A stretch of 62,026 bases of DNA, the filler included. It is 6 parts of 6 records of this genome, joined end to end, with 100 filler letters (N's around TTAATTAATTAA, not from the genome) between each part and the next. Parts side by side here need not be neighbours in the genome. Positions count along the whole stretch, not along the records: positions 25,366 to 35,994 come from SRR31156797_2496; 5 more parts are not named here. The stretch is one strand, 5' to 3'. The position numbers and the translations under genes were made by a program. Under the pieces are notes generated by a model that saw only the letters and a list, made by a program, of their open reading frames with translations, made no database searches and was not told the origin of the DNA. Below, piece after piece: positions 1-62,026 of the stretch; the stretch's first letter is position 1, and the number at the start of each line of letters is the position of its first letter.

Positions 1-95
1 AACCAGCATCTTGAGGTTACTTAGGTATATCACAAGCCTTTGAAGAAATTGAGCTCGTAAACAGTTCTGACGAGATAGGCTGCAATGAATAGAAG

Positions 96-1028
96 TTATC
101 GAACAGGTTGATACAGGAAAGGCTGTTCAATGAGAGCCCCTTGGGGGCCATCACGATCGAGAGTTTTGCCGATTTCTGTCATTGCTAACCAGCGATTTTC
201 ACACCAAAGCGGAGATAAAAGCGTTGGGCGACGAGCAGCAGAAGAGACACGATGATAAACCACTTCAGGCGGAGTTAAACGAATCATTTCACTGGCAATG
301 GCCACGTAATCTTCCAGTGACGGCGCTTCAAGTCGACCCGCTCGCCACGCTTTTGCCATGGTACTGCCTTCGACGATATGCAGACTATGCAGTTTGATAC
401 CATCAGTCCCTACTGCTAACACCTTATTTAACGTTTCGATGTTGTCATCGCGAGTTTCTTTCGGCAGCCCGACAATGAGATGGGTACAGACCTTGATGCC
501 CAGATCGCGTGCGCGCTGAGTAATTTCTGCATAACAATCGAAATCATGGCCACGGTTAATGTGCTTTAAAGTTCGGTCGTTGGCTGTTTGAAGACCAAGT
601 TCAAGCCAGATTTCATAGCCTTGCTCAACGTAGCTCGATAGCAAGTCTAAAACCGCATCAGGTACACAGTCAGGGCGAGTTCCCACGCATAGGCCAACGA
701 TATCCGCCGCTTTCAAAGCTTGTTCGTACATATTCTTTAGCGTTTGAACTTCCGCATAAGTACTGGTGTAAGCCTGAAAATAAGCCAGATACTTACGCGC
801 ACGATGTATTTCCCCGGCTCTATCTTTTAGCTGCTCTTCTATCGACTGAACTTGAGTTTCTTCGTCAACAAAAGAAGCGACATTGCAAAAAGTGCAGCCC
901 CCTCTACCAATAGTGCCGTCACGGTTCGGGCAACTAAAGCCACCATGTAACGTTAATTTATGAACACGTTCTCCATAACGACGTTGAAGATCTTGTCCAA
1001 TAGTATTGACTAGCTCATGTAGCTGCAT
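96..1028 (-). CDS. yhcC: TIGR01212-family radical SAM protein
   Basis: GGFSCPNRDGTIGRGGCTFC motif, YFQAYTSTY and GTRPDC; divergent from gltB as in Gammaproteobacteria. Confidence 0.9.
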   Translation of the reverse strand: MQLHELVNTIGQDLQRRYGERVHKLTLHGGFSCPNRDGTIGRGGCTFCNVASFVDEETQVQSIEEQLKDRAGEIHRARKYLAYFQAYTSTYAEVQTLKNMYEQALKAADIVGLCVGTRPDCVPDAVLDLLSSYVEQGYEIWLELGLQTANDRTLKHINRGHDFDCYAEITQRARDLGIKVCTHLIVGLPKETRDDNIETLNKVLAVGTDGIKLHSLHIVEGSTMAKAWRAGRLEAPSLEDYVAIASEMIRLTPPEVVYHRVSSAARRPTLLSPLWCENRWLAMTEIGKTLDRDGPQGALIEQPFLYQPVR

Positions 1029-1562
1029 GTTGACACCAAAATTAAATGCAAATAATTATCAATGCGATCTATGTAATTTAATTACAATTAGTTCTAAAAT
1101 TTGAAAGCAATTTTAATAAGTCAAACCTAATAGCACCCCAAGCAAAATCAATAAACATTCACAAAATAAGCATTTAAGCCTCCATGTTATGCATATGTTA
1201 AAATTCTTATGCATTTTGAAACAAAAAAATGCTCATTTTAGCTGAGTTTTCGTTGGAATTTCGTGCAACAAAAATGTAGGATACTTACAGTTTTGCGCTG
1301 GATTTTGTTTATTTTATTACACAAAGACCTGCTAAACATCTGTGATAATCCGTTCCTACCTATATAAATCACTACGAAAGTGAACATGATTATTGGATAT
1401 CACTAAGGATTGTTTTTCTCACAACACTTTTCCGTGAGAGACCGAAAGGATGCGAACCAACTAGCACTGGTTGGTTTAGATTCATAAATTATAAAAGGAT
1501 GGATGCAAAGCTGAGGCTTGCCTTGGTCAAATTGCGTCCGCTTGAACTGGAAGGAAGTATCT

Positions 1563-4500
1563 ATGGTAGATAGACAGCAAAATCCGCAAGGGCTTTATAC
1601 TCCGGAGCTGGAGCATGATGCTTGTGGGATTGGTTTTGTTGCCCACCTAAAAAACCGTAAGTCTCACCACGTGGTTACACAGGCTTTAGACATGCTAGCG
1701 CGCATGGAACACCGTGGTGGTCAAGGTTGTGACCCATGTAGTGGTGATGGCGCTGGTATTTTATTGCAAAAACCCCATGAATTTTTACTCGAAGAAGCCG
1801 TGAAGCTTGGTATTAAGCTGCCTTCATTCGAGAAGTATGGCGTTGGTGTCATGCTATTCCCTAAAGATGAGTACAAGCGTGCACAATGTCGTGACATTTT
1901 TGAACGCAATGCCCGCCGTCTGGATCTAGACGTGTTAGGTTACCGTGTTCTACCAACCGACAACTCAATGCTAGGGGCTGACCCACTAAGCACAGAGCCG
2001 CAGTTTGAACATGTATTCATTTCAGCCGCTCCAGGTGTTACACCTGAAGAATTAGAACGTAAGCTATACGTACTTCGTAACTATACTGTACGCGTGTGCT
2101 TAGAAAGCGTTTCTAACATTAAAGACGAATTCTACATTAACTCAATGTCATACAAGACATTGGTTTATAAAGGCCAGCTAACCACTGAGCAAGTTCCACA
2201 GTACTTCTTAGACTTGCAGAACCCAACAATGGTAACGGCTCTGGCTCTTGTTCACTCTCGCTTCTCAACCAACACATTCCCAAGATGGCGTCTGGCTCAG
2301 CCTTTCCGTTACATCGCGCACAACGGTGAAATCAACACGGTTCGCGGTAACTTGAACTGGATGAAAGCGCGTGAAGCCATCCTTAAATCAGACCTATTTA
2401 CCCAGCCTGAAATCGATATGCTATTGCCTATCTGCCAGGAAGGTATGTCTGATTCCGCTAACTTCGATATGGCGCTAGAACTACTTGTTCTTTCAGGTCG
2501 TAGCTTGCCACACGCATTAATGATGATGATTCCTGAAGCGTGGCAAGAAAACAAAAACATGGATCCAACTCGCCGTGCGTTCTACCGTTACCACGCGAAC
2601 ATTATGGAACCGTGGGATGGCCCAGCATCTGTTTGTTTCACCGATGGTGTTCAAGTAGGTGCAACGCTTGACCGTAACGGTCTTCGTCCTTCTCGCTACA
2701 CAGTGACAAAAGATGACTTCCTAGTGATGGCGTCTGAGTCAGGCGTGGTTGAAATCGCACCAGAGAACGTAGAGTTCCGTGGTCGTCTGCAACCTGGCCG
2801 TATCTTCGTTGCTGACCTTGAGCAAGGCCGTATCATTTCTGATGAAGAAGTGAAAGACAGCATTGCAACAGCACAACCATACGAGAAATGGGTTGAAGAC
2901 AACCTGCTAAGCCTGAAGAGCTTACCAGAAGCAGACAACACACACAGCCAGCCAAATCCTGACCGTTTGCTGCACCGTCAGCAATCGTTTGGTGTGAGCA
3001 CAGAAGAAGTGAACGAAATCATCGTGCCAATGGCGAACGATGGAAAAGAGCCACTATCTGCAATGGGTGCCGACTGGCCACTCGCGATTCTGTCACACCA
3101 GTCGCAACATCTGGCGAACTACTTCAAACAGTTATTTGCACAGGTAACCAACCCGCCGATCGACCCGATCCGTGAGCGTATGGTTATGTCGCTGAATACT
3201 TATATCGGTAAAGATCAAAACTTACTGGCAGAGTCTCCGACCCACTGTCGTAAAGTTGAGTTGGAATCTCCGGTTATCTCTAACGCTGAGCTGGAAAAGC
3301 TACGTGCGATTGATAACGAACACTTACAAGCGAAAACGCTGGATATCGTTTTCCAAGCTAGTGAAGACCCAGGTAAGTTAGAGCGCGCGCTTAAGCGTAT
3401 CTGTCAGTATGCAGAAGACGCCGTTATCGATGGTTACTCAATCATCCTGCTAACAGACCGTGCGGTTAACTCAAACCACGCAGCCATTCCTGCAATGCTG
3501 GCAGTGGGCGCAGTACACCACCACCTAATTCGTAAAGGCTTACGTGCTCGTTGTGGCATTGTGGTTGAAACGGGTGATGCACGTGAAACTCACCACTTTG
3601 CAACCTTACTTGGTTACGGTGCAAACGCGGTAAACCCTTACTTGGTATCTGAAACGCTGGTTGATTTGCAGCGTCGCAACAAACTCGATTCAGAAACACC
3701 TGTTGAAAAGCTATTCGATAACTATCGTAAAGCGGTCAACGGTGGTCTGTTGAAAATCTTCTCTAAAATGGGGATTTCAACACTTCAGTCTTACCACGGT
3801 GCGCAAATCTTTGAAGCTCTGGGTATTCACAAAACTGTGGTTGATAAATACTTCACGGGTACGGTTTCTCGTATTCAGGGTTTGACACTGGATGATATTG
3901 CAAAAGAAGTGGTGGTTCGTCATCGTGTTGGTTATCCAACTCGCGAAATCCCAGTTCGTATGCTTGATGTCGGCGGTGTTTATCAGTGGAAACAGCGTGG
4001 TGAAAAACACCTGTTCAACCCTGAAACAATTAGTTTGCTACAACAGTCAACTCGTAACAAAGATTACTCGCAGTTCAAGCAATACGCTGCAGCAGTTGAT
4101 AAACAAGGCGATGATGCTGTTACGCTTCGTAGTCAGCTTGAATTCGCTAAAAACCCAGCTGGTTCGATCCCGCTAAGTGAAGTTGAGCCAATTGAAAGCA
4201 TCGTTAAGCGTTTCGCAACAGGTGCAATGTCGTTTGGTTCTATCTCTCACGAAGCACACTCAACACTAGCGATTGCGATGAACCGTCTAGGCGCGAAATC
4301 GAACTCAGGTGAAGGTGGTGAAGACCCAATACGTTTTGAACGTAAAGAAAACGGCGATTGGGAACGCTCTGCAATCAAACAGGTAGCATCAGGCCGTTTC
4401 GGTGTAACTTCATACTACCTGACTAACGCGGACGAGCTACAAATCAAGATGGCTCAAGGTGCGAAACCTGGTGAAGGTGGTCAGCTACCGGGCGACAAAG

Positions 4501-6101
4501 TCGACGACTGGATCGGTGCGACTCGTCACTCAACTCCAGGAGTTGGTTTAATTTCTCCACCGCCACACCACGATATCTACTCTATCGAAGATTTGGCTCA
4601 GCTAATCTACGATTTGAAAAATGCAAACCGTACTGGCCGCGTGAACGTTAAGCTGGTTTCAGAAGCGGGTGTCGGTACTATCGCTTCAGGTGTAGCAAAA
4701 GCGAAAGCAGACGTTGTTCTTATTGCTGGTTTCGACGGTGGTACTGGTGCATCGCCAATGTCTTCAATCCGCCATACTGGTCTTCCATGGGAGCTAGGTT
4801 TGGCTGAAACTCACCAAACGCTACTGAAGAACGGTCTACGTAACCGTATCGTCGTTCAGGCTGATGGTCAGATGAAAACGCCACGCGATTTAGCAGTTGC
4901 AACCCTGCTTGGTGCTGAAGAATGGGGTGTAGCAACAGCAGCTCTAGTTGTTGAAGGTTGTATTATGATGCGTAAGTGTCATAAAAATACTTGCCCTGTT
5001 GGTATCGCAACGCAAAACAAAACGCTTCGTGAACGCTTTGACGGCCGCGTAGACGACGTAATTACTTTCTTCCAGTACATGGCTGAAGGTCTGCGCGAAA
5101 TTATGGCTGAACTTGGTTTCCGCACTATCGAAGAGATGGTTGGCCAAGGTCAGAAACTGAAACCTCGTCAGAACGTTTCACACTGGAAATATAAGAACCT
5201 TGATCTGTCGCCTGTTCTTCACATCGAACAAGCACGTGCAGAAGACGGAATCTTTAACCAGACACAGCAAAACCATAATCTTGATGACGTATTGGACCGC
5301 AAGCTAATCAAGATTGCAGCACCAGCGCTTGAGCGTGGTGAAGCAATCAATGCTGAACTTCCAATCATCAACACCGACCGCTCTGCGGGCACTATGCTGT
5401 CGAATGAAATTTCGAAAGTGTACAAAGACCAAGGTCTGCCTCAACCAATGAATGTGAAGTTCACCGGTTCTGCTGGCCAATCGTTCGGTGCATTCCTTGC
5501 GAAAGGTGTGACATTCGAAGTGGAAGGTGACGCGAATGACTACTGGGGTAAAGGCCTGTCTGGCGGTACGCTGATTCTTTACCCAGACGCGAAATCAACC
5601 ATCATTCCTGAAGACAATATCGTTGTGGGTAACGTATGTTTCTACGGCGCAACGTCCGGTGAATCATTCATCCGTGGTATGGCTGGTGAACGTTTCTGTG
5701 TACGTAACTCTGGTGCAAAAGTCGTAGTAGAAGGTGTCGGTGACCATGGTTGTGAATACATGACTGGTGGTGCTGCGATTATCCTTGGCTCAACAGGTCG
5801 CAACTTTGCGGCGGGTATGAGCGGCGGTGTCGCTTATGTTTGGGATAAGTCTGGTGACTTTGAATCTAAACTGAACCCAGAACTTGTCGACCTTGATCCA
5901 ATCGAACAAGAAGACAAAGACCTACTACTAGATATGCTAACCAAGCACGTTAAATTCACAGGAAGTGAAGTGGCTAAGTCGTTCCTTGATAACTTTGAAG
6001 CAAGCCTAACCTCGATGGTTAAGGTTATGCCGCGTGACTACAAAGCGGTTCTTCAAAAGCGCAAGGCACAAGCACTACAGACAGAAGCGGAGGCAGTATA
6101 A
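1563..6101 (+). CDS. gltB: Glutamate synthase large subunit
   Basis: EHDACGIGF N-terminal amidotransferase Cys, FMN-domain IKMAQGAKPGEGGQLPG, CIMMRKCHKNTCPVG 3Fe-4S motif; start moved from TTG 1518 to ATG 1563, which has a GAAGGAAG SD. Confidence 0.97.
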   Translation: MVDRQQNPQGLYTPELEHDACGIGFVAHLKNRKSHHVVTQALDMLARMEHRGGQGCDPCSGDGAGILLQKPHEFLLEEAVKLGIKLPSFEKYGVGVMLFPKDEYKRAQCRDIFERNARRLDLDVLGYRVLPTDNSMLGADPLSTEPQFEHVFISAAPGVTPEELERKLYVLRNYTVRVCLESVSNIKDEFYINSMSYKTLVYKGQLTTEQVPQYFLDLQNPTMVTALALVHSRFSTNTFPRWRLAQPFRYIAHNGEINTVRGNLNWMKAREAILKSDLFTQPEIDMLLPICQEGMSDSANFDMALELLVLSGRSLPHALMMMIPEAWQENKNMDPTRRAFYRYHANIMEPWDGPASVCFTDGVQVGATLDRNGLRPSRYTVTKDDFLVMASESGVVEIAPENVEFRGRLQPGRIFVADLEQGRIISDEEVKDSIATAQPYEKWVEDNLLSLKSLPEADNTHSQPNPDRLLHRQQSFGVSTEEVNEIIVPMANDGKEPLSAMGADWPLAILSHQSQHLANYFKQLFAQVTNPPIDPIRERMVMSLNTYIGKDQNLLAESPTHCRKVELESPVISNAELEKLRAIDNEHLQAKTLDIVFQASEDPGKLERALKRICQYAEDAVIDGYSIILLTDRAVNSNHAAIPAMLAVGAVHHHLIRKGLRARCGIVVETGDARETHHFATLLGYGANAVNPYLVSETLVDLQRRNKLDSETPVEKLFDNYRKAVNGGLLKIFSKMGISTLQSYHGAQIFEALGIHKTVVDKYFTGTVSRIQGLTLDDIAKEVVVRHRVGYPTREIPVRMLDVGGVYQWKQRGEKHLFNPETISLLQQSTRNKDYSQFKQYAAAVDKQGDDAVTLRSQLEFAKNPAGSIPLSEVEPIESIVKRFATGAMSFGSISHEAHSTLAIAMNRLGAKSNSGEGGEDPIRFERKENGDWERSAIKQVASGRFGVTSYYLTNADELQIKMAQGAKPGEGGQLPGDKVDDWIGATRHSTPGVGLISPPPHHDIYSIEDLAQLIYDLKNANRTGRVNVKLVSEAGVGTIASGVAKAKADVVLIAGFDGGTGASPMSSIRHTGLPWELGLAETHQTLLKNGLRNRIVVQADGQMKTPRDLAVATLLGAEEWGVATAALVVEGCIMMRKCHKNTCPVGIATQNKTLRERFDGRVDDVITFFQYMAEGLREIMAELGFRTIEEMVGQGQKLKPRQNVSHWKYKNLDLSPVLHIEQARAEDGIFNQTQQNHNLDDVLDRKLIKIAAPALERGEAINAELPIINTDRSAGTMLSNEISKVYKDQGLPQPMNVKFTGSAGQSFGAFLAKGVTFEVEGDANDYWGKGLSGGTLILYPDAKSTIIPEDNIVVGNVCFYGATSGESFIRGMAGERFCVRNSGAKVVVEGVGDHGCEYMTGGAAIILGSTGRNFAAGMSGGVAYVWDKSGDFESKLNPELVDLDPIEQEDKDLLLDMLTKHVKFTGSEVAKSFLDNFEASLTSMVKVMPRDYKAVLQKRKAQALQTEAEAV

Positions 6102-7555
6102 TGGGTAAGCCTACTGGATTTTTAGAGCATGGCCGTGAGCTTCCACAGAAGCTTGACCCGGCTGAGCGTATTAAGAACAACAAAGAGTTCGTCCTAAACG
6201 ATGAGTTTGGCAGCAAAATTAATACTCAGGCTTCTCGTTGTATGGATTGTGGCGTGCCGTTTTGTCATAACGGCTGCCCTATCGGTAACATCATTCCTGA
6301 GTTTAATGATGCGGTTTACCGTGATAGCTGGGAAGAGGCTTGGAACATTCTAAGCTCAACCAACAACTTCCCTGAGTTTACAGGTCGTGTATGTCCGGCA
6401 CCATGCGAAAGCGCATGTGTGCTAGGTATCAACCAGGATCCAATCACTATCTGTAACATCGAGAAAACGATTGTTGAAACAGCTTACCGTGAAGGTTACG
6501 CGAAGCCGAAAACGCCGCGTACTCGTACCGGTAAGAAAGTCGCGATCATCGGTTCAGGCCCTGCGGGTCTGGCTGCTGCAGAACAATTAAACAGCGCTGG
6601 TCACTCAGTCACTGTTTATGAACGTGATGAAAAAGTTGGCGGCTTGCTACGTTTCGGTATCCCTGATTTCAAACTGAGCATGGAAGTAATCGATCGTAAG
6701 ATCGACATGATGGCTCAAGCGGGCGTTCAATTTGAAGTGAATGCACATGTGGGTGTTGATATTAACGCTCAACAGCTACGTCAGGAATTTGATGCGGTAC
6801 TGCTAACGGGTGGTTCAACGGTCCCTCGTGATTTACCTATTCCGGGTCGTGAACTGAATGGCGTTTATTTCGCAATGCAGTTCCTTGGACAAAACAACCG
6901 TCGAGCCAATAACATGGATCTTAAAACAAAAGAGATCCACGCAAAAGGTAAGCACGTTGTGGTTATTGGTGGTGGTGATACAGGTTCTGACTGTGTAGGT
7001 ACTTCTAACCGTCACGGTGCGGCAAGTATCACTCAGGTTGAGATCATGCCAATACCAGCAGACAAACGTCCTGCCAACATGCCTTGGCCACAGTACCCAA
7101 TGATTCTGCGCACGTCGACTTCTCACGAAGAAGGCTGTGAGCGTCACTGGAACATCCTGACCAAAGAATTTATCGGCAACGATAAAGGTGAAGTAACGGG
7201 ATTACGTGTTGCTGACATCGTTTGGGACGATTCAAGAAACTTCAAAGAAGTTGAAGGCAGTGAGCGTGTGCTTCCTTGTGATATGGCGTTTCTAGCTATG
7301 GGCTTCTTGCACCCTGAACCACACGGTGTACTTGCTCAACTTGATATTGAGCTGGATGATCGAGGCAACGTTGCAACGAAAGGCTTTGCGACTAACCAAG
7401 AAGGCGTATTCGCTGCAGGTGATATGCGTACAGGCCAGTCTCTGGTTGTACGTTGTATCAACGAAGGCCGCGAATGTGCACGTTCTGTCGATGAGTTCCT
7501 GATGGGCAATACTCATCTGGAAGCGAAAGCAGACTCCTTAATGCTTTCAGCATAA
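6101..7555 (+). CDS. gltD: Glutamate synthase small subunit
   Basis: MGKPTGF start, [10 protein letters not shown] and GRVCPAPCE Fe-S motifs, GSGPAG Rossmann motif; TAATG coupling to gltB. Confidence 0.97.
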
Positions 7556-7641
7556 AGGTTTTTAGTGAGGTGAGAACTCAGTGAATAAAACTACATCTCA
7601 CCTCTAAAAACCACCATAAGTTTCATATAAACCTTCCACTT

Positions 7642-7668
7642 GGCTAGCATATACTGCTAGCCTTTTTT
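7642..7668 (+). terminator. Rho-independent terminator of gltBD
   Basis: GGCTAGCA-N5-TGCTAGCC followed by a T run. Confidence 0.8.
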
Positions 7669-8004
7669 ATTTTTTCTCATCACTTGAGATTCGCAATGTT
7701 AATAAAGTGTAAACACCAAAACCTACTTAATTGAATTTACTGATAATTTTCAGACTAATCAGCGGTAAATATTACTCAAGCATGATTTTCATCCAATAAC
7801 TTGACCTTTTTCACAATAAGCTATAGCTTGTGAACTCATTGAAAAGAAACTGCTCATAATTGTTAATCTTTTACTCAATTCTTATAAATAAATATCCATA
7901 AATAATAACAATTATACCTATCTGGATAAGTTAATGTTCAGATGATTGCGTAGAGAAAAATGCTAAGAACAAGACATAGATTGCAGCTAACTAGTTATTC
8001 TAAT

Positions 8005-8104
8005 NNNNNNNNNNNNNNNNNNNNNNNNNNNNNNNNNNNNNNNNNNNNTTAATTAATTAANNNNNNNNNNNNNNNNNNNNNNNNNNNNNNNNNNNNNNNN
8101 NNNN
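8005..8104. other. Artificial contig linker
   Basis: 100 bp of N flanking TTAATTAATTAA. Confidence 0.98.
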
Positions 8105-8108
8105 AATG

Positions 8109-8199
8109 TGGCGGAGAGATAGGGATTTGAACCCTAGATACGCTATTAACGTATGCCGGTTTTCAAGACCGGTGCTTTCAACCACTCAGCCATCTCTCC
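8109..8199 (-). tRNA. tRNA-Ser(TGA)
   Basis: Reverse complement GGAGAGATGGCTGAGTGG...CCGGT-CT-TGA-AA-ACCGG, long variable arm, GGTTCAAATCC, CCA end. Confidence 0.96.
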
Positions 8200-8411
8200 G
8201 TTGTTGAGACGCATAATATAGGGGTCTCAAAAACTTGTAAAGCCCTGAATATACTGTTTGCTCTAATAATAAGCATTTTTGCGAAACTTTTTTGGAATTG
8301 CTGATTTTAACAGCTTGAATGTTATCAGTTAGTTGAACTTATATTGGCTAAATGAGGCAAGAATATCTAAGAGTGGGTGAAGCAATGCTTTTGCATCAAC
8401 TAGCCAAAATG

Positions 8412-8442
8412 AAAAAAGCCTGTAGATTTTAAGCTACAGGCT
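8412..8442 (-). terminator. Terminator after tRNA-Pro
   Basis: AGCCTGTAG/CTACAGGCT stem with a T run on the minus strand. Confidence 0.75.
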
Positions 8443-8451
8443 CTAGGTGTA

Positions 8452-8528
8452 TGGTCGGACTGAGAGGATTTGAACCTCCGACCCCCGACACCCCATGACG
8501 GTGCGCTACCAAGCTGCGCTACAGTCCG
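8452..8528 (-). tRNA. tRNA-Pro(GGG)
   Basis: 77-nt CGGACTGTAGCGCAGC...CAT-GGG-GT...GGTTCAAATCC...CCGACCA; lies downstream of yejM like E. coli proL. Confidence 0.96.
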
Positions 8529-8590
8529 ATTCCACTAATCTAATCAGTTTTATTTTTCGCGTCAACAGTAAAGTATGTTAAATCAAAGAG

Positions 8591-10393
8591 TTAATTGTCT
8601 TTAACGTAGAAGCGTTGTAATTCGGTGAAACCTTGCATCAATACCGGAAGGGTTGGGTTTTCATCTTTTAAGCGTTGGTACTTATCATCAAATAGCTTGA
8701 AGTTACCAAACTTGTCGATAACCGTGGTGGAATCGTCAGTGATTAACGCAAGCTCTCGTGAGTCGCCTGCAAGGATCCACTTTCTCTTGGTTTCATTGAA
8801 CAGGTTTTTACCGCTGCTAAAATCACTCGGGTTTGAAGATACGCCTAATAAATCTTGCATAATGGTCACAGAGAAATCTAAGTGGCTCGAGCGGTGATTG
8901 TATGTTCCGGCAACTTTACCAGGCCAGTGAATGACTAGCGGTACCTGCAATTGGTAGCGGCTATAGTTACTGTTTGCGCCCCAGCTGTTGGTTTTGGTCT
9001 CGTTGAACTCTGTGCCGTGATTAGAGGTAATGATAACCACGGTGTTTTCAGTCAGCTTGAGCTCTTCTAACTTAGTAAACAGCTGGTTTAACTCCGCATC
9101 GGCTAGGGCAACAGAGTGATCGTATCCAGCGCGTAGGCGGTCGCTGGTTGAACCGTTTGAAGCGGAAGCATCATACTGATCAAAATTGTCTACCGTCGAT
9201 AGCTCAAGGTAACTGAACCATGGCTGTTTCTTCTGTTCTACCCATGAAGCCCAACGGATAATGGTTTGTTCGTCATGGCTGACCTCTGGATCAAACGGAG
9301 CTGTAGACGTCGGAAAGTGACGGAAAATGGTTTCCTGATAAAGAGGATCGCTAAAGTTGTCACCACTAAACAGGCCAAACTCGTATTTTTGTGATTTCAG
9401 GACATCCAACATCACAGGTGACGTACCTTGTGCTTCAATGCTGCTTGCGTAACTGCTTGGCAGTCCATAGAACAAGCCAAACAAGCCGAATGTGTCATTA
9501 CTTGAACTGTAATGATTAGTGAAGTTCAAGTTGTCGTTTGCGTACCTATAAGTGTTTGGCATTAACTCTTGGTTGAGAACATCCGCGCGCAGGTTGTTAA
9601 CGCTGATAAGTAACACGTTTAGGTTATTGGCACGACGACCAAACTTAATTGTTTCAATTGGGTAGTTAACCAAATCAACGCTGTTCTTATTCTCTTCCAG
9701 ACGCTTAAGATATTCTTCTCGATCTAATAGTCCGTGTTTTTCCATGAATGACTTAGCTGTCATTGGGTAAGAGAGCGGGAAATTCGATTTCTGGCTGGTT
9801 ACCGGGCTATAGAAATACGCATCAGACCAAACATAAATTAGGTGACTAGCAATAAAGCTGATAAAAAACACGGCAGCCAGTGGTCGACCCACACGTTTGT
9901 GAGACAGTTTACGCTGTTTGCGCCAGACCCATTCTGACAGGCCTAATTGCAGTAAGAACACTAACGGCAATACAACAAACAGGTGCTGTAAGTCGGTACG
10001 TACAGAACTGCTTTCATCACTGAATAGAAGTTCCCATACCACAGGCGTTAGGTGCAAGTTGATGGTTTGATATGCTTGAGTATCAATCAGCAGTACGGTT
10101 AGGCCAAATGTCGCGAAACAGACGGACACGAAGCGAAACAGTGATCTTGATGGAATCAAGAAGGTTAACGGAAATAGCGTTAATAGATAGATAGCGAAGA
10201 CTAAAAAGCCAAAATGACCTACCCAAGAAAGTGAAAGGTAGAGTTGACCTAAGAAGGTTTCTGGCCACGGCGATTGAGCGATGTACCTCGTACCGATAAG
10301 CATTGCTGCAATAATGTTGAAGAAAGCAAACCAGTGCCCCCAACCTACCAAACGTGATACGCGTTCGCCGTATGTGTTTCCGCTATCTACCAT
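8591..10393 (-). CDS. yejM: Inner membrane protein YejM/PbgA/LapC (DUF3413 + sulfatase-like domain)
   Basis: WGHWFAFFN N-terminus, about 5 TM segments, PLSYPMTAKSF, C-terminal sulfatase fold; yejK-yejL-yejM synteny. Confidence 0.92.
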   Translation of the reverse strand: MVDSGNTYGERVSRLVGWGHWFAFFNIIAAMLIGTRYIAQSPWPETFLGQLYLSLSWVGHFGFLVFAIYLLTLFPLTFLIPSRSLFRFVSVCFATFGLTVLLIDTQAYQTINLHLTPVVWELLFSDESSSVRTDLQHLFVVLPLVFLLQLGLSEWVWRKQRKLSHKRVGRPLAAVFFISFIASHLIYVWSDAYFYSPVTSQKSNFPLSYPMTAKSFMEKHGLLDREEYLKRLEENKNSVDLVNYPIETIKFGRRANNLNVLLISVNNLRADVLNQELMPNTYRYANDNLNFTNHYSSSNDTFGLFGLFYGLPSSYASSIEAQGTSPVMLDVLKSQKYEFGLFSGDNFSDPLYQETIFRHFPTSTAPFDPEVSHDEQTIIRWASWVEQKKQPWFSYLELSTVDNFDQYDASASNGSTSDRLRAGYDHSVALADAELNQLFTKLEELKLTENTVVIITSNHGTEFNETKTNSWGANSNYSRYQLQVPLVIHWPGKVAGTYNHRSSHLDFSVTIMQDLLGVSSNPSDFSSGKNLFNETKRKWILAGDSRELALITDDSTTVIDKFGNFKLFDDKYQRLKDENPTLPVLMQGFTELQRFYVKDN

Positions 10394-10428
10394 GTATTTT
10401 TCTATTTATCCGTTTTTATTTTATGAAT

Positions 10429-10644
10429 TCAGTCTGTTAACGAAGACATCAATGCCTGTGAAAACTTCTCTGCAATGGCTTTGCGTTGAGATGCTGCAAC
10501 GTTCTGGTTTAAAACGTTAGTAGCAACATTTCCCGCAATCATCAGGGAAAGTTCTGGAGACGCATTATGTTTATCAAGAACGGCAGCGATTTCGGTCAGG
10601 ATAGTTTCAACTTTTTCGTCGCTGTATTTCGATGTAATAGGCAT
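10429..10644 (-). CDS. yejL: YejL family protein
   Basis: [13 protein letters not shown]...[12 protein letters not shown]; synteny. Confidence 0.9.
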
Positions 10645-10728
10645 AAACACTCTAATGATGATAGTAAAAACGGCTTATGATAACCTACTATGCCTTACAA
10701 CTGAAACCAGAACGATGAATATTTCACT

Positions 10729-11730
10729 ATGAGTCTGCACCTTTCCAATGTCATTTTGCATCAACTAAGCAAAAACAGTAACGATGAGTTAACGGTAACC
10801 TTCCGCCCTCAATCACTTGATAATGATACATCAACAGAAAACCTAGTATCCGAGCTTCATCGCGTTTTCAATGCTAAAGCGGGTAAAGGTTTTGGTTCTT
10901 TCAAGTCTGACAGTGATTTTCAGAACTGGTTGCAAGAAATGCGTCAAAATCAGAAGTCTTTTTATGATTTCTCCCAAATCAGTGCGCAGCGTCTCAAAGA
11001 TGAACTGGCCAAGTATCCTTTTGCTGATGAAGGGATCTTAGTCATGGCTGAATATCAGTCATTGGCGACCGATTATCTATTGATTGGTATTTTGCCTTTG
11101 AACCAGAGCTTGAAGGTGACCGAAGGTCTAGATATTAGCGCGACAGACTATTTAGATATCAACAAAATGGACATCGTTGCGCGTATTGATTTGTCGAGTT
11201 ATGAAACAGACAAAGAGTCCAATCGTTACCTGACTTATATTAAAGGGCGAGTAGGACGTAAAGTGGCAGACTTTTTCTTGGACTTTATGCAAGCGGAAGT
11301 CGGTCTGGATGCCAAAGAGCAAAACAAAGTGCTGATGCAGGCGGTAGAAGATTTCTGTAGCGACTCTAAACTCGAGAAAGACGAAGCGATTAGCTACAAA
11401 AAGCAAGTTTACGACTACTGTAATGAACAGATTAAAGCGGGTGATGAAGTACAAGTTAAAGAGTTGTCTGGGGAGTTGCCGTCAAGTCAAGACGGTACTA
11501 GCTTTGTGGAATTCACTGAACAACATGGCTATGAGTTAGAAGAAAGCTTTCCTGCTGACCGCTCGGCGATGAGAAAGTTAACCAAATACGTCGGTGCTGG
11601 TGGCGGTTTAAACATTAGTTTTGACAGTTTACTTATGGGCGAGCGAGTATTTTACGATCCAGAAACCGATACCTTAACCATTAAAGGCACACCGCCTAAC
11701 TTGCGTGATCAGTTGACTCGAAAAAGTTAA
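10729..11730 (+). CDS. yejK: Nucleoid-associated protein YejK/NdpA
   Basis: GRVGRKVADFFLDF and TLTIKGTPPNLRDQL motifs. Confidence 0.93.
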   Translation: MSLHLSNVILHQLSKNSNDELTVTFRPQSLDNDTSTENLVSELHRVFNAKAGKGFGSFKSDSDFQNWLQEMRQNQKSFYDFSQISAQRLKDELAKYPFADEGILVMAEYQSLATDYLLIGILPLNQSLKVTEGLDISATDYLDINKMDIVARIDLSSYETDKESNRYLTYIKGRVGRKVADFFLDFMQAEVGLDAKEQNKVLMQAVEDFCSDSKLEKDEAISYKKQVYDYCNEQIKAGDEVQVKELSGELPSSQDGTSFVEFTEQHGYELEESFPADRSAMRKLTKYVGAGGGLNISFDSLLMGERVFYDPETDTLTIKGTPPNLRDQLTRKS

Positions 11731-11750
11731 TTGCCTATAGCGAAGAATAT

Positions 11751-11777
11751 AAGAGAGCGATTATCGCTCTCTTTTTT
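11751..11777 (+). terminator. Terminator after yejK
   Basis: AAGAGAGCGA-TTA-TCGCTCTCTT followed by a T run. Confidence 0.85.
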
Positions 11778-11914
11778 ATCGCCGGAACTTTTACAATATG
11801 ATGAGTCACTGAACGAATGCTGAATTTTTAAAGGGTTACGCAAATTTGCATTGTTGAGTATATTATTTAAATTAGTTGATAAATTACCTTCTATATCGAG
11901 CTCAGAGGCAAAGG

Positions 11915-13156
11915 ATGGCTTTAGAAAATCGACCGAGTAGATTCATCTATAAGGCTATGGCAACGATCATTCTCGTATGGCTTTTGGGAATGTCGGCTAT
12001 TTGGGCCCAATATCGCGAAACCAGTAAATTAAGTAGTGATATTGTTGAGCTAAGTAATAGCATTATGGCTTTTCACAATTCTCTTCATTTTCGCTCTCCT
12101 TATCGTGTTACACATGCCAGTGACATGTCACTGAATATACAGCTTATCTATTCGTTACGAGTCCAGCTCGAAGCTGATTATCAAAAGTCGTGGTTGCAAC
12201 CTGATGTTACGCATTTACTTTATGTTGTGGATAAATTTATAGAAAAGAGCCAGCTGTTTTTAACCAAAGAGCTGGGGGTCTTAAATATGGTCGAAGAGCT
12301 TAAAAAGCAAAGGGCGTATTACGAGGCTGATCCACAACTCAAGCAGCACTATATTGAGCTCGGTGCTTATTTGTTTGAAGCACTTTTTACGGAAGATCAA
12401 CAAAGCCCAGAGATCTATCGTGCATTAGAAAGGTTGATGAGAGAGTCTCAATCATTACCGGATGGAAAAGACAGGCAAGCGTTGCAATTAACGTTGGCGA
12501 AAGTTTCGAAGCTACTCAGTGAATATGCCGAGGGTAATAATTTAGTCAGTCGTTTATTACAGCATGAAATTTATCGAGAGCTTTTTACGATCGAGCAGCA
12601 ATATTATCAAATATTTGGTCGGATTAATGTTTTGGTGTTTGTACTCAGCATTATTCTTGTTACTGCTTTGACCGTCGCCATAACGATTCAGAGAAAAGTG
12701 GCTAAGAGCAGCTCAATACAACCTTCATCCAGCAATATGATCGATCAGGATGAAGAAAAAGTTCAGCCAGCGAATGCCAAGAATGAAAATAATAAAACTG
12801 AAGAATTACCGATAGAATCAAAGATTGATATCCAATTAATGTTGAACTCGCTTAACGGTGACGTCGCCGCGGTAAAAATGCTTTTGAATGTGTTTATAGA
12901 AGATCATCAAAATGATGGGGAAACTTTGAAGCAACGGGTTGAATCTGATTTGACCGGTGCTTCTCGAATGGTACATAGCTTGAAAGGTGTTGCGGGTACA
13001 GTTGGTGCTAGTGAACTTAGGGCAATGGCTGTTGAAGTGGAAGCAAAGCTCAAGCAAGGAGATAAACCTACGAAAAGTGACTTGGACCGTTTGGCTCGCT
13101 ATCTCGATGGTGCTGTGAAAGGTGCCAAATATTGGATTGAGCAAAAGTCATTTTAG
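11915..13156 (+). CDS. Membrane protein with periplasmic region and C-terminal Hpt domain
   Basis: Two TM segments; C-terminal VHSLKGVAGTVGA Hpt motif; start at ATG 11915 is a guess (ORF is open from 11876). Confidence 0.8.
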   Translation: MALENRPSRFIYKAMATIILVWLLGMSAIWAQYRETSKLSSDIVELSNSIMAFHNSLHFRSPYRVTHASDMSLNIQLIYSLRVQLEADYQKSWLQPDVTHLLYVVDKFIEKSQLFLTKELGVLNMVEELKKQRAYYEADPQLKQHYIELGAYLFEALFTEDQQSPEIYRALERLMRESQSLPDGKDRQALQLTLAKVSKLLSEYAEGNNLVSRLLQHEIYRELFTIEQQYYQIFGRINVLVFVLSIILVTALTVAITIQRKVAKSSSIQPSSSNMIDQDEEKVQPANAKNENNKTEELPIESKIDIQLMLNSLNGDVAAVKMLLNVFIEDHQNDGETLKQRVESDLTGASRMVHSLKGVAGTVGASELRAMAVEVEAKLKQGDKPTKSDLDRLARYLDGAVKGAKYWIEQKSF

Positions 13157-13730
13157 TTTGCGGTAAAGTGTTTGAGTATAGGCTTAATTTTGAACAAATT
13201 TTTATTCTCATCATTAAATTACTCAGAATAACGTAGAGAAGTTTACAGATTATACGTGGTTTTCTTTAAATACAGAGTGTGATAGTCATTTGTTTTAGAT
13301 GGCTTATCTATTCCTTTGGCGAAGTTGATTATTGTAAACTCACTTTTCTTGTCGCTATTTGTACGTTTATTTATTTAAGTTTATGTATTTTATGGGTTTA
13401 ATTTAATATTGTGTTCGCTTTCACTCTTGAGTTTTGTTGTGTTCCATGCATGATTTTTAGTGGTTTTATTTTGTTCAAAAAAGATTTCTGCTCTAAGTAA
13501 TCGTCGGTTTTCTTCAATAAATTGTTACTAATTTGCCTGTTAAAGGCTAAATTTTGTGTTAACGTAACTCTCATCTTGGTTTTTGTTACTTTCTGATTTT
13601 TGGTGGTTGGTTAAAGCCAGATTTGAGGAAGAACAGGATCATAATTCAGAATAAACACTTGAGATTTTGATCGTAACCGAATATAGATGGTAGATTATTT
13701 TATTCAAGGAACACACGGAGAATTAGTGCG

Positions 13731-14843
13731 ATGAGAGTAGGTTTAGTAGGTTGGCGCGGTATGGTTGGTTCTGTACTGATGCAACGTATGGTTGAAGAAG
13801 GTGATTTTAATCTGATTGAGCCAGTATTCTACAGTACCTCACAAGTGGGTATTCCTGCGCCTAACCTAGGTAAAGATGCTGGAATGCTGCAAGATGCGTT
13901 TGATATTGATAGCTTGAAACAGCTTGATGCGATTGTTACCTGTCAAGGTGGTAGCTATACGGAAAAAGTGTACCCAGCTCTTCGTCAAGCAGGTTGGAAA
14001 GGCTACTGGATTGATGCAGCATCAACCCTACGTATGGCATCAGACTCGATCATCACACTAGACCCAGTTAACTTGAAACAAATCCAACAAGGCATCCACA
14101 GTGGAACCAACACTTTTGTGGGTGGTAACTGTACCGTTAGCTTAATGCTGATGGGTTTAGGTGGCTTGTTTGAAAAAGGTCTTGTTGAATGGACAAGTGC
14201 GATGACTTATCAAGCCGCTTCAGGTGCTGGCGCGAAAAACATGCGCGAGTTGATTTCACAAATGGGTGTTATCAATGATTCAGTAAGCTCTGAGCTGGCT
14301 AACCCTTCAAGCTCGATCCTTGATATCGATAAGAAAGTGGCAGAGACCATGCGCTCTTCTTCATTCCCAACCGATCAGTTTGGTGTGCCACTCGCGGGTT
14401 CTTTGATTCCTTGGATTGACGTTAAACGTGAAAACGGCCAAAGCAAAGAAGAGTGGAAAGCGGGCGTAGAAGCGAACAAAATTCTTGGTCAACAAGATGC
14501 TCCTGTGCCTATCGATGGTACTTGTGTTCGTATCGGCGCAATGCGCTGTCACTCTCAAGCATTAACGATTAAGTTAAAGCAGAATGTTCCGATGGATGAA
14601 ATCGAAGAAATCATCGCTTCACACAACGAATGGGTGAAAGTGATTCCAAATGAGCGTGACATTACTTCTCAAGAGCTTTCTCCAGCAAAAGTGACGGGCA
14701 CTATGTCTGTTCCAGTCGGTCGCCTACGTAAGATGGCGATGGGGGATGACTTCCTAAATGCATTCACCGTTGGTGACCAGCTACTTTGGGGTGCAGCAGA
14801 GCCGCTACGTCGCACATTGCGTATCATTCTTGCTGAAAAGTAA
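13731..14843 (+). CDS. asd: Aspartate-semialdehyde dehydrogenase
   Basis: [23 protein letters not shown] catalytic Cys, [11 protein letters not shown]. Confidence 0.97.
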
Positions 14844-14865
14844 TTGAAAAATATATTGAATGTTG

Positions 14866-14889
14866 AAGCGTCCGAAAGGGCGCTTTTTT
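14866..14889 (+). terminator. Terminator after asd
   Basis: AAGCGTCC-GAAA-GGGCGCTT followed by a T run. Confidence 0.85.
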
Positions 14890-15015
14890 GTATCTGAAAC
14901 ATGGCTTAGTACAAAGTCAGATTTGTCTTACAGTGTTACAAGTTGTTACCGATTTCTTTCGAAGTGCTCACTGTTAGCATGTGATGTAGTTAATTAGAGA
15001 TAGAGCAGCATAAAA

Positions 15016-16632
15016 ATGCCGAGCATTAAATGTTGTTCTGTTTACTCAATCAGAACATCTCATAAGCTAATTTGTATGCCGTTAAGTTGTCGCGTTAAAA
15101 CCTTATTTACCCTCGTAATGATTGTGTTCAGTTTTCCTACCTGTAGCCAAACGATGGCCTGGGAGCAGGCCTTTGAACAACATCATGTGGTTATGTTGCT
15201 CATTCGGCCGGGGGATGGAAGAATCGTCAAAGCGAACCCAGCCGCTCGCGATTTTTATGGCTATTCCATTGCTGAGCTACAATCTATGCCGATTCAGAGC
15301 ATCAATATTCTCAGTCCGAAAGCGGTGGCTGCCGAAATGGCTTTGGCAAAGCAAGAGCAAAGAAACTACTTTATATTTCCCCATCGATTAGCTAATCAAG
15401 ATGTTAAAACGGTAGAAGTGTCGTCGATACCAGTCATCTATAATGACGAACGCTTACTGTATTCCATTATTAGGGACATTTCTGAATTTAGAGAAGCTCA
15501 GGACGGTTTGTGGCATTACCAGAATCGTTTAGAAGAGATGGTTGCTGAACAAGCGCATCAGTTAACCGTCAAACACAGAACACGATTTTTCCTTTTGTTC
15601 GCGATATCAATCAGTTTACTTATCTTGCTTTCAGCGTTGTTAAGACAAGTCTTCCTGCAGCGTAAAACTAAATATTTGCTAGAGCGTGAAAAGAAACGCC
15701 TGTCCGATGTCATTTGGGGGGCGAATGTTGGTACATGGGAGTGGGATGCTAAGCATGATGAATTGCATGTGAGTGATTTTGCGTTATCTCTTATCGGCTA
15801 TGAACGATGGCCATTCTCCCGCCTTACAAGAGTTCGGATAAAACGTTTGTGTCATGAGGAAGATTGGGTTAAATCCACGCCTAATTTAGTCGCAAATTTA
15901 AAAGGCGAAGCGTCATTTTATGAAAGTGAAGTAAGAGTTAGACATAAAAAAGGCCACTGGGTCTGGATATTGACAAGGGGCCGAGTGATTGAGCGCGATA
16001 GCAACACCAATAGAGCTTTAGTGGTTGCTGGAACTTTCCAAGAAGTGACAATACAGAAAAACATGCATGAACAGCTGTATCAGTTTGCGCATACCGATCT
16101 TTTAGCCGAAGTTCCTAACCGACGTTCGTTCAACGAATGTCTAGACAGCATCTATCGGCAACCTGTTGATGGATGTTCGAAACATGCTTTGTTCTACATT
16201 GACCTGAATAACTTTAAGTTAGTGAACGACCTTTATGGTCATGAATCTGGCGATGAAGTGATTAAACATGTCGGTCAGAGGTTGAAAAAACTGACGCGTT
16301 CTTCTGACCATGTATTCCGTGTTGGAGGTGATGAGTTTGCTGTACTCATCAAAAATATTGAGTCTTTAACTGTGATAAGCACCATCGCGGAAAAAGTGAT
16401 TAAGGGTTTGAGTGAACCTCATCTGCTATCTAACGGTGAACAGGTTATTACACCGCCAAGTATTGGCGTGGCGGTTTATCCGAAAGATGGCTGCAATCCG
16501 GACAGTTTAATCTCTCGAGCGGACCAGATGATGTATTTAGCCAAATACCGATATCCACTTGGTGGCTACGAAGTATACACGCCAGAGAAATACATAATTT
16601 CAGCTCAACGCAGTCAAGCTCAATATTGTTAG
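15016..16632 (+). CDS. PAS-TM-PAS diguanylate cyclase
   Basis: Two PAS-like domains, DLNNFKLVNDLYGH, RSSD I-site and intact GGDEF; start codon uncertain. Confidence 0.88.
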   Translation: MPSIKCCSVYSIRTSHKLICMPLSCRVKTLFTLVMIVFSFPTCSQTMAWEQAFEQHHVVMLLIRPGDGRIVKANPAARDFYGYSIAELQSMPIQSINILSPKAVAAEMALAKQEQRNYFIFPHRLANQDVKTVEVSSIPVIYNDERLLYSIIRDISEFREAQDGLWHYQNRLEEMVAEQAHQLTVKHRTRFFLLFAISISLLILLSALLRQVFLQRKTKYLLEREKKRLSDVIWGANVGTWEWDAKHDELHVSDFALSLIGYERWPFSRLTRVRIKRLCHEEDWVKSTPNLVANLKGEASFYESEVRVRHKKGHWVWILTRGRVIERDSNTNRALVVAGTFQEVTIQKNMHEQLYQFAHTDLLAEVPNRRSFNECLDSIYRQPVDGCSKHALFYIDLNNFKLVNDLYGHESGDEVIKHVGQRLKKLTRSSDHVFRVGGDEFAVLIKNIESLTVISTIAEKVIKGLSEPHLLSNGEQVITPPSIGVAVYPKDGCNPDSLISRADQMMYLAKYRYPLGGYEVYTPEKYIISAQRSQAQYC

Positions 16633-16691
16633 ACCGAACAAAAAAAGCTGAGTTATTTATTTAAGCGGTAATGCAAAGTACTTACGGAAAT

Positions 16692-16722
16692 AAAAATGCC
16701 CTAGAGATTTTCTAGGGCATTT
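16692..16722. terminator. Strong hairpin terminator, possibly bidirectional
   Basis: AAATGCCCTAGA/TCTAGGGCATTT 12-bp stem; the longer T run is on the minus strand. Confidence 0.75.
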
Positions 16723-17049
16723 GCAGGTTTAGTTTTGGCAGAACTAAACTCACCATGGACATGAATATTGGACTCTAACGACAATAGCTGAGCAAATCCA
16801 GAACGGCCAAAACAATTCAAAGTATAAAAGGGGCGTTGTGATTGTAGTTGCTTAACTTTATTGATGGTAATGCAGTGTTTAAAAAGAGCCCTTTAGTCTT
16901 TTAGTATGAGAGTGGTGTCTCTCATCAGTTCTTTTTTATGTTCAAAGTATTATTACAGCCAATACTCATTATTGAGACTCTACATGGTTTGTACAGGCGA
17001 ATTTCATCTCTTATGATGATGAAATATTGCACAAACATGGATGATAATA

Positions 17050-18216
17050 ATGAAAATAGCAGTTGCAGGGACTGGTTACGTAGGTTTATCTAATGCGATG
17101 TTGTTGGCGCAAAATCATGAAGTCGTTGCGTTAGATGTCGTTGAAGAAAAAGTTCAGTTACTAAACGACAAGATATCACCAATCGTTGATGTTGAAATTG
17201 AAGATTTTCTTGCGAACAAAGCACTAAACTTTGTGGCTACGCTTGATAAAGAACTTGCCTACAGCAATGCGGACTTTGTGGTGATTGCGACCCCAACCGA
17301 TTACGACGTGCAATCCAACTACTTTAATACCTCTTCTGTTGAATCTGTGATTAAAGACGTTATAGCGATTAACCCAGAGGCTGTGATGGTAATTAAATCC
17401 ACGGTGCCAGTGGGTTATACCGAGTCGATTAAGAACGAACTTGGCTGTGACAACATTATTTTCTCACCGGAGTTCTTAAGAGAAGGGCGTGCGCTATACG
17501 ACAATTTACATCCATCAAGAATTATCGTCGGTGAAATAAGTGAAAGAGCACAAGCGTTTGCCAATTTGTTGCAAGAAGGCGCGGTGAAACAAAGCATTGA
17601 TGTTTTGTTTACTAACTCCACAGAAGCGGAAGCCGTTAAGCTGTTTTCAAATACCTATTTAGCGTTACGGGTCGCTTATTTTAATGAGCTTGATACCTAT
17701 GCCGAAACACTTGGTTTAAACACGAGGCAAATTATTGAAGGGGTGAGTTTAGACCCTCGTATTGGTAACTACTATAACAATCCTTCTTTTGGTTATGGCG
17801 GTTATTGTTTACCAAAAGATACCAAGCAGCTTCGCGCTAACTATGCGCAAGTTCCCAACAATATTATTGGCGCCATCGTTGATGCTAACTCAACTCGTAA
17901 AGACTTCATTGCCGATTCTATTTTAAAACGTAACCCAACACGTGTTGGTATTTATCGACTGGTGATGAAAGCAGGTTCTGATAATTTCCGTGCTTCTTCT
18001 ATTCAGGGGGTGATGAAACGACTTAAGGCAAAAGGTATCGAAGTGGTCGTTTATGAGCCGGTGTTAGAAGAAAAAACGTTTTTCAATTCACTGGTTTTGA
18101 CTGATCTAGAGCAATTTAAGTCAGCTTGTGATGTGATTGTTTCTAACCGAATGGTGGAAGAAATTAGTGATGTCGCTGAGAAAGTCTATACACGTGATCT
18201 GTTTGGTGGAGACTAG
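17050..18216 (+). CDS. ugd: UDP-glucose 6-dehydrogenase
   Basis: [31 protein letters not shown]. Confidence 0.95.
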
Positions 18217-18362
18217 ACTCCACTCGTAGCTTAAGTCAAAAGCTATTTTTAACGTCCTATAATACATGTGGCGCAAGGTTTCAGTTTTTTACATACTGGA
18301 AGTTGCGCCATTGAACATGCCCTGTTTAACCATCTTCAATTAATTGGCTAGAGAGAAGTAAG

Positions 18363-18398
18363 AAAACCTCAATCCTTTACTTAGGGTTGGGTTTTTTT
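18363..18398 (+). terminator. Probable terminator between ugd and cysD
   Basis: AAAACCTCAATCCT/AGGGTTGGGTTTT imperfect stem followed by a T run. Confidence 0.55.
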
Positions 18399-18614
18399 GA
18401 TCTTAAAAGACGTTTTGTTTACAGCTTTAACTATTTGAGAACACGAACAATCTAGCGAATAAAATGTCGTTTTTAGGTCTGTTGTTCATTTAGAAGAGAG
18501 GTTTTAATCAGTCTTAATAATTGGACATAAATACATCCATCGAAATTTGTTATGTGGTTCAGTTGTTTGTATGATTATTAGACAAGTTTTGATTTCAAAT
18601 AGTAGGTGTATGGA

Positions 18615-19529
18615 ATGGATTTCACGCTTAATAAAATAACGCACTTAAAACAGCTTGAAGCTGAGTCGATACATATTATGCGTGAAGTAGCTGCAGAATT
18701 TGATAACCCAGTAATGCTCTATTCTGTTGGTAAAGATTCTTCTGTGATGTTGCACCTTGCTAAGAAAGCATTTGCTCCTGGTGTTCCTCCCTTTCCTTTG
18801 ATGCATGTGGATACCACATGGAAGTTCAAAGAGATGATCCAGTTTCGTGATTATATGGCTAAAAAGCTGGGTATGAAGTTAATCGTCCACCAAAACCCAG
18901 AGGGCTTGGCGATGAATATCAACCCGTTTGTTCATGGCAGTTCGAAACATACCGATATTATGAAAACTCAGGGGTTGAAACAGGCACTGGATAAGTATGG
19001 TTTTGATGCTGCGTTTGGTGGTGCTCGCCGTGATGAAGAAAAATCGAGAGCCAAAGAACGGGTCTATTCATTCCGAGATGAACATCATCGTTGGGACCCA
19101 AAAAATCAAAGGCCTGAACTGTGGAATATCTATAATGGCAAGGTGAATAAGGGAGAGAGTATTCGTGTTTTTCCTCTCTCAAATTGGACTGAATTGGATA
19201 TTTGGCAGTATATCTATCTTGAAAGTATAGAAATCCCATCTCTGTATCTATCTAAATTACGACCAGTGGTCAATCGCGATGGCATGCTCATCATGGTCGA
19301 TGATGAGCGCATGGAGTTAAAGCAAGGCGAGAGCATTGAACAGAAAAAAGTGCGCTTTCGTACCTTGGGGTGTTACCCGTTAACTGGTGCTGTGGAATCA
19401 GAAGCGACAACATTGCCTGAAATAATCCAAGAAATGCTGCTTACCACGACTTCCGAACGTCAAGGTAGGGCCATTGATCATGATTCGTCCGGATCAATGG
19501 AAAAGAAAAAACGCGAGGGTTATTTTTAA
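18615..19529 (+). CDS. cysD: Sulfate adenylyltransferase subunit 2
   Basis: [10 protein letters not shown]-loop, [34 protein letters not shown]. Confidence 0.96.
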
Positions 19530-19541
19530 GCAATATGGAGC

Positions 19542-21272
19542 TTGCCGTATTTCATGGTTATTACTGCTTTTATTATTATCGCCCTGCTTTGTGCACTAGT
19601 ATTTTCTAATGTTAAAGCCACAGTGTTGTTTGTCTCTGCCGTTGGTGGACTTTATTTAACCGGTAACGTTAATCAGTCTGACATATTGCTTAATGTCACC
19701 AATGCATCTGTACTGACCCTGATTTTGTTGATGGTCGCTTCACTAGCATTAGAGCGTTCTGTTTTTCTTCCTTGGTTGTCGAGTAAAGTGTTCTTATCCA
19801 ACTATTCAACCACTCTTCTTCGATTGGGTTTAAGTACTGCTATTAGCTCAGCTTTTTTAAACAATACCGCGGTTGTGGCAACGTTGATGGCTGGCGTTGA
19901 AAGAAATCAGGAGCATGCGGCCTCTAGACTGTTATTGCCCTTGTCCTATTTTGCCATTTTGGGTGGGACATTAACCTTAATTGGTACCTCAACTAACCTA
20001 GTGGTAAATGCGCTACTGGTTAATTACCATCTTCCTAGCTTAGATTTTTTTACCTTCGCTCCTGTTGGCATTGTTTTGCTTATCGTTGTTGGTTTTGTAG
20101 TGATATTGGCTGCGAGGAAGCTACGATGTGGAGCTAAGAATCAACTTAAGTTTGATGAGTATTTTATAGATGCTGAAGTTAAGCAAGATAGCAAGCTTCA
20201 TGGCCGCACTGTTCGACAAAATGGCTTACGCGCATTAGAAGGTCTTTTCTTAGCGGAGATAGTGCGTGATGAACAACTTATCTCACCGGTTACACCTGAA
20301 ACGATAATATTGAGTAAAGATAAGTTAGTGTTTACTGGTGATGTTAAGCAGGTAGGGCAATTACAGCGCTTTGATGGCGTAGAGGTTTTTGCGAGTAGCA
20401 ATCACCTGTTAGAGAGAAACTTAAGGGAAGTGATTGTCAGCCCTGAATCTATTCTTATTAACCGCACATTGAAAAGTACCGATTTTCGTTCCCGTTTTGA
20501 TGCTGCGGTTGTGGCTATTAGCCGTGAAGGGCAGAAGCTTTCCGGTAAGCTGGGAGAACAAAAGATTCAGGCCGGAGACAAGTTAGTGCTCGCGGTTGGG
20601 AGTGACTTTGATAAGCGGCAAAATTTAACGCGCAATTTCTTTTTTATATCCGGGAAACAGATCCACAAACCCTATACCGCGGTACAAAACGCAATCGTTA
20701 TTATTGGTTTTTTAGCTGCAATCGGTATTTCAATTTGCTCATCTTTTTCATTACTCGAATGTCTTGTCGCTTACATTAGTATTCTTGTGTTGACCAACAT
20801 AATGGATGGAACCGTCATAAGGCGTCGTTTCCCATTTGATTTGTGGTTGATACTGGTTTGTGCGCTTTCAATTGCTCAAGCAGTTGCCGATACAGGGCTT
20901 GCAAGTTGGATATCGAGCTACCTATATAATTACCTTGGTAGTGAGGTTCCTCCTTATATTGCTCTAGCTGCTATATTTATTGTTACCGTCATTCTGACAG
21001 AAATCATCACCAACACCGCAGCGACTGCGATCATGCTCCCTATCGGTATTACATTAGCTCAAGCGTATTCCGTGAGCGTTATGCCTTTTATTATGGGGGT
21101 TGCTTATGCCGCAAGTGCTTGCTTTATAAGCCCTTATGGCTATCAAACAAATCTAATGGTGATGAACGCTGGTGGCTACAAGTTTAGCGATTTTATAAAA
21201 ACAGGCTGGCCTGTGTCTCTTACTTATACCGCCGTGGCACTGATTGCAATACCGATATTTTTCCCTTTTTGA
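19542..21272 (+). CDS. SLC13-family permease with TrkA-C domains (putative sulfate transporter)
   Basis: SAFLNNTAVV, GGTLTLIGTSTNL, SPYGYQTNLMV motifs; central soluble TrkA-C-like repeats. Confidence 0.85.
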   Translation: MPYFMVITAFIIIALLCALVFSNVKATVLFVSAVGGLYLTGNVNQSDILLNVTNASVLTLILLMVASLALERSVFLPWLSSKVFLSNYSTTLLRLGLSTAISSAFLNNTAVVATLMAGVERNQEHAASRLLLPLSYFAILGGTLTLIGTSTNLVVNALLVNYHLPSLDFFTFAPVGIVLLIVVGFVVILAARKLRCGAKNQLKFDEYFIDAEVKQDSKLHGRTVRQNGLRALEGLFLAEIVRDEQLISPVTPETIILSKDKLVFTGDVKQVGQLQRFDGVEVFASSNHLLERNLREVIVSPESILINRTLKSTDFRSRFDAAVVAISREGQKLSGKLGEQKIQAGDKLVLAVGSDFDKRQNLTRNFFFISGKQIHKPYTAVQNAIVIIGFLAAIGISICSSFSLLECLVAYISILVLTNIMDGTVIRRRFPFDLWLILVCALSIAQAVADTGLASWISSYLYNYLGSEVPPYIALAAIFIVTVILTEIITNTAATAIMLPIGITLAQAYSVSVMPFIMGVAYAASACFISPYGYQTNLMVMNAGGYKFSDFIKTGWPVSLTYTAVALIAIPIFFPF

Positions 21273-21291
21273 ATGAGTAGATTGATCATTA

Positions 21292-21915
21292 ATGAACTAT
21301 GTAAAAAAAGAGCACGATTCTGTTGGTGAACATATTGTTTGGCACAATACGAGCGTGTCGTTTGAAGATCGTGTTGAACTCAAAAAACAAAAGCCCGTGA
21401 TTTTGTGGTTTACCGGGCTGAGTGGTTCAGGAAAATCGACGGTTGCGAATGCCGTTGAAATGAAGCTACTTCAGTTGAGCAAACACAGTTACTTGTTAGA
21501 TGGCGATAATGTTCGCCATGGGCTTAATAAAGATCTCGGTTTCAGTGATGCTGACCGGATAGAAAACATTCGGCGGATTGGTGAGGTGGCTAAGCTATTT
21601 GTTGATTCTGGTGCGATTGTATTGACAGCCTTTATTTCGCCTTTCATTTCGGACAGGCAGCAAGCACGTGACTTGTTAGATAAAGAGCAGTTTCTCGAAG
21701 TGTTTATTGATACTCCTATATCGGTTTGTGAGCAGCGAGATCCTAAAGGTCTGTATAAGAAAGCGAGAAAAGGGGAGATAAAAAACTTCACTGGAATCGA
21801 CTCAGAATATGAAGTTCCTGTGAGTCCTGATATTCATGTAAGAACTGAGAACAAATCTGTAGAAGAGTGCGCCGATCTCATTATTAATAAGTTACAACAG
21901 CTTGGGTATATATAA
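21292..21915 (+). CDS. cysC: Adenylyl-sulfate kinase
   Basis: [13 protein letters not shown]-loop, [17 protein letters not shown]. Confidence 0.96.
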
Positions 21916-22878
21916 ATGCATTATGACGTTTTTAATGGTGATGCCGATGGCATCATCGCGCTTCTACAACTGCGTTGGAGTGAGCCCAAAAACAGTAAAT
22001 TGATCACTGGCGTTAAGCGAGATATCAAGTTACTCAAGAACGTTGCTCATGTGGAGGATGTCAGTTCTGTCACGGTGCTTGATATTTCGATGGAAAAAAA
22101 CCATCAAGATTTAGAAACGTTATTAGGTCGCAAGATCTCGGTATTTTACTGTGATCACCACAGGGCTGCTGACGTTTCTCAATCGGAGTATTTGACGGCA
22201 CTGATTGATTTGGATGCTGAAGTTTGTACCAGTTTACTCGTCAATCAATATCTCAATGGACAACACGTGAATTGGGCTATAGCAGCCGCTTTTGGTGACA
22301 ATTTATATAAACCAGCAGAAAAGCTCGCCAATGCGAGTGGGCTATCAGAACAAGCAACGGCGTTTCTAAAGGAGTTGGGAACACTGATCAACTACAATGG
22401 TTATGGCAGCGATCTCAGTGACTTGCACATATCTCCTGAGAACTTATATCGACAGTTAAGTGAGTTCCAATCTCCGTTTGAATTATTAGAGACTCAAGGC
22501 TCTCCTTATTTCACGTTGAAGCAAGGTTATGAGCAAGATTATGCAAAAGTTAACGCGCTAAGTCCGAGCTTGAGTAACAATATTTGTGAGGTTTATGAGT
22601 TACCTTGCGAAAGTTGGGCGCGCCGTATTAGTGGTGTCTATGGTAATGAACTGGCAAACCGCAACCCAGAGAAAGCACATGCGGTACTAACGCTTAATCC
22701 AAATGGCAGAGATTATACAGTGAGTGTTCGCGCCCCTTTAAACAACCGAACAGGCGCAGATGAGCTGTGTTGTCAATTTCCGACTGGAGGAGGTCGCAAG
22801 GCTGCGGCTGGAATTAATCAGTTGCCCGTCAATCAAAAAAATCAGTTCATCACTGCACTTCAATCATTTTATAAATAA
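21916..22878 (+). CDS. DHH/DHHA1-family phosphoesterase
   Basis: NGDADG, LDIS, CDHH, and a C-terminal GGGRKAAAG DHHA1 motif. Confidence 0.85.
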   Translation: MHYDVFNGDADGIIALLQLRWSEPKNSKLITGVKRDIKLLKNVAHVEDVSSVTVLDISMEKNHQDLETLLGRKISVFYCDHHRAADVSQSEYLTALIDLDAEVCTSLLVNQYLNGQHVNWAIAAAFGDNLYKPAEKLANASGLSEQATAFLKELGTLINYNGYGSDLSDLHISPENLYRQLSEFQSPFELLETQGSPYFTLKQGYEQDYAKVNALSPSLSNNICEVYELPCESWARRISGVYGNELANRNPEKAHAVLTLNPNGRDYTVSVRAPLNNRTGADELCCQFPTGGGRKAAAGINQLPVNQKNQFITALQSFYK

Positions 22879-22890
22879 AGGGAAAATCAA

Positions 22891-24309
22891 ATGTCTCATT
22901 CGTCGGAGTTGATTGCTCAAGATATTGAAGCTTACTTGAAGGTCCACGAAAACAAAGATTTGCTGCGCTTTTTGACTTGTGGAAATGTAGACGATGGTAA
23001 ATCAACGTTAATTGGACGCTTACTCTATGATTCGAAGTTGATTTATGAAGACCAAATGGCGGCGATTGAAAAAGATTCTCAGAAGTTCAATACGACAGAT
23101 GACGATTTTGATCTCGCTTTATTAGTTGATGGTTTGCAGTCTGAAAGGGAGCAGGGGATCACCATTGATGTTGCTTACCGTTATTTTTCGACCGACAAAC
23201 GTAAATTCATTATTGCCGATACCCCAGGCCATGAACAGTATACGCGTAATATGGTTACAGGCGCTTCTACCTGCGATCTAGCGATTGTTATGGTCGATGC
23301 TCGCCGCGGCATTCAAACCCAAACTCGTCGTCACAGTTACTTATGTTCTTTACTAGGTATCAAACACGTTATTGTTGCGATCAACAAAATGGATTTAATG
23401 GAATACAGCCAAGAGGTCTACAAGGGGATCAAAGCTGATTATCGAGAAATGGCCACCAGTTTTAATATTGATGATATACGCTTTGTTCCTATTTCAGCAC
23501 TTAAGGGGGACAATGTCGTTACACCGAGTGAAAACATGGATTGGTATCCAGGTGCGACTTTGATGAAACTGCTGGAAACGGTAAAAGTTGATAAAGATAA
23601 AGATCTAAAACATATGCGTTTCCCAGTGCAATATGTCAATCGTCCTAATTTAAATTTCCGTGGGTTCAGTGGAACGTTAGCATCAGGTATTGTACAAGTC
23701 GGTGATGAGATAACTGCATTGCCGTCTGGTAAACATTCTCGAATAAAGTCGATTTATACCTATGATTCTGAACTACAAACAGCTCAACCGGGTCAAGCCA
23801 TTACTCTTACCCTAGAAGATGAGATTGACGTTTCTCGTGGCGATATGATTGTTCACTATGGGCATGAGTCAAAAGTGACGAATCAATTTCAAGCTCATTT
23901 GGTCTGGATGGGGGAAACACCGTTACTGACACATAAAGAATACCTGTTTAAATTTGCTACCAAAGTCAGTAGCGGCAATGTGCCAGAGATTAATCATAAA
24001 GTCGATGTTAATACGATAAACAAACATGCTGAGAACGCGACCAGCCTAGAACTGAATGAAATCGCTTTGGTAGATGTCAAGCTAACGGACAACGTTGCGA
24101 TGGATGAATATGGCTTACTCCCACAAACGGGCGCATTTATCGTGATTGACCGCATCAGTAATGTGACGGTTGGAGCTGGTATGGTCTCACTGGTTGACTC
24201 AGATAAACCTGCTTCAGACACTGTACGTGACTATTCACAAGCTGAGAAAGAGTTGAATGCTTACATTTGTAAACACTACCCTGAATGGGGGTGTATTAGA
24301 CTTCAGTAG
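22891..24309 (+). CDS. cysN: Sulfate adenylyltransferase subunit 1 (GTPase)
   Basis: [37 protein letters not shown]. Confidence 0.96.
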
Positions 24310-25203
24310 CGAAAGTTCGGTTGAGTGATCTTGTTTCGTAACAAAGGACTTTTACTGAAGTGGCCCATTTTTAGCTGTCTTCTCGAATTACAAGGCTTCC
24401 GGTGTTCGGCTTGATAAAAATTAGTAAAGCAATTGAGTGAGTAGCTGCTGTTAAGGTAAGCCAATTTCTATGGGTTAAAATGGCATTTATAACAGAACGA
24501 AATATAGATGGGATGATGGTTGTCGTTCACCGTTCGTTTTAGAAAGTAAACATAGAAGCGCATCATGCTCATAACTAAAGTATTTGATTTTGAAGATTTT
24601 AAATGAGGCTTGTTTTTTTAGTATGAAGACATCTTTAGATGATTGTTCTTGTGAACAAGGTTCTAATCTTTGCTCTCGTGGTCACGACGTAATCCGTCTA
24701 TACCGTCAACCATATTAAATGCGTTACATAAATGATTAATTTAGCTGTTGATTCAACTTATCATTGTATATTGCTAGTTAAGCTCAAGCTAACTTAAAAC
24801 TTTCGGCTTAGATCTTTACAATATCAAAGAGCATTCCTCGATGTTTCGCCAATCTTATCCCAATGAACGACTCTTTTCATTATTTACCCTACGCCGTCTT
24901 AACGTTCGTTATCCTTTCGTGCTTCTAGAGACGTTCGCCTAACTCTTCAAAAATACGATTGTTAATTATTTGTTTGTTTCTCTTGTGTCGGTTGGAACGC
25001 TTGGTTTTATGAATCTTATTTTGTGATGGAGTTGGGTGTGTTTTTATATTATTGATTTTGTGAGTTTATTTTTATTTTGGTGTTGTGGTTTTTTCGGTTG
25101 TTGGTTAGTTCTATACAAAAAATGAATAGCACCTTCACTATATGAATTGGGTTTTGTTAATTTTTAGTGATAGTTTTATTTGCGACTGAAACAGGAGGTT
25201 CAA

Positions 25204-25265
25204 ATGAAAACTATAACAAAATTATCACTAGCTCTTACGCTTGCTTATGCAGGCTCTGCCGCGGC
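25204..25265 (+). CDS. 5' fragment of a secreted protein, cut by the contig end
   Basis: CAGGAGG SD, then MKTITKLSLALTLAYAGSAA signal-peptide-like sequence. Confidence 0.65.
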
Positions 25266-25365
25266 NNNNNNNNNNNNNNNNNNNNNNNNNNNNNNNNNNN
25301 NNNNNNNNNTTAATTAATTAANNNNNNNNNNNNNNNNNNNNNNNNNNNNNNNNNNNNNNNNNNNN
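25266..25365. other. Artificial contig linker
   Basis: N run with TTAATTAATTAA; organism changes across it. Confidence 0.98.
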
Positions 25366-25923
25366 GAACTCTTCCATATTATAAGCAACACCAGATCCTC
25401 CACCAGCAAGGGTAAATGAAGCTCTACTGATTACTGGAAACCCTATCTCTTTTGCAACTTTTACTGCCTCTTCTAAATTATAAGCATTAGCACTTTTGGG
25501 AAGGTCCATCCCGATCTTGATCATCGCTTCATTAAAAAGGTGTCTATCTTCCCCTTTTTTAATAGCTTCTGGATTTGCTCCTAAGAACTCAACTCCATCT
25601 AACATCCCTTTATCGTACATAGATGTAGCAACATTAAGAGCAGTTTGTCCACCCATTGTAGGTAGTATTGCATCTATTTTTTCTGTTTCTATGATCTTTG
25701 CAACCATCTCTTCTGTGATTGGCTCGATATAAGTTTTATCTGCAAACTCAGGGTCAGTCATAATAGTAGCAGGGTTAGAGTTTATTAAAACAACTCTATA
25801 TCCTAACTCTTTTAATGTTTTAGTAGCTTGAGTTCCCGAGTAGTCAAATTCGCAGGCTTGACCAATGATAATTGGACCTGAACCGATAAGTAAAATAGAA
25901 TGAATATCCTCTCTTTTTGGCAT
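25366..25923 (-). CDS. carB: Carbamoyl-phosphate synthase large chain, 5' part (truncated)
   Basis: [30 protein letters not shown]. Confidence 0.96.
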
Positions 25924-25991
25924 CCGCTTAATCCTTCAAAAAATATATAATAAAATTTGGAGATTATAGCCTAGAATCGCTGAAGCCTTGG

Positions 25992-26696
25992 TTAGTCCTT
26001 TGGTAGGATAAATTTTTGTGTTTTATACTCTCCCTCAGCATCAAAAAAACAATAATATAAAGTATCTTTTTTAACAGGAAGCTCTGTTAAAAAGCGTAGG
26101 GCAATATTTGCTTGTAAAGAAGCTATTTGCATCACAATAGGTGCTGCGATCCCCTCAGGTTTTCTATCAGTAATTGTAAAAGATGATGCAAAGGAAGATT
26201 TTTCAAATAAACACACTTGTCCATGAAAAGATTCAACACTTCCATAAAGCCATGGGATATTTTTCTCTTTTGAAAATTTATCTATCTCTTCTCTTACTAT
26301 TAAGTTATCGGTTGCATCAATAATAAGATCATAATAATCATCAGTAAAACTAAAAGTATTAAAATCTACTTCAAAGCTATTGATCTCAATATTTAAAGAT
26401 CTTTTTTGTAAAAGATTTTTAACTACTTCTGCTTTATTTTTCCCTTCATCTTCTACTGTAAAACCAATTTGCCTATGGATATTATGGATACTAACATCAT
26501 CAAAATCTATAAGATCAATAAACCCTATTCCACTAGACCCTAGAGCTAAACCTAAGCTACATCCAAGTCCTCCACAACCTATAATAGCGATCTTTTTAGT
26601 TTTAAGATTTGATTGGGTTATCTCTCCCCAAAGTTCGATTTGTCTTTTGTAAAATTCTTTCTCTTCAAGGGTAAGTTTTGTATCATTTGTTTTCAT
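25992..26696 (-). CDS. ThiF/MoeB/HesA-family adenylyltransferase
   Basis: IIGCGGLG, DFDDVSIHNIHRQ, DATDN; start set at ATG 26696. Confidence 0.85.
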   Translation of the reverse strand: MKTNDTKLTLEEKEFYKRQIELWGEITQSNLKTKKIAIIGCGGLGCSLGLALGSSGIGFIDLIDFDDVSIHNIHRQIGFTVEDEGKNKAEVVKNLLQKRSLNIEINSFEVDFNTFSFTDDYYDLIIDATDNLIVREEIDKFSKEKNIPWLYGSVESFHGQVCLFEKSSFASSFTITDRKPEGIAAPIVMQIASLQANIALRFLTELPVKKDTLYYCFFDAEGEYKTQKFILPKD

Positions 26697-26752
26697 GAAA
26701 ACCATTGTAACAATTTTTAACTTTTTTTGACTTAATTATGATAAAATATCTT

Positions 26753-29275
26753 ATGACAGAATTAAATATACAAATAGAAGAACTAATAGAAAATAAAGCA
26801 GAAGACTTTAAAATTGCCAAGGTTATTAAAAATGAGATCAAAACATATCTAAGCTCACTTGATGAGATATTCAATGAATCAAGTGGAAAAGATTTTTTTG
26901 TAAAACACACAAAAAAGATCGATGGTTTTATTAAAGTTATTTATAAATATCTTTTAAGAAAACATTTTGGCTCATATATGCCAATGAGTACCAATATTCC
27001 ACTGACTATTATAGCACTTGGAAGTTATGGAAGAGAACAATTATGTATCTATAGTGATATCGATATTATGCTTTTATATGAACAAACGAGTGGATACAAC
27101 CTAAAGCCTATTATGGAAGAGTTTATGACCCTTTCTTGGGATAGTGGCTTAAAACTAGGAAGTCGTGCCCATGAGATACAAGAGGTTCTTGAAGCAGTTC
27201 AAGAAGATGTTACGATAAAAACCTCTTTTTTAGAATCACGTATGATCTATGGATCACGACATTTATGGTTTAAATACCAAAACTCTCTTGTAAAAATAAG
27301 AAATTATAAACAAAAAGAGTTTGTGTTAGAAAAGCTTCAAGAACATGAAACAAGACTTACAAAAAATCCTTTAGATATGCAGCCAAATATAAAAGATGGC
27401 TATGGAGGGATGAGAGAATCAAATATGTTATTTTGGATACTCAATATAACTTATGGAGTTTCTAGTACTAGACAGATGAGTGATAGGCTTTTTTGCGAAG
27501 AGGAGTATAAAAAGTATCGAATAGCACTAGAGTATGTTTTTCAAGTACGAAATGCATTACATCTTTGTGCTAAAAAGAAACTAGATATAGTCACTTTTGA
27601 TATTTTACCTGAGATTAGTGATAAGCTTGGATTTAAAGATACTGTTCGGATTCCAAAAGAGCGTCAATGCATGGAAAAACTTTTTAAATCACTCCATACA
27701 ATTCATGGATTTACCCATCTTATTACAAAAAAAGTGATTAGAAGGTATCTTTTTGCTCCTGAGAAACTTTCACAAATCTATCAACATAGGATAAAAAAAG
27801 ATCTCTACTTATGTAATGATACTTTATATGCCTCTTTTCATAGAAAAGGGGTGAGTTTAAATCTCTTTTTAAAAGAGTTAATTGAGCTTCCAAACTATAT
27901 CAAAAGTTTTGATGTGTCATATGTTTTATTTGCCTATAAAACCATTATGCCAAATAAACTAGGGGTTACTACAAAAGCATTGATTAAAAATCTTTTACAG
28001 CAAAAAAACCTTTATCCTGTGATAGAGCTTTTATATAAAAGTGGGTTATTGGTTGAGATCATCCCAATTTTTGGAAAAATAGTAAATCAGCCTCAATTTG
28101 ATGGATACCATAAACATCCAGTTGATGCTCATAGTATAAGAACTTTATACCATATTCAAAATATACAGGACCCATTTGTAGCAAAAATGTATGAGAAACA
28201 AAATGATCGACAAAAGTTTATGATCAATTTAGTGGCTTTATTTCACGATGTTGGAAAAGGAAGAGGGAAAGATCATCATATAGTTGGACAACATCTATTT
28301 AAAAGATTCGCAAAATCTTTAGAGCTTAACGAGATCGAAACAAATAAAATATCTATACTGATTAGATACCATAATATGATGACAAAAGTTGCAACTACTG
28401 AAGATATATACTCTCAAAATGTTATTTTAGCATTTACTGGTATTATCACTTCTAAAGAGCTTTTAGAGATGCTTTTTATCATTACCTATGCAGATATTAA
28501 CTCAGTAGATTCAAAACTTTATAAAAGTTCAACATCTACATTATTAAAAGAGCTTTATTTACAAACTATTCCAGCATATGATAATGAAGAGCTTTTAAAA
28601 GTAAGTACTAGAAGAGTAAATAAAGAGAATGCTATTAAAAATAATAAGCTTTTTCAAACTCTTCCATTTACTAAACAAAAAAGAATATTAAAAGTGCAAT
28701 CAAATCAAATGTTCTTAAAGTATAAGGCAGAAGATATCATCAAAATAGCATTAAAAGCAATGGAAGTGAAAAATTATTATTTTGATATTAGTAATAAAGG
28801 GCATTTAAAGATCAAAATTATTCGAGAAGTTCCACTAAACCTTGGATATCTTTTAGGAAAGCTTCACTTTTTAAATATCTCTTCAATGGGAATCTATCAA
28901 CTTTTTGATCATAAAAAATTCTTTGAAATCACCTTTGATGAAAACTTAGATCAAGAGGAGATCTCTTTTATTACTGAAATTGTAGAGGAATCTTTTGATA
29001 TGCAAAGAGATATTAAACTAAAAAAACCTATTATCAATAAAAATGATATTGAAGTTGATTGTGAGCATACGGAAGAGTTGGCAAAACTAAATATTGTAGC
29101 AAAAGATCAAAAGGGTCTATTTAGTTATATCGCAAAAATATTTGATGAGTTTGAGATAGAGATACATAGTGCAAAGATCCAGTCAAATAAAGGGAAAGTA
29201 AATGATATGCTTCTTATTTCTAAAAATGGTAATTTTTGTACCAATAAAGAGAAGATTATAGAAGCTTTAACCTAA
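26753..29275 (+). CDS. glnD: PII uridylyltransferase (NTase + HD + ACT)
   Basis: ALGSYGRE...SDIDI nucleotidyltransferase motif, PNIKDGYGGMRE, FHDVGKG HD motif, C-terminal ACT-like DQKGL; start probably ATG 26753. Confidence 0.88.
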   Translation: MTELNIQIEELIENKAEDFKIAKVIKNEIKTYLSSLDEIFNESSGKDFFVKHTKKIDGFIKVIYKYLLRKHFGSYMPMSTNIPLTIIALGSYGREQLCIYSDIDIMLLYEQTSGYNLKPIMEEFMTLSWDSGLKLGSRAHEIQEVLEAVQEDVTIKTSFLESRMIYGSRHLWFKYQNSLVKIRNYKQKEFVLEKLQEHETRLTKNPLDMQPNIKDGYGGMRESNMLFWILNITYGVSSTRQMSDRLFCEEEYKKYRIALEYVFQVRNALHLCAKKKLDIVTFDILPEISDKLGFKDTVRIPKERQCMEKLFKSLHTIHGFTHLITKKVIRRYLFAPEKLSQIYQHRIKKDLYLCNDTLYASFHRKGVSLNLFLKELIELPNYIKSFDVSYVLFAYKTIMPNKLGVTTKALIKNLLQQKNLYPVIELLYKSGLLVEIIPIFGKIVNQPQFDGYHKHPVDAHSIRTLYHIQNIQDPFVAKMYEKQNDRQKFMINLVALFHDVGKGRGKDHHIVGQHLFKRFAKSLELNEIETNKISILIRYHNMMTKVATTEDIYSQNVILAFTGIITSKELLEMLFIITYADINSVDSKLYKSSTSTLLKELYLQTIPAYDNEELLKVSTRRVNKENAIKNNKLFQTLPFTKQKRILKVQSNQMFLKYKAEDIIKIALKAMEVKNYYFDISNKGHLKIKIIREVPLNLGYLLGKLHFLNISSMGIYQLFDHKKFFEITFDENLDQEEISFITEIVEESFDMQRDIKLKKPIINKNDIEVDCEHTEELAKLNIVAKDQKGLFSYIAKIFDEFEIEIHSAKIQSNKGKVNDMLLISKNGNFCTNKEKIIEALT

Positions 29276-29292
29276 TGTAATAAGGTAAACAT

Positions 29293-30495
29293 ATGGAAGA
29301 TATAAGTGGATTTTTTTTAACACTTTTTTTAATTTTGATCGTTGCACGATTTTTAGGTGAGCTTTTTGCACGTTATAATATTCCATCTGTTTTAGGGGAG
29401 CTTTTTGCTGGTATTTTATTAGGATCTTCTGTATTAGGCTTGATCCAACCTAATGAGATATTAAAAATACTAGCAGAAATTGGTATTATTTTACTCCTTT
29501 TTGAAGTGGGTCTTGAAACTGACTTTGAGCGTTTAAAAAATGCAGGAAAAAAGTCATTTATAGTGGCAGTTCTAGGGGTGATTTTACCTTTTGTATTTGG
29601 GTTTATAGCTGCATATTATCTTTTTGCTTTAAGTTTTACTATATCTTTATTTATAGCTGGGACTTTAACTGCCACAAGTATAGGGATCACTCTTAGAGTA
29701 CTCAAAGATATAAAGATGGAAGATACAAATATCGCTCAAGTAGTTATCGGTGCAGCAGTTATAGATGATATTATGGGGATTATTTTACTGGTATTTATTT
29801 ATGATTATTCTTTAACCCATGAGGTTGGTTTTAAGCATACTTTATCTGTAACAGCTATGATCATCCTTTTTTTAGTCTTTGCTCCCATTTTGGCAAAACT
29901 TCTCTCTATAATTATAAAAAACTATAAAGATAAATATCTAGTTCCAGGATATTTTCCAACGATTATTATCTCTTTAATTTTACTTTTTGCATACCTTTCT
30001 CATTTAATAGGTGCTCCAGCTATTTTAGGCTCTTTTGCAGCAGGAGTTGCTTTATCTAGAAAGTTTTTCTTACCATTTGGAACTATGCTAAAAGCAGATG
30101 CAAAACTAGTCAAAGAGGTAAAAAGAGATATGACCCCTATTATTCAGATCTTTACCCCTATCTTTTTTGTGATGGTTGGGCTCTCGGTGGATCTTAGTGT
30201 GATAGATTTTAGCTCTTTAAGTTTTTGGATCATGAGTATTACTTTTATTGTTTTAGCTTTTACAAGTAAATTTATTGCAGCATTCTTTATCTATCAAAAA
30301 TCATTTCGTAACAATGCCATTATTGGAGTTTCTATGATCCCAAGAGGTGAAGTGGGACTTATCTTTGCTGAGATGGGACGGGTTAATAATGCTCTTCCAA
30401 ATGATATCTATGCTATGCTTATTTTTGTGATCGTTATTACTACTGTGATCCCACCTTTTATTTTAAAAAGATATTTTAAAGTAGAATGTGTCTAA
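29293..30495 (+). CDS. Cation:proton antiporter (CPA2/NapA-like)
   Basis: Polytopic membrane protein; TATSIGIT, AAVIDD, MIPRGEVGLIF. Confidence 0.88.
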   Translation: MEDISGFFLTLFLILIVARFLGELFARYNIPSVLGELFAGILLGSSVLGLIQPNEILKILAEIGIILLLFEVGLETDFERLKNAGKKSFIVAVLGVILPFVFGFIAAYYLFALSFTISLFIAGTLTATSIGITLRVLKDIKMEDTNIAQVVIGAAVIDDIMGIILLVFIYDYSLTHEVGFKHTLSVTAMIILFLVFAPILAKLLSIIIKNYKDKYLVPGYFPTIIISLILLFAYLSHLIGAPAILGSFAAGVALSRKFFLPFGTMLKADAKLVKEVKRDMTPIIQIFTPIFFVMVGLSVDLSVIDFSSLSFWIMSITFIVLAFTSKFIAAFFIYQKSFRNNAIIGVSMIPRGEVGLIFAEMGRVNNALPNDIYAMLIFVIVITTVIPPFILKRYFKVECV

Positions 30496-30531
30496 AATTG
30501 CATAATAATTTTTTATACTAGAGAAATAAAT

Positions 30532-30954
30532 ATGAATAACTATCTTTTAAAAAAACTTGAAAACATCATTCGACGTATTTTTAACTCTATGGAATGTTTA
30601 GAGAATGCTGATATCAAAGTAAGCTATTTAGGTGAAAAAACCTTTGATAAAGAGGTGATTGATCAAAGATGTTTTCAGTTTAACAAAAGTAATTCAGACT
30701 TTTTATTTTTTGAACTTCTTATTTTAGAAAATGATGCAAAGCTTCATACCATAGCTTTAGAGCAATTTATGCAACAGATCATGTTTAAATATAATGTAGA
30801 AAATATAGCCTGTTATTTACACGATGGAAAAGAGACAGATAAAGACCATCAACAAAATCTTATAAAAAAGAATATCTTTGAAATAGTTTGTTCCAATGAG
30901 GAAGAATCACATACTGTTTTTGTAAATATTGACCCAGAGGAGTTTTTTAGTTAG
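30532..30954 (+). CDS. Hypothetical protein
   Basis: 140-aa ORF; no recognisable motif. Confidence 0.55.
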   Translation: MNNYLLKKLENIIRRIFNSMECLENADIKVSYLGEKTFDKEVIDQRCFQFNKSNSDFLFFELLILENDAKLHTIALEQFMQQIMFKYNVENIACYLHDGKETDKDHQQNLIKKNIFEIVCSNEEESHTVFVNIDPEEFFS

Positions 30955-31717
30955 ACTTTTTATTGTTCTTTTGACTTTCAATACTAAAGCGTATCAGATC
31001 TTCAGTGGTAACAATATGAGCTGGAAGTCTTTGTAAACACTCTAAAAATACCATACTTGTGCAGTATGCATCACTATATGCTCTATGGTGTTCCCCTTCA
31101 TCAATCTCAAGATGTTCTTTTAGGTATTTTAATCCATATCTTTCTATATCTATTAGTTTTTGTGAGAGATTTATAGTACATAGTTTTCTATTAAAAAGCT
31201 CCCCTAGATCATATTTTTTCATACTATCACTGATAAATTTATAATCAAAGTTAATATCATGAGCTACAAACACGTCATCTTCTAGAAATATTTTAAACTC
31301 TTCTAGTACATTTTGAATACTTGGTGAATCATGAGTCATCTCAGGAGTGATTCCTGTGAGTTCTTGGATGTTTTTAGGGATATCATAGGTATTTACCAAA
31401 GATTCATATTTTTCTACAATTTGACCATTTCGAAGTTTTAAAGCCCCTATTTCGATCATTTGACTTTTTTTAGGATTTCCTCCACTTGTTTCAATATCAA
31501 CAACACAAAAGGTTTGGTCTTCAATTTTTGTAGAAAGGGTTTTTAAACTGACAAATTCATCACTTATAAAAAGTGGTAGTCCATTATGAAGTAAAAGTTG
31601 TTTTTCTAACTCAATAGAGTCAAAAAAACGATCAGACTTTTCTAATATATGATCAAACTCTTGTCTACTAAGAGGTGATTCTAGAAGTTTTTTAAGGAGT
31701 TTATTAATGTATTTCAT
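30947..31717 (-). CDS. DEDDh 3'-5' exonuclease (DnaQ-like)
   Basis: VVDIETSG, VAHDINFD, HHRAYSDA; rpe-trpF-exonuclease order. Confidence 0.88.
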   Translation of the reverse strand: MKYINKLLKKLLESPLSRQEFDHILEKSDRFFDSIELEKQLLLHNGLPLFISDEFVSLKTLSTKIEDQTFCVVDIETSGGNPKKSQMIEIGALKLRNGQIVEKYESLVNTYDIPKNIQELTGITPEMTHDSPSIQNVLEEFKIFLEDDVFVAHDINFDYKFISDSMKKYDLGELFNRKLCTINLSQKLIDIERYGLKYLKEHLEIDEGEHHRAYSDAYCTSMVFLECLQRLPAHIVTTEDLIRFSIESQKNNKKSN

Positions 31718-32303
31718 TGAGCTTTTGGACAAAATCTATCATTTTATGTTTATCTTTTTTCCCTTTAGATTGCTCTACACCACTACTTACATCTACGCCA
31801 TAAAAATTATAAGATTTTAGCTCATGAAGATTTTCACTTTTGAGTCCACCTGCTAAGATAAACTTTGAACAATCAACACCCTCAAAGAATTCTAAAGCAA
31901 CTCTTTTTCCAGCTCCACCAAACTCCTCTACAAAAGCATCAATCAAAAAGTATTGATCTTGTGGTAAATTTAAGATGTCCTCTTTTTTTTGAACTCTTAC
32001 CACATCTATATATTTACTTTGTAAGGCTTGATAAAAATTTCCATCAGCATTTTCATGAATGATCTGTGCCATATCTACCATAGATCTTTTACAGATAAAA
32101 TCGATTTGTGGAGGATACATATTGACAAATAAACCTACACTTTGTACAAAAGGAGGAAGTTGTTCAATGATCTTTTTTGCATCATTTGGATGAATATATC
32201 TTGGGCTTTTTTCATAAAAAACAAACCCTAAAGCATCTGCACCAGCTGCAACTGCATCTAAAGCATCTTCTAAGTTGGTTATTCCACAAATCTTAACACG
32301 CAT
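31704..32303 (-). CDS. trpF: Phosphoribosylanthranilate isomerase
   Basis: MRVKICGIT, LAGGL, GVDVSSGVE. Confidence 0.95.
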   Translation of the reverse strand: MRVKICGITNLEDALDAVAAGADALGFVFYEKSPRYIHPNDAKKIIEQLPPFVQSVGLFVNMYPPQIDFICKRSMVDMAQIIHENADGNFYQALQSKYIDVVRVQKKEDILNLPQDQYFLIDAFVEEFGGAGKRVALEFFEGVDCSKFILAGGLKSENLHELKSYNFYGVDVSSGVEQSKGKKDKHKMIDFVQKLNEIH

Positions 32304-32306
32304 AGC

Positions 32307-32948
32307 TTATACTTTTAAAGAATCTATCGCTTTTGAATAATCATCGCTTCCATATACATAACTTCCCGCAACCACTACATCTACCCCAGCATTTTTGAGT
32401 TCCGTTATATTCTCACCATTTACTCCACCATCAACTTCAATAAGGCAATTTGGATTTCTTTTATTAATAAGCTCTTTAAGCTTTGCTGCTTTTTCAATCA
32501 CTGAAGAGATAAACTTTTGTCCTCCAAAGCCTGGGTTTACAGACATTAAAAGAACCATATCAAGGTCTTCTAAAAGATACTCTATTGTCTCAGGTGGAGT
32601 ATGAGGGTTTAGAGTAATAGCTGGTTTAATACCATAACTTCTAATCTTTTGAATAAGTCTATGGGGATGTTTTTCCTCTTCAATATGAAAAGAGATATAT
32701 TCTGGTTTGAGTGGAGCAAAAAGCTCCACAAAAAATGTATTGTTTTGAACCATAAGATGGATATCTAATGGTTTTGTAGCTACTTTTGCTACACTACTTA
32801 CAACAACTGGTCCAATAGTAAGATTAGGAACAAAGTGTCCATCCATCACATCCACATGAACAAGGTCACAACCCCCATCGCAAATAGCTTTCACCTCTTC
32901 GTTTAATTTTCCAAAGTCTGCACTTAATATACTTGGAGCAACGAGCAT
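32307..32948 (-). CDS. rpe: Ribulose-phosphate 3-epimerase
   Basis: APSILSADF, HVDVMDGHFVPN, MSVNPGFGGQ, EVDGG. Confidence 0.96.
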   Translation of the reverse strand: MLVAPSILSADFGKLNEEVKAICDGGCDLVHVDVMDGHFVPNLTIGPVVVSSVAKVATKPLDIHLMVQNNTFFVELFAPLKPEYISFHIEEEKHPHRLIQKIRSYGIKPAITLNPHTPPETIEYLLEDLDMVLLMSVNPGFGGQKFISSVIEKAAKLKELINKRNPNCLIEVDGGVNGENITELKNAGVDVVVAGSYVYGSDDYSKAIDSLKV

Positions 32949-33000
32949 AAAACTTCCTTTTATTTAAATTGTGAGATTATATCGTAATCTCATTTAACAC

Positions 33001-33035
33001 TCCACAATCATTTCACAATTGTTTTATAAGCTTCT
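33001..33035 (+). promoter_or_regulatory. Putative native promoter of the 34808 gene, with an OmpR/PhoB-type direct repeat
   Basis: CCACAAT (33002) and TCACAAT (33013) repeated at 11-bp pitch, then a TAAGCT -10-like box; adjoins the RBS in the reconstructed pre-insertion allele. Confidence 0.45.
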
Positions 33036-33278
33036 TTATATAAATTAAAGCCTTCCTATAAAAGATAACTTAAAAGGAAGGTAGAAATTTAAAAAGTGTA
33101 TAGATTTAGGTTTCATGCTTGAAGTACTAGAGAGTTCTAGTATTTTGAAGATGGAATTAATCCATCGTAAACAATTAAATGGTATCAGCTTTTATTTTTA
33201 TAGATGCTGATTTATAAAGGTATAAGTTTGGTTGTTTGAGTTTTTTAACAATTCATTGTCGATTGCATTATAAAAATA

Positions 33279-34514
33279 TTAAGGTTTAGCTACAAATACT
33301 CGTGTTGGTTCATATGGTTTGTTATGATTATAAATAGACCAAATTATCTTTGCAAGTTTTCTAGCTATGATAATAAGTGCTTCTTTCTTAGCACGTCCAA
33401 GAGCTAGTTGATTTTTATATATCTGTTTGAGTTCAGAATTATGGCGTACAGCAGCAATGGATGCTAGATAGAGTGCTTTTTTAGCATATTTTGCTCCACG
33501 CTTGGCAAGATGTCCAAACTTTTGAGTTTTACCCGATTGTTCTAGTGTTGGATAGAGTCCTAGATAACCTATGAAAGATTTAACATCATTAAATCTATCA
33601 ATATTTCCACACTCTGAGAGTATTGCTAAAAGAGTTTTATCAGATACTCCTGGGATAGTTCGAAGATTGTCTAATACTGAAGATATATAATTTTCTTCCT
33701 CATTAGATAAATCTTTTGGAATATCAAACAAACCTATCATCTCATCTTCTAAAGATTGAATTTGTGCTTTTAAAGTACGAATAAGAGATATATTTGACCT
33801 TATAGAATAGGCTCTTGCTTCTTTTGCTACACCTGAATAGATAGTATCTTTTGCAATAGCTAAAAGATGTTCCGCTTTATGTTGATTAAAGTTATTTCCT
33901 TTGATACCTCGAAAAGTTTTTAATATTCTATCTGTAGATACATAATCAAAGTGCTTTGCAGTTGGATACTTTTCAAGTAGTGCCATACCTGTTACAGAAA
34001 ATGGATCAGAAATCACTTTCTCAAGTTCTGGAAATACAACAGCTAATAAAGATGAAGTTTGTCTTTGGATAGATTTTAATTGTTCTTTTAAAGACTCTTT
34101 GTGTCTAAAAAGAACACGCAGTGATTGTAATTGATCTTCATTTACATAACCACTTGAATATCTACCACTTTTTATTAAAAGAGCTATCATTAAAGAATCA
34201 ATATTGTCATTCTTTACATATTTCATTGTATCCATATTCCTAAACTGTGATGTTTGATATGGATTCAATAATATCACACGGTAGTTTAAGTTTTTGAGAT
34301 ACTGATAAAGGTTTTCAAACAATAAACCAGTCGCTTCCATTCCAATAACAATATCACTTATATCACAGCAAAGTGACTGAATATTGGCAAGAAGTTTTTT
34401 AAACCCACTAGTTGAAGAATGAAAACTAAATGGTAAAATAATCATCTCTTCCTTATCATCAATAACACAAGCAACATTTGTTTCTTTAGCTATATCTATT
34501 CCAATGTAAAACAT
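33279..34514 (-). CDS. IS110-family recombinase/transposase
   Basis: RuvC-like DEDD (GIDIAK, GMEATG, KNDNID), coiled-coil linker, Tnp domain (TIPGVS, YLGLYPTLEQSGK with the catalytic Ser, ARKLAKIIW). Confidence 0.96.
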   Translation of the reverse strand: MFYIGIDIAKETNVACVIDDKEEMIILPFSFHSSTSGFKKLLANIQSLCCDISDIVIGMEATGLLFENLYQYLKNLNYRVILLNPYQTSQFRNMDTMKYVKNDNIDSLMIALLIKSGRYSSGYVNEDQLQSLRVLFRHKESLKEQLKSIQRQTSSLLAVVFPELEKVISDPFSVTGMALLEKYPTAKHFDYVSTDRILKTFRGIKGNNFNQHKAEHLLAIAKDTIYSGVAKEARAYSIRSNISLIRTLKAQIQSLEDEMIGLFDIPKDLSNEEENYISSVLDNLRTIPGVSDKTLLAILSECGNIDRFNDVKSFIGYLGLYPTLEQSGKTQKFGHLAKRGAKYAKKALYLASIAAVRHNSELKQIYKNQLALGRAKKEALIIIARKLAKIIWSIYNHNKPYEPTRVFVAKP

Positions 34515-34547
34515 TTAAATCCTTAATATTAAAAAATATGGTTTATG

Positions 34548-34783
34548 CTCATAGCCTCCTATTATAGATGGTAAGATTTTATTCTTCCACAGCTTCCTAA
34601 ATAGATGAGTTATTACAACCACAATAATACGCTTTCTTGGGTAGTCAAGCTACAAGGAGTCACAGATCATTCAATGGTGCAATAGACTATGAATTGTATA
34701 AAGCTTCAAATAAACCAGTCTTTATACTAGCACAAACTACAAAGTATCAATCCTTATTCAGTTTCTGTAATAAGTTTTGATAA
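34548..34783 (-). ncRNA. Predicted IS110 bridge RNA (5' hairpins, target-binding loop, donor-binding loop)
   Basis: Hand folding: 5' hairpin 34745-34782, second stem 34682-34740, internal-loop module 34611-34684 with target-matching CTCCTT/AAAG, internal-loop module 34548-34609 with donor-matching TAGGAAG/ATAGGAG. Confidence 0.78.
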
Positions 34784-34788
34784 TTTGT

Positions 34789-34794
34789 ATTATA
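34789..34794 (-). promoter_or_regulatory. -10 box (TATAAT) at the IS110 left end
   Basis: Perfect TATAAT 2 nt inside the core and 6 nt before the 5' hairpin of the predicted bridge RNA. Confidence 0.65.
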
Positions 34795-34807
34795 GGAGGA
34801 GGATAAA

Positions 34808-35362
34808 ATGAAAAAACTTTTATTACTTATATCACTTACAACTTTAGGATTTAGTTCACCTTATTATGGTGATTCAGGTAAAAACTATTATAATGATATG
34901 GAAACAGGCTTTGTAAAATACAAAGTGATCTCCTCTACTCCTGTAACTAAAGAGGTTACAAGAAGAGTACGAGTTGGGGATGAGATACAAGATAGAGTAG
35001 TGAATAAAAGAGTACCATGTGAAAATAGCTATAGAGATACTAACTCTATTGGATTTGATACTATTTTAGGAACTGTAGCTGGAATTGCAATTGGAAATCA
35101 ATTTAAAAATCATAGAGATGCAGCTAAAGTGATTGGTGGGATTGGTGGAGGATACCTTGCTAATCAAATGAGAAATAGTAGCTCAGGAGATTGTTATCAA
35201 CAAACAACTATTCAAGAGTATATCCCTAGATATGAAACTAAAATAGAGCAAATAACAATTGGATATAATAATTGTGCTTTAGTAGATGGTAAAAAGATCT
35301 GCAAAGAGTCTCAACATAAAAGAGACTTCTTAAAAATTAAAAAAACTTATACTGTTTATTAA
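34808..35362 (+). CDS. Secreted glycine-zipper 2TM domain protein (YcfJ-like)
   Basis: Signal peptide MKKLLLLISL; GTVAGIAIGNQF...AAKVIGGIGGGYLANQ glycine zipper. Confidence 0.8.
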   Translation: MKKLLLLISLTTLGFSSPYYGDSGKNYYNDMETGFVKYKVISSTPVTKEVTRRVRVGDEIQDRVVNKRVPCENSYRDTNSIGFDTILGTVAGIAIGNQFKNHRDAAKVIGGIGGGYLANQMRNSSSGDCYQQTTIQEYIPRYETKIEQITIGYNNCALVDGKKICKESQHKRDFLKIKKTYTVY

Positions 35363-35483
35363 TCTAAACAGTATAGGTAAAAACTCCCTAAATAATACAA
35401 ATTTATATAAAAAATTTTACAATTCCACAAATATTCCATCAATTTTTAGTATTTTATTGTAAAATATTTTATTATATTGAACA

Positions 35484-35994
35484 ATGGAAAGGATTACAAT
35501 GTTTGGAGCGTCTAAAAGGGATTTAGATATCTTAGATGATTTTTTTGAAGAGTTTATGGAATTTGCAATGTACAAAAAAAACAAATTCATATTTACAAAA
35601 AGTGCAGGCAACAGTGATGTTAAAAACCTTATGTCAAAGTGGCAAAGCAAAATTGATGAATTCGATAAACGAATTAAAGATGATATGAGAGTTATGGGTG
35701 AAGTTGTTTTAACTACAGATAAAATAGAACAAGGGATTTTTAAATGTAGAATTCATTCTAAAACTTCAAATCCTATGATCCATACTCTTGTTGAAAATGT
35801 TAACAAGATGCTTAACTCTTTAGAAAGTAGTTTAGGTAGTTTAGGATTAACTTTGGGGGAATATTCTAATAACAACTATACTTCCAAGATCTCTATCCCT
35901 TCACAAATTCAAGCAGAGATGTTACAAGTAATGGAATCTGTTAACAACTTAGGTGAAGCTTTAGCAAACTCAGCTAAACAAAACCTCTCAAATG
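35484..35994 (+). CDS. Methyl-accepting chemotaxis-like protein, 5' part (truncated)
   Basis: Campylobacterota MCP pre-signalling pattern (GIFKCRIHSKTSNP...YSNNNYT...VNNLGEAL); start could be 35499. Confidence 0.7.
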
Positions 35995-36094
35995 NNNNNN
36001 NNNNNNNNNNNNNNNNNNNNNNNNNNNNNNNNNNNNNNTTAATTAATTAANNNNNNNNNNNNNNNNNNNNNNNNNNNNNNNNNNNNNNNNNNNN
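35995..36094. other. Artificial contig linker
   Basis: N run with TTAATTAATTAA; sharp GC jump. Confidence 0.98.
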
Positions 36095-37146
36095 GCCCTG
36101 GCCCGGCAGCCGCCGCAGACCCGGCTGTAGCCGCAGGCGCCGCACTTCCCTTCGTACTCCTCCGGGTTCCTCATCTTCAGAAAGAGGGGCGAGTTCTCCC
36201 AGATCGTCTGAAAGTTCATACCCGTCTTGCGGATATCCCCCGCTTCCTCTTCCAGGAAGCCGCAGATCTGTACCCTCCCCCTATGGGAGACAAAGGCGAA
36301 TCCCTGCCCTCCCAGGCAGCCCTTCGTCATGGCGTTCAGCCCGTGGGTCTCGGGCGTTACCGGTCTTCCCGCCTCCCGTTCCTTCTGGCGGAGTATGCGG
36401 TAGTAGTGGGGAGCGCAGGTCGGCTTGATCTGAATGGGCAGCTCCAGGCTTTTCTCATAGATCCATGTGAGAACGTCCTCGTACTCCCGGGGGCTCAGAA
36501 GGTGTTCATCCATCCCTTTGCCCCGTCCCGTGGGCACCAGCAGAAAGGGGTGGTAGCTCACCGCGCCCAGCTCTACCGCCAGCCTCAGGATGCTGTCCAG
36601 CTCCCGGTAGTTCAGTCTGGTCACCGTCGTGTTCACCTGGAACTCCAGCCCCCCCTCCCTGGCCAGACGGGCGGCTCTGACCACCGTCTCGAAGGCGCCG
36701 TCGACCCGGCGGAAATCATCGTGGCTTCCAGCGTTCGCACCGTCGATGCTCAGGGATATCCTCTGTATGCCCGATTCGATCATCCGTCCCACGCTCTTTT
36801 CGTCCATAAGGTTGCCGCAGGGGGCTATCACCATGCGAAGTCCCAGGGCTGTCCCGTATTCCGAGATCTCATAGATGTCTTCCCGGATCATAGGCTCCCC
36901 GCCGGTGAGGATTATAATGGGCTTCGAAAAGGACGCTATATTGTCGAGGAGGCGAAACGCCTCTTCCGTGGACAGCTCTCCGTCATAGCTTCTGTTTGCA
37001 GCGGAGGCGCGGCAATGGCGGCAGCTGAGGAGGCATCTCCTGGTGGTCTCCCAGGCGATGAGCCGGGGCGTATACGTTCTGCGGGCGGGCTTCGCGCGGC
37101 TGCTCTCGCCGGCCTGATCCCTTGTTCCGCCGTGGCGGACATCCAT
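36095..37146 (-). CDS. ahbD: Radical SAM/SPASM heme b synthase AhbD-like (3' end truncated)
   Basis: LIAWETTRRCLLSCRHCRA, KPTCAPHYYRI, GCLGG, SPASM CGAC...VCGGCRAR; ATG 37146 has a GGGGG SD. Confidence 0.8.
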
Positions 37147-37162
37147 AGTCAATCCCCCTGTT

Positions 37163-38347
37163 TCAGACGATCCCGATCTCTTCGTCACTGAGATAGCAGG
37201 CGGGATCTTCCATCCAGAGATCTCCGTAGACCGCCTCGGCCCGGACCCGGAAGTTTCCGCCGCAGATGTCCAGGTACCGGCATCGGGCGCATCGCCCCTT
37301 TACAAAGGGCTTCTTATCCTTGAGCTTCGCCGTCAGGGGATGGGAGAGGTCGGTCCAGATCTCGCTGAAGGGCCTGTCCCTCACATTGCCCAGGCTCTCG
37401 TGCCTCCAGAACTGATCGGGGTGAACCGAGCCGTCCCAGCTGACGCATCCTATGCCGTTGCCCGTGCTGTTCCCCCCGTTCATCTTCAGGAGCTTCAGAA
37501 CCTCGCCGGCCCTCTCATGTCCCTCTTCCTTCATCTTCAGGTAGAGGTAGACGGCGTCGGCATGGTTGTCCACCGTCAGGACCTCCTTCTTCAGCCCCCG
37601 ATCGAAGAGGCTCTTCGTCTCCGCCATAAGCAGGTCCATCAGCTCCCGGGTTTCTTCATGGGAGAGGTCCTCATCCATCAGGGCGCTGCCCCTTCCGGTG
37701 TAGACAAGGTGATAGAAGCAGACCCGGGGGATATCCTCATCCCTGAGAAGCTGAAAGATACCGGGTATATCTCCGACGTTTTTTCTGTTCATGGTCATGC
37801 GCAGACCGACCTTTATGCCCGCTTCCCGGCAGTTCCTCAGGCCGGTCAACGCCTCTTTGAAGGCTCCTTTTTTCCCCCGGAAGCTGTCGTGTGTGGCCTC
37901 CATTCCGTCAAGGCTGATACCCACGTAGGAGAGATCGAGCTCCTTCAGCCGCTTCGCCGTATCTTCTGTAATAAGCGTGCCGTTGGTAGAGAGGACGGCC
38001 CGCATCCCCCGGAAGCGGGCATGGGCGATCAGTTCGCAGATATCGGCCCTCATAAGCGGTTCTCCTCCGGAAAAGAGAAGGACAGGGGAGCCGAAAGCGG
38101 CCAGATCGTCAATCAGGGCGAATCCCTCATCCGTGGTCAGCTCATCCGAATAATCGATGTCTCTGGAATGGGAGTAGCAGTGGAGGCAGCGCAGGTTGCA
38201 GCGCCGGCCCGCGTTCCAGACCACCACCGGCTTTTTGTCTCTGGAAAACTGGAGAAGATGGGAGGGGAGCTTGCCCGAATGCCTGCCGTAGCGCAGGGGA
38301 TCGGAGCTTTCCACAGTGCCGCAGTACAGCTTTGATATACCAACCAT
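37163..38347 (-). CDS. ahbC: Radical SAM/SPASM Fe-coproporphyrin synthase AhbC (NirJ1-like)
   Basis: GISKLYCG...LRYGR...KKPVVVWN, CNLRCLHCY, LTVDNHAD, CGGNFRVRAE, DPACYL. Confidence 0.85.
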   Translation of the reverse strand: MVGISKLYCGTVESSDPLRYGRHSGKLPSHLLQFSRDKKPVVVWNAGRRCNLRCLHCYSHSRDIDYSDELTTDEGFALIDDLAAFGSPVLLFSGGEPLMRADICELIAHARFRGMRAVLSTNGTLITEDTAKRLKELDLSYVGISLDGMEATHDSFRGKKGAFKEALTGLRNCREAGIKVGLRMTMNRKNVGDIPGIFQLLRDEDIPRVCFYHLVYTGRGSALMDEDLSHEETRELMDLLMAETKSLFDRGLKKEVLTVDNHADAVYLYLKMKEEGHERAGEVLKLLKMNGGNSTGNGIGCVSWDGSVHPDQFWRHESLGNVRDRPFSEIWTDLSHPLTAKLKDKKPFVKGRCARCRYLDICGGNFRVRAEAVYGDLWMEDPACYLSDEEIGIV

Positions 38348-38364
38348 CTCTTCTTCCTCTCCGC

Positions 38365-38958
38365 TTATTTATTCCACTCATCCATCATATCATCGATACG
38401 GGGAATAAGGCGTTCGGATATCTCCTTGTTCTTGATCTCTCTGTTCCCGCCGGCCTCTGCGATGATTCGGCGCCTGAGCTCACCCAGTTCGTCGAGCCTG
38501 TCGCCCGCATCCTCAGGAACAAGGGAGGCCAGAAGCCTTTTGATCCTGCCGGCCAGCATGGGCAGTTTCCCTCCCGTCGACACGGCTATCTTGAGGCTGC
38601 CCCGCTTGAGAAGAGCGGGGGCATAAAAACTGCAGGACTCAGGATCGTCCACGCTGTTGATGAGAATCCCCTTTCGGGAGGCTTCTTCGTAGACCATCCT
38701 GTTGATTTCCTTCTTGTTTGTGGCGGCAATGATAAGGACGTAACCCCGGGAATCTCCCTTTTGATAAGGGCGTTCTTTGTATTCCACTTTATTATTGGAG
38801 ACCAGCCGCTCCAGGGATTCAGTCAGATCAGGAGATATGATCGTAACCCTGGCGCCCGATTCCAGGAGATCGGCTGTTTTCCCTTGGGCAACCTTTCCGC
38901 CTCCGATAACCAGACAGGGCTTGTCTTCTAGTTTTAAGAACACCGGGTACATCCGCAC
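38365..38958 (-). CDS. Precorrin-2 dehydrogenase/sirohydrochlorin ferrochelatase (SirC / CysG N-terminal type)
   Basis: YPVFL, LVIGGGKVA, NSVDDPESCSFY, IAVSTGG. Confidence 0.88.
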   Translation of the reverse strand: MRMYPVFLKLEDKPCLVIGGGKVAQGKTADLLESGARVTIISPDLTESLERLVSNNKVEYKERPYQKGDSRGYVLIIAATNKKEINRMVYEEASRKGILINSVDDPESCSFYAPALLKRGSLKIAVSTGGKLPMLAGRIKRLLASLVPEDAGDRLDELGELRRRIIAEAGGNREIKNKEISERLIPRIDDMMDEWNK

Positions 38959-39032
38959 TCCTCATGCCTGACAGTGCCTTAACTCTAATACAAGGGAGCC
39001 CCTTATTTCAAACCCGGATAGCCCGGATAAAT

Positions 39033-39069
39033 AAAGGGGAGGCTCCCGCGGCGCAGGAGCCTCCCCTTT
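39033..39069. terminator. Terminator after copA
   Basis: 14-bp perfect stem AAAGGGGAGGCTCC/GGAGCCTCCCCTTT. Confidence 0.8.
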
Positions 39070-39087
39070 CCCTTCGAAGGGATATGT

Positions 39088-39285
39088 CTACTGGGGATCG
39101 AATCCGGCGGCCTTTACGGCGCTGCGAACCTCATTGATCCTCTCTTCATCCATCTTCAGACTCAGTTCACCCTTTTTCAGATTGACCTTGGCCTTCTGGA
39201 CGCCCTCTACGGCGGAAGCCGCATTCTCCACCGACATCTTACAGTGATTGCAGCTCATCCCGTTCACCTTGATTACCGTTTTCAT
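39088..39285 (-). CDS. Putative in-frame nested CopZ-like chaperone (65 aa)
   Basis: GAGGAG SD 6 nt before an in-frame ATG that begins the [15 protein letters not shown] domain. Confidence 0.45.
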
Positions 39286-41532
39286 ATCAGACTCCTCTGT
39301 TTCTGTGCTGTCGGATTCATTTCCGACGGATTCCAAGTTTATTGTCCCCAAGCCCCGGGGCCGGAAGCGGCGCAGGCTCAGCGAGTTTGACACCACCGAG
39401 ACCGAGCTGAAGGCCATAGCCGCTCCCGCGATCATGGGATTCAGCAGGCCCAGGGCCGAGAAGGGAATGCCTATGGAGTTGTAAAAGAAGGCCCAGAACA
39501 GATTCTGCCTGATCTTGCCCATAGTCTTCTTGGAGAGCTGGATCGCCGCGGCGATCTCTCTGAGGTCTCCCCTCATAAGGGTTATGTCCGCCGATTCCAT
39601 GGCGATATCCGAGCCCTCTCCCATGGCTATGCCCGTATCCGCCGTGGCCAGGGCGGGGGCGTCGTTGACCCCGTCTCCCGCCATTGCGACGTTCTTTCCC
39701 GAGGCCTGGAGTTTTTTCACCTCCTCCGCCTTCCCTTCGGGCAGAACCTCGGCCAGAACATGATCGATTCCCGCTTCCGCGGCGATGGCCCTGGCTGTCC
39801 GCTCATTGTCCCCGGTGATCATATAGACCTCCAGGCCCATTCCCTTCAGAAGGGAAACACCCTCGGCTGAGTGCTCCCTGATCCCATCGGCCAGGATAAA
39901 GAGGCCCAGGGCCTCCGACTCATCGGCCAGGATCACCACGGTCTTCCCCTTGCTTTCCAGCTCCCGCTTCTTCTCGGCGAAGGCGGCGGGGGCTATGTTT
40001 CTGGATATCAGGAAGGACTCGGTTCCCATGGCATAGCTTTTTCCGTTGATCCTTCCTTCCACCCCCTTTCCGGGAATCGAAAGAAAGGACTCGCAGCGGG
40101 GGAGGGCGGCGCCTCCGGCGGCATTGACCACCGCCCTTGCCAGGGGATGCTCCGAACTCTGCTCCAGGGCGGCGGCCAGCAGGCGCAGAGAGTCTTCGTC
40201 GTCACCCTCTCTCAGGGGAACGATCCCCTGCAGTTCGGGCCTGCCCCGGGTAACGGTGCCCGTTTTGTCCAGGACCACCGCGCCGATCCTGCCGGCGGCC
40301 TGCAGCACCTCTCCGTTCCGGATCAGTATGCCCCGGCCCGCGCCGACGCCGGTTCCCACCATCACCGCCGTGGGGGTGGCCAGACCCAGGGCGCAGGGGC
40401 AGGCTATGACGAGGACCGCAACCGCGGAAACAAGTCCCTTTGACAGGTCGCCGACGGCAAAGGCCCAGATCAGGAAGGTAAGGACGGCGATGCCCAGAAC
40501 GATGGGGACAAAGACCGCCGCCACCCTGTCAGCCAGCTTCTGTATGGGGGCCTTGGAGCCCTGGGCCTCTTCCACCACCGCGATGATGCGGGAGAGGACC
40601 GAGTCTTTTCCTACCTTCTCGGCCCGGAAGCGGAGGGCCCCGTAGCTGTTGACCGTTCCGCTGACCAGCATGTCACCCTCTTCCTTCTCCACAGGCATGC
40701 TCTCTCCGGTGATCATGCTTTCGTCCACGGCGCTGTTCCCTTCCAGGACCCTGCCGTCCACGGGGATGCGGTCTCCCGGGCGGATCAGGACGATGTCCCC
40801 GGGGATCACATCGCTTATGGGGACTTCCAGCTCCTCATCTCCCCGCAGGACCAGGGCCGTCTTCGGCTGGAGGCCCATCAGCTTTCTGATGGCCTCCGAG
40901 GTCTTCCCTTTGGCCCGGGCCTCCAGGTACTTGCCCAGCAGGACCAGGGTTATGATGACCGCCGAGGCTTCGAAATAGAGGGCGGGAGCCTCCGCTCCAG
41001 AGAAAAAGCCGGTGTAGATGCTGAAGCTGAAGGCGGAAAAGGTGCCCATGGCCACCAGAACGTCCATGCCCGGGCTGCCGGCCTTCAGGGATTTCCAGGC
41101 GCCGATGAAAAACCGGGAACCGATCCAGAACTGAACCGGAGTGGCCAGGATGAGCTGAAGCAGGGGATTGTGGAGGAAATGGAGGGCTTCAATCTCCAGA
41201 AGCATGCCCACCATGGCCAGAAGGAGGGGGGCGCTGAAGGCGGCGGCTATAGCCGTATGCCGTTTCAGTTTGCACAGCTCCTTCTTCTTTTCTTCATCGT
41301 GAAGATCGTCTTCATCCTCCCGGGGGAGGCCGGCCTGGTAACCCGCATCGACGACGCCTTGAATGATGCTTTCCAGGTCCGCTCTGTCCGGATCATAACT
41401 GATGGTGGCCTTTTCTGTGGCCAGATTAACGGCGGCGCTGTCTATGCCGTCCACCTTTTTGATTCCCTTTTCCACATGGGCTACGCAGGAGGCGCAGGTC
41501 ATGCCTTTTATATTCAACTGGATGATTTCCAT
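39088..41532 (-). CDS. copA: Copper-translocating P1B-type ATPase with N- and C-terminal HMA domains
   Basis: [39 protein letters not shown] and MAFSS Cu(I) motifs, C-terminal GMSCNHC. Confidence 0.95.
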
Positions 41533-41580
41533 GGTTTCTCTCCTATCGGGGCTTGAAAGCCTCTGTACAGCTTTTTTTAT

Positions 41581-41871
41581 CTATTTCAGCATCTTGCCGA
41601 CGGTGATGAGGAGCTCGTCCACTGCCTCGTCTTTCCCATCCTTGATCTGATTGACGATACAGCCCTTCATGTGGGCCTCCAGCAGGGTCTTCTTGACGCC
41701 TCTTATGGCCGATTCCACACTCATGAACTGATGGAGGATCTCGTCGCAATAGACGTCTTCCTCAATCATCCTGCCTATTCCCCGGATCTGGCCTTCGATC
41801 CGTTTCATGCGGTCGGTCATCTGTTTCTTTGTTTCATATGGATGATGGGCCTTGCGCGTTTCTTTAGACAT
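41581..41871 (-). CDS. csoR: Copper-sensing repressor, CsoR/RcnR family
   Basis: RMKRIEGQIRGI, YCDEIL, LEAHMKGC (C-H-C ligand set); directly upstream of copA. Confidence 0.9.
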   Translation of the reverse strand: MSKETRKAHHPYETKKQMTDRMKRIEGQIRGIGRMIEEDVYCDEILHQFMSVESAIRGVKKTLLEAHMKGCIVNQIKDGKDEAVDELLITVGKMLK

Positions 41872-41875
41872 TAGG

Positions 41876-41892
41876 ATACCCCCCTATAGTAT
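41876..41892 (-). promoter_or_regulatory. Putative CsoR operator overlapping the csoR RBS
   Basis: ATAC-TATAGGGGG-GTAT pseudo-palindrome with a G tract, typical of CsoR operators; TTGACA at 41915-41920 (minus). Confidence 0.6.
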
Positions 41893-41976
41893 GTATAATT
41901 AGTGTTACCTATTTTGTCAAGTATGGATAGGGACGATTGCACTTTCCGTTGGGACGGAGGGCCGGAAAGGAGGATG

Positions 41977-42007
41977 AAAAAAAAGCTCCCCGGGCTTCGG
42001 GGAGCTT
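41977..42007 (-). terminator. Terminator after the ABC operon
   Basis: AAGCTCCCCG/CGGGGAGCTT stem with a T run on the minus strand. Confidence 0.8.
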
Positions 42008-42030
42008 CATCAGATCGGATCAGGATGGGA

Positions 42031-43107
42031 TCAGTCGATCCAGATCAGGGAGCGCTCCGTCTTTCTGTCGAAGAACTGGAAGCTGCTGTTGTCCATCTTC
42101 AGCCCGATGGTCTGACCGCTGACATGGCGTTCCTTGGGATCGGCCAGAAGGGAGATGTCCTGGTCACCTATCCTGCACTGCAGGAGGTCGTCCCGGCCCA
42201 GGGGTTCTACGATGAGGATCTCCGCCTTGAGCTCGGAGGAGGGATCGATGCTGATGTCCTCGGGCCTGACCCCCAGAACGACATCCGCGTCACCCTTCAG
42301 GGGAATCCTGTCGGGGCTGAGGGGCAGGGTGAAGTAGGGGCACTCGGCGTGGAGGGCGTCGCTCTGCTTCGACAGCGTCACATCGAAAAAGTTCATGGGC
42401 GGGTTGCCTATGAACTGGGCGATAAAGCGGGTGCGCGGCCTCTCATGCAGCTCCAGAGGGGGCATGTAGGCCTGGAGTTTTCCATCCTTGATGACCGCCA
42501 CCTTGTCGGCCATGGTCATAGCCTCCACCTGGTCGTGGGTGACGTAGATGCTGGTGATGCCCAGATCCCTCTGAAGCTTCTTGATCTCGCTCCTCATGGT
42601 GATCCGGAGACGGGCGTCCAGGTTGGAAAGGGGCTCGTCGAAGAGCAGCAGCTCGGGCTTCTTGATCAGGGCCCGCCCCAGGGCGACCCTCTGCTGCTGG
42701 CCTCCCGAGAGCTGCCCCGGTTTGCGGTCCAGCAGGGCTTCGATGCCGAGAAGTTCGGCGACCCGCCCGGCCTCGGCCTTCATCTCCGCCATGGGCCTTT
42801 TTTTCAGCTTCATGGAGAAGGCCATGTTCTCGAATACCGACATGTGGGGGTAGAGGGCGTAGCTCTGGAACACCATACCGATATTCCTGTCCTTGGGCTG
42901 GACCTTGTTCACCAGGCGGTCGCCGAAGTAGATCTCCCCCCCGTCGGGCTTGTAGATCCCGGCGGTCATCAGAAGGGTCGTGGTTTTTCCGCATCCCGAG
43001 GGACCCAGAAAGGCAACGAACTCGCCGTCCTTTATGTGGAGATTCATCTCGTCAACGGCCTTGGCCTCGCCGAATTTCTTAGTCAGGTTCTGTAATCTTA
43101 CTTCCAT
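42031..43107 (-). CDS. Carbohydrate ABC transporter ATP-binding protein (MalK/MsmX-like)
   Basis: [38 protein letters not shown]; true start MEVRLQN at 43107 with an AAAGGA SD. Confidence 0.92.
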
Positions 43108-43178
43108 GTTGTTTTGTTCCTTTCGTCCTACCGGGGCTTCGCGCTCGCCCCGGTGGTTTTCTCGTACAGGATCAGGGC

Positions 43179-43772
43179 CTATACGCCGCCGTGGCTGCCG
43201 CCACTGAATATTCTCATCAGGTATTTCTGGGTGAATGTGTAGAACAGCAGGATGGGGATCAGCTGAAACAGTCCGATCGCCGCCAGTATGCCGTACTGGA
43301 TCGATACGGTATCGCTGCTCATCATCGCGTTCAGGTAGGTGGAGAGCACCGCCTTGTTCCCCTTGGTCAGGAAGGTGTAGGGGATCAGGAAGGAGCTCCA
43401 TCCGGTCATAAACGAGAAGATGGACAGGGCCGCCAGACCGGGCTTGATCTGGGGCATCATGATCTGGCGCCAGCACCTCCAGCGGGAGCATCCGTCGATC
43501 AGGGCCGCCCGCTCGAGATCCCAGGAAACGCCGTCGAAGAAGCCCTTCATCAGCCAGATCCCCAGGGGCAGCTGGAGGGCTATGCTGACCAGGACGACGC
43601 CGCCGATGGTGTTGTATCCGAACAGAAAGCCCAGGACGGGAACGCCCGAGATGAAGCGGAGCACGAAGTAGATGGCGATCAGCAGGGTGACGCTGGGGAA
43701 GGCGTGGAGGATCAGGGTCATGGACAGGAGGGACTTCCTGCCCCTGAAGTTGATCCTGGACAGGGCGTAGCC
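43179..43772 (-). CDS. Carbohydrate ABC transporter permease (5' truncated)
   Basis: EAA motif LERAALIDGCSRW; multiple TM segments. Confidence 0.88.
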   Translation of the reverse strand, partial: GYALSRINFRGRKSLLSMTLILHAFPSVTLLIAIYFVLRFISGVPVLGFLFGYNTIGGVVLVSIALQLPLGIWLMKGFFDGVSWDLERAALIDGCSRWRCWRQIMMPQIKPGLAALSIFSFMTGWSSFLIPYTFLTKGNKAVLSTYLNAMMSSDTVSIQYGILAAIGLFQLIPILLFYTFTQKYLMRIFSGGSHGGV

Positions 43773-43872
43773 NNNNNNNNNNNNNNNNNNNNNNNNNNNN
43801 NNNNNNNNNNNNNNNNTTAATTAATTAANNNNNNNNNNNNNNNNNNNNNNNNNNNNNNNNNNNNNNNNNNNN
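43773..43872. other. Artificial contig linker
   Basis: N run with TTAATTAATTAA; GC drops sharply. Confidence 0.98.
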
Positions 43873-44015
43873 AGTGAAAGTTTATAAAATATAGGTGGGA
43901 AATGTGGATTTATTTTATATTTCAACTAAAGTAACTTTTTTAGCTTTTTTCTTTTTCTTCAAAATACTCTTTTTTTCTTTGTCATACTAAAACTTTGGAA
44001 CTTTTTCTTCATACA

Positions 44016-44282
44016 TTAAGGAAAATATTTATATATTTCTTTTCTATGTTTTACTGTCTCAATAATGACATAATCATTCTCTTTTTTAAGACCCACCCTA
44101 TAATCTCCAAATCTTATTTTAAAATAATTTTGATATCCAGTCATTTTTTCAACTTTACCTATTTCACTTAAATTGTCATAAGTTGGCATAATATCAAAAA
44201 CAAATTCTTCAATTTTTTGAGCATATTCATTTGGCAGTTTTGAAAGTTCTTTTAAAAACCTCTTTCTATATTCAATTTTCAT
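44016..44282 (-). CDS. RelE/ParE-family toxin
   Basis: 88 aa, basic; KIRFGDYRVG...VKHRKEIY. Confidence 0.88.
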   Translation of the reverse strand: MKIEYRKRFLKELSKLPNEYAQKIEEFVFDIMPTYDNLSEIGKVEKMTGYQNYFKIRFGDYRVGLKKENDYVIIETVKHRKEIYKYFP

Positions 44283-44287
44283 AGATA

Positions 44288-44506
44288 TTATGAATCTTGA
44301 TTTTCTTTCAGTGATTTGTAGTATTCTTTTGCATCTTGTAAAGATAAAGTTTCATCTTCTTCATTTTCTTCCATAAGTTTATACAATGCAAAGTTTTCAA
44401 GAGTTTCTGTAATCTGCTCATAAGTTTTTATATCTAATTGAACAGCTATTTTATGGTTTTCATCATCTACAATATAGTTTGGATTTATACACATAAGATT
44501 CTCCAA
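44288..44506 (-). CDS. Cognate antitoxin (acidic, RelB-like)
   Basis: YIVDDENHKIAVQLDIKTYE pattern, acidic C-terminus, 5 bp upstream of the toxin; start could be ATG 44494. Confidence 0.75.
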   Translation of the reverse strand: MENLMCINPNYIVDDENHKIAVQLDIKTYEQITETLENFALYKLMEENEEDETLSLQDAKEYYKSLKENQDS

Positions 44507-44604
44507 TATTTATTTCAAACTATTGTAACATAACTTCAAAGGTGTTTCACTTAATACTCTATAATAACTTCAACGCTCTTGTTATCATAAATAAAATTTA
44601 GATA

Positions 44605-45069
44605 TTAGATTTTTCTAGCAATATTACCTTCTTGAATACCTCTTTCATTAACTGAAATATTTATTGTTATTGGTTTTTCTTCTATAATTGTCTCAATTTC
44701 CTCATTGTTTTTGTTCCTATCAAGAAAATCCTTAACTAACATACTACTCATACTACTTTCAAACAGATCATATTCATAGTCTATATTTTTTGTCGTAGTA
44801 TTTTTTTTAATAGTTCTTCTTATGTTTCTATCTGTCTCAGTTTTTGTTTCAAAACTTTCCAACAATGTAATTTTATCTTGTATGTTATAAACTTTCATTT
44901 TCAATTTTGGTATTTCTAAGAAACCTAAACTTTCTTTACTATCAGGATCAAACAACTCTTCACCTTGTTCAAAAATCATAAATATATCATCTTTACTAAT
45001 ACCATCAACAGAACCTTTATTTACAGCAACTTTAAACTTATCAACAATTTTTACTACTTTTGCTTCCAT
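44605..45069 (-). CDS. Hypothetical protein, FlgT-C-like beta-barrel
   Basis: VAVNKGSVDGI...GEELFDPDSKESLG pattern. Confidence 0.6.
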   Translation of the reverse strand: MEAKVVKIVDKFKVAVNKGSVDGISKDDIFMIFEQGEELFDPDSKESLGFLEIPKLKMKVYNIQDKITLLESFETKTETDRNIRRTIKKNTTTKNIDYEYDLFESSMSSMLVKDFLDRNKNNEEIETIIEEKPITINISVNERGIQEGNIARKI

Positions 45070-45070
45070 A

Positions 45071-45580
45071 TTATTCTATCTCCATTAATTGACTAAGTTC
45101 ATCTCTATTAATTTGAAGACTAAAGTAAACTTCTCTACTCTTACTTTCATTTTTATTTTTGAGAAGAAACCTTATATGACATATCTTTTGTTCTTTTTGA
45201 ATATGTTCAATTAAACCAATACCTATAAATCTTTCTACTTTATCTTTATCAAAATAATATACTTTTACAACATCACCATAATTGAAATTAACATTTGATT
45301 TATTTAAGAACACTTCTCCTTTTCCTGCATTTTTGTTCAAATCAATTAATTTCAACTGATTAAAGTTATATATTTTCTCATTATTTCTCATAAGTTCCAT
45401 ACTAAGCCCAAATAAAATACTTATTATAATCAAAGATAAAAAAACTAAGAAAAGCAACCATTTAATTGAAATTAATTGATTAATATCAACAAATAATGTA
45501 ACAACTGCCGATAAAAAACCTAATACTCCTATTAAAACTGCTAAAAGATGTTTTTTGAAATATTCTATAGTTAATTTCAT
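45071..45580 (-). CDS. Hypothetical 2-TM protein
   Basis: Two N-terminal hydrophobic helices and a beta-rich C-terminus; 1 bp from the next gene. Confidence 0.65.
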   Translation of the reverse strand: MKLTIEYFKKHLLAVLIGVLGFLSAVVTLFVDINQLISIKWLLFLVFLSLIIISILFGLSMELMRNNEKIYNFNQLKLIDLNKNAGKGEVFLNKSNVNFNYGDVVKVYYFDKDKVERFIGIGLIEHIQKEQKICHIRFLLKNKNESKSREVYFSLQINRDELSQLMEIE

Positions 45581-45616
45581 TTAAAATTCCAGTTTTTATA
45601 ATATTTAACAATTGCC

Positions 45617-45718
45617 AAAATTAAAAGTTTGCTTTAGATTGTGCTAGACTCAGATGAAGATGTACTAGAAGTACCTCGAATCTGTGTCTAGTGCAAGATG
45701 AAGTAAAATTTTAATTTT
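45617..45718. repeat. About 100-bp imperfect palindrome (REP/MITE-like) abutting the guaA stop
   Basis: AAAATTAAAA/TTTTAATTTT outer arms, CTAGAC-CAGAT/ATCTG-GTCTAG inner arms, apical GTACT-AGA-AGTAC. Confidence 0.65.
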
Positions 45719-47256
45719 TACTCCCACTCAATTGTTGCTGGTGGTTTTGATGATATATCATATACCACTCTATTAATCCCATCAACCTCATTAATAATCC
45801 TTCTACTCATCACTTCAAGGATATCATGTGGAATATGTGCAAATGTCGCAGTCATCCCATCTATTGCATTAACAATTCTTATACAAGCTGTATTATCATA
45901 GGTTCTATTATCACCCATTACACCTACTGATTTTACGTTGAGTAGAACTGTAAATGCTTGCCAAGTTTTATCATACCACCCTGATGCTCTAAGCTCTTCT
46001 AGCATAATTGTATCTGCTTTTCTAAGAATTGTAAGGTCAGCTTCATTTACTTCACCCATGATTCTAATAGCAAGTCCAGGTCCAGGGAATGGATGTCGTC
46101 CGATCATTTGAGATGGAAGTCCAAGTTCTAGTCCTAATTCTCTTACTTCATCTTTAAAGATCTCTCTTAATGGCTCGATAAGTTCAAAGGTCATCCAATC
46201 AGGAAGTCCACCTACATTGTGATGAGATTTAATTGTTTTTGATGGTCCTTTTACTGATACTGATTCAATTACATCTGTGTAAAGTGTCCCTTGTGCTAAG
46301 AACTCTATCCCATCATGTTTTTTTGCTTCTTTATCAAAGACTTCGATAAAAGTTTCACCGATGATCTTTCTTTTTTGTTCTGGATCAGTTACACCAGCTA
46401 GTTTTGTTAAGAATTCATTTGAAGCATCTGCTGTGATAAGGTTAATTCCACGTGATTTAAACATATTTTGTACATCTTCTACTTCATTAGCTCGTAGAAG
46501 TCCATTGTTTACAAACACAGGTATTAGTTGATCTCCAATTGCTTCAGCTAGAAGTGTTGCTACTACTGAGCTATCAACTCCTCCACTTACTCCACAAAGT
46601 ACTTTTTTATCTCCAACTTGCTCTTTGATCTTTTTAATTTGATCTTTTGCAAAATTCCCCATATTCCATGTTTTTTCACATCCACAGATCTGTTTTGCAA
46701 AGTTTGAAAGCATATGTGCACCTTCAACTGAGTGAACTACTTCTGGATGGTATTGAAAAGCATAGATTTTTTTCTCTTCATTTGCGATCGCTGCATATGG
46801 TGAGTTTTCACTTGTACCAATAACTCTAAATCCATCAGGTAAAGCATCTACTCTATCCCCATGAGACATCCATACTGTTTCAAAGTTTGTTACATCTTTA
46901 AAGATTGGACACTCTTCATCTACGATACTAAGCCCTGCTTTTCCATATTCATGATGATCTGCTGGGATCACTGATCCACCAAGATAGTGCGCAATTGTTT
47001 GCATCCCATAACAGATCCCTAAGATCGGTAATCCTAAATTAAACACTTCTGCATCTACTTTATAAGCATCCTGCGCATATACTGAAGCTGGTCCACCACT
47101 TAGAACGATCCCTTTTGGAGTTCTTGCTTTTATATCTTCGATTGATTCATTGTATGGAACGATTTCAGAATAAAATCCACTATTTCTAAGTCTTTTTGAG
47201 ATAAGCTGAGTATATTGACTTCCAAAGTCTAATACAAGTATTGGAACATGTTTCAA
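45718..47256 (-). CDS. guaA: GMP synthase (glutamine-hydrolysing)
   Basis: [46 protein letters not shown]. Confidence 0.97.
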
Positions 47257-47313
47257 ATAAAATCCTTTTATGTTGCTAAAATATAGGCGATTATAGCCAA
47301 AAGTTGGTAAAAA

Positions 47314-48423
47314 TTACGATGCTTGCCAAGAGATGATAATATCTCTAAAAACCTCTGTAAGCTTTTCTACTTCTTCTACTGTTGTTCTCTCTCCAACTGC
47401 ATGGATCGTATCATTTTTTACACCAAACTCTACAGTTGGGATCTTAAATTGACCAAAAAATCTTGCGTCACTAGTCCCTCCTGCTGTACTAAGCTTAGTA
47501 TCAATTCCACAAACCTTTTTTATACTTGTCTGTAAAGCTTTTACTACTTTTGTATCTGAATCAGTGATAAATGGATATGAGCCTTGAGTAAGTTTTAAAC
47601 TATACTCCTGCCCAGCAAACTTTTCATCGATAAACTTTGTGATGCTTGTCTGATCAGTTTTTGTAGAGTTTCGTACATTAAACATCATATTGAGTTTATT
47701 TGGAGTTACATTGGTTACTTGCATCCCTGCTCTTATATCAGTAATTACAAATTGACTTGGTGAAAAAAACTCATCTCCATCATCTAAATTGTATCCTGCG
47801 ATTTGTGGTAAAATAGAAGCAATATTATGTACTGGGTTGATCGCTTTTTCTGGATATGCTGCATGTCCTTGCTTTCCTTTAAGTTCAAAATATCCATTGA
47901 TACTTCCACGTCGCCCTACTTTTATAGCATCTCCAAAGATCTCTTCACATGTTGGCTCAGCTACAATTGCACTTGTCGGTAAAAAGTCTATCTTTTTTAA
48001 ATGTTCTAGTACTTTTACAGTACCATTTATCGCATCTCCCTCTTCATCTGAGGTAAGTAATATAGATAAGGTTCCATTAAAATTCTCAGCATGTTTGCAA
48101 GCATATAAAAAAGCAGCTACTCCACTTTTCATATCTTGTGCACCTCTTGCTGTAATAACTCCATCAATTATATCTGCAGCAAATGGATCTACACTCCACC
48201 CTTCACCAGGAGGAACTACATCAATATGTCCAGCAAAACACAAGTGTTCATCGCTATTCCCTAGCTTTTTAAAATAAACTCTATTTTTTACATCTTCTAT
48301 ATCTAGACGCATCACTTCCCATGAATCTCCTAGATACTCTTCAATAAATTGATAGATCCCTGCATCATTTGGAGTGATAGATTCGTATTGTAATAGTTTT
48401 TGAAAAAGTTCAACAATTTGCAT
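47314..48423 (-). CDS. dapE: Succinyl-diaminopimelate desuccinylase
   Basis: FAGHIDVVP, RGAQDMKSG, TSDEEG, GRRGS, GGTSDARF. Confidence 0.93.
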   Translation of the reverse strand: MQIVELFQKLLQYESITPNDAGIYQFIEEYLGDSWEVMRLDIEDVKNRVYFKKLGNSDEHLCFAGHIDVVPPGEGWSVDPFAADIIDGVITARGAQDMKSGVAAFLYACKHAENFNGTLSILLTSDEEGDAINGTVKVLEHLKKIDFLPTSAIVAEPTCEEIFGDAIKVGRRGSINGYFELKGKQGHAAYPEKAINPVHNIASILPQIAGYNLDDGDEFFSPSQFVITDIRAGMQVTNVTPNKLNMMFNVRNSTKTDQTSITKFIDEKFAGQEYSLKLTQGSYPFITDSDTKVVKALQTSIKKVCGIDTKLSTAGGTSDARFFGQFKIPTVEFGVKNDTIHAVGERTTVEEVEKLTEVFRDIIISWQAS

Positions 48424-48502
48424 ATATATCCTATTTGATTTTTTGGTAATTTTAGCTAAAATCAACTTTCATACTCAAAATATTTTTTAAAGGATAAGAT
48501 TT

Positions 48503-48838
48503 ATGAACTTAGAGGTAACTCCAGAAGTTTTAGTAACACAGTTAAATTTAGGCTTAGGTGAGGCAACACTTAAACAAACACAAACAGCTATTGAGAATAC
48601 AAAGAATTTTGAAAAATTTTCAAAACATATTATCAGCCTAAATGACAAACTCAAACATATGAATGGTTATATTGCTCTTTCAAATACAAACCCATATTTT
48701 AAAATCAAATGTGACAATGAGGAAGAAGAGATTGTAAAAGAGTTTACGGATGAACTGAATCATTGGAGTAATAAATATGAAGTATCACTTCAAAAAGTTG
48801 ATAATAAAGATGTATATTACATTATAGGAAGAGAGTAA
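48503..48838 (+). CDS. Conserved-looking Campylobacterota hypothetical protein
   Basis: 111 aa with an AAAGGA SD; no assignable motif. Confidence 0.65.
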   Translation: MNLEVTPEVLVTQLNLGLGEATLKQTQTAIENTKNFEKFSKHIISLNDKLKHMNGYIALSNTNPYFKIKCDNEEEEIVKEFTDELNHWSNKYEVSLQKVDNKDVYYIIGRE

Positions 48839-48859
48839 TCTTTTCTAAGAGTACAGTGA

Positions 48860-49384
48860 TTAACTGTACTCTTTCTTAAACTCCACATACCTTGCAGCAT
48901 GCTCAATCAATCCAGATACTTCTTCCTCGGATAATGTTCGTACCACTTTAGCAGGACTACCCATGATCATAGAATGAGGTGGAAATACTTTATTTGCAGT
49001 TACTAGTGAATTTGCCCCTACGATACTTCCCTCTCCAATCACTGCACCATCTAAAATAGTTGCACTCATACCTATTAAACATCCATCTTCTATGGTACAT
49101 CCATGAAGCATCACCTTATGTCCTATTGTTACATCATTTCCTATGATAGTAGGGTTTCCATCAGACATATCCTCTTTTTTATAGTGCGTTACATGAACCA
49201 TACTTAGATCTTGGATAGAGGTTCTATCACCTATCTCTATTTTATGCACGTCTCCTCTAATAACTGTACCAAACCAGATAGAGCTATCTTCTCCAATTTT
49301 TACATTTCCAATAATATCTGCACTTGGTGCTACCCATGCGGATGGTGCAATTTTTGGAAACCACTCTTTAAACTTTAATATCAT
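48860..49384 (-). CDS. Gamma-carbonic anhydrase family protein (YrdA-like)
   Basis: Hexapeptide repeats, RGDV, IQD, His ligands (VHV, IGH, LHG). Confidence 0.9.
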   Translation of the reverse strand: MILKFKEWFPKIAPSAWVAPSADIIGNVKIGEDSSIWFGTVIRGDVHKIEIGDRTSIQDLSMVHVTHYKKEDMSDGNPTIIGNDVTIGHKVMLHGCTIEDGCLIGMSATILDGAVIGEGSIVGANSLVTANKVFPPHSMIMGSPAKVVRTLSEEEVSGLIEHAARYVEFKKEYS

Positions 49385-51975
49385 TTTTCATCCTTTTTCC
49401 CATTATACTGGACAATCATCGGTTCACTAAAATTTGGTACATTATCATAAGTAAATACTGCGTAAAACTTACTAATATTTGGATTTCCAAAGTCATCAAA
49501 AGTATAATTATCTGGACCTCCATATATCTTTGTACCATCAAGATGATTTCTAGGTTTTCTAAATCTATTTCTTACTACAAATGATCCTACAAAATCTTTA
49601 TCTTCTGGATTGTCCCATATGAGTTTTACCCTATTTTTTTCTACTTTTGCTTCTAGATTTGAAACTGGTGCTACTGGCTCTTTTCTTCTTTTGATATATT
49701 TTACTACCAGTTTTACACCATTTTTATCATCTTCTCCACTCCAGTCAACAATATGGTTTTTCAAATCAGATGCCGTTGCTTTTATAATAAATTTAGCACT
49801 TTTTCCCTCATCATGAATCTTTTCTAAAGCAAGTTTTGAATAATAATCAAAAATAAACTTATGAGTTTTATTTTTTTGAATATCCACACGACTTACTTCA
49901 TATCCAATAAACTCTATTCGCTCACGATTTTGAATCGACTCATAGGTGATATCTCCCACATCTACAAACTCCACATTATATCTAATATCTTGTGCTGTTT
50001 TAGGAATATTTTTGTTTTTTATCTGAATATAACTCTCGGTGATAATAGTCTCTTTTGGATCAGGAAGCAAGCTTAGATCAAACTCCATCAGTCCATATAT
50101 TTTAGAGTTATTTGCATCAAATCCACATGAAAGATTCTCTTCATCTATTTTATCTGTATAGACACTTACTGTTTTTGTTGATTCTATCACCACTTCTGTA
50201 CTTGGCATCGTATATTTTATATCAATATTTGGTCGATAATGAAGTCCTCCCCCAAAGTTTCCATATCCAAGGTCAAACATCATCATTTGAGAATCTCTTC
50301 CCATAGGAAGCTCAGTTGGTCCACTTATTTTAAAAAGTACTTTCCCCTCTTCTAAATAGTTTTGTAAGATACCTTTTTCAGTATCATTAAAATCCCAATG
50401 GCTCCAGATCCCTTGTGTTAATTGCTCAGATGGGAGACTTTGTCCTAAAGTTTCCACCACTTCAGCATTATGGATCTGATGATAATCTGTAATTTCAGCT
50501 ACACTATCTCTATCTACAAAAGAGATACTCCACTCACCATATTTTTCTATTTTTGCATTTACTCTATTTAAAGGGTATAAAGAGATCCTTGCTTCTTTAA
50601 TAATTGCATTTTTAGGAATCCCTTCAAGATTAAACTGCAGTACTCCATAACTGATCCCTTTTGTCTCATTGACTCCTATAAATAAAGAGTTGATCCCAAA
50701 GTGTTTTCTATTGGTTTCTAAAAGCTTTTGTGCCACATACCCTACTTCACTTGGATATGGGAAAATAGTTTTACTAAACTCATCAAATTCTAAAAGGGTT
50801 TTGACTTTTGTTTTAGGAGCGAAAGGAGATTTTATCCCTGTGAGATTATTTACTGCCCGTATAAAATAGTAATATGCTGTACCACTTTCAAGCTGAATAT
50901 CAGTAAAGCTGTTATTATACGTTTCCCCTACTAGTGTAGCTTCATTACACGCTTCTTTGTTTTCTCTATTTCTGAAGATCTGAAAATAGATATCTTTAGA
51001 ATTTGGTTCATAGTTCCATGAGAGTGTTGCTTCATGGGAAGTAAATGATTCAATATGAAAATTACTCACTCTTTTTGGGGCATTTTTCGAATAGTTTTGT
51101 GCTTCCCCTAAAGCTTTTAACAGTGCTGGGATATTTTCATCGATACTCTCTTTCATGTTTTGCATAAAATCAGGAATATTTCTCGTTCCAACTTCTACAA
51201 CTGAAGCAATGATCCCTTTTGAATAATAATACTCTCTTCCACTACCACTGATAAGTTTTGTGGGTGGTTTTCCCCGATGTATTCCATATCTTCTTCCTGT
51301 AACTTTTCTTATTTCATAGTTCATATTGGCACATAAAGCATTAAGATCTGTTCCATCCACTTCTGATTCGTGGTTAAATTTGTGAGCTGGGAAAAATACA
51401 TTTCCTTGTGAGTGATAATCTAGTGCAATAGTAATATTATCTCTACTATCCACAAACTCCTTGATAGATCTAGTCTCAGGCTCACTAAATGGCTCTGGTC
51501 CACTGTAAACATTTGAAGCAGTATCTTTATTTTTACTATATCCTACACTAAAGTTTCTATTGAGATCAACTCCAAAAGTTCCATCACCATTATCTCGTCT
51601 ATTTTTTCTCCAAAATGAAAAATGGGTTCTACTATACTCAAACCCATCTGGATTTAAACATGGAACAATATATAAGGTATTTTTAGTGAGTGTCCGTAAA
51701 ACTCTAGGGTTTGAACTATAATGAGTGAGTAAGTATTCTATAAAAGAAACTGCCAGCTCATTTCCTATCCACTCTCTTGCATGAATAGTCCCAGTAAAAA
51801 GCATAGCAGGTTTTAGATCAGCATTCTCCACATTTAAAGAGATGGTTGCTAACATAATATCTCTATCTTCCCATGTTTTACCAATACTTTGAATCGTAAT
51901 AAGATCTGGGTATTTGATAACACACTCTTTTAAAAACTCGCATGTTTGTGCATAAGATTTATATTGTTGTTTCAT
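49381..51975 (-). CDS. M14 zinc carboxypeptidase with FN3-like and beta-rich C-terminal domains
   Basis: IHAREW, NPDG, WRKNR, GVDLNRNF, DYHS; FN3-like segments near aa 300 and aa 770. Confidence 0.85.
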   Translation of the reverse strand: MKQQYKSYAQTCEFLKECVIKYPDLITIQSIGKTWEDRDIMLATISLNVENADLKPAMLFTGTIHAREWIGNELAVSFIEYLLTHYSSNPRVLRTLTKNTLYIVPCLNPDGFEYSRTHFSFWRKNRRDNGDGTFGVDLNRNFSVGYSKNKDTASNVYSGPEPFSEPETRSIKEFVDSRDNITIALDYHSQGNVFFPAHKFNHESEVDGTDLNALCANMNYEIRKVTGRRYGIHRGKPPTKLISGSGREYYYSKGIIASVVEVGTRNIPDFMQNMKESIDENIPALLKALGEAQNYSKNAPKRVSNFHIESFTSHEATLSWNYEPNSKDIYFQIFRNRENKEACNEATLVGETYNNSFTDIQLESGTAYYYFIRAVNNLTGIKSPFAPKTKVKTLLEFDEFSKTIFPYPSEVGYVAQKLLETNRKHFGINSLFIGVNETKGISYGVLQFNLEGIPKNAIIKEARISLYPLNRVNAKIEKYGEWSISFVDRDSVAEITDYHQIHNAEVVETLGQSLPSEQLTQGIWSHWDFNDTEKGILQNYLEEGKVLFKISGPTELPMGRDSQMMMFDLGYGNFGGGLHYRPNIDIKYTMPSTEVVIESTKTVSVYTDKIDEENLSCGFDANNSKIYGLMEFDLSLLPDPKETIITESYIQIKNKNIPKTAQDIRYNVEFVDVGDITYESIQNRERIEFIGYEVSRVDIQKNKTHKFIFDYYSKLALEKIHDEGKSAKFIIKATASDLKNHIVDWSGEDDKNGVKLVVKYIKRRKEPVAPVSNLEAKVEKNRVKLIWDNPEDKDFVGSFVVRNRFRKPRNHLDGTKIYGGPDNYTFDDFGNPNISKFYAVFTYDNVPNFSEPMIVQYNGKKDEK

Positions 51976-52142
51976 GTTTTTTAGTTTCCTATAAAGATAT
52001 TATAAATTTTCGCGTATTGTAACGAAAAAGTTGTCAAAGCAAACTAAATACACTTTTGTGAATAACAAAATTGTAACTTTTAGAGTTACAGAATCTTAAA
52101 ACTGTTTCGCTATAATCTCTTTTCATAATCTAGGAGTACTTT

Positions 52143-53846
52143 TTGATACAATTTATAAAACATTATATTCCTTATCTAAAAAACTACAAAAGACAACTTT
52201 TTTTTGCATTTTTAGGGATGCTTACTGTTGCCATTACCACTGCAGCAATTGCTTATATGATGAAGCCTCTACTTGATGAAATCTTTGTGGATAAAAAGGT
52301 AGAACAACTTTATATCTTACCTGTAATAGTCATAGCTATTTTTGCATTAAAAGGTATTGGGACATATGTTCAAGCGTATTATATGAACCTTGTGGGGCAA
52401 GATATTGTAAGGATCGTAAGGGATAAGATGCTGCAACATGTTCTTACTCTTGATATGTCCTTTTTTCATCTATACCACAGTGGGGAGCTTTTAAGTAGAA
52501 TCACCAATGATGTAAATCGAATCCAAGGTGCTGTTTCCACTCAATTAGCACTACTAGTTAGAGAAAGCTTTACAGCTCTTGCTCTTATTGGGGTAGTTAT
52601 CTACCATAGCCCTACTTTAGCTTTTTTTGTTTTTGTAGTAATTCCTGCAGCGTATATTCCTGTACAAATCATCTCAAAAAGACTTAAAAAAATCTCCCAT
52701 GCTTCCCAAGAGAAAAACTCAGATCTTACTGCAAACCTTAATGAAACTTTTTCAAACATAGAGATCATTAAAGCGTACTCAACCCAAGCTTTTGAGGCAA
52801 AAAAGTTTGCTGTGATCAATAAAAGCTTTTTTGAGATCAATATGAGGTCTATTAAAATTGGAGAGCTTGTAATCCCTGTGATGGAGCTTTTTGCTGCAAT
52901 ATCTGCTGCTATTGTGATCATCGTAGGGGGGAAAGAGGTCATTAATGGGAATATGACCATAGGTGCTTTTTTCTCTTTTTTAACTGCAATGTTCATGGCA
53001 GTAGATCCAATAAGAAGAGTATCAACTACCTATGCAAGGTTTCAGGATGCTTTGGCTGCAAATGAACGGATAAATGATATTATGGCAGTAAAGTCTAAAA
53101 CATCAGATGGGAAAAAAGAACTTTGTGATGTCAAAACAATCACTTTTAATAATACCTATTTATCTTATGAGGACAAACCTGCTTTAAAAGATATTAACTT
53201 TACTCTTAAAAAAGGGGAAGTGATCGCTTTTGTAGGAAATAGTGGTGGAGGGAAAAGCTCTATTATCAATCTTATGCTTCGTTTTTTTGATCCTACAAAA
53301 GGGGCTATTTTAATGAATGATCAAGATATCAAAACCTATTCTCTTCATTCATTAAGAGAGCAAATCTCTATCGTAACTCAAAGAGTATATATCTTTAATG
53401 ATACCATTGCCGCTAATGTAGCTTATGGAGATGAGATAGATGAAGAGAAGATCATAGAGGTATTAAAAAAAGCAAATATCTATGAGCATATTCAAACTAT
53501 GGAAGATGGTATTTATACTGAGCTTAATGAAAGTGGTACAAACCTAAGTGGTGGACAAAGACAAAGAATAGCAATAGCTAGAGCTTTATATAAAAACCCA
53601 AAAATCCTTATTTTAGATGAGGCTACAAGTGCTTTAGATAATACTAGTGAAAAAGCGATTATTCAAACTATTCAAAATATCTCAAAAGATATCATCACTA
53701 TTATGATCGCTCACCGTTTTAAAAGTATCGATATTGCTTCAAAGCTCTTTGTATTGAGTCATGGAGAGATCGTAGGAGAGGGAACAAAAGAAAAACTATT
53801 AGAATCATGTGCAGAATTTAAGGAGCTATATAAAGATGAACAGTAG
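52143..53846 (+). CDS. MsbA-like ABC exporter (permease + ATPase)
   Basis: 6-TM N-domain; GNSGGGKSS, LSGGQRQRIAIARA, DEATSALD. Confidence 0.88.
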   Translation: MIQFIKHYIPYLKNYKRQLFFAFLGMLTVAITTAAIAYMMKPLLDEIFVDKKVEQLYILPVIVIAIFALKGIGTYVQAYYMNLVGQDIVRIVRDKMLQHVLTLDMSFFHLYHSGELLSRITNDVNRIQGAVSTQLALLVRESFTALALIGVVIYHSPTLAFFVFVVIPAAYIPVQIISKRLKKISHASQEKNSDLTANLNETFSNIEIIKAYSTQAFEAKKFAVINKSFFEINMRSIKIGELVIPVMELFAAISAAIVIIVGGKEVINGNMTIGAFFSFLTAMFMAVDPIRRVSTTYARFQDALAANERINDIMAVKSKTSDGKKELCDVKTITFNNTYLSYEDKPALKDINFTLKKGEVIAFVGNSGGGKSSIINLMLRFFDPTKGAILMNDQDIKTYSLHSLREQISIVTQRVYIFNDTIAANVAYGDEIDEEKIIEVLKKANIYEHIQTMEDGIYTELNESGTNLSGGQRQRIAIARALYKNPKILILDEATSALDNTSEKAIIQTIQNISKDIITIMIAHRFKSIDIASKLFVLSHGEIVGEGTKEKLLESCAEFKELYKDEQ

Positions 53847-54510
53847 ATTTAACATAAAAACCTTTAAAGGAAGAATCTATGCATGGATGTATGCAATGTT
53901 TGTAGAGCATAATTTTATCAATCTTTTTAGACTCAATTTTCACAAAATCTCAGATGAAGCCTATAGATCAGCCCAACCTACGATGGAACAGCTTGAAAGA
54001 TATGTAAAAAAATATGGCTTTAAAACGATTGTAAATCTTAAAAATGCCAATCCTAAAAGTGCGTATTATCAATTTGAAAAAGAAAAGTGTGAAAAGCTAG
54101 GAATTACTCTGATTGATGTAAATGTTGCATCACGAGCAATTTTAAGACCAGAGCAAGTTAAAAGAGCTAAAGAGATCTTTGAGACCGCTGAGTATCCTAT
54201 GTGGATCCATTGTAAAGCTGGGGCAGATAGAACAGGTATCTATGCAACACTCTATCAATACTTTAGAGAAGATACTCCAATTGAGAGGACAAACCAACTC
54301 TCTTTTTGGCCATTTGGGCATTTAAAAGCATCAAAAGCTGGAAAAGTTGATTTTTATTTTGAACAGTTTTTAAAATATCAAAAAGAACATCCTGAAGCAG
54401 AGTTTTTTGAATGGAGTCAAACTATTGCGAATAGAGAAGAGATCAATGCTTTGTATCAATCTTCAAAATTTGCTGATATAATCAATGACTATATTTTAAG
54501 AAGAGAGTAG
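53836..54510 (+). CDS. Protein-tyrosine/dual-specificity phosphatase family protein
   Basis: YRSAQP and HCKAGADRTG (CX5R) motifs; overlaps the ABC gene end. Confidence 0.85.
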   Translation: MNSRFNIKTFKGRIYAWMYAMFVEHNFINLFRLNFHKISDEAYRSAQPTMEQLERYVKKYGFKTIVNLKNANPKSAYYQFEKEKCEKLGITLIDVNVASRAILRPEQVKRAKEIFETAEYPMWIHCKAGADRTGIYATLYQYFREDTPIERTNQLSFWPFGHLKASKAGKVDFYFEQFLKYQKEHPEAEFFEWSQTIANREEINALYQSSKFADIINDYILRRE

Positions 54511-54514
54511 AGTT

Positions 54515-55432
54515 TTAAAAGCCATTCGTTTTTAAAACTTCCACATACTCTTTGGTCACTTCATCTTTGTATTTTGGATCGATATGATCCTCTGAATCAC
54601 CTATCATATTTTTTGGATAACTAAAAATTTCAGGGATAAATCGAATCACCTCTGATCTTTGTTTTATACTCCCCATCACTTCTTCAACTTTTTCTTTATC
54701 TTGTATATAGATTTTTTCATAAATTGGACCATTAAGATAATAGCAATTTAAAGTATACTGTTTACATAAGCTATTTAACTCTTCCCATACTTTTAACTTA
54801 TGGGGCTTAATATGAAGATTTTGATAGTTCTCTGCACTTGTAAGCTCTAGCATATCATTTGAAAACCGTTTCTTTTTTTGGGCATTATAATCTAGTTCAT
54901 TATCAAAGTTGTTTTTGATTTTTGATTTTTTTGCAAGCCATGTGATCTCTTTTGGATTGATCTTATAGGCAAAATATTTTAAAAAGATATTTTCATCTGT
55001 AAGATGTGAATATGAGAATAGATCACTTGCACTGTATAGTGTATCAAAAAAACCTATGTATGAGAATTCTCTTTCCCAAATATTAATAGTGTGCATGAAA
55101 ACAATATTTTTTAGATTTGGATAGGATGCAACAGAATGTTTGATCATATTAATATCTGTTTCGATTCCAAAAGAACCTGTTAGGGCTAGATTATACCCCT
55201 TTACATTAGTCAATCTATTAAAAAGTTTTATATTGATAGCATTTCCACAAGAGCTATCTCCTAAAAAAACTGTGTCTATACTCTTATTATCTTGACTAAG
55301 TTTTAAAAACTGCTGTTTTCTTAAGAGATCATTCTTTTGGGTAGGCAAATCAATAGTATTAATAATCAAAGAGATAGCTAATACAAAAGCTATCAAAGAT
55401 ACTGCTGAAAAAATAAAGTGTTTATGGCTCAT
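54515..55432 (-). CDS. Membrane-anchored SGNH-like protein (acylation partner)
   Basis: N-terminal TM, FLGDSS, C-terminal DSEDH; directly after the MBOAT gene. Confidence 0.65.
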   Translation of the reverse strand: MSHKHFIFSAVSLIAFVLAISLIINTIDLPTQKNDLLRKQQFLKLSQDNKSIDTVFLGDSSCGNAINIKLFNRLTNVKGYNLALTGSFGIETDINMIKHSVASYPNLKNIVFMHTINIWEREFSYIGFFDTLYSASDLFSYSHLTDENIFLKYFAYKINPKEITWLAKKSKIKNNFDNELDYNAQKKKRFSNDMLELTSAENYQNLHIKPHKLKVWEELNSLCKQYTLNCYYLNGPIYEKIYIQDKEKVEEVMGSIKQRSEVIRFIPEIFSYPKNMIGDSEDHIDPKYKDEVTKEYVEVLKTNGF

Positions 55433-55434
55433 AA

Positions 55435-56158
55435 TTAAAAATTAAAATATAAAAATTCGCTATATCTACTGAGATATGCGATACTTACTGTGAAAAACAC
55501 TACTAATACTACCATATTTACAAAACTAGGTCGAAAACTTTCCATGATCTTTTTTGTATTTTGAAATGTAAGTACTACAATAAAAGAAAGAATAATCAAC
55601 CATAAAGTCTCTTCTCGTATTTTCATAACAAACTCCCCAAATACAACAGGAAGATCAATATAACTAAATAGAGATAAGTTTTCAAATTTACCACTTAATA
55701 CAATTTCTCCAAAGAACATAGCTTTTAAAATCGCAATTGCATCACTCCACTCTTGCGCTCTAAAAAACACCCAAGAGATATTGATAAAATTAAAAGTGAT
55801 CAACCATGCAAGCCATACTGACAGTCCAAAGCCAACTTTTTCCCAGATACGATGTACCACAAGTGCCATTCCATGTAAAAAGCCCCAAAACACAAAAGTC
55901 CATCCAGCTCCATGCCAAAGACCACCTATTAAAAATGTTATCATAAGATTACTATAGGTTCGAAAGTTTGAGATCCTATTTCCCCCCAAAGGGATATAGA
56001 TGTAATCCTTTAAAAAACGTGAAAGTGTGATATGCCATCGTCTCCAAAAATCTTGAATATTGGTTGCTTTGTAAGGTGAATTAAAATTTATAGGGAGTTT
56101 TATATTAAAAAGAAGTGCAGCACCTATAGCCATATCAGTATATCCACTAAAATCAAAA
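55435..56158 (-). CDS. MBOAT O-acyltransferase (AlgI/DltB-like), 5' truncated
   Basis: NFNSPYKA, FWRRWHITLS, GLWHGAGWTF, EFLYFNF end. Confidence 0.92.
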
Positions 56159-56258
56159 NNNNNNNNNNNNNNNNNNNNNNNNNNNNNNNNNNNNNNNNNN
56201 NNTTAATTAATTAANNNNNNNNNNNNNNNNNNNNNNNNNNNNNNNNNNNNNNNNNNNN
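56159..56258. other. Artificial contig linker
   Basis: N run with TTAATTAATTAA. Confidence 0.98.
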
Positions 56259-56802
56259 ACTTATTGGAATGATGTTTGATGATATCTCTAAGATCTTTAA
56301 TGATAAAGAGAAAGCTAGAGTTATTATGAAAGAGATCTTTAATGAAGAGAAACAAAGAACAGATGATACCAAACAAATTGCAAGAGATCTGAATCTTAAG
56401 CTTGGAGCTTCAGTTCTGAAAAAAAGACAATTTTTTGAGTTTTTAGTACAACTAGCTTTTATAGATAGTGGGATAAGTTCTGATGAAGATAAGGTTTTAA
56501 GAGAGATTATTAGTGAGCTAAATATCTCAACTGCAGAATATGAAGCAATTATCAGTAAATTTGAAAATATGAAAAATGCAAAGCCTGAGTCTATGGGTGC
56601 TGCAAAGGCATATGAGATCTTAGGAGTAAAAGAAAGTGATGATATGGATACCATTAAAAAAGCGTATAGAAAGCTTATACGAGAGTATCATCCTGATATT
56701 ATTAGCTCACAAGATAAAGATGAAAGCTATATAGAAGAAGCAACTGCTAAAACACAAGAGATCAATCAAGCGTATCAGGTGATTAAAGAGTTAAGAAAAT
56801 AA
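56259..56802 (+). CDS. DjlA-like TerB + J-domain protein (5' truncated)
   Basis: LAFIDSGISSDE TerB-like segment; C-terminal J domain with YHPD. Confidence 0.85.
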
Positions 56803-56832
56803 AAAGTTTGATTAAACTATAGCTAGTTGAAA

Positions 56833-57198
56833 TTAACTAGCTTTTTTGATACCAATTAAGCTATTAAGAGGTATTTTAAATAATCTATGTAATTCGCGAA
56901 TATTATCAACAGTTAGTTTTCTAGTACCTTTTAAAACTTTTGAAACAGTCGTTTTATCACCAATAGCAGGAATAAGATCCTTTTGCATCAATCCTTCTTG
57001 TTCCATTCTAAACTTTATAGCTTCTATTGGTGAGGGTGCTTCAATAATATAGTGCTCCTCTTCATATTTTTCTATAAGTAATCCTAAAAGTTCTAATTCA
57101 TTAAATTCATCACTTCCTTCTTGTTCATCCCAGAGTTCTTCTAGTCTTTTTATAGCATCTTCATAGTCAGTTTCATTTCTTAATAGTTTTAACTTCAT
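56833..57198 (-). CDS. higA: HigA antitoxin (HTH)
   Basis: LIEKYEEEHY...PSPIEAIKFRMEQ...VSKVLKGTRKLT. Confidence 0.88.
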   Translation of the reverse strand: MKLKLLRNETDYEDAIKRLEELWDEQEGSDEFNELELLGLLIEKYEEEHYIIEAPSPIEAIKFRMEQEGLMQKDLIPAIGDKTTVSKVLKGTRKLTVDNIRELHRLFKIPLNSLIGIKKAS

Positions 57199-57199
57199 A

Positions 57200-57499
57200 T
57201 TATACCTTTTTTACATCAATTTTATTGTACTCTTCATGGGTACCTATAAATCTAATAAATACAAATTTTACTTTATATTGTACTTTTACTATCAATCGAT
57301 AGTCGTTCCCTTTGATATTAAACACAACTCTGTCATTACCTACAAAAGAAGCAGAGGGATACTTTTTTTTAATATCATGTCCACTTGTCCAATCACTATT
57401 TTTCACCTCTTCAAACCAAGCTTCAAGAGAATCTTTACTTGAGAGATATTTAGATTGTGAATAAAAATCAATAAGTGTTTTTCTTTTGAAAATTTTCAT
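57200..57499 (-). CDS. higB: HigB toxin
   Basis: LEAWFEEV, RVVFNIKGNDYRLI, FIGTHEEYNKI; toxin-first gene order. Confidence 0.9.
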   Translation of the reverse strand: MKIFKRKTLIDFYSQSKYLSSKDSLEAWFEEVKNSDWTSGHDIKKKYPSASFVGNDRVVFNIKGNDYRLIVKVQYKVKFVFIRFIGTHEEYNKIDVKKV

Positions 57500-57603
57500 A
57501 AGGTATTTTATCTTAATAGTTGGCTATTTGTCAACTTTATATTGTTGATATTTTGATAGAATATAATATTGAAATAAAAAAGTTAGAGTTTCTCTAGCCT
57601 TTT

Positions 57604-59859
57604 TTATTGAAGCTTCTCAGTTACAAGTTCATTTACTACTTTAGGGTTTGCTTTTCCACCAGTAGCTTTTAAAACTTGTCCTACAAAGAAACCAAAGAGT
57701 TTATTATTCCCAGCTTTATATTTTTCCACATTATCTGGATTTTTTGCGATCACTTCATCGATAATAGGTAAGATCTGGGCTGGATCACTTATTTGGATAA
57801 GTCCTTTATCTTCAACTATTTTTTTAGGATTTTCTCCAGTTTTTGACATCTCTTCAAATACTTGTTTTGCTATTTTTGTTGAGATAGTCTCCTCATCTAT
57901 CATTTTTACTAGTTCACTAAGCTCTTTTGCTGTAAATTGAAGCTCACTTAGAGATTTTTCTTTGAGTTCACGTGAGACTTCATTCGCAACTATATTTGCT
58001 AGATTAAGTGGGCTATTAAGGTTTTTAAGTGCTTCTTCATAAAATGATGAAAGATCAGCATCTCTAGCTAGTATATCTGAAACTGTAGAGTTGAGTTTAA
58101 GTTCACTTGTATATTTATCAAAAAGTGCTTGTTGCTCTTTTGTCATAGGTGTTACATCACCATCAATCTGCACTTTTTTAGTCTCTGTTTTAGGTGTTTG
58201 TTTTGATGGCTCTTTTGTAGCTTTTTTAGCCCAAGAGTCTTTAAGTCCAACGATCTTATTAAATACTGGATTTGTATCTGTATAATCTATTGGATCTGCA
58301 TAGAAGTATCCTTGTCTCTCAAACTGAAATCTTTCATCAGGTTTTTCACTAATTACAGCAGGTTCAATAAGTGCATCTTTAATGATCTTTAATGAATCAG
58401 GATTAAGATCTTCTAGACCCTCAGGAGCTTCATTTTTATAGAGTCTATCATAAAGTCTTACTTCCACTTGTTTGGCTTCTTTTGCATCTACCCATTGGAT
58501 AGCACTTTTGACTTTTATCCCACTAGTATCATTTCCACTTTTAGAATCAGGGTGGTATTCAGCTTTGATCTCTATGATCTTTCCATCACTATCTTTAATT
58601 ACCTCTTTACAAGTGATAATATAAGCATGTTTTAATCGTACAGGTTGCTCTGGTGTAAGCCTATAGTATCCTTTTGGAGGATTTTCATCAAAATCTTCTC
58701 TTTCTATATAAATAGTTTTAGAAAAAGGGATCTTTCTACTTCCCTCTTTTGGTACATCATGAGGATAGTATGAAGCTTCGATCTCTTCACTTCCTTCATA
58801 GTTTTCAATAGTGATTTTTAGTGGATCAAGTACACACATCACACGTGGCACTTTAGGATTCAAATCATCTCTGATACAAAATTCAAGTTGCGATACATCT
58901 ACCATAGAGTTTGCTTTTGCGATCCCGATTTGATAGCAAAATGTATTGATAGCTTCAGGAGTATATCCTCTTCTTTTATATCCAGCAATTGTAGGCATTC
59001 TTGGATCATCCCATCCATTTACATGCTTGTCATTTACTAGTTCAAGTAGTTTTCTTTTACTCATAACAGTATAGTTAATCCCAAGTCGTGCAAACTCATG
59101 TTGGTAAGGTCGTGGAGGCTCTAATCCTAAAGTATCTAACACCCAATCATAGATATCGCGATTATTTTCAAATTCAAGTGTACAGATAGAGTGAGAAACC
59201 CCTTCAATATAGTCACTTAAACAATGAGCAAAATCATACATAGGGTAGATCTTCCAGTTATCCCCAGTTCTGTAATGGTGCGCATGACGGATTCTATATA
59301 AAAGTGGATCTCTCATCTTCATATTAGCTGCACTCATATCTATTTTTGCACGTACTACATGCTCTCCCTCTTTACATTCACCTTTTCTCATTTTCTCAAT
59401 AAGTTCAAGGTTCTCTTCAATAGAACGATCAGCATACTTACTTCTTTTCCCTGGCTCAGTAACTGTTCCACGATATTCTCGTATTTCCTCTTCATCCAAA
59501 CTATCAACATAGGCTTTCCCCATTTTGATAAGCTCTATGGCATATTCATAGATCTTTGGAAAATAATCTGAAGTGTATCGAACTTCCCCCTCCCAATCAA
59601 ATCCAAGCCATTGCACGGCATCTTTTAAAGCTTCTACATATTTTGTATCTTCTGTTGTTGGATTGGTATCATCCATTCTAAGAGTACAAACTCCTTGGAA
59701 GTCTTTTGCAATTCCAAAATTGATATTGATCGATTTTGCATGTCCTATATGAGGAAAGCCATTTGGTTCAGGAGGAAATCTTGTAACAACTTTATTGTAT
59801 TTTCCATTTTTTAAATCTTCTTCAACTATTAAACGTAAAAAATCTTTGTGATCACTCAT
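57604..59859 (-). CDS. glnS: Glutamine-tRNA ligase with C-terminal GatB/YqeY domain
   Basis: RFPPEPNGFPHIGH, VMSKRKL, FQFERQGYF, then a YqeY tail (LFGFFVGQVLKATGGKANP). Confidence 0.94.
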   Translation of the reverse strand: MSDHKDFLRLIVEEDLKNGKYNKVVTRFPPEPNGFPHIGHAKSININFGIAKDFQGVCTLRMDDTNPTTEDTKYVEALKDAVQWLGFDWEGEVRYTSDYFPKIYEYAIELIKMGKAYVDSLDEEEIREYRGTVTEPGKRSKYADRSIEENLELIEKMRKGECKEGEHVVRAKIDMSAANMKMRDPLLYRIRHAHHYRTGDNWKIYPMYDFAHCLSDYIEGVSHSICTLEFENNRDIYDWVLDTLGLEPPRPYQHEFARLGINYTVMSKRKLLELVNDKHVNGWDDPRMPTIAGYKRRGYTPEAINTFCYQIGIAKANSMVDVSQLEFCIRDDLNPKVPRVMCVLDPLKITIENYEGSEEIEASYYPHDVPKEGSRKIPFSKTIYIEREDFDENPPKGYYRLTPEQPVRLKHAYIITCKEVIKDSDGKIIEIKAEYHPDSKSGNDTSGIKVKSAIQWVDAKEAKQVEVRLYDRLYKNEAPEGLEDLNPDSLKIIKDALIEPAVISEKPDERFQFERQGYFYADPIDYTDTNPVFNKIVGLKDSWAKKATKEPSKQTPKTETKKVQIDGDVTPMTKEQQALFDKYTSELKLNSTVSDILARDADLSSFYEEALKNLNSPLNLANIVANEVSRELKEKSLSELQFTAKELSELVKMIDEETISTKIAKQVFEEMSKTGENPKKIVEDKGLIQISDPAQILPIIDEVIAKNPDNVEKYKAGNNKLFGFFVGQVLKATGGKANPKVVNELVTEKLQ

Positions 59860-59986
59860 CTATTAAACCTTTTAAGAAACTTTATAAAGGTGACATTTTA
59901 TCTAATTAGTGCTTATAGTGTAAGTTATTGGAAGGGTTTTAAAGAGATTCCATCCTTTTATTTTAGATAAAAGGATAGATGATGAT

Positions 59987-60268
59987 TTAGAGTATTTTAG
60001 CAAATAAACTTTGTAAGAATATCTCTAAAAATTGTAGTGCAAAGATCACAATAAGTGGAGCGAGATCAAGTCCTCCAAAAACAGTAGGTATCACTCTTCG
60101 AACCAAGGCATAAGCAGGTTCAGTTAGACGATAGAGCATCTGTACAATTGGATTATATGGATCAGGCTGTACCCATGATAAAATAGCTGCGATGATGATC
60201 ACCCACTTATAAAGTGAAATGATACTGATTAAAAGTGTAGCAAATGCTACAAGTAGTGAATCTAACAT
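59987..60268 (-). CDS. yggT: YggT family membrane protein
   Basis: LSWVQPDPYNP...LTEP...GGLDLAP. Confidence 0.9.
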   Translation of the reverse strand: MLDSLLVAFATLLISIISLYKWVIIIAAILSWVQPDPYNPIVQMLYRLTEPAYALVRRVIPTVFGGLDLAPLIVIFALQFLEIFLQSLFAKIL

Positions 60269-61563
60269 TATATAATCTCCCCTAAATAGTTTTTAATAAG
60301 CGGATAGATCTGCTTAAGTTTTTTTTCATTTGTTGTTCCAGTGAGTGCAAAGCTTAGTGGTACAAAAAGCTTCTCTTCTTTTAATCCCGTTTTATCAGTG
60401 ATATATGTTTGAAGTTTGTCAAACTCACCAATAAAAGGAGCTTTTTGCAAACACCCTTTTAAAAGCTCAAATTCCTTTTCATATCCTTCAAGTGTCATTT
60501 TTTCACTAAAGATAGCTTGAACTTTCTCTTTGATCTCATTGATCGTATTACACTCTTCAATATAGAGTTTTGCTAGCTTTCCAAGATCTTCATCGGCAAA
60601 GCCTATGATCTTTGAAAACCTCATATCTTCTAACATCTTCATATGTTCACGATTGTAAAAGTTTAATCTTTCAATATCAAATGTCACAGAGTTAGAAGAA
60701 AGCTTTTGGATATCAAACCATTCAATCGCTTCTTCTATAGTAAATATCTCTTTTGGGTGATCATATCCTAAAGAGATAAGATAGTTTGCAATAGCTATTG
60801 GGAGATAGCCCTCATCTATCAAAGCTTGTACGCAATAGAAAGTATCACTTTTCGTTAGTTCTTTATCTTGGGAATTTAGTATAGGTGCTAGATGGATATA
60901 CTGAATCTCTTTTTCATACCCTAAAGCTTCTCTTATATAGATCTGTTTTGGAGTATCATTGAGATGTTTTTGTTTTCTAATAATAGTAGAGATATCATAA
61001 AGCATATCATCAACTGCACAAGCAAAATTAGAAGTAGGGGTTTTGTCATGGTTTAAGATCACCACACTATCCACTTGATCAGGTGAGAATTGTAATTCTC
61101 CTTGAAAAAGATCATTAAAGCGTATATCATGATCTGTTTTTTTTACTCTTACTACAAAAGGAGCATTACATTGAAACTTGGTCTCATCACTAATAGTTTC
61201 ACAAAATCCACTGTAACTATAAACTTTTCCCTCTTCTTTTGCTTTTTGCTTATCAAGTTCTAGTGCTTCATCAGAACAAAAGCAATTAAAAGCTTTTTTG
61301 TCTAAAAGAAGTTTCATAGCCATTCCAGTGTGGTATTTGATATTTTCACTTCCAGCAACAACTCTTGAATGCTCAATTCCAAAAAGAGCTAAGGTTTCTA
61401 ATACCTCTTTCTCTTTCCCCTCAATATTTTGTTCTTTCTCTACATCATCAAGGCGGATAATAAGATCTTCTTTCAGTTGTTTTGAATAAATATGATTTAA
61501 AAGAGCAATTCTTAAATTCTCTACACTTAAACTCTCATTTAAACTTGGAGTAAATCGAAGCAA
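60268..61563 (-). CDS. Glutamyl-tRNA synthetase paralogue (GluRS2-like) with degenerate catalytic motifs
   Basis: Colinear with GluRS over its full length, but HIGH reads SVEN and KMSKR reads ELTKS. Confidence 0.8.
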   Translation of the reverse strand: MLRFTPSLNESLSVENLRIALLNHIYSKQLKEDLIIRLDDVEKEQNIEGKEKEVLETLALFGIEHSRVVAGSENIKYHTGMAMKLLLDKKAFNCFCSDEALELDKQKAKEEGKVYSYSGFCETISDETKFQCNAPFVVRVKKTDHDIRFNDLFQGELQFSPDQVDSVVILNHDKTPTSNFACAVDDMLYDISTIIRKQKHLNDTPKQIYIREALGYEKEIQYIHLAPILNSQDKELTKSDTFYCVQALIDEGYLPIAIANYLISLGYDHPKEIFTIEEAIEWFDIQKLSSNSVTFDIERLNFYNREHMKMLEDMRFSKIIGFADEDLGKLAKLYIEECNTINEIKEKVQAIFSEKMTLEGYEKEFELLKGCLQKAPFIGEFDKLQTYITDKTGLKEEKLFVPLSFALTGTTNEKKLKQIYPLIKNYLGEII

Positions 61564-61566
61564 TCT

Positions 61567-62026
61567 TTATTCCTTTTCAGTTTTTGTTACAATAGAAAAA
61601 GTAAGATTTTCTATCTCTTTATGTGATTTTATAAATTTATTGAGATCTTTTAGAGTAAGTTTTTCAATCAGTTCTAACTCTTTTTCAGGATAGTCTTGAT
61701 CTAAGCCTTTATAATAAAGGTGAAATGATCGATTGAGTCTTTGTGAAAAAGTTTCAGTTCGAAGTGGTTCACTTCCACTTAAGAATTTTTTCGCAGCTTC
61801 TAGCTCTTTTTGGGTTACTCCTTTTTTTACAAACTGTTTAACGATCTTTTCAACCATCTCTTTTGCTTTTTGTGTATTGTCTAGTTTTGTTTGAAGGTAT
61901 CCAGAAAAATAAGAGTGTGATTTTTGATTTTTAATATTTCCATATGCACTATATGCAAGTCCATGTTTTACACGGATCTCTTCCATCATTCTACTTCCAA
62001 AACCACTTCCACCTAAGATAAAAGAA
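61567..62026 (-). CDS. M16-family peptidase, 3' part (truncated by window end)
   Basis: ILGGSGFGSRMMEEIRVKHGLAYSAY. Confidence 0.85.
   Translation of the reverse strand, partial: SFILGGSGFGSRMMEEIRVKHGLAYSAYGNIKNQKSHSYFSGYLQTKLDNTQKAKEMVEKIVKQFVKKGVTQKELEAAKKFLSGSEPLRTETFSQRLNRSFHLYYKGLDQDYPEKELELIEKLTLKDLNKFIKSHKEIENLTFSIVTKTEKE

Follow-up and report, generated by a model that had tools for sequence, protein, structure and literature searches.

An IS110-family element inserted in a Shine-Dalgarno sequence and the short target seed of its predicted bridge RNA

Features of the locus

The window (the whole stretch of DNA analysed, 62,026 nt including filler) contains an intact IS110-family element that belongs to the IS110 group, is similar to IS621 and is oriented on the minus strand (Table 1). 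The insertion point lies inside AAAGGAGG-N5-ATG of the open reading frame (ORF) that starts at 34808. The corresponding uninterrupted site (...TATATAAATTAAAGGAGGATAAAATG) is present in contig C303 of G001, the nearest related genome, with an orthologue of the host gene downstream. It shares 100% identity with positions 33003-33050 and 34797-34850 of the window, and the dinucleotide AG is the whole of the overlap between the two flank matches (2 bp). This sets the length of the element at 1748 bp, counting the core copy of the left-end junction (34797-34798; CT in element orientation), and each junction has one AG (CT). The empty allele thus has the same junction as the one read in the first-pass annotation, which had placed the element inside a Shine-Dalgarno sequence, antisense to the gene, with a 2-bp CT core. 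All of the coordinates given there were found to be correct when the sequence was read again.

Table 1. Position and strand of the features of the element and its insertion site.
Feature	Position	Strand	Basis or remark
Second core copy, right-end junction (AG on plus strand, CT on element strand)	33049..33050	.	2-bp overlap of flank matches
IS110-family insertion sequence, 1748 bp	33051..34798	-	Empty site in G001; relatives with same ends
Right-end non-coding region, 228 nt, conserved hairpins	33051..33278	-	RNAalifold on 14 relatives
Recombinase/transposase, 411 aa, DEDD RuvC-like and Tnp domains, ORF intact	33279..34514	-	Pfam, NCBIfam, IS621 alignment
Predicted bridge RNA region	34543..34785	-	Single-sequence fold, RNAalifold, pair counts
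Right donor guide UAGGAG (complement: core and CCTA of left end), then handshake G at 34555	34555..34561	-	Clade comparison
Left donor guide AGGAAG, equal to right-end positions -7 to -2	34593..34598	-	Five covarying variants
Right target guide AAGAAAG (AA-AG pairs with core and 2 nt), then handshake C at 34631	34631..34638	-	AG to AA in TT-core subclade
Left target guide GUGACUC and CU; only CUC and CU match the used site	34655..34663	-	5' side of target-binding loop
TATAAT, left-end positions 5-10, probable -10 box, also part of the right-donor sequence	34789..34794	-	Invariant in 21/21 relatives, with some circularity, as the ends were located by means of this motif
Post-insertion Shine-Dalgarno sequence AGGAGGAGGA	34794..34803	+	Read from sequence
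Host gene, 184 aa, glycine-zipper 2TM domain, ORF intact	34808..35362	+	ORF listing, PF05433, G001 orthologue

A single copy of the exact element was found, and its nearest relatives in the genomes searched are 75% identical. Full-length relatives, at 74-75% nucleotide identity, all have the same ends. Neither a target-site duplication nor conventional terminal inverted repeats are present, as is typical of the IS110 group. The core seen at both junctions is present once in the empty site, and is CT in relatives except for three elements in which it is TT. In an independent wastewater run, a contig approximately 91% identical to the element has the same left end joined to GA-TTAAAA-ATG, again 8 nt from the ATG. 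No further copies were detected within the window, where one LE-like 12-mer (1 mismatch) at 18254 has no paired right end.

Recombinase, right-end region and host gene

The product of the ORF in the element matches PF01548 (1e-28) and PF02371 (7e-21) in Pfam and NF033542 in NCBIfam (215 bits, cut-off 140). It aligns with IS621 chain 8wt6 (E = 3e-17) over the GID, EATG, D..D and SG motifs, opposite which lie GIDIAK, MEATG, KNDNIDS and EQSGK, respectively. A DEDD RuvC-like N-terminus and a C-terminal Tnp domain with a catalytic serine, the arrangement that defines the IS110 group, are thus predicted. In the non-coding region between this gene and the right end, the RNAalifold structure includes 16 pairs, of which 10 show compensatory changes, and a terminal inverted repeat pairs CCTTCC (33081-33076) with GGAAGG (33056-33051).

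On the host gene side, the left end adds ..TATAGG before the retained AG-GAGGA of the Shine-Dalgarno sequence. Because the left end is CT-C[C/G/A]TATAAT, a Shine-Dalgarno sequence is restored by construction in every relative. No outward sigma-70 promoter was found in the left end by a consensus scan, which was not modelled on Campylobacterota promoters, and the candidate region is not conserved.

Predicted bridge RNA and donor-binding loop

The sequence 5' of the recombinase gene is predicted to form a structured left-end RNA with two internal loops, a trait of the IS110 group. When 21 relatives were aligned, 80% of cells were paired, compared with 40-47% when the partners were slid. Of the 62 proposed pairs, 32 are changed on both sides, and none of 500 shuffles reached the observed covariation score. 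Helices 3, 5 and 7 contain compensatory changes and are 94-100% paired. A search of positions 32900-35000 against Rfam 15, where the presence of a bridge-RNA model is not assured, returned no family at threshold (best E > 1).

The donor-binding loop is located 3' to the target-binding loop; the stretch that it reads runs from right end through core to left end (..AGGAAG(G)-CT-CCTA..). Across the clade, the left donor guide is AGGAAG, GAAACG, GAAATG, AGGATG or TAAAAG, matching right-end positions -7 to -2, in a tally that includes 12 elements with one mismatch and 2 rows with mis-called right ends. The right donor guide is complementary to the core and to left-end nucleotides 1-3 in 103 of 104 related elements, and also has five variants (CCTA, CGTA, CATA, TGTA and TT core). 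In the three elements where the core has changed from CT to TT, both right guides have changed to match, from AG to AA. By analogy with the junction promoter of IS621, TATAAT probably acts as the -10 box that drives both the bridge RNA and the transposase gene. Protein family, conserved fold and donor-guide covariation together support the earlier proposal that the element is of IS110 type and has a bridge RNA on its 5' side.

The functional guide RNA could alternatively be encoded in the right-end region, in which case the 5' loops would not be the guides. That region is long and non-coding, and has hairpins with compensatory changes. IS1111-type elements with a seekRNA (ISEc11 and others) likewise have a DEDD transposase and an RNA-guided specific target; they have subterminal inverted repeats, and their RNA is encoded downstream of the transposase. 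In the present element, all four guide segments are in the upstream region, with covariation to the donor ends and core, and follow the order and geometry of IS621. On a visual check no segment of the right-end region tracks donor or target, and the single TTCCTTTT stretch is not conserved in relatives. A right-end guide RNA is therefore considered very improbable.

Target-binding loop and guide-target covariation

The internal loop to which the first-pass annotation had assigned target recognition is the target-binding loop. On the minus strand, the outer helix consists of TATTGCA (34684-34678) and TGTAATA (34617-34611), the inner helix of GTAG (34653-34650) and CTAC (34644-34641), and the loop strands carry CTCCTT (34659-34654) and AAGAAAG (34638-34632). 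The loop exists but is smaller than originally drawn, as a covarying 4-bp stem, UGAU/AUUA (34669-34666 with 34628-34625), is present inside the outer helix, so that either side of the loop has 12 nt. The left guide (...CUC-CU) and the right guide (AA-AG) do form the complement of AAAGGAG, as had been suggested. The invariant C at 34631 faces an invariant G at donor position -1; the concept of handshake bases is taken from the bridge RNA literature on IS621, according to which the natural right guide of IS621 pairs with the core and 2 nt only.

In the IS110 group, complementarity of target guides to the natural target is expected over about 11-14 nt. Across the relatives, target guides agree with the natural target at positions -3 to -1, in the core and at +1, with covariation at -3 and in the core. 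For 85 CT-core junctions, a C in the guide at -3 is accompanied by a C in the target in 36 of 47 cases and a T by a T in 26 of 35 (Fisher 6e-11; 0/2000 permutations). No covariation was detected in the same junctions at -10 to -4 (p = 0.5), nor in the right flank beyond +1 in the colinear register, and when all guide columns were compared with left-flank positions -14 to -1 in both senses, only -3 gave a signal. As covariation in the left flank is restricted to -3, the guides specify approximately 7 nt (YTC-CT-T) and not 14. Covariation of guide and target was thus detected at -3 and in the core and at no other position in these comparisons, and the 14-nt programmed target GTGACTC-CT-TTCTT that had been derived from the loop is not supported. 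In G001, no exact GTGACTCCTTT is present, and only 2 of the 27 sites that are one mismatch from it, and hence better matches than the used site, are at a gene start.

About half of the distal guide positions are typically mismatched at the sites, and the copy in the window matches its own left guide at only 5 of 9 positions (CUC and CU). Published natural IS110 targets usually have 0-2 mismatches to their guides, and mismatches are poorly tolerated by IS621. It could be argued that the element is programmed for one specific site outside the sequences sampled, GTGACTC-CT-TT(CTT), and that the observed insertion is a low- or half-match accident that happened to fall in a Shine-Dalgarno sequence. 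Positions 1-4 of the left guide (GUGA) are indeed unlike the U-rich guides of all relatives and mismatch the used site, and a preprint attributes about half of the IS621 non-target insertions to half-match recombination. However, elements whose distal guides differ widely use the same type of site (81/88 junctions, see below), and target changes never track the distal guide positions. The relative of approximately 91% identity, from another sample, is again at a gene start. Furthermore, as stated above, G001 lacks an exact GTGACTCCTTT. Together, these observations make an off-target event improbable, though not to the same degree as a right-end guide RNA.

Insertion sites at gene starts

Left junctions of relatives are consistently found beside start codons. 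Among 88 distinct left junctions, which come from related strains and perhaps include dependent events, CAT, which reads ATG on the opposite strand, is located 5-10 nt from the core in 81 and CAA in 2, with neither in 5. The spacing is 8-9 nt in 72 of the 81 junctions with CAT. These figures agree with the prediction made from the window alone that homologues would lie a few nucleotides upstream of start codons. In 400 kb of sequence from two host genomes, a CAT at this distance of 5-10 nt accompanies only 52 of the 471 background YTCCTT sites, and the association with start codons (81/88 against 52/471) is beyond chance. Since 89% of the 471 YTCCTT sites are away from gene starts, pairing alone does not explain the census, and a 7-nt guide match does not account for the start-codon association.

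The insertion sites also differ from background gene starts in detail. Spacing is narrower, with 72/81 at 8-9 nt compared with 29/49 (p = 1.5e-4), and CAT is preceded by T at 85% of the 73 insertion sites compared and at 60% of the 60 background gene starts. The motif observed at insertion sites is (T)TCAT-N5-6-YTC-CT-T. Spacing of CAT is not lineage-specific, as 8 and 9 are both used in all lineages. Real long ORFs follow 53 of 66 insertion sites and 30 of 42 random CAT-N8-9-YTCCTT sites, and hence are not commoner at insertions.

U-rich guide flanks were considered as a source of Shine-Dalgarno specificity and rejected, given that the T-richness of insertion sites equals that of ordinary gene starts. 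No threshold on T count lifts the gene-start share above 57% while retaining the insertion sites.

A census of this kind could in principle arise by survivorship, if elements insert at any YTC-CT-T, intragenic copies are purged and those in ribosome-binding sites remain. The guides specify only approximately 7 nt, and 361 of the 471 background sites fall within ORFs of 100 codons or more, in which an insertion would mostly do harm. However, even if all intragenic copies are lost, the gene-start-like share would be 52 of 110 non-ORF sites (47%), against 81-83 of 88 observed (binomial p ~1e-19 to 1e-21, with 'non-ORF' being a crude class that may hide starts of short genes). A spacing tighter than that of the background also counts against survivorship. 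Moreover, insertion separates the promoter from the gene, and the scan showed no outward promoter, so the sites are not obviously harmless. Survivorship as the only cause is unlikely, and neither it nor the 7-nt seed accounts for the start-codon association or the narrow spacing. The site preference is an inherited property of an entire clade in Campylobacterota.

Proposed mechanism

The preferred explanation, to which we assign a probability of about 0.8, is that an IS110 bridge-RNA element uses a short seed directed at the Shine-Dalgarno core, a habit shared across the clade. The left-end RNA would consist of a 5' stem-loop, the loop that binds the target and the one that binds the donor. 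With a left target guide ending in YUC-CU and a right target guide AA-AG, it would pair with 5'-YTC-CT-T(T)-3', the reverse complement of A(A)AGGAR, i.e. the Shine-Dalgarno core. The 16S anti-Shine-Dalgarno sequence pairs with mRNA, and the left guide would resemble it in pairing with the host gene's sense strand. As a result of recombination at the CT core, the element would be antisense, 8-9 nt upstream of the ATG, and the left end (CT-CCTATAAT) would place GGAGGA before the gene as a Shine-Dalgarno sequence. We infer that the RNA is produced, that recombination proceeds via a circle and that the pairing has a causal role. Among contigs from four runs, those of a run marked as a possible source were short stray pieces in which neither a joint nor a circle junction was seen. 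Counting against the preferred explanation are the match of the window copy to only 5 of 9 positions of its left guide, the lack of guide-target covariation outside -3 and the core, and the 27 better-matching sites in G001, of which 2 are at gene starts.

A second determinant may be involved, although this extension of the preferred explanation is tentative and somewhat more likely to be wrong than right. Two matches would be made, one by the 7-nt anti-Shine-Dalgarno-like RNA seed and the other, independent of the guide, to (T)TCAT, the complement of the start codon, located 8-9 nt from the core. Because the 9-nt left guide is too short to extend to (T)TCAT, this motif would probably be read by the recombinase. 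The narrow spacing, the T before CAT, the share of long ORFs and the ordinary T-richness of the flanks all fit such a dual match. An RNA segment able to pair with CAT was sought, and the conserved GAUC 5' of the left guide proved to be part of the closing stem, without a match.

Comparison with known systems

In the IS110 element IS621 of Escherichia coli, as in the present one, the recombinase has DEDD and Tnp domains (E = 3e-17 between the two), a left-end RNA has a target loop followed by a donor loop, and the CT core is included in the pairings. The 9-nt left guide, the short (4-nt) right guide and the handshake bases are also common to both. Left-donor position 7 is unread by the guide, or mismatch-tolerant, in each. 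Differences are that IS621 targets REP elements with 0-2 mismatches whereas only approximately 7 nt track the target here, and that a 9-bp closing helix around both arms and a long structured right-end region are found here, unlike in IS621. The protein is also longer, at 411 aa compared with 328.

Targeting of Shine-Dalgarno sequences, which the first-pass annotation had regarded as undescribed, is already known from IS900 and IS901 of Mycobacterium avium. Oriented insertion of these elements between the Shine-Dalgarno sequence and the start codon is reported by Doran (1997), and a 2021 genome analysis gives the IS900 target motif as CATGNNNNNNTCTCCTT and describes insertions inside coding sequences as rare. 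The same orientation and position are seen for the copy in the window and 81/88 junctions of relatives, and the behaviour reported here is the same as that of IS900 and IS901. Both motifs combine CTCCTT with CAT at a set distance. However, CAT is further from CTCCTT in IS900 (CATG-N6-TCTCCTT) than it is here ((T)TCAT-N5-6-YTC-CT-T, 8-9 nt to the core), and no G is needed after CAT in the shorter arrangement. An older consensus is given as CATGN(4-6)*CNCCTT. The hosts of IS900 are GC-rich and belong to a different phylum. A complementary-strand ORF, hed, spans IS900, whereas here there is no plus-strand ORF of at least 50 aa within 33051-34798. In the literature searched, no publication linking IS900 to a bridge RNA was found. 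IS110, Shine-Dalgarno and bridge RNA co-occurred only as an unrelated mention, though the target logos in 2024 supplements may already show Shine-Dalgarno-like targets.

For ISPpu10, an IS110 element of Pseudomonas putida, a 2026 preprint describes a required extra determinant beyond RNA-DNA pairing, located in a 5' extension of the target. CAT, 8-9 nt from the core, is on the same side here. The ISPpu10 determinant is a GC-rich stem-loop in one repeated intergenic sequence, whereas the candidate here, (T)TCAT, precedes many genes. If the dual match is correct, it would parallel the stem-loop gate of ISPpu10 at the level of sequence, and might also account for the CATG of the IS900 motif.

Implications

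The element described here joins targeting of translation initiation sites, as in IS900, with a predicted bridge-RNA mechanism, a link that was not found in the literature searched. It also provides a resource of 104 natural elements with mapped guides and approximately 88 mapped sites; the behaviour of the donor guides in this set is that known from IS621. For the engineering of bridge recombinases, a short natural seed and a possible second, guide-independent determinant bear on off-target behaviour. In annotation, such elements are predicted to be found antisense, 8-9 nt upstream of an ATG, leaving a GGAGGA Shine-Dalgarno sequence before the gene. The target loop of these elements would serve as a short seed for a motif that precedes hundreds of genes per genome, rather than as the address of one unique site.

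Element boundaries and the gene behind the split ribosome-binding site

In the nearest comparison genome, G001, a single contig matches window positions 33003-33050 and 34797-34850 with 100% identity; the matching stretches share 2 bp, and the empty site there reads ...AAATTAAAGGAGGATAAAATG. The element is therefore 1748 bp long and has AG at each junction, which is CT when read on its own strand. On that strand, the left flank ...CATTTTATCCTC is followed by CT and the left end CCTATAATAC..., and the right end ...TTTTATAGGAAGG by CT and the right flank TTAATTTAT... The first-pass annotation had placed the element inside a ribosome-binding site; all of its coordinates were correct on re-reading, and the uninterrupted G001 site confirms that AAAGGAGG-N5-ATG of the ORF at 34808 has been split. 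The gene retains AG-GA.. behind ..TATAGG from the left end, giving GGAGGA. Its product is small and carries a glycine-zipper 2TM domain (PF05433). Given the insertion point and the divergent upstream neighbour, the gene is cut off from the short intergenic region expected to hold its promoter.

The exact element was available as a single copy, and the analysis is from sequence alone. It lies on piece 25366-35994 of a window that is a chain of six pieces, perhaps from different organisms. Two 44-N runs 12 bases apart occur at each of five spots (8005-8104, 25266-25365, 35995-36094, 43773-43872 and 56159-56258), and G+C jumps between pieces (0.43 over 1-24 kb, ~0.30 over 26-36 kb, 0.58 over 36-44 kb).

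Features of the element and its surroundings (window positions)
Feature	Position	Strand	Details
Element	33051-34798	minus	IS110 family
ORF behind the split ribosome-binding site	34808-35362	plus	
Ribulose-phosphate 3-epimerase	32307-32948	opposite to ORF 34808-35362	upstream neighbour
IS110-family recombinase	33279-34514	minus	411 aa; Pfam, NCBIfam, phmmer
Right-end region	33051-33278	minus	228 nt, 3' of transposase
TATAAT	left-end positions 5-10		
5' stem-loop	34782-34745	minus	
Closing helix	34693-34685 with 34556-34548	minus	9 bp
Target arm		 	inside closing helix; stem UGAU/AUUA, inner stem GUAG/CUAC
Target arm strands	34654-34665 and 34629-34640	minus	12 nt each; 5' strand CUGUGACUCCUU, 3' strand CCAAGAAAGCGU
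Donor arm			inside closing helix; ..UUUAGGAAGCU, inner stem, CUAUAAUAGGAGG

Recombinase and bridge RNA

The long ORF matches Pfam PF01548 (1e-28) and PF02371 (7e-21), scores 215 bits against NCBIfam NF033542 'IS110 family RNA-guided transposase' (cut-off 140), and in phmmer hits 8wt6, an IS621 transposase entry (E = 3e-17), with GIDIAK, MEATG, KNDNIDS and EQSGK aligned opposite IS621 motifs. Its product is an IS110-family recombinase.

The RNA region found no match in Rfam, and its layout is the same as that of IS621. In an alignment of 21 relatives, the 62 proposed pairs are paired in 80% of alignment cells, versus 40-47% after shifting the partners by 1-3 columns; changes on both sides occur in 32 pairs, and the covariation score was reached by 0 of 500 shuffles. 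In relatives the two strands of the target loop can also base-pair with one another (UUUCU with AGAAA), a consequence of the many pyrimidines in the target on either side of the core, and RNAalifold with relaxed settings closes the target loop by strand-to-strand pairing. The right-end region is conserved clade-wide (right ends of loci L003-L064) and includes hairpins with compensatory changes; IS621-type models do not require such a region. Its terminal inverted repeat is CCTTCC..GGAAGG in the window element and GCCGTTT..AAACGGC in Sulfurovum-type elements.

Relatives and donor guides

Among 184 same-family genomes, 57 had some match, including three full-length copies at 74-75% nucleotide identity. 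GTDB representative contigs contributed 26 loci, and the best 80 of 105 relatives were used from metagenome contigs, 12 of these 80 being dropped where the contig end was reached or an element end was rearranged. Named records belong to Arcobacter, Halarcobacter, Poseidonibacter, Sulfurovum and Sulfurimonas, plus a few bins labelled otherwise.

The left end was placed in 104 elements (metagenome share from the best 80 of 105), and in 103 of them the 3' part of the right donor guide complements the core and the first three left-end bases. Core and left end take five forms (CT-CCTA, CT-CGTA, CT-CATA, CT-TGTA and TT-CGTA). The left donor guide has five variants of its own, through which it equals right-end positions -7 to -2; 12 elements show one mismatch, and the right end was mis-called in two rows. 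As in IS621, the left guide skips donor position 7, here an invariant G, which faces an invariant C after the right target guide. In IS621 the core is included in all four guides; its left target guide is 9 nt, its natural right target guide pairs with the core and 2 nt only, and each right guide is followed by one or two 'handshake' bases pairing with position 7 in the opposite DNA. The donor-guide matches fix the donor loop, and hence the loop 5' of it is the target loop.

Length of the target seed

CT-core elements have a left target guide ending in YUC-CU, and three TT-core elements one ending in UCC-UU; the right target guide ends in AA-AG, or AA-AA with a TT core. Across 85 distinct CT-core junctions (metagenome best 80 of 105), a guide C at -3 meets a target C in 36 of 47 cases and a guide U meets a target T in 26 of 35 (Fisher 6e-11; value reached by 0 of 2000 permutations). 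Positions -2, -1, core and +1 hardly vary in either guide or target. In the same 85 junctions, the own-guide match at -10 to -4 was no better than to another element's target (p = 0.5), nor was it beyond +1, and comparing all guide columns with left-flank positions -14 to -1 in both senses gave no signal except at -3. The window left guide GUGACUC-CU agrees with its site TATCCTC-CT only over CUC-CU. Exact GTGACTCCTTT is absent from G001, where only 2 of 27 one-mismatch sites are at gene starts. These site counts and the absence of distal tracking leave the 14-nt target proposed in the first-pass annotation unsupported. The guides specify ~7 nt, YTC|CT|T(T), or A(A)AGGAR on the mRNA strand, unlike IS621, which has little tolerance for mismatches and whose natural targets deviate from guides at 0-2 positions.

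The TT-core subclade (loci L013, L018 (= L043) and L019) has ..UUCC-UU as its left guide, ..AA in each right guide and ..CC|TT|T as its targets. Guides and targets are displaced one base from the AAGG motif, yet the distance between CAT and core stays at 8 nt in each of these elements.

Insertion sites and start codons

Homologues were predicted to lie a few nucleotides upstream of start codons, and they do. There were 88 distinct left junctions flanked by 20 nt or more (metagenome best 80 of 105), fewer as independent events since some are possibly the same event in related strains. CAT lies 5-10 nt from the core in 81, most often at 8 nt (43) or 9 nt (29) and otherwise at 10 nt (6), 7 nt (2) or 5 nt (1); CAA, a TTG start when read on the opposite strand, is found in 2, and 5 have neither (L020, L126, L129, L132 and L134). 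A wastewater contig ~91% identical to the window element has the same left end joined to GA-TTAAAA-ATG. The metagenome loci L129, L132 and L134 belong to one lineage (left end CT|TGTATAAT) and lie in polypyrimidine stretches such as CCCTCTCTTTTC|CT; this lineage may use a different site class.

Four loci in two metagenome-assembled genomes, L007 (872-2153), L008 (870-2153), L034 and L033, share a ~470-bp transposase deletion and occupy four different gene starts; no full-length copy was seen in either genome. In L007 the transposase is split into ORFs of 80 and 156 aa and its start codon is gone. Both ends and the RNA region are kept in L007, L008 and L034; no right end was located for L033, whose query match stops well short of it. 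The deleted copies look like a non-autonomous derivative moved in trans.

An unlikely rival reading is survivorship, in which insertion takes place at any 7-nt seed site and purging of intragenic copies leaves mainly those at gene starts. The background was 400 kb, sampled evenly along two complete host genomes, with starts defined by ORFs rather than annotation. Its 471 YTCCTT sites comprise 361 within ORFs of at least 100 codons, 52 with CAT at 5-10 nt opening an ORF of at least 80 codons, and 58 other non-ORF sites. Loss of every intragenic insertion would give 47% gene starts; 92-94% were observed (p ~1e-19), more than purging accounts for. Flank T-richness cannot produce the enrichment, as insertion sites equal ordinary gene starts in this respect. 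Spacing is also narrower (8-9 nt at 72 of 81 insertion sites versus 29 of 49 background gene starts, p = 1.5e-4), with no difference between lineages, and T precedes CAT at 85% of 73 insertion sites versus 60% of 60 background starts. CAT opens an ORF of at least 80 codons at 53 of 66 insertion sites with enough flank, versus 30 of 42 random CAT-N8-9-YTCCTT sites. The data are compatible with, but no proof of, (T)TCAT being read directly at a fixed distance that the 9-nt guide does not reach. A 2026 preprint describes, for another IS110 element, a guide-independent determinant in a 5' extension of the target. The 7-nt seed by itself does not explain the restriction to true initiation regions.

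Relation to IS900

Searches found no literature joining IS900 and bridge RNA, and none tying IS110, Shine-Dalgarno and bridge RNA together, the sole co-mention being in unrelated places; IS900 is unmentioned in the main text of Durrant et al. 2024 and of the 2024 seekRNA paper. IS900 and IS901 of Mycobacterium avium are reported to enter host genes in a single orientation, between Shine-Dalgarno sequence and start codon (Doran 1997). A 2021 genome analysis reports for IS900 the motif CATGNNNNNNTCTCCTT, few intragenic copies and a hed ORF on the complementary strand; a hed-like ORF is absent from the window element. This site choice makes the targeting strategy one already known in the IS110 family, and the suggestion that it was undescribed fails. 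Of the original interpretation, the start-codon sites and the target loop stand, and the 14-nt target and the novelty do not. The element adds to an already known kind of targeting a case from a new phylum, one that has many relatives.
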